Of a stretch of DNA of 64,000 nt, positions 1-64,000 are shown one piece after another. The notes under the pieces were generated by a model. That model had not been told where the DNA came from. It saw nothing but the letters and a program-made list of their open reading frames with translations, and did not search any database. The position numbers were made by a program, and so were the translations under genes. The DNA is from Eledone cirrhosa (lineage: Eukaryota), in assembly GCA_964016885.1 (NCBI GenBank), contig OZ024740.1:289788001-289852000 (forward strand), in the 5' to 3' direction. How positions within the stretch are numbered: position 1 is the stretch's first letter; each line of letters opens with the position of its first letter.

Positions 1-62
1 ATTACACACAGACACGACCCCCCACCTCTCACCCCCCCCCCCCCACACACAAACGCACACGC

Positions 63-94
<32 letters not shown>

Positions 95-295
95 GCGGGC
101 ACACACACTCACATACTGATACTAATATATGTTTTTTTCCTTCAATATATATCTCGGGTTCCGCTAGGTTTTTGGTGCTCACTACATGTTGTATGTCGCG
201 ACGGCGCCACTACCATTCTATCAGGGGTTATTAGTACATACATACATACATAATGGGTCCCATATAAACGGGTTTTATTGAATTAATTAGTTAAT

Positions 296-790
296 TCTTC
301 TCTTCGTCTTTGCCCACTTATTTCTGGGAGGGTCGTGGGCGAAGAGTTTTCAAGCACGCACTCCAGCGGATCCTGCCAGAAGCAACCGTCTCCAACTGAT
401 CCGGCTGGATCAACAAGCGGAATCAGCAGAGCTCATGGATGTTATCCAACCATCTTGCTCGAGGTCTACTCCTGGGTCTCCTGCCAGTTAGTTTTGCCCG
501 TAAAATCTGTCCAGTAATTCTTTCTTGAAACATTCTAACCACATGCCCATAGTATCGGAGCTGTGATCTCTCGATTCAGAGAAGTAGCGGCTCTACCTGG
601 AGTGACTCTCTGATCTCTGAGCTAAATACTATCGAGTAACGTTACTTCAAATACCCTTCGGAGGAACCCCACTTCGAACAGTTTTACAGATACCCATTGT
701 ATTCAAATTCAGAGAACTCCCTAAGCAAACTGAGGGCGTTGAAACAAAGCGGAGACTGTTCAACTCGGCAGTTTCTTCTTCAGCTTTCCA
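296..790 (-). mobile_element. Degenerate RTE-clade LINE 3' fragment
   Basis: The minus strand translates piecewise to RT C-terminal motifs typical of RTE ends (LRYYGHVVRM; RRPGRPRARWLDNI). It ends in a short GAA-type tail. Confidence 0.55.
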
Positions 791-1741
791 AGGTAGTTAA
801 TTAATCTATTTATTCATTTATTCTTCGCGTTGTGTAAATATTTATAAATTGGAGTCAGAATGTTTGAATGGCTAATAAAGATGGGAATACAGAAAACAAT
901 ATAGAATGGAAAAATATTATGAAATGGAAAATGAGAAGGGGGAGGAGAAGGGGGTGGAGGAGTAGGAGGAGGAGGAGAAGAAGAAGAAGAAGAAGAAGAA
1001 GAAGAAGAAGAAGAAGGGTGTGTTATGAAATTCAGCAGCTTTACCCGCGTCCCCCATAAAAAAACACCGTGACTCATGGTTAATTAATTACTCAGACAAT
1101 GGGTTCGTCCTTAGTTTTGTGTATATTTGAAAGTGTTTGCTTTTTAACATTCCTCAGAAAGTCTCTCAACCGAAGTTAACATTCACTTTCCTTATGGGTT
1201 CAATTTTTTTCCGGTATAAGTGCTACTTCTTTAACATAGTACTTGTCTTTGAAAATATATAGCTGAAAAATACCTAGTCACTGAATTATAAAAATATTAC
1301 AAGTAATACGTTGTGTTGCATATGGCAGTTATTGTCATAGTAACAACTATGAAACCGTATAAACATACATAAGTATTTGTCAAGTATTTTAGACTACTTC
1401 AATCTGACATAATATTTGTTTCCAAATGAACATTATTTCATTCGAAAGCAAGTTACGGCCAGATAATATCATGATATTACAAGAACAAAATTATTGTTTA
1501 AAATATCAATTTCACTTTATAAATTTCCAACGAATATATACATACATACAAATTCTCCCCACGAATATTAGGATGGCGAGAGAAATCGAACAAAAAAGAA
1601 TATTTCTCGTTTTAGTAACAAAGTGAATATAGATATAATGAAGTAGGGAGAGAAAGGTTTAATGGATTAGAATAATAGGCGAATTTAGCTGAATCAAGCA
1701 AAGATGAATATATTTCTAAGAGAGCGATGTTAGATCGAATG

Positions 1742-1942
1742 CAGACCTGCCAACTCTCCCCGTCCGACGGAGTGATCTCCCACCCACTTTGGGGAGGATG
1801 ACAGATGTCTTCTCTTGTGAAATTGGGTATAGATTTCATTATGTAAAATCTCCTCATTACCCCCCCCCCCCCATTTCTCCCCGTTTTGGGGCACTTTTTT
1901 CATGATACTCCTCGTTCAGGATTTTAGAGGTTGGCAGATCTG
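1742..1942. mobile_element. MITE with CAGACCTGCCAAC-type TIRs and 6-bp TSD (CGAATG)
   Basis: cagacctgccaac at 1742 and gttggcagatctg ending at 1942 are inverted; cgaatg flanks both sides directly. Confidence 0.65.
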
Positions 1943-2301
1943 CGAATGATATATTTCATGCGTACTCATGAAATATGGTTCGTTCTCTGTTACTATTTTT
2001 GTCACCCAACTATTATTTTGCTCCTCTCTCATTACAAATTACGATATAACTAGCTGTGTTATGCGCAATGCTATCTCATAACAATTTCCGCAATATTTAA
2101 TAACACGAGAAGAAAAATGAGCGTCCTCTTATGATTCATGATTATATAATTGAGTGAGATAAATATTTGTGATGAATTTACCATATGTGGTCGGTTTACT
2201 ATATTGCACACTTAGCAAACTAAGTATATACTTTCCATTAACAATGATACTCAAAGGGGTGGTTGAAGATGGAAGTCAACAGCATCACATGTTTAATTCA
2301 G

Positions 2302-2359
<58 letters not shown>

Positions 2360-2601
2360 GAAAATGGGGTAAAGTTCTATACAAATCAATGGTTATAGAA
2401 AAAAGTAAGACTGGAATTAGCATGGAAGTATATTTAAAGAATCTTTTTTTTTTCTTTAATCCGACAAAGTGTTATTTTTCAAAAAAAGAAGAAAAAAATG
2501 TTTTTTAAAAAAGGGTTTTATAAAATATATAACATATTACCGGTTTCGATGTAATTCTTCTTCTTCTTCTTCTTCTTCTTCTTCTTTATGTATATATATA
2601 T

Positions 2602-2756
<155 letters not shown>

Positions 2757-2869
2757 TGTCTTTATGTGTATGTATTATGGAATAGGATAGATAGAAATAA
2801 GAAATAACTAATAAGATCAACTGAAGGTGTGACAGCCACAAATACCAGCGTATAATGATGGTCAATGCT

Positions 2870-3790
2870 ACCCTCAGAGGCGAATTAAAATACAGATATA
2901 GAAGGACTCTAGAGAAATTATAATTGAATATTTAGGTAGTAGAAAAACCAGGTATTCCCATAAAATCCCTGATTAGTAGAACGTACCCATTTAAGGAAAA
3001 CCCCTGAACCGATAGACAATGTGTCGTCTGCAGATTAAGCCCACAGATTAACTGTAAAACTAGGAACGTATTATATAGCATAAAATGCATAGAGGGACAG
3101 TATGGGAATAGGAAGGCAACATATAAAGGTGAAACCATCCGTAGTATAGGAGAAAGGATGAAAGAACCCAGGAGAGCTCTTCAAGACGAGAAAAACTCAT
3201 CTGTGCTCCACCAAAATGTCAGAATCTATGGGAGCTCACTAGAGAACATTGAACAGACTCAATGCTCTACACACAGAACAGACTCAATGTTCAGACAAAT
3301 TACTGAAGCGACAAACAAAAACAGACTCCTACCACAACTAAATAAAAACTAGAAATGGAATAGTAACACCCTGACAACGTAGTAACTAGGAACACTATAA
3401 AGACATATAAAGACACAGAAGAACAAAACTAGTAAGCTAAACACACTCCTCCCGCTACATGCACGCAGAGACACACACAGATAGAACAAGTGAACCAACT
3501 AGTGACAAGTAGGAAAGAGAGTAAGGTAAGAAAATAAATAAATAAATGTATAAATAAATAAACAAATAAAGCACATCCACGACTGTAGCATGTGCAGCCC
3601 AAGTAAACAGTTCCTCAAAACAAGATGGTGTAAAACAGAACGAAGGAGAGACACAAAGTAGCAACAAAAATAATCTCTGAGAAGCTCAAAGAACGTGTGA
3701 CGAAAGAGCTTTGGAATCAGCAAATAAACAACCAACCCGTTGGGAAATTATCATAAAAAAATTGAAGTGAAATCCAATAGGTGCGTGTGT
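2870..3790 (+). pseudogene. Penelope-like (Neptune-type) GIY-YIG endonuclease remnant with 3' UTR
   Basis: VVEKPGIPIKSLISRTYPF..CVVC..NCKTRNVLYSIKC..YKGETIRSIGERMKE..SVLHQ, with stops. Clearly homologous to the 52046-52660 ORF. Confidence 0.8.
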
Positions 3791-3860
3791 GTTTTGTTGG
3801 CAGCATGACACACCCAACACACACACACATACATATATATACATATATATATATATATAT

Positions 3861-3931
<71 letters not shown>

Positions 3932-3936
<5 letters not shown>

Positions 3937-4072
3937 CAGAATTAGCCGTCGAAACAGCTTGAGCTCAGCCGTCGGGGTCCTACTCGTTCCTATTACCCAC
4001 TCTACTACCCTAAGTATTGAGTACTTTGGTGCGTTATGGTCCATCTGGTTCCGTACCACATTTCCTTCGTTT
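3932..4072 (+). mobile_element. PLE-derived mini-element family A (3' half of an HHR plus tail) in (TA)n
   Basis: agtccagaattagccgtc GAAA cagc..gccg TC ggggtc ... ttccttcgtt, flanked by (TA)n. Five further copies lie in the window. Confidence 0.75.
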
Positions 4073-4106
<34 letters not shown>

Positions 4107-4332
4107 TTTTGAGTTTATGTTGGTTGTATACCAACACCTCAGTATGCAGGCTGGAGCACTCGACGAAGTGCGCAGGTTGGTTTGGTTTGGTTTATATATA
4201 TATATATATATATATATGCATATATATATACATATATATATATACAACAATTCAAAGCCCTGCAGGCTGCCCTTAACGGAATGTTGCACTCCATGGTATT
4301 TTTCGTCTCCGTACCGCGAACACTTCATACAC

Positions 4333-4626
<294 letters not shown>

Positions 4627-4830
4627 TATATATAATATTGATAGGTTGACTGACAAGTTACAATACCACGAGGTGCTTCACCCAATGCATATTACGGCAA
4701 CATTGTATCCTACTCAATACTAACTGTGATTAATCATTTGCAGTGTATATCTCTACGGAATTCGGTAGTGATTTGCAAAAATTGGACAAATTCATCAGAG
4801 CAATCAACACAAGTTCAATATATATATATA

Positions 4831-6127
4831 CGAGGGTGCTTCAAAAGGTTCGTGGAAAAAGGACAGTTGGGAAAAACCGTTTAAGTTATGATGTTTATGT
4901 TTCAACATATGCTTCATCTAGGTTAATACACTTCTGCAAGCGTTGATGCCAGCCTTTAAGTCCATCTCTGTAAAACTGAGGGCCATGCAATTTAAACCAT
5001 GGAAAAGCAACTTTTATTTTATATCTTCAGATGATGGATAATAGGTAGCTTTCAATGATTTTTTCAGGTTTGGAAACAAAAAGAAATCGGATGGGGCTAA
5101 ATTGGGACTATAAGGTGGGTGTCGGATAATTTCCCATCGAAATTTGCTTAGCATAGTTCGTGTTTGCCGAGTGCCGTGAGCGGACGCATTGTCATGGGGG
5201 AAAAGAACACGCCGGTGTAACTTCCCCAGGCATTTTCCCGCGATTTTCTTGACCAGTTTTCTCAAAACGACTTCATAATATACAGCTGTAATAATTTCTT
5301 GTTCTCGAGGACGTCAACCAGCAAAATCCCCTCTACAGCCCAGAAGACAGTAGCCATGACCTTCCCCCCTTGAACGCTCCGATTTTACCTTGATTGTCCC
5401 ACTTCACCCCTTGAAGCCACTGCTTCGATTGAGTTTTTTCCTCGGGATCTAACGGGTAGAGCCACGTTTCACCCCCGGTAACAATTCTCTGCAGAAAAGC
5501 TTCAGAGCCTTCATCCCACTTGTTCAAAATTTCCATCAAGAGATCTGCTCTTGTTTGCTGCTGATTTAAGCGCAACAGCTTTGGGACCCATCGAGCGGAA
5601 AGCTTCCTCAGGCGGAAACTCTGCATCAGAATTGCGTGTGCAAAACCCACAGAGATGTTGAGTGTGTCGGCTACTGATTCAGTGGTTATACACCTATCCT
5701 TTTCAAATAGGTTGTGAACAGCATCGCTGTTTTCCACACAGACTGACGTGTATGGCCTGTAACTGCCGGGATCATCTTCAACCTTATCTCTTCTACTTCT
5801 AAAACGACTTATCCATTTGTAGCTTGTTCATTTCTTTGGGGCATTGCCCCCATAAAATTTTTCCAGAGCCTCAATGATTTGGCTGCTCTTCCGCCGTAGC
5901 TTCACTATAAATTTGATGTTTGTCCTGGCCTCAAATTTGATGGATGACATGTTGCTCGAGCGAGTGCTTTTTCCTGACTGGCGCCGCCGCGTTGTAACAT
6001 TTAAGGGTTCATGTTCGAAAATGTTATGACACGTTAGTACGAGAACGTACAGGTGCATTGAAATCAAAATCCCTGCATATAATCTTTAGCTATGTGTTTA
6101 TTCCACGAACTTTTTGAAGCCTCCTCG
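4831..6127 (-). mobile_element. Full-length but decayed mariner transposon (Hsmar2/irritans-like)
   Basis: TIRs cgagggtgcttcaaaaggttcgtggaa / ttccacgaactttttgaagcctcctcg with TA at both ends. Frameshifted transposase with IVTGGETW, HDNASAH and HPPYSPNLAPSDFFLFPNLK. Confidence 0.95.
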
Positions 6128-6146
6128 TATATATATATATATACAC

Positions 6147-6199
<53 letters not shown>

Positions 6200-6501
6200 T
6201 TTCGATTTAGATTTCGAGGTTCAAATTCGTCTACAGAACAGGTTTTGGATTTTGAAATTTAAATCTGTCCAGGAATCATGGCCGTTGCCAATATAAGCTT
6301 GTCTTTATTGACTTATATCGAGACAGACAAATTGTATTCACTTTAATTAGTTTATTTCATTAATAGCTAACTTTGTCTGTTGCAATGTAAACACGTTTCG
6401 TGTTTATCATATATTTTAATGTATTTAACTGCTCGGAAAAGCCCCTTTTCCTGGAGCTTAATTATTGTAAACGACAGAGTTTATTCTCAAAATATAATAT
6501 A

Positions 6502-6564
<63 letters not shown>

Positions 6565-6691
6565 AATGTATATATAGTGTATTTTGCAATACACTGTATG
6601 CTTAATTGAAAGCATTTCGAAGACCTTACGCTATTGTTTTAGAGTAGTGACAGTCTCACTTACTTTCATTTTCAGCAAACAGGGGAGATAA

Positions 6692-6736
6692 AGCTGACAG
6701 AGCTCTGTTTCACACTTTTTGGTGTTTATCAAAGCT
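6692..6736 (-). ncRNA. Type I hammerhead ribozyme, U3-A8 variant
   Basis: agct UUGAUAA acac-caaaaa-gugu GAAA cagagcucug UC agcu. Confidence 0.75.
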
Positions 6737-6915
6737 AACTACTCCGCCTGTTTGCTGAAAATCATGAATATTTGATTCTTATAGAATTCTAGTAATAATC
6801 AGGAACGGATTATACAGAGCGGTTGCCGGTCAAGCAGTATAATCAGTGCCTGATTATTACTAGAATTCTATAAGAATCAAACAGTCATGATTTTCAGCAA
6901 ACAGGCGGAGTAGTT

Positions 6916-6960
6916 AGCTTTGATAAGCACCAACAAGTGCGAAACAGAACTCTGTCAGCT
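6916..6960 (+). ncRNA. Type I hammerhead ribozyme, U3-A8 variant
   Basis: agct TTGATAA gcac-caacaa-gtgc GAAA cagaactctg TC agct. The first pair of helix II covaries with the other arm (G-C vs A-U). Confidence 0.75.
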
Positions 6961-7116
6961 TTATCACCCCTTTTGCTGAAAATAAAAGTAAGTGAGACTG
7001 TCACTACTCTAAAACAATAGCGTAAGGTCTTCGAAATGCTTTCAATTAAGCATACAGTGTATTGCAAAATACACTATATATACATTCATATATATATCGC
7101 TATTTCAGAGCACCAA

Positions 7117-7203
<87 letters not shown>

Positions 7204-7299
7204 ATTTTATGAGGCACCCTGTATATATATATATATATATACACACATGTATACATACACACACACACACACACACACACAGACACACACACAGACACA

Positions 7300-7343
<44 letters not shown>

Positions 7344-7677
7344 GACACACACACACACACTAAGACACACACATGTCCTCCGGCCTTCGACTAGCTCACT
7401 CAAGGAATCTGCCTAATTGCAGTAAAGCAGCTGCAATCAGATATTCAGAGTGCACAAATTTAATTATTAGCAGTTATTAGCAGATAGTTTTTGTAGAGAT
7501 ACAAGTAAATACCTCAACTCCCGAACGATATCGTTTCTGTGTAATATAGCTTCACAAATGCTGATATTACATCCGCAATGTTGAGAACATCACGCAATAT
7601 CAGCGGAAATTTACGTAATCGGGCTATTACATGTCTTCAGCAGGGTTGCCCCCCCCCACCATATATATATATATATG

Positions 7678-7722
<45 letters not shown>

Positions 7723-7871
7723 GTACATATATAACACACACACACACGCATATATATATATATATATTCATATCCACATCATCATCATGTTACATATGTA
7801 ACCAAATTTTCAGAACTACCAATTGGTCAGAATAAAGGTATTGAATTGAGTGAAAATGGAAAGAGGAAATA

Positions 7872-8460
7872 TTTGTTTATACTTTTGGCACAAGGCCAAC
7901 AATTCACCAGTACATTACTGGTACTTTATTTTATCGACCCCGTAAGGATGAAAGGCAAAGTTAACCTCGGCGGGATTTGAACTCATAATGGCAAGGGCCG
8001 TAACTCTATGCGTTAAAGCAAGGCGTCCGGCCCTCTAACGATACTGCCAATTCACTGGAAAGAGGAAGAAATTGTTTCTACTTTTGGCACAAGGCCAGCA
8101 ATTATCCAGTACATTACTGGTACTTTATTTTATCGACCCCGTAAGGATGAAAGGCAAAGTTAACCTTGGCGGGATTTGAACTCAGAATGGCAAGGGCCGT
8201 AACTCTATGCATCAAAGCATGGTGTCCAACCCTCTACCGATACTGCCAATCCACCGCCCTAAAAGAGGAAATAATTGTTTCTACTTTAGGCACAAGGCCA
8301 GCAATTACCCAGTACATTACTGGTACTCTATTTTATCGACCCCGTAAGGATGAAAGGCAAAGTTAATCTCGGCGGGATTTGAACTCAGACTGTAAAGGGA
8401 CGTAACTATGCATCAAAGCATGGCGTCCGACCCTCTACCGGTACTGCCAATCCACCGCCC
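7872..8460 (-). mobile_element. Three tandem tRNA-derived SINE copies
   Basis: Copies at about 7872-8057, 8069-8260 and 8273-8460, each flanked by aaagaggaa(a)ta-like spacers. Confidence 0.9.
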
Positions 8461-8764
8461 TAAAAGAGGAAATAATACCCTGAAGTTACGTCAATAACAT
8501 TCTCTTTACTTAGTCAAGATTTATTTAACTTAAGACCCGAACATTCAGTAATATCTTTTTCAGATTTTATCGTTAATACATTTGTATGCTTTTATATATT
8601 TCCAAGTAACATGCGTCAGTTCTCTTGATTCGCTGCTGCTTGGGAAAAAATCTATGCATTTGTTGTAATGTTTCTGTGTTACACGCACCACACACTTATC
8701 AACAGATATACATGTACACACATTGGCATACTAATCGATAACATCCCATGCAGAGGGTCCCCAC

Positions 8765-8833
<69 letters not shown>

Positions 8834-8930
8834 TATATATATATATATATATATGTAAATATATGTATATGTGTGTGTGTGTGTGTATTTATATCTATAT
8901 TTATATATATAGATATAAATACACACACAT

Positions 8931-9023
<93 letters not shown>

Positions 9024-9106
9024 TATATATGTAAATATATGTATATGTGTGTGTGTGTGTGTATTTATATCTATATTTATATATATAGATATAAATACAC
9101 ACACAC

Positions 9107-9143
<37 letters not shown>

Positions 9144-9375
9144 GTAATAATAATAAATTTGAAGACTAAAATCCAAAGAAGGCTCGATAAGTATAAATAT
9201 ATATTAAATATATAAGAACCGTAGAGCAACTATTTATTAAAATAACAGATTAAAGTTTAAGCAAAGAATCGCTGCTTTCACCCTTAACGGGATCTTCTGA
9301 AACTCTCAGAAGATCCCGTTAAGGGTGAAAGCAGCGATTCTTTGCTTAAACTTTAATCTGTTATTTTAATAAATA
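9144..9375. mobile_element. Hairpin mini-element family B (CAGAAGA-core HHR) in (TA)n
   Basis: Perfect ~70-bp inverted repeat centred at ~9303. The same sequence occurs at 15725-15890, 23284-23360 and 25340-25415. Confidence 0.8.
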
Positions 9376-9477
9376 TATATATATATGTATATATTTATAT
9401 ATATATATATGTATTATATATATATATGTATGTATTATATATATATATATGTGTATGTATTTATATCTATATCTATA

Positions 9478-9509
<32 letters not shown>

Positions 9510-9511
9510 GC

Positions 9512-9578
<67 letters not shown>

Positions 9579-9896
9579 AAGGTGGGGGCCCTATGCATGG
9601 GGTGTTATCGATTAGCATGCCAATGTGCAATCTCAGTTGCAGTCATACATACACACAAGGAAGCCTGAATGAAATAAAGGCATTATGATAATCGAGAATA
9701 ATGCAACAAAGGGCCTTAACTCAAGGATGGGTTTGCTATTTGTAAAAGCTGGAACGTAATATATGATAAATATCAAAGGTTGCTATGTGTCTTTGTGTTT
9801 TTATAGACTTATGTATGTTTTTGCGAAAATGTTGTATGCCTGTGTGTATATATGTGTGTGCGTCAATATGTGTGAGTGTATATGTGTGGGTGCTTA

Positions 9897-9952
<56 letters not shown>

Positions 9953-10096
9953 CGCGTACTGACTCCTACGAGTTGAGATCTGATAGGAAATGCAGGCTGG
10001 ATATTTTGTACTGAGGTGGAGTAACACTGCATGATGCCTCTTTTGAACTTATGTATGCTACATTACATAGATGGCATAGTGTGTCGTTGAATAGAT

Positions 10097-10128
<32 letters not shown>

Positions 10129-10157
10129 AAATATGTATATATATTCGTGTGAGTGCG

Positions 10158-10234
<77 letters not shown>

Positions 10235-10237
10235 GTA

Positions 10238-10321
<84 letters not shown>

Positions 10322-10769
10322 CATATATAATAAAGAATTCATATCTAGTAACATATATATACATACAGATGCATATCAATGCTAGCAAATATATAGGTTT
10401 TGGCCATGACTGCTGCTACGGTTGTAGGCAGGCCGCTGTCTTATTTGCAAACCACTTTCCACTGATTGACCTCGATGTCACGTGTTCGATTCTTTTTGAA
10501 TTTGCCACAGACGTAGAGGCAGTGATTTCTCAATGGTTTGGAAGTCAGTCCACGCTTTGCTATTTCCTATCCACTGAATTATTTTTTAATAAGTTTCCAG
10601 TGTCCTCGCTTTGCCTGGAAACTTACACGAGAATAGACTTTCGTGACGACGGAATGCTTCTCTATATTATTCTTCGGAAAATATATTTACTCCATTTCAG
10701 AAACTAATTAGTTGGAAGTGATATTTTAGTAAGTAAGTTAATTTTATAATTTTCTTATTTTACGTCTCT

Positions 10770-11818
<1,049 letters not shown>

Positions 11819-11924
11819 TGCATAACTAAAACTTTGTAGATAGCAGCTGTTTTCAGGTTATGTAACTGTTATAGAAACACGTGTCAATAAATTCCTTTCA
11901 ACTAAACTGTATCCATTCAAATCT

Positions 11925-12005
<81 letters not shown>

Positions 12006-12065
12006 ATATATATACATATATATTTACACACATATATATATATATATATATACATATATATTTAC

Positions 12066-12096
<31 letters not shown>

Positions 12097-12117
12097 TATT
12101 TACACACATATATATAT

Positions 12118-12470
12118 ATGAAAGCATCTTGCTGCCGTGCCGACAGTAGTTTACGCGAGCGAAACCTGGAAGAGCACGGCAAAGATAGAGAGACGGCTGA
12201 ACGCTTTCCACCAGCGGTGCCTGCGAATGATCCTTCGTGTGTCCTAGCGCGACCGAGTGCGAAACGAAGAAATCCTGGCTGGCCACATTTTGTGGCGACC
12301 CGACGAGCTACACACGAAAACAGCGATGAACTGGACTCCACCTGGCGGCAAACGGAGATGGGGTTACCCCAGGATAATCTGGCGACGAACGTTCCGAAAA
12401 GACCTGATGGCAGCCAACACCACTTGGCACGGACGCGAAAAAGCCTCCACTGATCGTGACAATGAGCGGT
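12118..12470 (+). mobile_element. Degenerate RTE LINE RT C-terminal fragment
   Basis: [49 protein letters not shown]. Confidence 0.75.
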
Positions 12471-13089
12471 GTTGGATTTTGTTGTTAAGCTGACTCCCTC
12501 GCCAACGACTCCTTTTTTCCGAAAATGGAGGTGGTCAGGGAGGGGAACACTTGGAGTCACAGAGAAGCGCTTCTCAGCCTTTTAAATTAATAGAAATGCA
12601 CCCATTGGGGATCACGAAGAAGACTTTTATCCTGTTTACAGCTAATGTGACCTACAACATCCCCACAACATCGCCTTTCTCCCCGAAAGGAAGACGGGAG
12701 GGACGAGGGTACCTATAAAGTATGTGTGAAAGTACACCAACAATGGTTCCGATGCTGCCATGTTTGCACTACAAAAATGGAATATATTCGATGAGGTGAC
12801 CAACTTCCAACATGGCCGATATCAGCTGTAGAGAGGTGGTGCAGGGGTTGACCCACCGATTTTCCCAGCCTAGGAGGTTTCTTCTGTGGGGATTTTTTCT
12901 TTGTTAAGTTTTTCTCGTTTGTTTTTGATTGATCTACATCCGACTCACTCACCAACGACTCCTATTTCCGAAATCGGAAGCAAAGAGTGAATGGGGCCCT
13001 CTGAGTTACAGATAAGCACCTCTCAGCCGTTTATATTTATAGAAAAGCAAAGCAATCCCTTGATACTGAAGGATATTTTGATCCTTCAT

Positions 13090-13590
13090 CATTCTCTACT
13101 ATTGTGGAAAGCGTTGTAAACTTAAGTATTCCCCAATTTCGAAATCCACCATTCCAACAAAGAGTGGTTGTGTGAAAGAGCAATCCTTACAGCCACTTAA
13201 AAACATCACACTTTCTAAACACAACTTTCGATTGAAGAAGGTCACAGCCATGATTGTGCAATGGGACGCGTATAGTTGTGACTGAGCTACAGCCTAACAT
13301 TATCGAAGCAAATATCTTCACTGGATGTGGTAAGGGAGACATCTTATTTATATCTAGAATACTGCTAATACAGATACCCCTTTTCCTTTCAAACGATTTC
13401 AATTCCTAGTGAGAGTCAGTTACGCAATGACAAGTCCCAAGGTCAAACACTGCAGACTGTCGGTCTCCATTTAGAAGAGGGCTGTTTCTCACATGATCAA
13501 TTGTATGTTGCCTAGTCCAGAGTAGGAAGCCCCCACAACCTCTTCCTATATGCTAAAAAAGTTAAAAACATTATATATACTGAAGTTCAG
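13090..13590 (+). pseudogene. Helitron PIF1 helicase C-terminal remnant
   Basis: IIEANIFTGCGKGDILFISRI..FKRFQFLVRVSYAMT..SQGQTLQTVGLHLEEGCFSHDQLYVA*SRV. Confidence 0.8.
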
Positions 13591-13795
13591 TAAATGTTTT
13601 ATAATTTTCGTTGAATACATTTTCTATTATTTTCTTTATTACTTTCTGTATTTAGATATTCTAGATAAATTTTTTAAAGTTATATCATGCAATATTTAAT
13701 TACCTTTTAACATCTTTTATTTGAAGAAAATTTGGCATTACGATAGATGCTAATAGGTGCCTTATAAATAGACTTAAGCACAGTACAGACCAGGG

Positions 13796-13837
<42 letters not shown>

Positions 13838-13841
<4 letters not shown>

Positions 13842-13997
13842 AAATGTTCAACCCCGACGGCAGAGCTCAAGCCGTTTCGACGGCTATTTCTGGACTGAGG
13901 GGTTGAACATTTTCCTATTACCCACTCTACTACCCTAAGTATTGAGTACTCTGGTGCGTTATGGTCCATCTGGTTCCTTACCACACTTCCTTCGTTA
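13838..13997 (+). mobile_element. Family A mini-element with inverted 5' arm
   Basis: An inverted arm (13838-13898) is followed by a sense copy beginning ggggttgaac at 13899. Flanked by (TA)n. Confidence 0.8.
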
Positions 13998-14388
13998 TAT
14001 ATACGAGCAGAAAAACCACCCGACGAGTGGTTTTCTGCTAGCATGTGTAGTGTGTTTATTGATATTATACACAAATATATATGCATGTAGATATGATACA
14101 TCAAATAAAATCGTAATTGACAATATACACAGAAATTGAACGAAGACTATGTTACACTGTCTTCTGTAATCAGTAAAGTAATCCATGATACATTTAAAAA
14201 AAGACGATATTATATATAAATTGCATTAGGAGAAAATTAGCGACGGAAATATATGCGATATTTTTATAAGTGTTATAATATAACGGCCGCTAACCGGAAA
14301 TGTTGACATTTGAAAATTTTAAAGTGAATTTTAAAGGTCTTTAATTTAGCACATAAATTATGTAATATTCATTCATTATTTATTCAAA

Positions 14389-14580
14389 GGGCGGTGAATT
14401 GGCAGTATCGGTAGAGGGTTGGACGCCGTGCTTTGATGTATAGAGTTACGGTCCTTGCCATTCTGAGTTCATATCCCGCCTAGGTTAACTTTGCCTTTCA
14501 TCCTTACGGGGTCGATGAAATAAAGTACCAGTAATGCACTGGGATAATTGCTGGCCTTGTGCCAAAAGTAGAAACAATTA
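14389..14580 (+). mobile_element. tRNA-derived SINE with TSD ttatttattcaaag
   Basis: Full SINE consensus with a direct repeat on both sides. Confidence 0.9.
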
Positions 14581-14733
14581 TTTATTCAAAGTAATCCAAC
14601 TTATTTTACAAACGGGGTAAAGAAATATATTCTGCACGCAATCCCGCACTCCTTTCTTTATTATAGTTAAGTTATATATATATATATATATTAAAATATA
14701 AATATTAATAAAATAGATGTTCTTTTGATCAAT

Positions 14734-14792
14734 TACATTTTATTATACATATTTCGGATGTACAACAGTACGTCCTCATCAGCCAAAATATA
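14734..14792 (-). ncRNA. Minimal type I hammerhead ribozyme (inverted copy)
   Basis: Reverse complement of the 15441-15499 motif, with one helix I change. Confidence 0.8.
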
Positions 14793-15440
14793 ATGATACA
14801 TGACATACCTTGAGATGTTAAATGGTTAAGATTTAATCAAGGTAGTGATTACCCGATAGAAAATTTTGCTTATATAATATCTGTGTGAGAGTGCGAAAAC
14901 ATAATGAATTCATTAGAGAATGTGTGAGTAAGAAAAAACGTTGCATACTTAAAGTGTTCTAAAATTTTAAATTGTATGATACTTTAATATATCTAGGGAA
15001 ACGTCTCATGAATCATAACAACCAGTGATAGCCACTGGAAAAATATTTATAAGGAGGGAAAGATAAAGTGTGTGTGTGTGTGGGGGGGGGGTCGAAAGTT
15101 AGACGGTTAGAATTTGGAAATATTTAATTTATAATATTTCCAAATTTATAATATTTCCAAATTCTAACCGTTTAACTTTCGAAAAAAAAACCCCACACTT
15201 TATCTTTCCCTCCGTATAAATCTTTTTCCAGTGGCTATCATTGGTTGTTATGACTCATGAGACGTTTCCCTAGATATATTAAAGTATCATACAATTTTTT
15301 CTTACTCACACATTCTCTAATGAATTCATTACGTTTTCGCACTCTCACACAGATATTATATAAGCAAAATTTTCTATCGTGTAATCACTACCTTGATTAA
15401 ATCTTAACCATTTAACATCTCAGGGTATGTCATGTATCAT

Positions 15441-15499
15441 TATATTTTGTCTGATGAGGACGTACTGTTGTACATCCGAAATATGTATAATAAAATGTA
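15441..15499 (+). ncRNA. Minimal type I hammerhead ribozyme (Penelope-type)
   Basis: tatattttgt CTGATGA ggacgtac-tgtt-gtacatcc GAAA tatgta TA ataaaatgta. 10-bp helix I and very short helix III. Confidence 0.88.
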
Positions 15500-15637
15500 A
15501 TTGATCAAAAGAACATCTATTTTATTAATACTTATATTTTAATATTAATAACTCCTGAAAATTATTTTACCGTTGAGTGCTTCCAATCTACTGTAAAACT
15601 CATTCTTTGACATAATCATCGAATATTGTTTAACAAC

Positions 15638-15739
<102 letters not shown>

Positions 15740-15837
15740 AAAATTGAAGACTAAAATCCAAAGAGGGCTCGATAAGGAAAATATATATCAAATATATAAG
15801 AACCGTAGTGAAAATATTTATTAAAATAACAGATTAA

Positions 15838-15888
15838 AGTTTAAGCAAAGAATCGCTGCTTTCACCCTTAACGGGATCTTCTGAAACT
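15838..15888 (-). ncRNA. Hammerhead-like motif with CAGAAGA (U4A) core, family B
   Basis: agttt CAGAAGA tccc-gttaa-gggt GAAA gcagcgattctttgc TT aaact. Lies within a longer family B copy at ~15725-16400. Confidence 0.6.
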
Positions 15889-16406
15889 AACAAAGTCAAT
15901 CTGTAAACGCAGAACTGGATATTTCAAAAAACGTTGCAACCGGAGGAAGACAGGAAGACGATACTTTGGTTCGTGGTAACGTTCGCTGGCAAAGAGCGGG
16001 AAAAAACGAATAATACGTCATTAATAGGAGCGGTGAAAAACAATTACGCGCAAAGACAAAACCACGTTTATGGTATAAAAAAGGTCGTAGACTAATGTTC
16101 TCTTAGGTGGTGCATAGAGACGTTCTCTGGCAATGAACGAAAAAACGAAGATAATCAGTCATATGTGGAGCGTCGAGAACAATAGCACGCAAAGACAAAA
16201 CCACGTAAATGGTATAGCAGAAATCGTAGACTAAAAATCTAACTAGGAGACCAAATGAATCTCCGCTACAGAGTTAAGAACAAAGTAAATAAATACAATA
16301 CAGAAGTAATAGAAACAAATAAATACATACACGCAAACAGATACGTACATACACAAGCATACGCAAAACCTTACCATGGGTATACAAAACCACGCACATA
16401 TAAATA

Positions 16407-16460
<54 letters not shown>

Positions 16461-16463
<3 letters not shown>

Positions 16464-16650
16464 CGAAGGAGATGTGGTAAGGAACCAGATGGACCATAAC
16501 GCACCAGAGTACTCAATACTTAGGGTAGTAGAGTGGGTAATAGGAAAAAGTATGACCCCGACGGCAAAGCTCAAGCCGTTTCGACGGCTATTCCAGAAAT
16601 AGCCGTCGAAACGTCTTGAGCTTTGCCGTCGGGGTCATACTTTTTCCTAT
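16461..16650. mobile_element. Family A mini-element, hairpin form
   Basis: A minus-sense copy plus an inverted arm around 16593, flanked by (TA)n. Confidence 0.8.
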
Positions 16651-17621
16651 ATATATATAACATCAATCCCGTGGTTATCGGCTGTCGAAATGAACTTATA
16701 CTGTCTCAAGCATTACCGACAGTACAGCTGGTCCATTCAGGGTCACAAGATAGTTAAGCTCTGTCCTGGAGTATTTTACAAGACGAACACGAAGCAGAAC
16801 TCAGTATTGTTACCTTATCTTATCTATTGATTAAGTGATATGTTTCTTTTCAAATTTAGATAACGACACATAGTTCAAAGTTTCATCACCATCGATAGTT
16901 TTTCACTAATTATCGCCGTGTGCTTTACTTCTAACTCGTCCGAAGCATTTAGATCGGTGTCCGAAACCAATTTCCTAAACATGTTTCTTCACAGCCCTCA
17001 CAAAATACATATCTATAACCCAATTCTTCCAGTTCACACTCAGTTGTGCTGCAGCATTACATGCGAAAAACAGGGCTTATAACATGGAGAAACTTCTAGC
17101 GAACCTCCCTTGATAAAAGGAAAATTGAAAACGATATTCGTAGCGTGTCAATAACGTGAACTCATGATATCGAAGTTAATTTATGTCTGAATTAATTGAG
17201 TTAATTCTTCGGAACCTATCTGCTGTTAGTATGATGCTATATTAGCAGACATACCTTGTTACTGATCGTTTTCACAGTGGTCATTTCCAGCGGTCGATAT
17301 CTGATACAATAGCAGCCTTACAACGTCATCTTTCACAGTTTAACACCCATTGACATCCACTGCATAAACAAAACAGAACAATTTTCTACAACGTAATTAA
17401 TATTATATTACTTTTCAGCTTGTTCTCATTGAAATCATGTGTTGACGGGTCGTAATATCATGCATGTATATACAATTTATGCGAATACGCTTTGTGTCGA
17501 GTAATTGCCTATCCACATGCATTGTGTACACACATATATTTATGTGCTTTCGTTTACAGTATGTACTGTTTAACATGCAAGGCCACAGAAAACTGTTTCA
17601 CAATTGATGTCCGTATGCATT

Positions 17622-18052
17622 GGCGGTGGATTGGCAGTATCGGTAGAGCGTGAGACACCATGCTTTGCAGCAGAGAGTTATGGCCCTTTATGATCTGAGT
17701 TCAAATCCCGCCGAGGTTAGCTTTGCTTTTCATCCTTACCGGGTGGATAAAATAAAGCACCTGTAATGCAATGGGGTCGATTTAATCGACTTTCCCCTCC
17801 CCACAAAATTGCTGGCCTTGTTCTTATCGTAGAAATCATTATCATAGAGTCCGTATGGATTGGTGGTGGATTGGCAGTGTCGGTTGAGCGTCAGAAATCA
17901 TGCTTTGCAGCATAGAGTTATGGCCCTTTGCGTTCTGAGTTCAAATCCCGCTGAAGTTAACTTTGCCTTTCATCCTCACGGGGTCGATAAAATGAAGCAC
18001 CAGTAATGCACTGGGGTAATTGCTGGCCTTGTGCCAAAAGTATAAACAATTA
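17622..18052 (+). mobile_element. Two tandem tRNA-derived SINEs
   Basis: SINE consensus at about 17622-17840 and 17862-18052. Both are followed by ttatcatagagtcc. Confidence 0.85.
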
Positions 18053-19404
18053 TCATAGAGTCCTTAACGGAATTCATGAAACAATTGTTTATGTATAATC
18101 AATCTCTCTTACCACTGGCTAGGGCAATCATCCTAGCATGTGGCAAAGAAGATTTATCTCTCGTGTCTCTGGTTTTGAGCAGAGCACTACATTCTACACT
18201 ATTCAGTTTATCAAGATGTTGTCAGGAATATGTACCAGATAATCTGAGGTAATGTTACTTGTGATAGACCAACGCTCTATCCACGAGGAAAAATAAAATG
18301 TTTCCTTATCATAGGCACAATTGTTAACTCTCGTTCGCTTATCACCATCAAACTTTACAGTCTGTAAAAGACTCTTGGAAGATAAAGTAGATATTTATTT
18401 ATTTATGTATTACTTATTTATTTGGTTGAACATCATCTAGAAATGAATAGAAAAAATATGGTGGAGCACTTGAAGGTTGTTGATGGCCGGAAAGATGGCA
18501 GGAGGAGGTTCCATCTCTTGCTTTGCACGTGCATCTTCTCGAAGCTATGGATTGTGATTGATTGAATTTACTTATTTACTTAATAATCCCCTGAATCAGT
18601 AACATGTTTTCGGTTTGCTTTACTTATTTTCTTTTCTCATTGAGAATCGATCTATAAAGAAATTATGGGTGCTTAGATTATGGCATGTATATATATATAT
18701 ATTGATGGAAGAGCTACTTCCGACTACACCTTTCTGGCCGTCCATGTATAGCTGAAGGTTGATTGACGAGGTAGGTCTTTGAATGTTGAATCCAGTAGGA
18801 CAGAGATGGGGTGGGAGAGTTGAGGGAGTCAACGTCGACAGATTATAATTGTCTTAAACATCTTTTTTGTTTTCGTTTTTACTTTTATACAATGAAAAAC
18901 AGATGCGTTTGTCTATTCATAGATATGCCTCATAATTCTTACTTGGTTTCACTTGATGTTGAGCTTGGTGCAGCATCGTAAAGACTGGTGCAGTATGGTG
19001 CAGTGCATAGTGCAGTATAGTATAGCGTGGTTTATAGATGAGTAACAGAGAAACTAATTATATGTAATAGAGTATCTGTCAAATGAAGGAAATCATTTAC
19101 TAGAAGTGATCGAAGTGGATGTGGCAGATAATCTCAATCCACAGAAGTATAAGCTGAAAATTAAATGCATCATCATCATCATCATCATCAACATCATCCT
19201 CATTAGTGCGTCTCTTTACCTGCTACAAATCAATCATAACACACACTACAGTCTTTCAAAAGGGAAAATCACATTAGATATTATAGTCATAGATACATTA
19301 TATATGTCTGAATAAAATACGGGAACATTATCGCTGGAGCACCTTTCATCAGGTATGCAGGATCAAAACTGATTTGGGATTAAACAGTCACAATAACAAC
19401 AATA

Positions 19405-19858
19405 AAGGTTTCTTATTAAGGTACAATTCGGGACAGAAGGATGAGGGTCAGAATCTATTATTTCGATGCCAATACTTCAGTAGTACTTTATTTTATTGAT
19501 CTCAGAAGGATGAATGGCAAAGTTAACCACAGTGAGATTTGAACTGAGAACGTAAAGTACCGGAGTACATACCGAAAAAGACATTTATCCGACGCTCTAC
19601 AATCCCTGCTAATCTACTATAAAGATTTCTTATATAGGCACAAGGCCAGCAATTGTGGGGGTGGGAAAAGTCAATTAAATCGACCCCAGTACATTACTGG
19701 TACTTTATTTTATCGACCCCGTAAGGAGGAAAGGCAAAGTTAACCTCGGCGAGATTTGAACTCAGAAAGTGAAGGACCGTATATCTCTGCCGCGAAGCAG
19801 GGTATCCGACACTCTACCGATACTGCCAAATCCACCGCCCTCTGCTAATCTACTATAA
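19405..19858 (-). mobile_element. Old SINE with a younger SINE inserted at its head (TSD ctgctaatctactataa)
   Basis: Diverged SINE at ~19405-19615 and a younger copy at ~19625-19840, with a 17-bp direct repeat. Confidence 0.8.
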
Positions 19859-20274
19859 TGATAACAAAAAGATATACTGATATACAAGTTAATAATGGAA
19901 CCCTACGCAGCCGCTTGAACTTCTAATAATAGCAGCCAAATATCCCTCAAACCATCCCGTGCCGTCTTAAAACAAGGAAAAACTTACCTTTGATCACAGT
20001 TTATATCGACAAACAACAATAAAAAACTCGTAAAACTGGAAGAATATCCAAATTTAATAGGCACTGCTTCGCTTTTAAAGACTTTCTTTTATTCATTGTA
20101 TCACGATAAAAAGTCAACAATAAATGCAAGAACAAAAGAAAACAAATAAACATTATGTGAGTCATACGATTCTGTGACCGGAAACGGATATGCATTTGGA
20201 TGAATATTACTTAAAAAAAGAAAACCACCACCACCACCACCACCACCCCCGCCGCCACGATCGACGACGACGAT

Positions 20275-20306
<32 letters not shown>

Positions 20307-20930
20307 AAATAACAAACGACAGTAACAACAAAACATAACAAATAAACGTCGTATGAAAACCTACAACCGGAAACGGATATGAAAATGGGTAGAATATTAG
20401 GAAAATAAATAAATGAATGAATTGACGGAATGAACCTCCGTCAGTTTCGAGAGATTATTTCAGTTGCTCCATCAGCAGAACAGTCTGCTCATGAAATTAA
20501 CGTCTAAGTGACTGAGCATTCCACGGACACGTTTTCCATTAACGAGATATTTAGGGAGAGACACATTTGAATTACAGGCACACTTTATCTGGTATCTGAC
20601 GACCTCCGAAAGAATTTCTATCTATCCAATTTTACTCATAAGTCATGGATTGTCCTGAGGCTATGGTAAACAACACTTTCCCAAGATGCCAAGCTTAGGG
20701 ATTGAACCCGGGACCAAATATTTAGGGGACAAACTCCTTAACGAATCGGTAATTTCACACCCTAAACCAAAGGTTCTCAACGGGGGCCATATGCCTCCCC
20801 GCCCCTCCTCCGCGGGGGGGGGGGGGGGGGGCGTATTTCTCCGAAGAAATACGGTTTTAGGAAGCCGTAGCTATGCAAACACCAGCAGGCTGACGCCCTC
20901 TGGTGATGTCCAGCAGAAGCAAGGGGGACA

Positions 20931-20974
20931 ACCGTCTATGCATTTCAGGCTTAACTGGCCATCGTCAGGACGGT
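20931..20974 (-). ncRNA. Minimal type I hammerhead ribozyme (inverted copy)
   Basis: accguc CUGACGA uggc-caguuaa-gccu GAAA ugca UA gacggu. Confidence 0.8.
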
Positions 20975-21056
20975 CCCTCCCACCGCTTAATACTGCTGAG
21001 ACAGGCGAGAATCTATAGTGTTCTCGTCTGTGTAAATGAGGTGATTAATCTCGGGA

Positions 21057-21106
21057 GCGACCGTCCTGACGAAGGCCAGTTAAGCCTGAAATGCATAGAC
21101 GGTTGT
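21057..21106 (+). ncRNA. Minimal type I hammerhead ribozyme with palindromic helix III (dimeric type)
   Basis: gcgaccgtc CTGACGA aggc-cagttaa-gcct GAAA tgca TA gacggttgt. Helix III is the ATGCAT palindrome. Confidence 0.9.
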
Positions 21107-21249
21107 CCCCCTTGCTTTTGCTGGACATCACCAGAGGGCGCTAGCCCCCTGGTGTTAGCATAGCTACGGCTTCCTAAAACCGTATTTCTTCGGAGATATG
21201 AAATATTTATACAAATTGTATAAAGCTATGCTTGAAGCGAAATCCTATT

Positions 21250-21297
<48 letters not shown>

Positions 21298-21527
21298 CAC
21301 ACACATATATATATATATATATTCTTTTTTCAGTCTGGTCTACCTTTGGATAGAACTCAATGTAATCTTGTAAAATCCATAGAGAAGTTCTGTTTCGCTG
21401 AATTAATTCTTTAGATACAGAGTCAGATATTAGGTATTAAATTAACAATAAAAATAAAAACAACAAAATAAAGTAACTTGACTTTGTTTTTTTAATTTTC
21501 ATTGTTAATTTGATAACACACACACAC

Positions 21528-22001
<474 letters not shown>

Positions 22002-22103
22002 GAGGGGTCTCAAAATGAAGGACATAAAGCGGCCATTACGTCCTGGAGGAGAGGCCACAGTGGGCCAGACGTGATGATGGATGATGATTTTCACCAGTTA
22101 TAA

Positions 22104-22318
22104 TAATTTCTACTATAGGCACAGGCATGAAATTGAGGGTTTAGTGTCCCGTCGATTACATCGATCCCGGTTCACAACTGGTACTTCATTTATCGACCCC
22201 AAAAGGATGAAAGGCAAAGTTGAGATCGGCGGAATTTGAACTCTGAACGTAAAAGCGGAAGAGGTACCACTAAGCATTTAACCAGATGTGCTAACGATTC
22301 CACCAGCTCACCGCCTTA
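22104..22318 (-). mobile_element. tRNA-derived SINE (older subfamily), TSD attttcaccagttat
   Basis: SINE consensus with a flanking direct repeat. Confidence 0.8.
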
Positions 22319-22483
22319 TTTTCACCAGTTATGATGAAATATGAAAGATTGGTTCTACCACGGGCCATAGAAAACTAGTTCGCGGGCCGCATGTTTGAGC
22401 CCCCTGTTGGAGAGATAGATAGAGGTGTACCAAACACACACACATTCCTTACTCTCTCTGTCTCTAACACTTTCTCTCTCTCT

Positions 22484-23195
<712 letters not shown>

Positions 23196-23227
23196 ATATA
23201 CATATATATATACATATATATATATAC

Positions 23228-23287
<60 letters not shown>

Positions 23288-23370
23288 ATAATAATAAAAT
23301 TGAAGACTAAAATCCAAAGATTCTTTGCTTAAACTTTAATCTGTTATTTTAATAAATATATATATATATA

Positions 23371-24321
23371 TATAATAGAATAATCGAGTATCGGAAAATC
23401 AGCTCACGAATTTACGATAAACAAATCCGAAATGAGTGGCAGAGGGCTCAATAATTCAGATAAATCAGAGCTATAACTATCGTTAAGATACCAACACACA
23501 AAGATTATGCCTAAATCACCCGTGCAGCCGAAAAATAACGACCAGGAAGATTCGGGTCACTCAGATAAAATATCAATAAATTAATAATTTATATGAATGT
23601 AAAAACTTACCCGGACCCACTAGAAAGGTGGTAAATCTAGCTTCTTGGGTTTCTGCTATTCCTTAATCCGCCCCCTATCAGCCCACATAAAAATATATAA
23701 GACTTCTAGGGAGAGGAGGGACCGGAACAACTTTATCAACGGGCCATGTCCGACGAATGTAGAAGTTAACTATAGCTAGACGCACATGGAGTCCAGCAAG
23801 GGAGATAACCTCTATATTCGCGAAAGATAATCGGTAATGTGGAATACACATATCGAATAAGAGTGCTCGATAGACATGTTAAAATAAACAGGAGCTATTC
23901 ATCATTCAATAGAATCGACAAAAAATGAACAATAAAATTAACTGGTCAATAGCTATGTCTAGAGCTAAATATAATAGAATAATCGAGTATCGGAAAATCA
24001 GCTCACGAATTTACGATAAACAAATCCGAAATGAGTGGCAGAGGGCTCAATAATTCAGATAAATCAGAGCTATAACTATCGTTAAGATACCAACACACAA
24101 AGATTATGCCTAAAATCACCCGTGCAGCCGAAAAATAACGACCAGGAAGATTCGGGTCACTCAGATAAAATATCAATAAATCAATAATTTATATGAATGT
24201 AAAAACTTACCCGGACCCACTAGAAAGGTGGTAAATCTAGCTTCTTGGGTTTCTGCTATTCCTTAATCCGCCCCCTATCAGCCCACATAAAAATATATAA
24301 GACTTCTAGGGAGAGGAGGGA
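23371..24321 (-). mobile_element. Partial-tandem (~350-bp repeat, ~600-bp period) HHR element, family C, in (TA)n
   Basis: 23373-23722 is repeated at 23972-24321. Homologous to 31212-31768, with tail remnants at ~24620-24830 and ~30950-31110. Confidence 0.85.
23609..23744 (-). ncRNA. Large type I hammerhead ribozyme, U3-A8 variant
   Basis: gcccg UUGAUAA a-guuguucc...ggaauagc-a GAAA ccca..cuaga..ucuag uggg UC cgggu. Confidence 0.75.
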
Positions 24322-24444
24322 CATATATATACATACATATATACAAATATATATATATATAAATATACACATATATATATATATGTATATATAGATATAC
24401 GTATACATATATACACACATATATATATATATACATATATATAT

Positions 24445-24511
<67 letters not shown>

Positions 24512-24834
24512 CATATATATACATATATATATACATATATATATATACATATATATACATATATATATAAACATATATATATATATATATAGAGATATAT
24601 ACATATATATATATATATATATTTTGTTTTGACCTGTTTAGCTTGATTTGCTTTTTGGCTTACGTGGTTAATGCTTTCTTGACAACCTTTTCAGTTTTGT
24701 ATGGCTTCTTAACACATTGTTTAGCTCTGGTTTTTAACTATTGAGCACTTTGTCAGTATCATTTCTGATTTTTGCGTCTCGCTTCGCTTTTCCTGCCCGC
24801 CGAAAATGTGATTCTCGCTGAATCTTTATTTATA

Positions 24835-24894
<60 letters not shown>

Positions 24895-25345
24895 TATAAC
24901 ATATATATAGTGCAAATTTAGACGGGAACAAAACAGAGAGGCAGAAAAATAAAGGTTAGTATATATTTATATATATATATATAAATATATATAGTATAGA
25001 TAAATATATATAGTATAGATTTATATATATATATATAAATCTATACTATAAAGCTGACGGCCGTATTTAAGTAACAAACTTTCCGCCAAACTGCTGGACC
25101 AAATTAGCATCCTCGATGTAAATTTTTCCAAGTAAAAAAGTGAGGATATTTTCGCGTACTGAATTTTGTTAAAAATATTAAAGACATTATTTAAATATTC
25201 ACTTCTTTAAAATTCTTAAATGACAACACTTCCGGTTATACAACATTCCTAACGTCTTCACGAACCAAAGTATCATCTTCCTGTTTTCTTTCGGTTGCAA
25301 CGTTTTTCGAAATATTTACTTCTGCGCTCACAGATTGATTTATAT

Positions 25346-25396
25346 AGTTTCAGAAGATCCCGTTAAGGATGAAAGCAGCGATTCTTTGCTTAAACT
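25346..25396 (+). ncRNA. Hammerhead-like motif with CAGAAGA core (diverged family B copy)
   Basis: agttt CAGAAGA tcccgttaaggat GAAA gcagcgattctttgc TT aaact. Confidence 0.55.
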
Positions 25397-25407
25397 TCAA
25401 TCTGTTA

Positions 25408-25479
<72 letters not shown>

Positions 25480-25487
<8 letters not shown>

Positions 25488-26367
25488 TATATTCATGTAC
25501 AGATAATTTTGCATACAGAAAAACAAAATATAAACAAACGTATTTATTTCACGAAACCACAGACGGCTTATCGTCATTGTTACTGCCGATATGCCACCCA
25601 AAAAGTCCTAGCCTGGCCGCAAGATCAGATTTTCCAGAAGAAAATATGTTACTAGAGCAACAGAGAGACTAACCTTCGCGATTACCATCAACAAAGCTCA
25701 GGGTCAAACCCTAAAATTGGCTGGCCTTCATCTGGTAAAACCATGGTCAATTGTATGTAGGATGCTCTAGGGTGAGCTAAGGAAGTGGAGAGGAAGGAGA
25801 GAAGGAGAAAAGAAACCTACAATGAAAGAACATCTTAAAGTTTACCCAAACCAAATGTTGTATTTAATAACATTTCTATCTGAAGGTTCTTAGCAAGCTT
25901 ACTGGCGCTTTAGTATGGTATTCAATTCTCATATCGTTTTTGATTGATATGGTGCATATATCGCAGCTATTCATATGTTTTAAACATTAGATAACGATTG
26001 CTGATGTATATTGTACGACAGAATTAGCTGAAAAATATTTTGAATGAACAAATAAAAGAGATATAAAAGAGAGATGTTTGTTGGTTGGTTCCTTCGCGTA
26101 TCACACGAAAAAAACGAAAAGTGACAATCGGAAAGTATGTACAGGATTGTTTATTGATAGTATGTACAGGAAAGTTTATTGATACTAATTTTATAACACC
26201 AAAGAAGAAGAAAGACATACCACGTATGCTAACCAACCTGACTGCTATTTCTAGCAGTTTGGGAATCAACCATAAGTGATTCTCTCTGCGAGTTCGTTGT
26301 CAGTGATGATCGTGTTTCGCGGCCTACATCTCCGATTCCGACGGTGGATTACACACACACACACACG

Positions 26368-26427
<60 letters not shown>

Positions 26428-26608
26428 CACACACACGCGCGCGAACACTCACACACACACACATATATATATACATAAACACACACACACACAAACACAA
26501 TAGACACACACTGTAAACAAGACAATGCATTCTATACAGACGTTTTCTCTTCTGCCGGTCTTCTCTTATCATTTGTTAACCTTGGCGAAGCTGGGTACCT
26601 CAGCTAGT
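25480..26608 (+). mobile_element. Helitron remnant (helicase C-terminus and 3' end)
   Basis: FAITINKAQGQTLKLAGLHL..HGQLYVGCSRV at ~25670-25775. The 3' end has an imperfect hairpin followed by CTAG (ccttggcgaagctgggtacctcagctag|t). Confidence 0.7.
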
Positions 26609-26728
26609 ATATATGGCGTTGTTATTTGACGTTGTTGAAAAGAGCAGTGGCCTTTGACCCGGCAATAAAAACTGGAAACAAAATTTTTTCTGTGCCAAAA
26701 ACAAGACACACACAGACACACACACACA

Positions 26729-26783
<55 letters not shown>

Positions 26784-26785
26784 GC

Positions 26786-26852
<67 letters not shown>

Positions 26853-27316
26853 CGTGTGTGTGTATCTATCTATGTATATATATAAGGGATACAGATATTG
26901 TTTGTTCACTGTAACCAAGCATCTCAATTCATTCGTTGCAACTAAGTTTGTGATCGGGACACTTTATTTTGCAAGGTACTATTTTTCGCCTGGGTTTGTG
27001 ATTCAAGAGAAAGCTAAGAATTTCTTAATATTTTGCATCTTTTGTATTGTGACTTTACCGTTTGAATTGTAGAATTGTCTATCCACTCAAAATATTACAA
27101 CAGCTAACAGTGAAATATAGAATTTAAAAAAAAAGCTTTTTTCGACTGAGATCAAATTTTTGAGAACATTCACGTCTTTTTGTTTTAAATATATCATTTG
27201 AAATAACTTGCTTTTGTTTTGGACTGAAACTTTTTTGTATTTAATTCGTACGCGTATTTTGTTTTTAATTCGTACGTTTTAGATTTTGAGTTGTCATTGT
27301 CGTTTCGTTAGCTGAA

Positions 27317-27508
27317 TAATTGTTTCTACTTTAGGCACAAGGCCAGCAATTATCCCAGTGCATTACTGGTACTTTATTTTATCGACCCCGTAAGGATGAA
27401 AGGCAAAGTTAACCTCGGCGGGATTTGAACTCAGATCATAAAGGGACGTAACTATGCTGGAAAGCATGGCGTCCGACCCTCTAGCGATACTGCCAATCCG
27501 CCGCCCTT
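27317..27508 (-). mobile_element. tRNA-derived SINE, TSD ttagctgaataat
   Basis: Full consensus plus a flanking direct repeat. Confidence 0.9.
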
Positions 27509-27888
27509 AGCTGAATAATGCAAGTTGCATATGTCACCACTACAAATACGAGCAGTTGTTCACTAACTGAACTTGGTGATCTTGACCGTTGACTATTGAT
27601 ACTGTTCTTCCGCTCAACATCGGTTTACCAGCCATCATTGACTTCTAAGAGTTCCTTTGCTGAATGACATATCCACCACGCTGCTCCCCATGGCTTTACC
27701 GTAGAACTGGCAAGGAAATAATATAAATACAAAATACTAATAATTAATCAAATATGTAGTACTGGGTTCGATATTTTAAGGTCGACTTTACAAAAGATAT
27801 ATTCAACTTTATTTTAGAATGATCAATATGGTAATGGTAATTTAACCCTTAGACAATAGTTGCATAGGACTGAGACCAACACGTAAGT

Positions 27889-30360
27889 GGCGGTGATTGT
27901 AATGGAGGTCGTCGTGGTGTTGTTCATGGAAGTAATGTTAGTTGTGTAGGTGGCTTTGCTGTTTTGGCGGTGATTGTAGTGGAGGTCGTCGTGGTGTTGT
28001 TCATGGAAGTAATGTTAGTTGTGTAGGTGGCTTTGCTGTTTTGGCGGTGATTGTAATGGAGGTCGTCGTGGTGTTGTTCATGGAAGTAATGTTAGTTGTG
28101 TAGGTGGCTTTGCTGTTTTGGCGGTGATTGTAGTGGAGGTCGTCGTGGTGTTGTTCATGGAAGTAATGTTAGTTGTGTAGGTGGCTTTGCTGTTTTGGCG
28201 GTGATTGTAATGGAGGTCGTCGTGGTGTTGTTCATGGAAGTAATGTTAGTTGTGTAGGTGGCTTTGCTGTTTTGGCGGTGATTGTAGTGGAGGTCGTCGT
28301 GGTGTTGTTCATGGAAGTAATGTTAGTTGTGTAGGTGGCTTTGCTGTTTTGGCGGTGGTAGTAATGGAGGTCGTCGTGGTGTTGTTCATGGAAGTAATGT
28401 TAGTTGTGTAGGTGGCTTTGCTGTTTTGGCGGTGATTGTAATGGAAGTCGTCGTGGTGTTGTTCATGGAAGTAATGTTAGTTGTGTGGGTGGCTTTGCTG
28501 TTTTGGCGGTGATTGTAGTGGAGGTCGTCGTGGTGTTGTTCATGGAAGTAATGTTAGTTGTGTAGGTGGCTTTGCTGTTTTGGCGGTGATTGTAGTGGAG
28601 GTCGTCGTGGTGTTGTTCATGGAAGTAATGTTAGTTGTGTAGGTGGCTTTGCTGTTTTGGCGGTGGTAGTAATGGAGGTCGTCGTGGTGTTGTTCATGGA
28701 AGTAATGTTAGTTGTGTAGGTGGCTTTGCTGTTTTGGCGGTGATTGTAATGGAGGTCGTCGTGGTGTTGTTCATGGAAGTAATGTTAGTTGTGTAGGTGG
28801 CTTTGCTGTTTTGGCGGTGATTGTAGTGGAGGTCGTCGTGGTGTTGTTCATGGAAGTAATGTTAGTTGTGTAGGTGGCTTTGCTGTTTTGGCGGTGATTG
28901 TAGTGGAGGTCGTCGTGGTGTTGTTCATGGAAGTAATGTTAGTTGTGTAGGTGGCTTTGCTGTTTTGGCGGTGGTAGTAATGGAGGTCGTCGTGGTGTTG
29001 TTCATGGAAGTAATGTTAGTTGTGTAGGTGGCTTTGCTGTTTTGGCGGTGATTGTAATGGAGGTCGTCGTGGTGTTGTTCATGGAAGTAATGTTAGTTGT
29101 GTAGGTTGCTTTGCTGTTTTGGCGGTGGTAGTAATGGAGGTCGTCGTGGTGTTGTTCATGGAAGTAATGTTAGTTGTATAGGTGGCTTTGCTGTTTTGGC
29201 GGTGATTGTAATGGAGGTCGTCGTGGTGCTGTTCATGGAAGTAATGTTAGTTGTGTAGGTGGCTTTGCTGTTTTGGCGGTGATTGTAATGGAGGTCGTCG
29301 TGGTGTTGTTCATGGAAGTAATGTTAGTTGTGTAGGTGGCTTTGCTGTTTTGGCGGTGATTGTAATGGAGGTCGTCGTGGTGTTGTTCATGGAAGTAATG
29401 TTAGTTGTGTAGGTTGCTTTGCTGTTTTGGCGGTGGTAGTAATGGAGGTCGTCGTGGTGTTGTTCATGGAAGTAATGTTAGTTGTATAGGTGGCTTTGCT
29501 GTTTTGGCGGTGATTGTAATGGAGGTCGTCGTGGTGCTGTTCATGGAAGTAATGTTAGTTGTGTAGGTGGCTTTGCTGTTTTGGCGGTGATTGTAATGGA
29601 GGTCGTCGTGGTGTTGTTCATGGAAGTAATGTTAGTTGTGTAGGTGGCTTTGCTGTTTTGGCGGTGATTGTAATGGAGGTCGTCGTGGTGTTGTTCATGG
29701 AAGTAATGTTAGTTGTGTAGGTGGCTTTGCTGTTTTGGCGGTGATTGTAATGGAGGTCGTCGTGGTGTTGTTTATGGAAGTAATGTTAGTTGTGTAGGTG
29801 GCTTTGCTGTTTTGGCGGTAATTGTAATGGAGGTCGTCGTGGTGTTGTTCATGGAAGTAATGTTAGTTGTGTAGGTGGCTTTGCTGTTTTGGCGGTGATT
29901 GTAATGAAGGTCGTCGTGGTGTTGTTCATGGAAGTAATGTTAGTTGTGTAGGTGGCTTTGGTGTTTTGGCGGTGATTGTAGTGGAGGTCGTCATGTTGTT
30001 GTTCATGGAAGTAATGTTAGTTGTGTAGGTGGCTTTGCTGTTTTGGCGGTGGTAGTAATGGAGGTCGTCGTGGTGTTGTTCATGGAAGTAATGTTAGTTG
30101 TGTAGGTGGCTTTGGTGTTTTGGCGGTGATTGTAGTGGAGGTCGTCATGTTGTTGTTCATGGAAGTAATGTTAGTTGTGTAGGTGGCTTTGCTGTTTTGG
30201 CGGTGATTGTAATGAAGGTCGTCGTGGTGTTGTTCATGGAAGTAATGTTAGTTGTGTAGGTGGCTTTGGTGTTTTGGCGGTGATTGTAGTGGAGGTCGTC
30301 ATGTTGTTGTTCATGGAAGTAATGTTAGTTGTGTAGGTGGCTTTGCTGTTTTGGCGGTGG
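27889..30360. repeat. 77-bp minisatellite array, ~32 copies
   Basis: The unit ggcggtgattgtaatggaggtcgtcgtggtgttgttcatggaagtaatgttagttgtgtaggtggctttgctgtttt starts at 27889, 27966, 28043 and so on. Confidence 0.97.
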
Positions 30361-30471
30361 TAGTTATGTTGGTAGTAACTATGGCGGATCGTTGTCATAA
30401 TGTTTTTTCTTGCTGACAATGGTTTTTGTGGTGGTGGTTGTAGTGGTGGTCATGTTATTGTTGATGGTGTA

Positions 30472-30503
<32 letters not shown>

Positions 30504-30548
30504 CATACACACACACACATACATACATACACATACATACACACACAC

Positions 30549-30652
<104 letters not shown>

Positions 30653-30769
30653 GTATATACATATATATATATACACATATATATATCGATATATATATAT
30701 GTATATATACATATATGTATATATATATATATATATGTACATATATATATATACATATATATATACATA

Positions 30770-30827
<58 letters not shown>

Positions 30828-30870
30828 CATATGTATATATATATATGTATATATATATGTATATATATAC

Positions 30871-30950
<80 letters not shown>

Positions 30951-31118
30951 TGTCAGCAAATAAAGATTTTTGATGAATTGAAGGCTTCTTTGTTTATTTT
31001 TTATATAATTTTTCGGCTCTGTTGGATAACATTGAGCTATATCTTATACTGTCATTTCTCTAATACGACGAGCGTGTTTAACTCTAATGCACTTAAGTAT
31101 TTTTATCTTATATATACA

Positions 31119-31149
<31 letters not shown>

Positions 31150-31211
31150 GTATATATATATATGTATACATATATATATATGTATATATATGTATATATA
31201 TATATATATAA

Positions 31212-31764
31212 ACATAAATTATCGAGATTCGCATTTCGGTCCACGAAATAACGAAAAACAACCTCCGAGATGTGTGGCAAGTTCTCAATGATTCAGATGA
31301 ACCAGAGCTATAACAAACGTTAAAGGCCAAACACACTGAGACGATGGTTAAACAATCATTCGCATAGCCAAAAAAAACGATCAAGTAATTCGGGTATTGA
31401 AAATTTACCCGAACCCCTGGAAGGTTGGTAAAATCCAGTATATGGGTTTCTGTGGCTCCTAAATCAAGTACCGCCCGCTTACATAAATAATGTCAGGCTT
31501 CTGGTAAGATGATTGAACAAGGAAGCCACTTTCTCAACAGGTTTTAGTTCAATGTTAATACAAGGACTGACCATTGCTGACCCCACGTGGGGATCGGCAA
31601 GGGAGGCAACCCCTATATCAGGTAAATGAATTCAGTTGTGTATATTTTTGCAAGAATGCAAAAACATCACAAATCGAATAGAGTTCTCAACAGAAGGGTT
31701 AAAATTAACATAAGCTATTCATCAGTCAATAGAATTAACTAAAAAATCAAGAAAATTAACTGGT

Positions 31765-31768
<4 letters not shown>
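31212..31768 (-). mobile_element. Family C HHR element (diverged single unit) in (TA)n
   Basis: Colinear similarity to 23371-23950 (cagagctataac, acccg.accc, aaattaactggtcaata). Confidence 0.75.
31407..31542 (-). ncRNA. Large type I hammerhead ribozyme, U3-A8 variant
   Basis: accug UUGAGAA a-guggcuuccu...aggagccac-a GAAA ccc..cugga..uccag ggg UU cgggu. The helices covary with the 23.6-kb copy. Confidence 0.75.
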
Positions 31769-31837
<69 letters not shown>

Positions 31838-31904
31838 CATGACGAGGCTGTTAGCTCTGGTGTTGTTTTGATGAATCGGAGAATGATCAGGTCTCCATGG
31901 CAAC

Positions 31905-31983
<79 letters not shown>

Positions 31984-32402
31984 AGTGTGTGTGTGTGACA
32001 GTGTGGGCGCACATTTGTGTGGTGTGTGTTTATATCGGTGTATGAATTGAAGACTAAAAGCTACAGGTGATTGAAACAAGTAGTAAAAGTGTATGAAGTA
32101 TAGTTGTTTGAAAGAGAGATGTTGAGAAACAGTAACAACTACAGGACAGAGTGAGAGTGAGAGTAAGAGAGGAGAAGAGAAGGAGAGAGAGGGGAGAGAG
32201 GAGGAGAGAGAGAAGGAGAGACATAGAGAGGTAGTGAGAGAGAGAGAGAGAGAGAGTGGGGAAGAAATAGAAAGAGAGAGAAGAGATAGAAAGAGAGAGG
32301 GGAAGAGACAGGAAAAGAGATAGATAAATAGATATATAGATAGATAGATAGAGGAGGAGACAGGGAGAATCAGAGTGATAGAAAGAGACAGAAACATAGA
32401 GA

Positions 32403-32472
<70 letters not shown>

Positions 32473-32675
32473 GAGAAATTGAAAGCCTGTGAGTGTGGGT
32501 GGTGGGAGAAGGAAAATGAGGAAAAGTGTCAATTGAAGATTAGAAAAGAAACGACAGAAATGGCATCTTAGAGAAAAATAAATAGATAAAGATAAAAATG
32601 TAGCGAGAGAGAATAACACGCATAAACATATAAGCCTAAGCACAAATACACACAATAGATACATACACACACGCA

Positions 32676-33012
<337 letters not shown>

Positions 33013-33072
33013 TATATATATATATACATATATTATTTGTCTGCCTCTCTGTTTTGTTCCCGTCCAAATCTG

Positions 33073-33119
<47 letters not shown>

Positions 33120-33123
<4 letters not shown>

Positions 33124-33452
33124 AAGTAAAAGCGAAGTAGTTTCAGATGTTCAAGTCCTTTAATAATAATGCTGTGATATATATTTCAATGACGACACTG
33201 GCCACACTGTTCTGTGTGCGAGTGTCGTGACATCATCAGACAGCTTGTTACATAATAAGGTTATGTTTCCGAGGCAATCCAAGTTGAATCGACATGGGAA
33301 CGGACGAAGTGTGTGCTTTTGGGTTCTTCATCCTTTCCCCTGTGAAGAACCCAAAAGCACACACTTCGTCCGTTCCCTTGTCGATTCAACTTGGATTGCC
33401 TCGGAAACATAACCTTATTATGTAACAAGCTGTCTGATGATGTCACGACACT
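33120..33452. mobile_element. Palindromic HHR mini-element (~110-bp arms) next to (TA)n
   Basis: 33221-33330 is inverted to 33343-33451. Confidence 0.85.
33171..33244 (-). ncRNA. Type I hammerhead ribozyme with palindromic helix III
   Basis: gcugu CUGAUGA ugucacgacacu...agugucgucauu GAAA uauaua UC acagc. Confidence 0.82.
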
Positions 33453-33610
33453 GGGCCTTCTCTCTATATAAACCTGTAGGTTGTGGAAAAAGAGGAAGAT
33501 AGGAAGGGAATACTCACTCGTTGTGCTCCTGGAGATGAGGGTTGTACATTTTTTCGGGATTTGTACAACCCCTGAGTAACGCCTCCCGCCTATTGGGGAT
33601 TTCAATTGTT

Positions 33611-33657
33611 ATTCCTGATGATTTCTAAAGAATGAAACAGTTCTAGTCCTGTAGAAT
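33611..33657 (+). ncRNA. Type I hammerhead ribozyme
   Basis: attc CTGATGA tttc-taaa-gaat GAAA cag-ttctagtc-ctg TA gaat. The tail runs to (TA)n at ~33742. Confidence 0.82.
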
Positions 33658-33741
33658 CTCATCTATATTAAAACTTTTATACTCTGCAATGTATTGAGTA
33701 CCTTACTTACTGTGGTTACCTCCGATTCAACCCGGAATAAC

Positions 33742-33809
<68 letters not shown>

Positions 33810-33849
33810 TGATGGCTGAGCTCCGGCCGTTTCGACAGCTAGATCCGAC

Positions 33850-33897
<48 letters not shown>

Positions 33898-34018
33898 GAG
33901 TGTGTGTGTGTATGTGTATACATATTTACATGTCTCGATAAATAGATAGTTAGATAGACATATAGAGAGATAGATAGACAAACAGAAAGATAGCTAGATA
34001 GGTAGATAAATATATGTA

Positions 34019-34074
<56 letters not shown>

Positions 34075-34075
34075 A

Positions 34076-34163
<88 letters not shown>

Positions 34164-34425
34164 GTATATATACATATATAAAGTAAGAGAGTCAGAGATA
34201 GATAGAAATATAGACATTGAGAGATATATTAATATATGTATAGTTAGATAAACAGATAGTTAAACAGACAGATTGAGCGTCTCTCTCACAGAAACATATA
34301 GATGCAATGGCAGCCAAGTTATCTATCTATCTATCTGTCTATCTATCTATCTATCTATCTATCTAACTATCTATCGAGACAGGCAATTATATATACACAT
34401 ACAAACACACTCACACAGACGTATG

Positions 34426-34507
<82 letters not shown>

Positions 34508-34600
34508 GAGAGAGAGAGAGAAGAAAAGAAAGCGATTGCGTGTGTCATCTTGACCCCTAAACAGTGGTCAGTAACAGCTGATATATAGTACTTCTAATGT

Positions 34601-34655
<55 letters not shown>

Positions 34656-34954
34656 TATATTCATAGTATACGGCTAAATTAATTAGCATAATGAGTCAGC
34701 GGCTCAATTACGTCATTGGCTGCTTTGCGTATCACGTGGTACATATACGATATAGGATACGTGTGTGATATTTCTATCGTATCGTATGTGAAAATGCATA
34801 GAGACTTAAACTCAAACACACTTCTTCACATACACGAGAATAGACGTAGATGTTAGGTTAAGAAATTTGTTTCAAACCCACAATTTTACAGGACTAGTCA
34901 ACACACACGAAGCACTAGAAGACACTTATTAAGGGTGACATACAGTGGAAATGA

Positions 34955-34987
<33 letters not shown>

Positions 34988-35170
34988 TGTATGTATGTAT
35001 GTATGTATGTATGTATGTATGTATGTATGTATATATACGGAGGGCCGTGACTCGATGCTGTAAAGCAATTATAATAATACTGGACTGTAGTACGATCGGC
35101 TTCAACTATACAAACTCTTGAAAGTCAACAGTTGACATAATCTTGTAATCTTGTATCAGTAATGACAGAA

Positions 35171-35204
<34 letters not shown>

Positions 35205-35626
35205 AAGTGAGTAGAGTAGCGTGTGTGTATTTGTTTGTATGTATGAGTGTTGCTGTGTGCGCGCATATGTATGCGCGTGTGTGTATGTCGTACGTATAAG
35301 TGTCAATAAGTGATTTTTTTTTTTTGCGCGGGCACATAGAAATAATCGGGCTGGATGCCCGATCGCGCAGTTAAACCACTGGGAGTGAAGAACCCCTAGC
35401 CCTTGTCAGGACATTCTTCTAGGAGAAGGCATCTCAGGAAACTGGGTTAACTCCGACATAAAACCTGCGGCTCACTAATTACCGATGATGTTGATCTTTT
35501 CTTCTTTTCGGGTTATAGCTACTGTCACTCAGAGAGTGGGATTGGCTCAGTGCACAGTCTTTCCTCACTTTAAAAATATTCGTCACAAGCATTGCACGAG
35601 TGCATTAATAATTATTAATAGTGTAC

Positions 35627-35668
<42 letters not shown>

Positions 35669-35890
35669 TATTATTACTTTTTTTTTTTCCAATTCAGTGA
35701 TGTTCCAGAACAATATAAAAGAGATAATTGGCAATTTAGGTTCTGGAACAAAAAAGATCATTGGCAATAAGGGCAGGGGCTCCAGGTTATCACAGCCTGG
35801 GCTCGCTCGTCATCGTGCCATTGTAATAGAGCCAAACAAGGCATTTAGTCTTGGCTGCTGGAACGTACGGACGCTGCTTGACAGGGATTA

Positions 35891-37435
35891 TTGGGGCGTC
35901 CTGAACGAAGGACCGCTCTTGTTGCAAAGGAGCTTCGACGTTACGATCTTGACATCGTGGCTTTATCTGAGACGAGGCTAGCTGGAGATGGTCATCTTAC
36001 GGAATTTTGTGGAGAATATACATTCTTCTGGAAAGGAAGAGATGAAGGAACCAGAAGAGAGGCTGGGGTAGGATTTGCTGTTAAGACTGTGCTTGTGAAC
36101 AAATTAGAAGAATTCCCAGTAGGGATTAGGGAGCGTCTTATGTCCATGAGAGTTCCGCTGGACAAGGGAAGATATGCTACCCTGGTGAGTGTGTATGCTC
36201 CAACTATGAGTTCTGTCGATGAGGAAAAGATGTCCTTTTACCATGCCCTGAAAGGTGTTTTAAGAAATATCCCCCAGGCAGACAAAGTCATCGTGCTTGG
36301 TGACTTTAATGCTAGAGTGGGTAGAGATTTTAACACATGGAATGTAATCGGAAGGCATGGGGTGGGAAAGTGTAACAGAAATGGTATGCTCCTGCTGCAG
36401 ATGTGTGAGGAGCTGGATCTGTGTGTTACCAACACCATGTTCCAACAAAAGAACAAATTCAAGACCACATGGATGCATCCTGCATCTAAGGAATGGCATC
36501 TTTTGGACTACGTCCTAGTCAGGATGCGTGACAGACAGGATGTGCAGTGTGTTCGTGTTCTTCGTGGAGCTGAGTGTTGGACGGACCACCGCCTGGTACG
36601 CGCAAAAGTGAAACTAATCACTAAACGTAAAATCCGGGCTCCTGGTGTTGCCCTGCCCAAAAGATTGAATGCTGCTCGTCTTAAGGATAAAAATGTGAAG
36701 AGGACATTGGAAGAAGAGATGCAGGCTTCAGATCTTGGTGAGGATTGGCTGACCCTTAAAAAGTCGGTTTATGATGTAGGCAGGCGTGTTCTGGGATTGG
36801 CGCAGAGGAAACATCAAGACTGGTTTGATGAGAATGATGTACATATAGAAGACTTGTTGGCTGATAAGAGGCGTGCTCTGTCACGCTACTTGACGGCAAA
36901 ACCACAGGAGAGGAATACGTTGCATGAGGAACTCAGGGATGTAAAATCACGTGTTAGGCGGAGTCTTTCTCAGATGAAGGATCAGTGGTGGAGTGAGAAG
37001 GCTGGTGAGATACAAACTGCGTCTGATTCCAATAACACAAAGCTGTTGTACAGTATCTTGCGTGAGGTTTATGGACCGTCTTCTTCTCTGGTGACACCGC
37101 TTCGCAGCAAGGATGGCAAAGAACTTCTTCGTGACTCACAAGGAATTCTACGAAGGTGGCGAGAGCACTTTGATGATCTTTTGAATCAGCCGTCTGTCAT
37201 CAGTGAAGATTTCCTCAATCTCATTCCAGAAAGTCCTGTGAAGGTAGCTCTCGCAGAACCTCCGACGCTTGTGGAGGTTGCAGTGGCTATTTCGAAGCTG
37301 AACAGTGGAAGATCTCCAGGTCTGGATGGCATACATGCTGAGCTCCTACAATATGGTGGTGAGAGACTCCTGCAACATCTTCACTCTTTGTTTGGACTAA
37401 TGAATCCGTACCTGAGGACTGGAGAGATGCAGTAA
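35891..37435 (+). pseudogene. RTE LINE ORF, AP endonuclease and linker part
   Basis: 514-aa ORF with APE motifs; it frameshifts out just before PEDWRDA. Confidence 0.9.
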
Positions 37436-39066
37436 TGGTGGTCTTGTACAAGGGAAAGGGTAACAGGAACGATTGTGGGAACTACAGAGGTATATCATTG
37501 CTTTCTGTCGTAGGGAAAGTTTTATGTAGGGTGCTTCTGGACCGTCTGCTGACACACATTGCAGATTGTGTTCTTCCTGAAAGTCAATCTGGTTTTTGTG
37601 CTGGACGCGGCACTACTGATATGATCTTCTCAGCTAGACGGCTCCAGGAGAAGTGCATGGAACAAGGCTTGGATCTGTATCAGGTTTTTGTCGATCTGAC
37701 AAAAGCTTTCTATACTGTTAACAGAGATGCATTATGGAAGGTTCTCCAGAAACTTGGTTGCCCTGATAAGTTCCTTGCTTTAGTTAGGTCTTTCCATGAC
37801 GACATGAAGGCTTGGGCTAATGTCGGGGGTAACATGTCGGAGCCTATCTCAGTAAAAAATGGAGTGAAGCAGGGGGATATTCCAGCACCGACCCTGTTTG
37901 CCATATACTTTGCAATGGTTTTCTGTATTGCATTCAGGAATTGCGAGCATGGTGTTTACATCCGATATCGAACCTCAGGCAGCATATTTAACATCAGGCG
38001 CTTTGCTGCGAAGACAAAAGTATTTACATCAATCATAAGAGACCTCTTGTATGCAGATGATTGCGATCTTGTAGCGCACACAGAGAGTGATATGCAGCAC
38101 ATTTTAAATGCATTTTATGACTCTTGCACTGCCCTAGGTCTGGTTGTCAGTCTCAAGAAAACCGTCGTCATGTACCAACCTGACCCTGGTAAGCAGTACA
38201 CTGAACCAAACATCTATGTGTATGGCAAACGACTTGGAGTGGTTGATCAGTTTGTCTACCTGGGAAGCACTGTCAATCGATACAGCAACCTTGACAGTGA
38301 AATCTCACTTAGGATTAGGAAAGCAAGTGATGCTTTCGGAAAGCTAGAAAGGCGACTCTGGGGTCGGCGAGACATATGCAGGAGGACAAAGGTAAAGGTG
38401 TACAGGGCATGTGTGCTCTCTTGTCTTCTTTATGCCTGCGAGACCTGGGTCACATATCGACACCACCTTAAGCAATTGGAGCGTTTCCATCAGATGTGTC
38501 TCAGACGGATCCATGGCGTTCACTGGAGGGACCACATCAGTGATGTCGAGATTTTGGAAAGCTCTATGTGTGACAGTATAGAAGCTCTTGTGCTTAAGCA
38601 ACGACTCCGTTGGAGTGGTCACCTTGCCAGGATGAAGGATTCTAGAATACCAAAACAACTCTTTTATGGAGAGTTGGTTAAAGGAAAACGACCGCCACAT
38701 AAACCAAAAAAGAGGTATAAGTATTCCTTGAAAGCCTCTCTGAAAGACGCTAACATCTCTGCTGATACATGGGAGAATATTGCTGCTGATCGTAATAAAT
38801 GGAGAAAGACTGTATATGAGGGAAAAGTTGCCTTTGAGGCATCTCGAATTGCATACGAGAAAGTAAAGCGGGATGTGAGGAAGGGCATTGCTGTTGCACT
38901 TCCAGACGGCGAGGGTCCTCCTATGGTGCTGACATGCAGCGTATGTGCGAGACTCTGCCTAAGCAAAGCTGGACTCGAAAGTCATCTTCGCAGTCATAAA
39001 GTAAGACCAGTGGTTGACTACCAGGCTGCTGTTGGAGATGCTACTCATCATGCTTGCCAAACATGA
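37435..39066 (+). pseudogene. RTE LINE ORF, reverse transcriptase part
   Basis: 543-aa ORF with a complete RT core (YADD) and the finger CSVCARLCLSKAGLESHLRSH. Confidence 0.92.
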
Positions 39067-39338
39067 GGTAGAGAATGTAAATCAGCAGGAGGGCTCAAGC
39101 GACATGCAAAAGTACACGAACTCCAACCACAGCCGACTATTCCCAGTGAATGTTTTGGTTGCCGACTCTGTGCAAGACATTTTAGATCATTGGCTGGGCT
39201 AAAAAGCCACATTCGATCGCAGCGCTGTTAGTTGCTATCGTGTGTGTGTGTGTGTGTAGATACGCTTATGTGTGTGCGTGTGTGTGTATATATATATGTA
39301 TATGTATATTATTATTGTTGTTGTCGTTATTATTATTG

Positions 39339-39376
<38 letters not shown>

Positions 39377-39473
39377 GTTATTAATGTATGTGTGTGTGTA
39401 TATTGTGTGTGGGTGTGTAGGTGTGTGTGTGTGTGTGTGTATATGTGTATGTATATGTATATATATATATTTC

Positions 39474-39506
<33 letters not shown>

Positions 39507-39578
39507 TTTTTTTTTTTTTTCTCGTGCAATGGCCATACTCGATAACGAGGGGGCAGCCATCATCATCATATATATATA

Positions 39579-40025
39579 TAGGAACAAATAAGACCCCGAC
39601 GGCTGAGCTCAAGCCGTTTCGACGGCTAATTCTGTACTGGGAAAAAAGTTCTCCATCTAAGTCTTTTAGCAAATAGATCGATTTTTTGCGTGAGCATCCG
39701 AAGGTAAAGTTTTTTTGGTGGGATTGGGATGTTCTTGGTAGAGAAGTCGATATTGTGTTTTCGCATGGTGCGGGTGAAAGAAATTGAGCTTAGCGGAAAA
39801 GTCTGGATACGGCGTGGTAAGGTCGGAAAGTGCTCTACTACGAGGATAGGAGCTAGATAACGAAGGAAATGTGGTAAGGAACCAGATGGACCATAACGCA
39901 CCAAAGTACTCAATACTTAGGGTAGTAGAGTGGGTAATAGGAACAAATAAGACCCCGACTACCCTAAGTATTGAGTACTTTGGTGCGTTATGGTCCACCT
40001 GGTTCCTTACCACATTTCCTTCGTT
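39579..40025 (-). mobile_element. Long family A copy carrying the N-terminus of a Naiad-type Penelope ORF
   Basis: Minus-strand MRKHNIDFSTKNIPIPPKKLYLRMLTQKIDLFAKRLRWRTFF lies between two family A segments (~360-bp period), plus an inverted arm at 39960-40025. Confidence 0.8.
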
Positions 40026-40434
40026 ATATATATATATATATATTTATATAAACATTCTGCAAATCATCCATCGTAGATGTGGTATCCAAAACAATCTCTT
40101 TGGAACATACACACACATACACACACACGCCCACACTGTGTGTGTGTGTGTGTGTATGGGTGTGAGAATGTGTGTGTGTGTGTGTGTTTGTGTGTATGTT
40201 CCGAAGAGATTGTTTTGGTAAAAACAGGAGCAAGCAGGACAAAGCTCTCAATCATTCGTAGTTTGTAGTTACGATGGAGATTAGTATAAAAATCCAATTC
40301 CATCCCGCCCGTCCTTTTAATCTATTTTATTTCTCATTCTTTCTTATGATGAAGGACTAGCGTCCGAAACATTAAGACCCTCTTCCTGCTATATCAAGAG
40401 ATTGGATATGTCGCATGTCCAATCTCTCATATAA

Positions 40435-40493
40435 TTTATCTGATGAAAACGTACTTAAACACTATTGTACCTTTGAAATATGTATAATAAAAT
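40435..40493 (+). ncRNA. Minimal type I hammerhead ribozyme (same family as 15441 and 63168)
   Basis: tttat CTGATGA aaacgtac-ttaaacactatt-gtaccttt GAAA tatgta TA ataaa. Confidence 0.85.
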
Positions 40494-40798
40494 ATATATT
40501 TTGGTTATGAGAATATTTTTCATTTATTAATATTTTGAATAATATTAAATACTCCAGAAAATAACAGTCGAGTGCTTCTAATCTATTGTAAAATTGTATT
40601 CGTTGAATAACCAACGAACCATATAAAATTTGGTTATATATATATAGATCAAATAAATCCGCGGTAAGCCCCATGAGGTAAGATCCGAAAGATTAGAAAA
40701 TAAGCATTACCATAAAGCAATAATATGTATTGAAAGGAAAACCTTAGGGATTCAATATGTTTTATGTTTTCAATCCCTGGAAACTCTTTGGTTTTCCT

Positions 40799-40845
<47 letters not shown>

Positions 40846-40850
<5 letters not shown>

Positions 40851-41034
40851 GTTTCTACTTTTGGCACAAGGCCAGCAAATATCCCACTGTATTACTGGTA
40901 CTTTATTTTATCGACCCCATAAGGATGAAAGGCAAAGTTAACCTCGGCGGGATTTGAACTAAGAATGGCAAGGGCCGTAACTCTATGCGTCAAAGCATGG
41001 CGTCCGACCCTCTACCTATACTGCCAATCCACCA
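40846..41034 (-). mobile_element. tRNA-derived SINE
   Basis: SINE consensus. Confidence 0.9.
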
Positions 41035-41536
41035 CATACGGTTTTGGTTATTCACTTCCAAGAGAGAGAAAGAAAAAGAGAGTGCAAGAGAGTGGGAGAG
41101 TACTTTTATGTAGATATAAGTAGCTTTATGTTCAAAGAATAAAGTATTCGATGCTGAGATAAATAACTCAATATCTATTTCAACGTTGAGAATTTCACCA
41201 TAACTTAATTACAAGCACGTTATCCTCATAGAATTGTATATCATAATTTATACAATTGAATGTGTATATGCCCAAGCGACATGTGAATGTCTGCGTTTTC
41301 GTTCAATAACCGGAACAAAAGGAATGGTTAGTCAAAAGTGGAAGAGTGGAAGTCTGAGGTGCAGCTTATATTAAATGAAATTAAGATATATATTAGAGAA
41401 TATAAAGAAAATAACGTAGGTCTATTGTTTCTTCGCAGAGTTGTTTGTGACCCGAGAAATGTTGTATGTATGTATGTATGTATGTATGTATGTATGTATG
41501 TATGTATGTATGTATGTATGTATGTATGTATGTATG

Positions 41537-42001
41537 TTCTTCTGGTTTTATAATTTCACAAAGTTTTACCAATAGAGAGAGAGTCGGTTTCTAACATAGA
41601 CACAAGACTCTCTCATCGGAATTTACACAACATCAACTAGGTAGATATGTATGTATGTCTGCATGCATGCATGTGTAGATATGGATGTTATTGTATGTGT
41701 GGATGTGGATGTTTTGAGTTGTATGTGTGCATGTGTATATGATTTGTATCTATACATGTGTATATGCAGTTATTAGATGCAACATTTTTGTAATGTTTTA
41801 CATATTTTTACTGTTCCATTAATGGATTGTACTTGTAGTTTCCTAACTAGTTGTGTTCTTTCTGTTCCTGTGAAGCCTAGCTTCTCAAGATTTGTATTGA
41901 GGCAGTTACTAACATACCCCAGTGCCCCAATAATCACAGGCATAAATCTGAAGGTGTAATCAGGGTGGAGTATCTGCAGATTTCTCATCAGTTCTGCATA
42001 A
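41537..42001 (-). mobile_element. 5'-truncated RLE-type non-LTR retrotransposon (R4/Dong-like) in a (CATA)n tract
   Basis: YAELMRNLQILHPDYTFRFMPVIIGALGYVSNCLNTNLEKLGF resembles the C-terminus of a restriction-like endonuclease. (TATG)n lies on both sides. Confidence 0.75.
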
Positions 42002-42275
42002 ATGTATGTATGTATGTATGTATGTATGTATGTATGTATGTATGTATGTATGTATGTATGTATGTATGTATGTATGTGTGTATGTATGTATGTGTATGTA
42101 TGTTTGTGTGTATGTATGTTTGCGTGTATGTGTGTATGTATGTATGTATGTGTGTATGTATGTATGTATGTGTGTGTGTATGTATGTATGTGTGTATGTA
42201 TGTTTGTGTGTATGTATGTATGTATGCATGTATGTATAAGATGTTTACCAACATACACACACACACATCTATCTA

Positions 42276-42387
<112 letters not shown>

Positions 42388-42629
42388 TATATATACTTAT
42401 ATATAAGTATATATACATATATATATATATATAGATAATTTAATATATCAACTAACATAAGCGCACAGATGCACGCCCATGCCAGCAAATACACAGGTTA
42501 TGTCATAGTACCTAGGTGGTTCAATGCAGGAGAATGCAGAACAATAATATAAAGGACGTAAAATAAGAAAATATTTTTTTTTTTTTTTTAAATTAAAAAA
42601 AAAAAAAAAAATTTTTTTTTTTTTTTTTT

Positions 42630-42698
<69 letters not shown>

Positions 42699-42870
42699 GT
42701 ATGTGTCTATGTATGTGTATATATATATATATGCATGTGTCTATGTATGTGTCTACCCCTCACAATATTCCATGGCCATAATTAGAAATGTTGCGGCGTG
42801 GAGAGAAAAGACAATTCAACAAATTGTATTGTCCAAGAATAACGAACAAAAGCAATAAAAACAAAAGCAA

Positions 42871-42944
<74 letters not shown>

Positions 42945-43147
42945 AGAGGCAGTAGCATAAACATGGGCAAAACACAGTACTGTTGAAAACAATAACAGAA
43001 GCAACAAAAAAAACAACCCTAACAAATCTATGATTCCAAAAGCAAAGCCAGGAGAAAAGCAATAGCGACAACAGAAACAACAATGACAACATCAAAGACG
43101 ACCGCCCACATCACACATCACACACACACACACACACACACACACTT

Positions 43148-43181
<34 letters not shown>

Positions 43182-43351
43182 ATACGCACAGATACACACG
43201 TACACACACTAAGAAACTCTACCGTTACTCCGAGTTTCTCCTCTCTTCAGATATAGAAAACGTGAACCGCACATCATCGATGTTTTGACTAAAATTTAAC
43301 TATATGTTTGAACAACCTAACTCACACACACACATACACATACACACACAC

Positions 43352-43382
<31 letters not shown>

Positions 43383-43461
43383 TTTATAGATATATACACA
43401 CGTGTGAGTGTGTGTGTATATATAAATACATACATACACATATATATATGTGTGTATCTAC

Positions 43462-43588
<127 letters not shown>

Positions 43589-43795
43589 AATGAAAGGTAT
43601 AGAAAATATTGTAGCAAAAAGCCGACAGTATTCCATAATATATAAGTGACTATAGCGTACACATATATACATGGTACACACACATATATATATATATATG
43701 GTACACACACACATATATATATATAATATATATTTTGAAGAGAGTGGAGAAAAGATACAGAAGAGAGACAGAAGGAGGTGGAAGGTGGCCTATAG

Positions 43796-43826
<31 letters not shown>

Positions 43827-44189
43827 GATAGATAGATATATAGAGAGAGTGTGTGTGAGAGAGAGCGAAAGATAGATAGAGAGAGAGAGAAAGAGGGAGA
43901 GAGTGGCGGGGGTGGGGGTGAGAGAGAAAGAGCGAGAATAAACAAACGAGAAAGTAAAAATCTTCGGACCACCTAATTACCCAATATTAATTGAAATATT
44001 TTAATTAATCACAGTTTGATTGATTAAATATTGAACAGAGTAATATAATATTTCACAGTAATTAATAATTTTATAGATATGTTGGTGGAGATGGTGGTGG
44101 CATTGTTTTAATGGTGAAGGTGTTGGATATATTGAGTATAGTGGTTATATTTTTTAATGGTGGAGAGGAGGATATATTATAGGAACTTT

Positions 44190-47050
44190 AATGGTGGTAG
44201 TGATTGTGATGGTGGTGGTTGTGATGGTGGCAATGGTAGTTGTTGTGATGGTGGTGGTTGTGATGGTGGCAATGGTAGTGGTTGTGATGGTGGTGGTTGT
44301 GATGGTGGCAATGGTAGTGGTTGTGATGGTGGTGGTTGTGATGGTGGCAATGGTAGTGGTTGTGATGGTGGTGGTTGTGATGGTGGCAATGGTAGTGGTT
44401 GTGATGGTGGTGGTTGTGATATTGGCAATGGTAGTGGTTGTGATGGTGGTAGTTGTGATGGTGGCAATGGTAGTGGTTGTGATGGTGAGAGCTATGGTGA
44501 TAGTGTTTACAGTTGTGATGGTGGTGGTTGTGATATTGGCAATGGTAGTGGTTGTGATGGTGGTAGTTGTGATGGTGGCAATGGTAGTGGTTGTGATGGT
44601 GAGAGCTATGGTGATAGTGTTTACAGTTGTGATGGTGGTGGTTGTGATATTGGCAATGGTAGTGGTTGTGATGGTGGTAGTTGTGATGGTGGCAATGGTA
44701 GTGGTTGTGATGGTGAGAGCTATGGTGATAGTGTTTACAGTTGTGATGGTGGCGGTTGTGATATTGGCAATGGTAGTGGTTGTGATGGTGGTAGTTGTGA
44801 TGGTGGCAATGGTAGTGGTTGTGATGGTGAGAGCTATGGTGATAGTGTTTACAGTTGTGATGGTGGTGGTTGTGATATTGGCAATGGTAGTGGTTGTGAT
44901 GGTGGTAGTTGTGATGGTGGCAATGGTAGTGGTTGTGATGGTGAGGGCTATGGTGATAGTGTTTACAGTTGTGATGGTGGTGGTTGTGATGGTGGCAATG
45001 GTAGTGGTTGTGATGGTGAGAGCTATGGTGATAGTGTTTACAGTTGTGATGGTGGCTATGGTAGTGGTTGTGTTGGTGGTGGTTGTGATGGTGGCAATGG
45101 TAGTGGTTGTGATAGTGAGGGCTATGGTGATAGTGTTTACAGTTGTGATGGTGGTGGTTGTGATATTGGCAATGGTAGAGGTTGTGATGGTGGTGGTTGT
45201 GATGGTGGCAATGGTAGTGGTTGTGATGGTGGCAATGGTAGTGGTTGTGATGGTGGCAATGGTAGTGGTTGTGATGGTGGCAATGGTAGTGGTTGTGATG
45301 GTGGAGGTTGTGATGGTGGCATGGTAGTGGTTGTGATGGTGGCAATGGTAGTGGTTGTGATGGTGGTGGTTGTGATGGTGGCATGGTAGTAGTTGTGATG
45401 GTGGTGGTTGTGATGGTAGTTGTTGTGATGGTGGCTATGGTAATGGTTGTGATGGTGGCAATGGTAGTGGTTGTGATGCTAGAGGTTGTGATGGTGGCAA
45501 TGGTAGTGGTTGTGATGATGGTGGTTGTGATGGTGGTGGTTGTGATGGTGGTGGTTGTGATGGTGGTGGTTGTGATGGTGGTGGTTGTGATGGTGGTGGT
45601 TGTGATGGTGGCAACGGTAGAGGTTGTGATGGTGGTGGTTGTGATGGTGGCAATGGTAGAGGTTGTGATGGTGGTGGTTGTGGTGGGGGCAATGGTAGTA
45701 GTTGTGATGAGGGTGACTTTTGTTGCGGAAGTTTGTGGCGTTGTTGTATGGCGGTGGTTGTTCTCTGGCAAAGAAGGCGATGCTGGTTGTGTGTTTGTAT
45801 ATCTGGGGCTATTTAATGGTGGTCGTTGTGATGCCAATCGTGTTGGTGGCAATGAAGATGTGGTGGTGTTAGCGATAGCGTTGGGGGAGGTGGTTATGAT
45901 GGTACAGGTGGTGGTGGTTTAGATAGTGGTGGTTGTGATGGTTCTAGTGGTGGTTGTGATGGTGGTGGTTGTGATGGTGGTCATTGTGATGGTAGTCATT
46001 GTGATGGTGGTGGTTGTGATGGTGGTGGTTGTGATGGTGGTGGTTGTGATGGTGGTGGTTGAGATAGTGGTGGTTGTGATGGTAGTGGTTGTGATGATGG
46101 TGGTTGTGATGGTGGTGGTTGAGATGGTGATGGTTGTGAATGGTGGTGGTTGTGAGGGTGGTGGTTGTGGTGGTGGTGGTGGTTGTGATGATGGTGGTTG
46201 TGATGGTGGTGGTTGTGATGGCAGTGGTTGTGATGGTGGTGGTTGTGATAGTGGTGGTTGTGATGGTGGTCATTGTGATGGTGGTGGTTGAGATGGTGGT
46301 GGTTGTGATGGTGGTGGTTGTGATAGTGGTGGTTGTGATGGCAGTGGTTGAGATGGTGGTGGTTGTGATGGCAGTGGTTGTGATGGTGGTGGTTGTGATG
46401 GTGGTGGTTGTGATAGTGGTGGTTGTGATGGTGGTCATTGTGATGGTGGTGGTTGAGATGGTGGTGGTTGTGATGGCAGTGGTTGTGATGGTGGTGGTTG
46501 TGATGGTGGTGGTTGAGATGGTGGTGGTTGTGATGATGGTGGTTGTGATGGTGGTGGTTGTGATGGTAGTGGTTGTGATGGTGGTGGTTGTGATAGTGGT
46601 GGTTGTGATGGTAGTCATTGTGATGGTGGTGGTTGAGATGGTGGTGGTTGTGATGGTGGTGGTTGTGATAGTGGTGGTCGTGATGGTGGTGGTTGAGATG
46701 GTGGTGGTTGTGATGGCAGTGGTTGTGATGGTGGTGGTTGTGATGGTTCTAGTGGTGGTTCTGATGGTGGTCGCTGTGATGATGGAAATGGTAGTAGTTG
46801 TGATGGTGGTGGTTGTGATAGTGGTGGTTGTGATGGTGGTGGTTGAGATGGTGGTGGTTGTGATGGCAGTGGTTGTGATGGTGGTGGTTGTGATGGTGGT
46901 GGTTGAGATGGTGGTGGTTGTGATGGCAGTGGTTGTGATGGTGGTGGTTGTGATGGTGGTGGTTGAGATGGTGGTGGTTGTGATGGCAGTGGTTGTGATG
47001 GTGGTGGTTGTGATGGTGGTGGTTGAGATGGTGGTGGTTGTGATTATGGA
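44190..47050. repeat. G/T-rich 15-bp (GGTTGTGATGGTGGT) low-complexity array with 30-bp and ~114-bp higher-order units
   Basis: Direct reading. The gagagctatggtgatagtgtttacag marker recurs about every 114 bp from 44488 to 44940. Confidence 0.95.
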
Positions 47051-47703
47051 GGTTACTGTATGGTAAAAACGATGGCAGTCGTAATTGTGGTAGTATTTGT
47101 GCTGGGTTTTGTATTGGTTATGGTATTGGTGTGGCGATGATGTTGCTGCTATGTGAGATGTTGCTTGGGGTAGTAATTCTGATGTAGTCGTGATGTGGAG
47201 GATGGTGGTATTGGTAGCGATAATGATGATGATGATGGCAGTGATAATTATGGTGATATTGCGAAGGTTGTGTTAATGTATTGCGAAATTTTGCAACAGT
47301 AGTCTATCTACCAACATATAAATTAGCTTACTCACGTGTAAATTAATCAGTTATATCCACGTAGCTATGATCTATGTAATTATCTAGCTATGGACAACGG
47401 ATTAAGGGTTACAACATACAAATTATTCTACATCAAAAATTAAGTATGTTCGATACATAGATATACACTTTTACATTCTGAACTAATTAGTTCAGAAACT
47501 GTATGGTGCTTTATCTGATTAATTACTCTAAATTAATATCCTAGTAATCAACGTTTTCACTTTATCGTATTATGGTCAGCGATATTGCCGTCAGTACTCT
47601 ACTGTGATAACTTGCTCATCTAATGTCATCATCTAATGTCATGACAGTGTTGTGGTAAGATCGTGTGGAGAGGTTTAACTGCCCGCTTGTAAATCATATT
47701 GTA

Positions 47704-48243
47704 CAGGGTGGTCCGAAAGAATTGTCACCCCCTACCAAAAAGTAATGTGAAACAGTTTATGTTCCCATCGCAGTATCGTCCTCTTCGGAGGAGCTGGTTT
47801 GCCGAATCTTGCAGTGAAGTCATGTCGCACATCCTCCATGCTCTTGCCAGAATGCACACTATCATGTGCCCAGACGCTTGCAAGCATCCTTTCTTCTAAA
47901 CTGTAGGAGCTCTGAAATAGAAAATGCTATTATTATTTCTATATATAGCGGTGGATTGGCAGTATCGGTAGAGGGTCGGACGCCATGCTTTCCAGCATAG
48001 TTACGTCCTTTTACGATCTGAGTTCAAATCCCGCCGAGGTTGACTTTGCCTTTCATCCTTACGGGGTCGATAAAATAAAGTACCAGTAATGCACTGGGTA
48101 ATTGCTGGCCTTGTGCCTAAAGTAGAAACAATTATTACTATATATTATAACTAATGATATTATATATTATATTATTAAAACAAAAAATAATGAAAGTTAA
48201 AACAATATGTGACAAGGGGTGACAAGACTTTCGGACCACCCTG
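47704..48243 (-). mobile_element. Internally deleted Tc1/mariner-superfamily element with transposase N-terminal HTH remnant; SINE nested at 47947-48134 (+)
   Basis: TIRs TA|cagggtggtccgaaag..tgtcacccc / ggggtgaca..ctttcggaccaccctg|TA. The minus strand reads SYSLEERMLASVWAH..DFTARFGKPAPPKRTILRWEHKLF. Confidence 0.85.
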
Positions 48244-48794
48244 TACTATAGTAACCTAACTTACTGTCCGTACTACTCTGATGTTGCTAATAGATCTAAT
48301 GGCGATATCACTGAAAGTAATGTCAACTGTACAATGGTAACCAAAGGCGATGAATCAGCAAAGTTGCTAGAACGTCAGAAAGAATGTTTTGCGTAATCTG
48401 CTCCGACTCTCTGCACTTTAAGACCCAACAGGTCAACTACGCCTTTTATCCTTTTGAAGTCGATAAAAATTACCAGTGCGCTACTGGGGGTGGGTGGGGG
48501 GGGGGGGGTCGATTCTATCTCTATATCACTTTCTTACTTCTGCTCTATCTCTCTCCTTCCTTCTCTGGAAAAAAATCAGCTGTTACCGTTATATACATAC
48601 ACACACATTGCCATCCTTATATTTACATGGCAATCTCTTTTGTTATATTTACTATAATCTACTGTTGCAAATAACTGATCACCACTCTTAGTAGCGCCAC
48701 AATTGTGGTAGGACGTCGGCAGAACTGCAAATGAATGTGTGGTTAAAAACAATCACGTAGTTACGAATTTGATCATACTGAACTTGGATAAGTA

Positions 48795-48961
48795 CCGTAT
48801 TTTCCGGCGTCGAAGACGCTACTTTTTTCCTAGAATAAGTCTCAAAAATCTACCATGCGTCCTAGAGGCCGAAGGTTGTTTATTATTTTTAGCAAATTTT
48901 TGCTTGTCAAAATTAGGGTGCGTCCTCAAGGACGAAGCGTCTTTGGCGTCGGGAAATACGG
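48795..48961. mobile_element. MITE with CCGTATTT TIRs (pogo/Tigger-like)
   Basis: ta ccgtattttccggcgtcgaagacgct ... agcgtctttggcgtcgggaaatacgg. Confidence 0.75.
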
Positions 48962-49585
48962 TGCATTCTACTCTAACTTGAAGTCGACCCGTCTCTTTCA
49001 AGAGAAATTTTAATGAATAGAAACTGGTTGCAAGCCCGTCCAATTGTTTGTACATATTCAAGGCTATTAGAATTAATCCGTCTCTCAGTTTAACTCCCTC
49101 CGCTGGTCCTTTATTTATAGCAAGCGACTGTATTTACAGTTATTTTTCTGAGTTTCAGCACACTACATTCTCTACGAAATTTATAATGCCCCAACGCTTC
49201 GAAAGTTCGAACTTCGCATACGATGTTTCTTTACACACACACACACGCGCGCGTGCTTGCGCATATATGTGGATATCACGCATGCGCAGCCCAAGTACAC
49301 AGCTGACAAAAACGAGATGGTGTCAGACAGAACAAAAGAGACACACAGAATAACAACAAAAATAGTCACTGAGAAGGTCACAGAATGTGTGACAAAAGAG
49401 TTTTGACAATCACCAATTAAACAACCGTCAGATTATTAGACTAACCGACTGGGAAATTACAATAATAAATTAAGAAATTGAAGAGAAACCAACAGGTGTG
49501 TGTGTATTTTATTGGCAGTATGACCCTCCCAAAGTATAATAATATTTGTTTCAACATTCTTGCAAAACAAATACAAAAACAATAT

Positions 49586-49768
<183 letters not shown>

Positions 49769-50336
49769 GGTTAAAAAATTAGACTGTTCGTATGAGAAAA
49801 AAGTCATCATTGTGCGCATGTAAGCAGGTGTCAGATGATTACACAACATCAAAGAAAAAAAATAACTGTCGGCTTTTAAAGTGAAGACAGTAAAAAATGT
49901 GTCAGCGTAAAAATAATAACAATTGGGTCACTCGATCATCATTAAATACCATCATATAAGAAGGAATGATCAAAGAATATTGACATTTATTAGGTCAACA
50001 TCAAAGAAAGTATGACGTGATTTCACATCTTGAAAGGAAAAGCAAATCAAGGATTATTATGGTTTTCTTGGAGAAGGGGTTGTTGGCCTCAAGGTTGAAG
50101 GGTCGTTAATTCGTGTTTTTTAACACTGACAGTAAAGGAAAGGATTAAAGAAATCGGAAATGCTCTCATCTTAAAGTAGAACATGACACAGAGAGACGGT
50201 GGCGGGGGAGAAATAAAAAGGAAACTGAGGTGGAGAAAGAAAATTGGAAAAAAGCGAGAAGGAAGAAAATAAAAAAAGGCGATAGACAGAGAAGCTATCA
50301 GGCATGTGGAAGTGAGAGAGACAATGATAGGTTGAC

Positions 50337-50443
<107 letters not shown>

Positions 50444-50717
50444 GGAAACAGGGAAACAGAGAAACAGAAACAAAAGAATTGTGAAAGAAACAGAGAAATA
50501 GACAAAGTGTGTGTGTGTGTATGTATATGTGTGTATGTGTCTGTGTGTGTATTTGTGTGTGTTTGAGAGAGAGAGATAGAGATAGAGAGAGATAGAGGGG
50601 GAACTGAGACAAACAGTGTGAGTGTGTGATAGAGAAAGGTTGGAAGAGAAAATGGGAAATGTACAGTGACAGACAAACGTAAAGATAAATAGGAAAATAG
50701 AGAAACAAAACTGCGCT

Positions 50718-50796
<79 letters not shown>

Positions 50797-50892
50797 GTGT
50801 GTGTATGTATATGTATATATATATGTGTATATATATATATGTATGTATATGTGTGTATATACACATACATATATATATATATATATATACAT

Positions 50893-50971
<79 letters not shown>

Positions 50972-51552
50972 TAGGCAAAAAGAAAGAAACCTCGTGAAAG
51001 AAATCTAGAGCGAAATCGTTAAGAAAGAGAGGCGGCGGTTGTTGTGGCGGCGTCTGTGGTGGCGGCACTACTGCGGTACAAACTGTAAATTAAAATGTAG
51101 TCTAGTGATTTGTAATATCGAACTAGCGAGATCGCATTCTCCTTTCGAATAAGAATAAATGAAATCATGGCAAATTATCGATCAGCAGTTCAACATTAAA
51201 GGGAAATATCAACTAGCTAGAGAACTTCAAAGGAAATTGTCGGTCACGAGGGCAAGATCAAAGTAAAACGTCACGTGACTGCTGTAAACTGTGCCAAATG
51301 TTTATTTTTCATCTGAAAGAGCGTTTGAAAACGGAAATGTTTATTGAATATTACAGTTTTCTGTTCGGACCCATGCCACACTCACTTCACGTAATGTGTT
51401 GTATTTAGGTTTTAGAAAGTAGTACAGCAGAAAAAGATGTGGGTTGACAGCAACGAACCGGTTTCGAATCTCTTCACATTCCAACTACATTCCGTTGCCC
51501 GTGTTTCCATTCTTTCGAGCAGATATTTTGGCAACGCATACACACACGCACG

Positions 51553-51661
<109 letters not shown>

Positions 51662-51784
51662 ACCACACGAACACACATACACGCCACACTCAACACACAC
51701 ACAGACGCATATATATACACACAAACGCATATATATATATAGTTTTGCGAGGTTTTTGATATGAAATCGTGTGTCGAAACAAAT

Positions 51785-52830
51785 TGTATTGTATGCATAC
51801 GCCATCTTTATTTAGTCTGTTTATTTATTTATTTATTTTTTTGTCTTCTCTGCGCATGCGTTTGCGTGTGTGTATAGTGTTTGATGTGTGTTCGTGTTTG
51901 GGTGACTGTGTATTGGTTATTGTATTCTATCTTAGTTTACTAGTGTGTGTTTATATGTGTTTGTTGTTATTGTGCTTGTGTATTTATTTATTTATTTATT
52001 TATACTTCTCTTAGGTCAGTATTGTTTGTTTGGGTGTTATTCCATTCATTTTTTTCTGTTTAGCCTTGGCCTTCTAAGTTCTATTTCGCTTGCCTCTCTG
52101 ATTTGCCTATCTGCTGGGTCATTTCTATGTTTAGATATTATTCTAATTTCTATGTTGTCTATGTTACCGTCGTGTTGTTGTCTGGCATGTTCGTATAGTA
52201 CTGAGCCGTTTTTTCGTCTTTTTAGTTCCCCCCAGTGTTGGTCTATCCTTTCTCCTATGCTACGAGCTGTCTCGCCTATGTATGTTGTCATGTTTCTGCA
52301 AGTACCCTTTGTCCATCTTATGCTATAGGCTACGTTTCTAGTTTTACAGTTTATCCGGGGGTTTACTTTACATGTAATACATTTCCTATTAGTACAGTGG
52401 GTTTTCTTAAAAGGGTAGGTTTTGCTGATCAGGGATTTTATGGTGGTTCCTGGCTTTTCTACCACCTTAATCTTTAAGTGGGTCTTTCTCAGGGCCTTTC
52501 TACACTGGTTAGCTAATTTCCCTCCAGGGGTAGCGTCCACAAACATGGCACTCTGGTATCTCTGGTTGTCGTACCATGAGGTGGCTTTCCCTATCTTATG
52601 TCTAGTCCTATCTAAGCTATTCCATGATTTGCTCCTGTATAATGGACAAATTCCTTTCATGTCCAGTTGTATGAGGGTCTTAAACGGTCAAAAATACAGA
52701 TATAATATAGACACAAACACATATATATAGTCTAACAAAGTTCTTTCGTTGCACATCTGCAACATCGTCCGTGGTGCTATTATGTTCCTCCAGTTGTATT
52801 GTATATCTACGCCATCTTTATTTAATCTGT

Positions 52831-52873
<43 letters not shown>

Positions 52874-53250
52874 TTTTTGTCTTCTTCTCGGCGCATGCCT
52901 TTGCGTGTGTGTTTAATGTTTGGTGTGTGTTCAGGTTTGGGTGACTGTGTTTTGGTTATTGTATTCTATCTTAGTTTACTAGTGTGTGATTATATGTGTT
53001 TGTTGTTATTGTGCTTGTGTATATATTTATTTATTTATTTATATTTCTCTTAGGTCAGTATTGTTTGTTTGACGATGTTGCAGAGGTGCAACGAAAGAAC
53101 TGTTAGACTATATATATGTGTTTATATCTATATTATATCTGTATTTTCAACCGTTGGTCAGTCAATGGTAAACATTGGGGACCGAATGAATTAACTGATA
53201 TAAAAGATACAGAAGCGAAAACCAACGAAACAGTGTGTTCTGTTATTAAT
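51785..53250 (-). mobile_element. Penelope-like (Neptune-type) element: GIY-YIG ORF remnant, duplicated 3' UTR/pLTR and inverted arm
   Basis: ORF 52046-52660 (FVDATPG, NCKTRNVAYSI, YIGETARSIGERIDQH, RQIREA..I, LNRK). 51785-52030 is repeated at 52795-53070, and 52682-52769 is inverted at 53071-53155. Confidence 0.88.
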
Positions 53251-53307
53251 TCTATATTACAACAATATGACCCTCCCCAAGTATAACAATAAATATATAT
53301 ATATATG

Positions 53308-53470
<163 letters not shown>

Positions 53471-53477
53471 CTATATA

Positions 53478-53508
<31 letters not shown>

Positions 53509-53509
53509 T

Positions 53510-53692
53510 ATAGAAGTGGTTACACAACAGTTAGTTCACCATACCGAGAACAATTGTTTCACCTTAGCGGATCCTCTAAGGTGAAACAATTGTTCTCGGT
53601 ATGGTGAACTAATTGTTATGTAACCACTTCTACCTAACTCGTCCCATGGACTGAGTGCTCTACCACTACGGATATTACCTTCCAGTGTACTA
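53510..53692 (+). mobile_element. Hairpin mini-element with the 3' half of an HHR
   Basis: ~58-bp inverted arms around 53571. tcct-cta-aggt GAAA caattg TT ctcgg has a palindromic helix III; the tail carries ctgagtgctct. Confidence 0.65.
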
Positions 53693-53716
53693 CCTCTCTC
53701 TCTCTCTCTCTCTCCT

Positions 53717-53782
<66 letters not shown>

Positions 53783-54088
53783 CATTAATTTTACCTAATT
53801 ATGTATGGTTGACCGTATATTTAATTAATTTCCACGTGCTGTTGAAATGTTGGGTAAATATAGCGGTTGGACGCGAAGACGCTGCTGTGGCGGATTTATT
53901 TACTGTTTCTTCATAGGTGCCCTTTATTCTTATAGCCTGGTCTAATTGATTTTTTGTGTGGTTAATTATGCTGATTGCGAGTAGAGATGATGTATATATA
54001 TTATCAAATAATTCTCTGGGCATGCTTTACTCTATAGTATATATATATATACATATATATATATATAAAATATATGTATGTATTTTAC

Positions 54089-54142
<54 letters not shown>

Positions 54143-55332
54143 GTAAAAATACATGCATATATATATATTTTTCTAAATGTCTCCCTATTTATTTCCAAAA
54201 CCATATTCTATATATTTAGGCATATTTGCACCTATGTTAGGTTACCCCTGTGTCAATCCCAGACCATGTTACAGTATTTCTTTGCATCTATTTCATTGCC
54301 TTTAAGCTTCAAACAACATGTTTTGCGGCATAAAATTACATCTCTTTATGCTCTGAGTTCAAATCCCGCTGGGGTTAGCTTTGCCTTTCATTCTTACGGG
54401 GTCGATAAAATAAAATACCAGTCACGTGCTAGGGTCGATTTAATCGACTTTTCTCTCCGCCAAAATTGCTAGCCTTATACCTATAGTAGAAATCATATTA
54501 TTTGTGCTTTTTTATTTTCTTCTGTTTTCCATTTTGTTACCCCGAATCTTGTTATCTCCTGTATTGTTACATTTTATACCTTGCTGTTTCTCTTATTATA
54601 CTGTATGTTTATAACTAAGCCCTTAGTTATTGTAATTTAATTTATCTCTAATTCATCCTTATTCTGATATTTACTTTAAGTTACCTTGAGTCAGCCTACA
54701 CTGTGTAATTGTTTACAGAACTACCTAATAGCTCCTTACCGATTAGACCTACTGGCCTGGAGACCTCGAGATTAGGTCTCACGGCTGTATCATGCAAGCT
54801 GTGCGGAACACTCCTACTGCACCCCCCCCCCCTTTCCCGGATATTCCCCTATATAAGATTTCACTCCGGTGTCCCGCTCGTCGAGCCGAATTTGTTATTA
54901 CATCAATGGCTTGCTTCTATCAACATTCGGCGATAGTGACGTGAAACTGGGATTGACCAGCACTTCCGTCATAGATCGGGGGGGGGGGGGGGCGGGGGTC
55001 GTAGAGGGGCCGGCTATGAAAAGCCATCAACACTTTCTGAAAACGAAATTCGAGGAAGTTTTAAAATTTTGGGGACTAGTTGTTGAAACGGCAAGAGCTC
55101 AACCGTCCAGCTCCCGACTCTTTCATATTACCACACTCTACTACTTCAAGTATCGAGTACTCTGCTGAGTACTCGATTTGAATTATATATATGGGTTATA
55201 TCGAACAATAATGACAATGTTCGATTCGTTTGTTCACAAACGGCCCGGTCGTCACCTGTTTTCAACACTGGCTTTGAGGAACAATCAACATGTTTCTGGG
55301 TCATTACCCTTCATCATTATGTATCAGATATG

Positions 55333-55520
55333 AGGGCGGTGGAGTGCCAATATCGGTAGAGGGTCGGACGCCATGCTTTGCAACACAGTTACGTCCCTTT
55401 ACGGACTGAGTTCAAATCCCGCCGAGGTTCACTTTGCCTTTCATCCTTACGGGGTCGATAAAATAAAGTACCAGTAATGCACTGGGTTATTGCTGGCCTT
55501 GTGCCAAAAGTAGAAACAAT
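55333..55520 (+). mobile_element. tRNA-derived SINE, TSD ttatgtatcagatatg
   Basis: Full consensus with a 16-bp direct repeat. Confidence 0.92.
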
Positions 55521-55630
55521 TATGTATCAGATATGCTAGGGCGAGAAATACAACTCCCCCACCCCTCTCTCTCTCTCCTCTCTCCCTCTGTGTCTCTCTC
55601 TGTCAATCTGTCTGTATATCTGTCTGTATC

Positions 55631-55721
<91 letters not shown>

Positions 55722-56249
55722 CGTTTCTGAATTTGTTTAGCAAGATTCTTTATCTGAATATATATATATCTATATATATAATTCCCGTTCTGTGTGTGTG
55801 TGTAAAAGAGTTTCACTTGGAAAATATTCCATCCATCTCTGTCAAATTAAACACATAGCCAAAATAGGCTACGGTTTGTAACATAAAGAAAAAATTATTT
55901 CATAATGATTAATTTCGAAGTCACAAACTTCGATTTTATAATCTTATAGGCTTTTGCACTAACAAGTTCCATGACGGCCATTAAAGAGAGAGAGCGTTCC
56001 TTTTACACAGTTCTTAACTCTCACCCTTCCACAACACGACGTTATGGGATTGTATGTGTATGTGCGTGTGTATATGTGTGTGTATGTGTTTGTGTGTGTA
56101 TGTGTGCGTGCATGTGTGTGTGTGTGTGTGTAATTTCCATAACGGCCAGAGAGAGAAGGATGTGTGAGAGGGAGATAGAAAGAAAGGAGTGAGAGAGAGA
56201 GTAAAATAAAGAAAGAGAGGAGTGTGTGTGACGCGAATATGATAAATAC

Positions 56250-56910
56250 AGCGTTTATAATTTTAACTTATTTATTACACTTCTTAACTCTCCCCCTTCC
56301 ACAACGTCACGTCTTGGGATTGTGTGCGTATGTGTGTATGTGTGTGTGTATGTGTTTGTGTGTGTGTGTACGTGCGTATGTGTGTGCGTGTGTGCATGTG
56401 TGTGTGTATGTGTATAAATGTGTTAATTGTAAGAAATAACAGACGATACTTTAGCGATAAATACAGTGTTTATAATTTTAACTTATTTATTACACTTCTT
56501 AACTCTCCCCCTTCCACAACGTCACGTCTTGGGATTGTGTGCGTATGTGTGTATGTGTGTGTGTATGTGTTTGTGTGTGTGTGTACGTGCGTATGTGTGT
56601 GCGTGTGTGCATGTGTGTGTGTATGTGTATAAATGTGTTAATTGTAAGAAATAACAGACGATACTTTAGCGATAAATACAGTGTTTATAATTTTAACTTA
56701 TTTATTACACTTCTTAACTCTCCCCCTTCCACAACGTCACGTCTTGGGATTGTGTGTGTATGTGTGTGTGTGTATGTGTGTGTGTTTGTGTGTATGTGTG
56801 TATGTTTGTGTGTGTATGTGTTTGTGTGTGTGTGTGTACGTGCGTATGTGTGTGCGTGTGTGCATGTGTGTGTATAAATGTGTTAATTGTAAGAAATAAC
56901 AGACGATACT
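56250..56910. repeat. 215-bp tandem repeat (~3 copies) inside the Helitron
   Basis: gtttataattttaacttatttattacac recurs at about 56253, 56468 and 56683. Confidence 0.9.
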
Positions 56911-57264
56911 TTTTATTCAAAAAATTAAACTCTAAAGCAGTTTTGATGTCATAAATCATATTTTCAAAGTGAAAATCGTCATTTCTTTAATACTTATTCA
57001 GAGGTTGAAATATATTTACTGTTTGTCTTTTGGTTTTTAATCAAATATTTACACATTGCTCAACCGACACTGCTAAACACGATATTAGCAAAATTATTTT
57101 GTAAGTATGAAAATCTAATATATAATTCCCGTGTAGAAAAAGCAGATGATAAAATATACTTTTTCGTCTTGCTTATTATTACAAAAATTTACACATTGTA
57201 CACAACTATTTATTTCTTTTAATTGATTTGTATCAGCTTTATTCAATTACATATTTTCGGTAGA

Positions 57265-58880
57265 ATGCCTCGAAAAAGAAAGAGTAACATTGGAAAAAAA
57301 AAAAAAAATGCTTTTGCTTTGCGTTCTTTGCGCGCAAGCGAAACAGAAGAACAATGTGTGCTACGGCGTGCTCGCAATGCTGCTTCTACTTCGATCGCCA
57401 GAGCATTACAAACAACTGAACAAGCAGAACTCCAGCGTGCTCACAATGCTGCCTCTACTTTGAACATCAGAGCATTACAGAAAGCTGAACAAGCAGAACT
57501 CCGGCGTGCTCGCAATGCTGCTTCTAATTCCAATAGCCGTGTTTTAGAGACTGTTGACCAAAGGGCAACAAGGCTTGCGGCTGATTCTCAACGGAAAATG
57601 CGTACTTATGTCTTTCCGAGGGATTCTTCCTGTTACTGGTCTAAGAAAGGTTTTCAATACAACGCCCAAGAGGACTACGCATCCCATCCACATATCATCA
57701 TTGGTAGTATGTCAACTGTTTGCGTCCATTGTAATGCAATGAGGTGGCCAGCGGAATCTACCGGTATATGTTGCTCCAATGGAACGGTTAGATTGCCTTA
57801 TTTACAAGTCGGTGCCGAACCTTTGAATTCTTTGCTGCTTGGAGACAACCCTGATTCTAAACACTTTTTCAGAAATATAAGAGCCTACAATTCGGCTTTC
57901 CAAATGACAAGCTTTGGTCATACACCAATAAAAGATGGGAATTATATGCCCACATTTAAAGTGCAAGGCCAAATTTACCATCAAATAGGATCACTTATTC
58001 CACAAGATGGCAAAGAACACAGTTTTCTCCAGATCTACTTTATGGGAAACGGACCTGAAGAAATTGCACGAAGGGCTTCAGTTGCTAAAGGAACGACACC
58101 TTCTCTTCTGCAGCCCCTTCAATATATGCTTCATTCCATAAACCCGTACATCACCATTTTCAAAACTGCTTTACAACGTAGAGATGCTAACAACAATCAA
58201 TACAAGGTTGTCATTCGAAATGACCGCGCTCCACCAGGGCAGCATCAGGGTTGCTTTAATAGACCCCAAACCGATGAAGTTGCGGTGATTATAACACGTC
58301 CTAATCAGAGCGCTTCAAACCGTGATATTGTTATTGAATGGCAGGACTCGCATCTTCAAAAAATAAATGAACTTCATCCCGCATATGATGCTCTCCAGTA
58401 TCCATTGCTGTTCCCCTTTGGCGACGATGGCTACCGCATTGATTTGCAAAAGTGTAATCCTGTAAGTTTAATGCATCTTACACCTGGGAAAACCATTTCA
58501 CAAATGGAATTTTATGCATTTAGACTTATGTTTCGCAAAAACGACGTCAACATTCTGCATAGAACACGGATGCTCCTCAATCAATACTGTGTAGACATAT
58601 TTGCTAAGATTGACACTGAACGCCTCCAATGGATAAGACATCATCAAAAGGAACTGCGTTCAGAAGAATACGGCAATCTACGTGACGAAGTAAACCGAAA
58701 TGATCAGGCTAATGCTTCGGATGTTGGGCTTTCTGTCATTCTCCCATCATCATACACTGGAGGCCCCGTTACATGCATGAAAAAATGCAGGATGCTCTGA
58801 CCTATGTCCGCCATTGTGGCCGTCCTGATCTTTTTATCACCTTTACATGCAATCCAAAATGGTTTGACATCGAGTCTCAT
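57265..58880 (+). pseudogene. Helitron Rep-Hel N-terminal/Rep region, truncated
   Basis: CVHCNAMRWPAESTGICCSNG, NIRAYNSAFQMTSFG, FKVQGQIYHQIGSL, YDALQYPLLFP, ILPSSYTGGP, then a frameshift to GRPDLFITFTCNPKW. No helicase domain follows. Confidence 0.92.
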
Positions 58881-59148
58881 TTACTGTTTGTCTTTCGGTT
58901 ATTAATAAAAAAAATTACACATTGTTCAACCGACACGGCTAACGATACATTTCTCTATGTTCACATTTTAATGACACATATCTGTAAATAAAACTTGCTC
59001 TTTTTGAATACCGTCTCATTTTGTTTTATTGAAAGAGTTGATCAGGTAAAATTATCCTCCAAGTTAAACATACAACACGGAAATTGACCATTAACATTGC
59101 AGCCCTACCAAGAACTGACACCGTCCAATGGACGGGGGTCATTTGCTA

Positions 59149-59198
<50 letters not shown>

Positions 59199-59978
59199 TG
59201 ATAGCAACAAAATAGACGGGGAGAAATAGAAAACAGGTCACAGCAAAACTTGATAAAAATTTAAGAAACAGGGGCTGTGTAATTGCTGGATAAAGTATAC
59301 TTTATAAATAAGAGGAAAGCACGAACGGCAGAACATTTTCCTTCATCAGTTGTCTGCTGGGAATCATGGATATTTATACGCATTAAAGTTAAGATATCTA
59401 ACCCATAGATAAGTCAAATACTTGAAAAAGATATGTACTTGTCAAGAGAAATGTCAAGAATGTCTCCGGATATGCAGACATACGTATGATGAATACTCTC
59501 CAGTTTCAACAACAGAATTCAGTTCTACAGTTAACTGAAAGTCCGACTGGTTAAATCCACGTGTATATCGCTCAATATTCCACAGAAATGCGTGCCCTTA
59601 TCTAATTTCTTAGCCGACATAGAGCGACACAATATGACAAAAGACTAGACATTTAGATCATATGCATCCTTAAAGAATTTCTCAAGGAGATTCAACGTAA
59701 CATACTGTGAGACAAGACTGTTCCTCTGACTTACAGGTACGATCCATCTGATGGCCTTCCACAGTTTCTATCTGCTCAATTTAACCCAGAAGCTTTGGGC
59801 CGATCCTAATATATACATACATACATGCATACATATATATATATATGTGTAAAAGTTCTATTTAAATTGTTGGGATAAAACAAGCAAATATTTTTATAAC
59901 TGATATAAAGCACTCAACAAATATTTGGAGTAAAAATACGATATTAACAAATGGAAACTATATTTATAAAACCATATT

Positions 59979-60044
59979 TATTTCATTATACATATTTCAA
60001 GGACACCAAGTTAAATTATGGTGTGCTTTCATCAGACAAAATAT
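59979..60044 (-). ncRNA. Minimal type I hammerhead ribozyme in the 3' pLTR (sense to the ORF)
   Basis: auuuugu CUGAUGA aagcacacca-uaauuuaacu-ugguguccuu GAAA uaugua UA augaaau. Confidence 0.85.
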
Positions 60045-61560
60045 AATATAGATCAGTTTTATAAAAAAATATATTGACATACCCTTAAAAAATGCAACCA
60101 TTACTGTTGGAAGCTCCCGGATAGTGGAATTGTTTAATTATATTATTATTAGTATTGGATATTTTTATTTTTAAAATAAGCCGTTAGGTTACAGAGAAAG
60201 AAAAAGATAAAGATAAAGAGGGAGAGAGAAAAAGAGAGAGAGAGAGAAAAGAGAGAGAAAAGAGAGAGAGAGGGAGACCAAAACAACAGAGAGAGAAAGA
60301 GAGAGGAGACAGAGAGAAGGGGAGAGAACGAAAAACTCTAAGTCATATCTTGAGTTAACTTAACAATTGAGATGAAATAAATAAATAAAATTAGAAATGT
60401 TAATAATTATGAATGGAATATACATATATAATATGAGAAATTAACCATTGTTTAAATATGATTAGATGTTTAGTTAATCATTTAAAAATTGAGATCAATA
60501 TATTAAAAATTGGGATCTATACATTAAGAAATCCATATATTACTAGAGAACTACATATCTTATAACACGTATACACACGCAAAAATACATATAAATATAT
60601 ATACACACTTATAAAATACATAACATATCTAACTACGTATATAATATATACACACAAAGCATAAAGGATTCTTTAATTTAATTTAAGATATAGGAATCTT
60701 TAAAATGTTATAATTGTTAAGATATTAAAGGAGATTTTATATTATACACACTTTATGTTATTAAACAAAAAAATTTTTTATATAAGTTTTATAAGATTAC
60801 CTGTTATGTATTTATGGTTGTTATTATATGTCTATCTGTCACGAATCTTGGGATAATCACTATACATAAGTGCAATCAAATTGTATGGATATACACGCAC
60901 GCGCATAAACACAATTCTCACATATACATATATATATATGTGTGTGTACCCTCAGCCAATAGGTAGATACGCATCAACGCATACATATACATACAGACAG
61001 ACATACATTCATAAAAACGCATAGAACATATGTACATGTATGTCAATACACACATATACATATATACTCACATATAGAGAGAAGTATATATAAATACAGT
61101 ACATAGTATAATTGAGTACATAAAATACAAAAGAATTATATTACAATTTGGAAATATAATTATAAGCAATATAACTTTAAAAGCAATACAATTTTAAAAT
61201 ATTATAGAATATTTTAAGTTATAATTTCAAAATAATAGTATGTTTAATAGATTTAGTATAGAAATTTATCTTACGTATACTTAACTCAAAATTTTGAAAT
61301 GATAAACTTTCGAAAATAGGAGAAGCTATCAGAACAATAAAAAAACAATTAAAAAAAAAAAAAAAAAAAGAAATAAGAAATATTTTCTCCTTTCAAGAGC
61401 TCTTCATATATTTCTCTAGAATAGTTTATTATATTTATATATATTTATATTTATGAAGAAAAGTTATTTTCACTTGAGTGTATAATCAGTAAAAAAAGTT
61501 GAAGGAATCCAATGATTTATCGACAGGTTCAATATATCAATAAAATTAATTAATTATATA

Positions 61561-62880
61561 CTACATTTTAAATTTATATTTATATTTAAACGTTGAGTTT
61601 AATCTATGTCTGCAGCCACTGAATAAATTGTTCAGGGAATTTTTGGTCTTTAATATAAAGAATATTTCCTCTATACAAAGATCGCAATTTTCTGAAGAGG
61701 AGTTAAAAGGAGTAGCCTTTGAAATAATATTCCAAATCAACGAATATTCAACGTTCCTTAGTTTGAGGTCCCATAATAGGCTAGATAGAGAAGTTGAAGA
61801 TTTTCTGTTTGGATCTGTAAAATAATTTTTATGATTATTGAAGCGGGATTTAAACTCTGTGGAAGTAGATCCCACATAATTAAATGAATTTACATTAGTT
61901 TTTACATTACAATTATATACTAATTATATAGCTAAGCAATTGTTATTTAACGGACAGTTAGATTTATTTCTACAGTTACATTTATCAGATTGAATATTGC
62001 TTGGGTTATTATTGGTATTTTGGTTAGGTTTAAAATTTCTATTATTAATTCTATTAATATTTTGCGCTAAATTTTTGGTGGAAGAATAAGTTAATTTTAT
62101 CGTATGTCTATTAAAAATTGAGTAATATCTATGTGTTCTAGGGAAGCATTTGTCAAGAGCTTTAAAAAATAGTTTAGCAATAGGGGTTTTAATATTTAAT
62201 GAGAAAGGAGGAGCGAACCATAATATGTTCCTAGTTCTATTTCTTTTTCGGCTTTCGGAATTAATGTAAGGTTTTCTATTATAGTTGTTAAAATTGTTAC
62301 CATAGTTAAAATTGTTACGAGTATGGTTAGTTGTTATATTATTATTATTATCGGTGTATTTCATTTTATTTCTATACCCAGCTCTACCTAACGCTTCGTT
62401 TTAATAATGTGCTTTTTCATCAAATATATTCTTATTAGCTGAAATTCTCGAAATTCGTTCTTGTACAGAGTTCACTATAGTATTTTTAACGGATCTGGGG
62501 TGATTAGAGTTAAAATTGACGTAATTTAAGTTCTCATTTAGTTTGTGAAATGGATAAAGAATACATGTGTTAAGATTTAGTGTTACATCTAGAAAATTAA
62601 CTATTTTATGGTTATTCTCTATTTCTACTTTTAGATTAAGGTAATTAAAAAATTGTATAATTTGTTTTCTTTTTCTATTTAGTTCACAGTTATTATTTTC
62701 TATAAGTAAAAGCATGTCGTCACGATATAAACCTCCGGTTATCTCAGGTATTTTTCTATGTAGAGAATTAATTATAAATAGGCCCACAAGATCCGTTACC
62801 TGAGCGGAATCGGATAATCCCATAGTTATGTCGAAATTATTATTTCTATCTGCCCTAGTCCATAGTTGGTTATTAAATTC
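61561..62880 (-). pseudogene. Naiad-type PLE RT C-terminal half plus GIY-YIG endonuclease
   Basis: FDITMGLSDSAQVTDLVGL, GLYRDD, VNFLDVTLNL, SNHP, RNILWFAPPFS, CNCRNKSNCPLNNNCL, LVY..YVGSTSTEFKSRFNNH, CDLCIEE and CRH. One reading frame with two TAA stops (62401, 61924). Confidence 0.92.
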
Positions 62881-62948
62881 TAGCTGGTTATTAAATTCTA
62901 TTTAATTGTCTCTTTACTCTCTCTTTTCTCTCTCTTTTCTCTCTCTTT

Positions 62949-62985
<37 letters not shown>

Positions 62986-63167
62986 CTCTCTCCTTCTTTA
63001 TCTTTATATTTTTCTTTCTCTGTAACCCAACGGCTTATTTTAAAAATAAAAATATCCAATACTAATAATAATATAATTAAACAACTCCCCTATCCGGGAG
63101 CTTCCAACAGTAATGGTTGCATTTTGTAAGGGTATGTCAATATTTATTTATAAAACTGATCTATATT

Positions 63168-63234
63168 ATATTTTGTCTGATGAAAGCACACCATAATTTA
63201 ACTTGGTGTCCTTGAAATATGTATAATGAAATAA
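63168..63234 (+). ncRNA. Minimal type I hammerhead ribozyme in the inverted pLTR
   Basis: Same motif as 59979-60044, read on the + strand. Confidence 0.85.
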
Positions 63235-63401
63235 ATATGGTTTTATAAATATAGTTTCCATTTGTTAATATCGTATATATATATATATATTTATACCATT
63301 ATTTATATGTATATGTATATACACCTTATACGTATGTACGTGCGTGTGTGAATATATATATATATGTTATATGTGTATATATATATGTGTGTGTGTATAA
63401 A

Positions 63402-63515
63402 GATCATATTTTTGTCCGTAGTTTTCTTTTGTTCGTTCTCTGTTAGTGCTAACCAGACTGTTGGTCAACACTACCAGAGAACGAACGAAAGAAAACTACG
63501 GACAAAAATATGATT
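63402..63515. repeat. ~45-bp-arm hairpin at the start of another TA-flanked mini-element
   Basis: atcatatttttgtccgtagttttcttt..gttcgttctctg is inverted to cagagaacgaacgaaagaaaactacggacaaaaatatgat. Confidence 0.75.
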
Positions 63516-63612
63516 TTTCCTCCCTAAATATGTATATAAAAACTAAAAAAATCCTTTCTCCATTTTATTATTATTCGTAGTAATATGCAAGTTAACTGCA
63601 CTATACACTTCC

Positions 63613-63650
63613 GTCGTTGAAAAAGCATATAAAGCTGAAACCGGTACACA
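63613..63650 (+). ncRNA. Minimal hammerhead ribozyme, U3-A8 variant, weak helix I
   Basis: gtcg TTGAAAA agc-atataaa-gct GAAA ccgg TA cac. Helix III is the ACCGGT palindrome. Confidence 0.55.
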
Positions 63651-63801
63651 ATTTTAATGCGGAAATCCCTACTTAGTAAATAAATGTTTTGATGTTATAC
63701 TGAAAAAATCCCTCTAGCATTTTCTACTCTATTTTTTTCCTTTTTACTATTTGTTTATATATATCTGCTCGTGTGTCACTTCTCTACATTCATGTATATA
63801 C

Positions 63802-64000
<199 letters not shown>

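Follow-up and report, generated by a model that had tools for sequence, protein, structure and literature searches.

Hammerhead ribozymes that carry U3-A8 instead of C3-G8 have already been published, and from a known setting; as a variant, it is not novel. The passages of Perreault 2011 (PMC3088659) on core variants describe several natural U3-A8 covariants, for which in vitro activity is cited, and also a U.U mismatch at positions 10.1/11.1. Cervera and De la Pena 2014 (PMC4209133), where a variant U3-A8 descriptor was already in use, report about 1,300 U3-A8 motifs in the Cercyon Penelope-like elements (PLEs) of Schistosoma and a low in vitro activity of minimal PLE motifs; in the supplement of that paper, the U3-A8 motifs of S. 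mansoni and the C3-G8 motifs of S. japonicum are similar. In the pairwise mutational scan described in Roberts 2023, which concerned one construct, the pair was rescued by G3-C8 only and not by U3-A8, which argues that the activity of U3-A8 depends on context. Tandem type I repeats have been reported to yield circular RNA (PMC7229834), and further background on hammerheads can be found in the review of Weinberg 2019 (PMC6765202).

Here, we analyzed a stretch of 64,000 nucleotides from Eledone cirrhosa (the window), together with copies sampled from the rest of the genome. The window contains five type I hammerhead folds belonging to three unrelated high-copy lineages, A, B and C, in which U3-A8 is the state of the whole family, and sequence comparisons make it likely that these lineages are derived from PLEs and that the pair has been kept by selection. 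Like the Cercyon hammerheads of S. mansoni (PMC4209133), they are of type I, carry U3-A8, have PLE repeats as their probable setting, and occur as thousands of copies that are dispersed and lie on opposite strands. However, the Cercyon motifs described in that paper are minimal and lack stem III, whereas A and B have a stable stem III and fold as complete monomers, B has long arms and N.A at 10.1/11.1, and the 4-nt stem III of C is palindromic. The compensatory U3-A8 pair is the same as that of Perreault 2011 (PMC3088659), but here it is carried by whole high-copy animal lineages, and the variant section of that paper includes no family with C13 or A4, two core changes to which we return below.

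Type I hammerheads were detected by a descriptor scan at 6920(+), 6732(-), 23739(-) and 31537(-). The fifth, at 63617(+), was recognized on inspection; its stem I requires a bulge, and this copy falls below the strict descriptor, unlike a family C copy elsewhere in the genome, which passes it. All five sites show three stems around boxes 3-9 and 12-15.1 with A15.1-U16.1 and H17, the weakest being 63617, and all five have a Watson-Crick U3-A8 pair, as do the majorities of their families, as well as GAAA and an NUH triplet (GUC at 6920, 6732 and 23739, GUU at 31537, and GUA at 63617). Thus, the U3-A8 heptamers that an earlier note on this DNA had cited, together with their intact GAAA and NUH, are present at every site. 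It should be noted that the arm given there as 6692 does contain a U3-A8 hammerhead, but that its core sits at 6732-6726, position 6692 being the 3' end of stem I. RNAfold predicted the three-way junction for 6920 (z -3.4) and 23739 (z -3.1), and a structure close to it for 31537 (z -1.7); 6732 was predicted to adopt another fold, and 63617 gave no junction. Four of the 56 TTGANAA heptamers in the window pass the descriptor at a score of at least 11, against none in each of 20 shuffles. At the gathering score, Rfam returned no hammerhead match in the window, whether U3-A8 or C3-G8, and the 150 listed among the 235 matches of an E-value scan of the window were all repeat-driven and miRNA-like. 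Because the canonical C3-G8 motifs of the window were also missed, the Rfam result does not discriminate between the two cores. A literal CUGANGA search would indeed overlook the variants, but a descriptor for them has existed since 2014, and the canonical motifs of the window escape Rfam too.

Table 1. Coordinates of the U3-A8 hammerheads and of their repeat units in the window
Feature	Positions	Strand	Details
Family A, left (inverted) arm	6565..6815	-	5'-truncated copy of the 319-bp unit; from alignment to the right arm
Type I hammerhead, family A	6692..6736	-	U3-A8 core 6732-6726; private A10.1-U11.1; predicted cut 6696/6695
Family A, right arm	6837..7086	+	Terminates at (TA)n tract
Type I hammerhead, family A	6916..6960	+	U3-A8 core 6920-6926; G10.1-C11.1; GAAA 6941-6944; predicted cut 6956/6957
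Type I hammerhead, lineage B, young subfamily, 600-bp unit	23610..23743	-	U3-A8 core 23739-23733; A.A at 10.1/11.1; stem II arm 79 nt; stem III long; predicted cut 23614/23613
Partial tandem copy of B unit, upstream, truncated before the 5' core	24082..24322	-	
Type I hammerhead, second B subfamily	31408..31541	-	U3-A8 core 31537-31531; GUU cleavage triplet
Small dimer-type hammerhead, family C	63612..63650	+	U3-A8 core 63617-63623; stem III is a palindrome; stem I has a bulge

The window copies are probably passive insertions under neutral drift, and that of family C is probably a decayed copy. About ten canonical C3-G8 type I hammerheads are also present in the window (11283, 14782, 15451, 20968, 21066, 23040, 33239, 40440, 60035 and 63177), and at 10643 there is a decayed type I copy with G3.

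No flank homology was found among A, B and C, which agrees with the earlier note in that they represent three unrelated lineages; the hammerheads at 23739 and 31537 both belong to B, of which they are two subfamilies. Family A consists of a 319-bp unit that occurs as monomers, short tandems and inverted pairs within (TA)n tracts. The palindrome at 6.7 kb is such an inverted pair, and its arms align with 240 identities, 10 mismatches and 1 gap over 251 columns. In the case of lineage B, the unit is ~600 bp and stems II and III are very long; the tandem spacings are 319-328 for A and about 600 for B. Family C has a weak, bulged stem I and, as is typical for dimer-cleaving PLE motifs, a palindromic stem III. 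Among the loci compared, 12 of 29 for A, 6 of 30 for C and none of 30 for B have inverted copies. Traits of PLE pseudo-LTRs are thus found in these repeats (5' truncation, partial tandems, an inverted 5' copy and microsatellite targets), the inverted copies being those of A and C.

Non-LTR retrozymes, according to the parts of PMC7229834 and Li 2026 (bioRxiv 10.64898/2026.07.22.740005) that describe them, consist of short tandem units that are non-coding and contain a single type I hammerhead; they have a self-paired circular fold and a proposed PLE origin. Family A shows these features, the circular fold of its 319-nt unit having an MFE of -78.8 against -48.3 +/- 4.9 for shuffles, and the 310-bp arrays of its relative A' fit this description as well. 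In the same sources, retrozyme units usually measure 150-450 bp, a range that the 600-bp unit of B exceeds. Another difference is that A is found mostly as monomers, dimers and inverted pairs, and it is known here from its DNA, so that its circular RNA is a prediction. A and B fit non-autonomous retrozyme-like units.

The state of positions 3 and 8 was counted in each family. Among the 100 copies of family A listed from 133 matches, 94 have U3-A8, three have U3-G8, three have other single changes, and none has C3. All 32 copies of lineage B have U3-A8, including those of the young subfamily, which are 96-100% identical to each other. In family C, 24 of 25 copies are U3-A8, one is C3-A8, and there is no C3-G8. 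These counts argue that U3-A8 was inherited from master elements and is not a product of decay. Across 24 multi-copy families, the majority state is C3-G8 in 18 and U3-A8 in six, and none is mismatched; the six U3-A8 families correspond to about four lineages. This tally sets aside group 28, a doubtful group of three copies whose other copies lack GAAA, and the single matches L150 and L251, all of them probable false positives. Two apparent mismatch families, L118 and L121, were rejected as such, both resolving to C3-G8 majorities. Hammerheads with U3-A8 from other families were seen at L032:836(+), L155:7017(+) and L184:7086(-).

Comparison with C3-G8 relatives provides further indications of selection. 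The sister family A' has C3-G8 in all 100 copies listed among 12,268 pattern matches. It shares 67% identity with A over the unit, all other core bases are kept, and both sides have changed at 8 of the 16 pairs of the outer stem. There are also C3-G8 sisters closer to A than A', and when positions 3 and 8 are masked, the tree requires a single switch, which is moderately supported (73/93, and 76% of bootstrap trees). A' itself is a young retrozyme-like repeat whose 310-bp units form back-to-back inverted tandem arrays (L141, L146; G000:C1:1239873-1244268). In B, six copies that represent five or six diverged subfamilies share the same core apart from a variable position 7, and show double changes at 9 of 25 predicted pairs. 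A profile search of B did not find a C3-G8 sister. The L013 family looks similar to B, but homology could not be demonstrated. The earlier view of these cores as selected functional variants rather than decay therefore stands at the family level in respect of selection, as judged from the majorities, the sisters of A and the subfamilies of B; the word functional, on the other hand, has to be set against the abundant C13 and A4 cores.

Positions 10.1 and 11.1 are paired in A and C and unpaired in B, where A.A or C.A is found (A.A in both window copies), and mismatches at these positions occur in many families of the Eledone cirrhosa genome. Family A has G-C in 48 of 50 copies compared. The combination A10.1-U11.1 is confined, genome-wide, to the left arm in the window, and A10.1 alone is found in eight copies and U11.1 alone in 14. 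The covariation that had been proposed for this pair in the palindrome was therefore rejected; the comparison of copies sets one private pair against 22 singles, and AT-biased decay or chance accounts for it.

A per-copy census was carried out on 140 evenly spaced 10-kb stretches (1.4 Mb) using a descriptor in which positions 3 and 8 were free. It gave 107 motifs (91 C-G, 8 U-A, 5 U-G, 2 C-A and 1 A-G), against 1, 4 and 3 matches in reversed and shuffled controls. The density of descriptor-intact hammerheads is thus ~76 per Mb, or roughly 230,000 by extrapolation to the 3.0-Gb genome. Counted per copy, single and double mutants are equally frequent (8 each among 107), the very outcome that the earlier note had named as evidence against its proposal, but at the family level none of the 24 majorities is mismatched. 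Five of the eight singles belong to C3-G8 families, one has no homolog, and two are U3-G8 copies beside U3-A8 relatives. Hence, the parity arises mostly because C3-G8 families decay, and a test based on single copies is badly posed. The last two singles, L283:9438(-) and L284:2527(+), are ~86% identical to their U3-A8 relatives; these sequences may represent U3.G8 subfamilies or wobble intermediates.

ORFs of PLEs are frequent in the sampled DNA, and in several of them the endonuclease is followed by a hammerhead on its 3' side. At two loci, a GIY-YIG ORF (Pfam PF01541, 25 bits with a cut-off of 22.6) is followed ~1.05 kb further 3' by D2, which is related to C. One copy of C lies 938 nt 3' of a decayed endonuclease that is 80% identical to the D2-linked one, with another repeat intervening, so that the link between C and an endonuclease concerns a single interrupted locus. 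Judging from the CxxC linker, the endonuclease may be Neptune-like. The 3' pseudo-LTR hammerheads of endonuclease PLEs, in the part of Craig 2021 (PMC8557442) that deals with them, likewise lie 3' of a GIY-YIG ORF and come with inverted 5'-truncated copies and microsatellite targets, the likeness in hammerhead and ORF arrangement being confined to D2 and the one C locus. No ORF linked to A or B was found in about 1.46 Mb. At 23780-24080(+) in the window, antisense to the B unit, a frameshifted GIY-YIG C-terminus is plausible by eye, but this decayed remnant was rejected as it lacks statistical support (best tblastn E of 0.1); a PLE ORF upstream of the B copy in L042 was also rejected, being a separate insertion. 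A PLE insertion occupies 60035-63177 of the window. It includes a decayed RT/endonuclease ORF at 62835-61591(-), followed 1.55 kb downstream by a hammerhead, and there is an inverted copy at 63177. The window further contains remnants of PLE endonucleases, a LINE with RVT_1 that is frameshifted, part of a Helitron, and a tandem array in which a 77-bp unit is repeated ~33 times (listed jointly: 52049-52687(-), 2831-3346(+), 35882-39063(+), 57223-58797(+) and 27734-30266).

Two abundant families depart from the consensus core. D2 has 10,244 pattern matches; among the 100 copies listed, all have U3-A8 and 97 have C13 (GCAA replacing GAAA), and a similar pattern for the A13 counterpart matches only 35 copies. 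It comprises two subfamilies, and stems I-III are intact, with compensatory changes relative to the A13 sister D. D2 was sampled at L231-L248 (e.g., L236:1500-1545) and genome-wide in G000. No C13 was seen in C3-G8 families among the families examined. The second family has C3-G8 and the core CAGAAGA, and each of the 17 copies detected in 1 Mb has A4; four of its copies lie in the window, at 9299(-), 9307(+), 15883(-) and 25351(+), the pair at 9.3 kb forming a small palindrome. As D2 combines U3-A8 with C13, and A4 occurs in a C3-G8 family of high abundance, catalysis may constrain the core less than is assumed, and as both families have amplified hugely, amplification may not require a fast ribozyme. 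Either the consensus is stricter than what the core tolerates, or the C13 and A4 families may spread without efficient cleavage. The sheared 8.13 pair is a ground-state contact and offers a possible route for covariation between these positions. If D2 cleaves, the U3-A8 swap might open the way to a second core change, in which position 13 covaries with position 8; from the sequences, we regard this as a rather doubtful conjecture. If true, the hammerhead consensus would have to be broadened, and families of ribozymes invisible to GAAA-based searches would come to light. A literature search returned no paper on an A13C hammerhead, which is weak evidence, since Lunse 2017, Przybilski and Hammann 2007, Nelson and Uhlenbeck 2008, and Martick and Scott 2006 may list C13 or A4.

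How U3-A8 came to characterize whole families can be explained in several ways. One explanation is that canonical copies, once inserted, changed by chance or by AT-biased decay; in its favor, both changes are GC-to-AT transitions, TTGANAA is common in the window, and the same process accounts for the A10.1-U11.1 pair. However, C3-G8 is absent from the listed copies of A and from those of C, the young B subfamily is uniformly U3-A8, and the reversed and shuffled controls gave 1-4 matches versus 107; at positions 3 and 8 the family counts, as comparisons of copies, refute this explanation, to which we attach almost no probability. If the drift proceeded in steps, by way of a U3.G8 wobble that is tolerated and persists in subfamilies of its own, positions 3 and 8 would not change jointly in every case, contrary to the earlier note. 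The two U3-G8 copies close to U3-A8 relatives, the observation that A8G is the commonest single change in family A (3 of 100 listed), and a Saccoglossus representative with U3 and G8 in the supplement of PMC4209133 are consistent with such a route. No multi-copy U3.G8 family exists among the 24, however, and the two suspected families with single changes proved to be C3-G8. We regard the wobble route as possible, though on the unlikely side, and it would complement selection on the pair more than replace it.

Alternatively, constraint may have been relaxed, the hammerhead being a weak or dead relic in many families that PLE enzymes spread without cleavage, with U3-A8 simply tolerated. The prevalence of C13 in D2, the very abundant A4 family and the many families mismatched at 10.1/11.1 point in this direction, as do the descriptions of minimal PLE hammerheads as poor cutters in vitro (PMC4209133) and of Naiad PLEs that spread without hammerheads (PMC8557442). 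Against this, positions 3 and 8 are complementary in all 24 family majorities, including those with C13 and A4, stems covary between sisters, and A and B fold as complete monomers, which makes relaxed constraint improbable in our view. We consider it likely that the swapped pair was kept by selection on master elements. Tandem copies of A, B and C would be transcribed, and the transcripts would be cleaved after position 17; A and B would act as monomers, and C would dimerize by means of its palindromic stem III. Units of 319 nt and 600 nt would then circularize and be reinserted by PLE enzymes, and selection on master elements that cut their own tandem transcripts would keep the U3-A8 pair.

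Regardless of the route taken, this genome provides natural matched sets for the switching of a tertiary core pair, with the C3-G8 sisters A' and A'' on one side and the U3-A8 family A on the other. The C13 derivative on a U3-A8 background, D2, offers a further natural comparison, and the C13 and A4 families bear on whether PLE hammerheads must cut at all.
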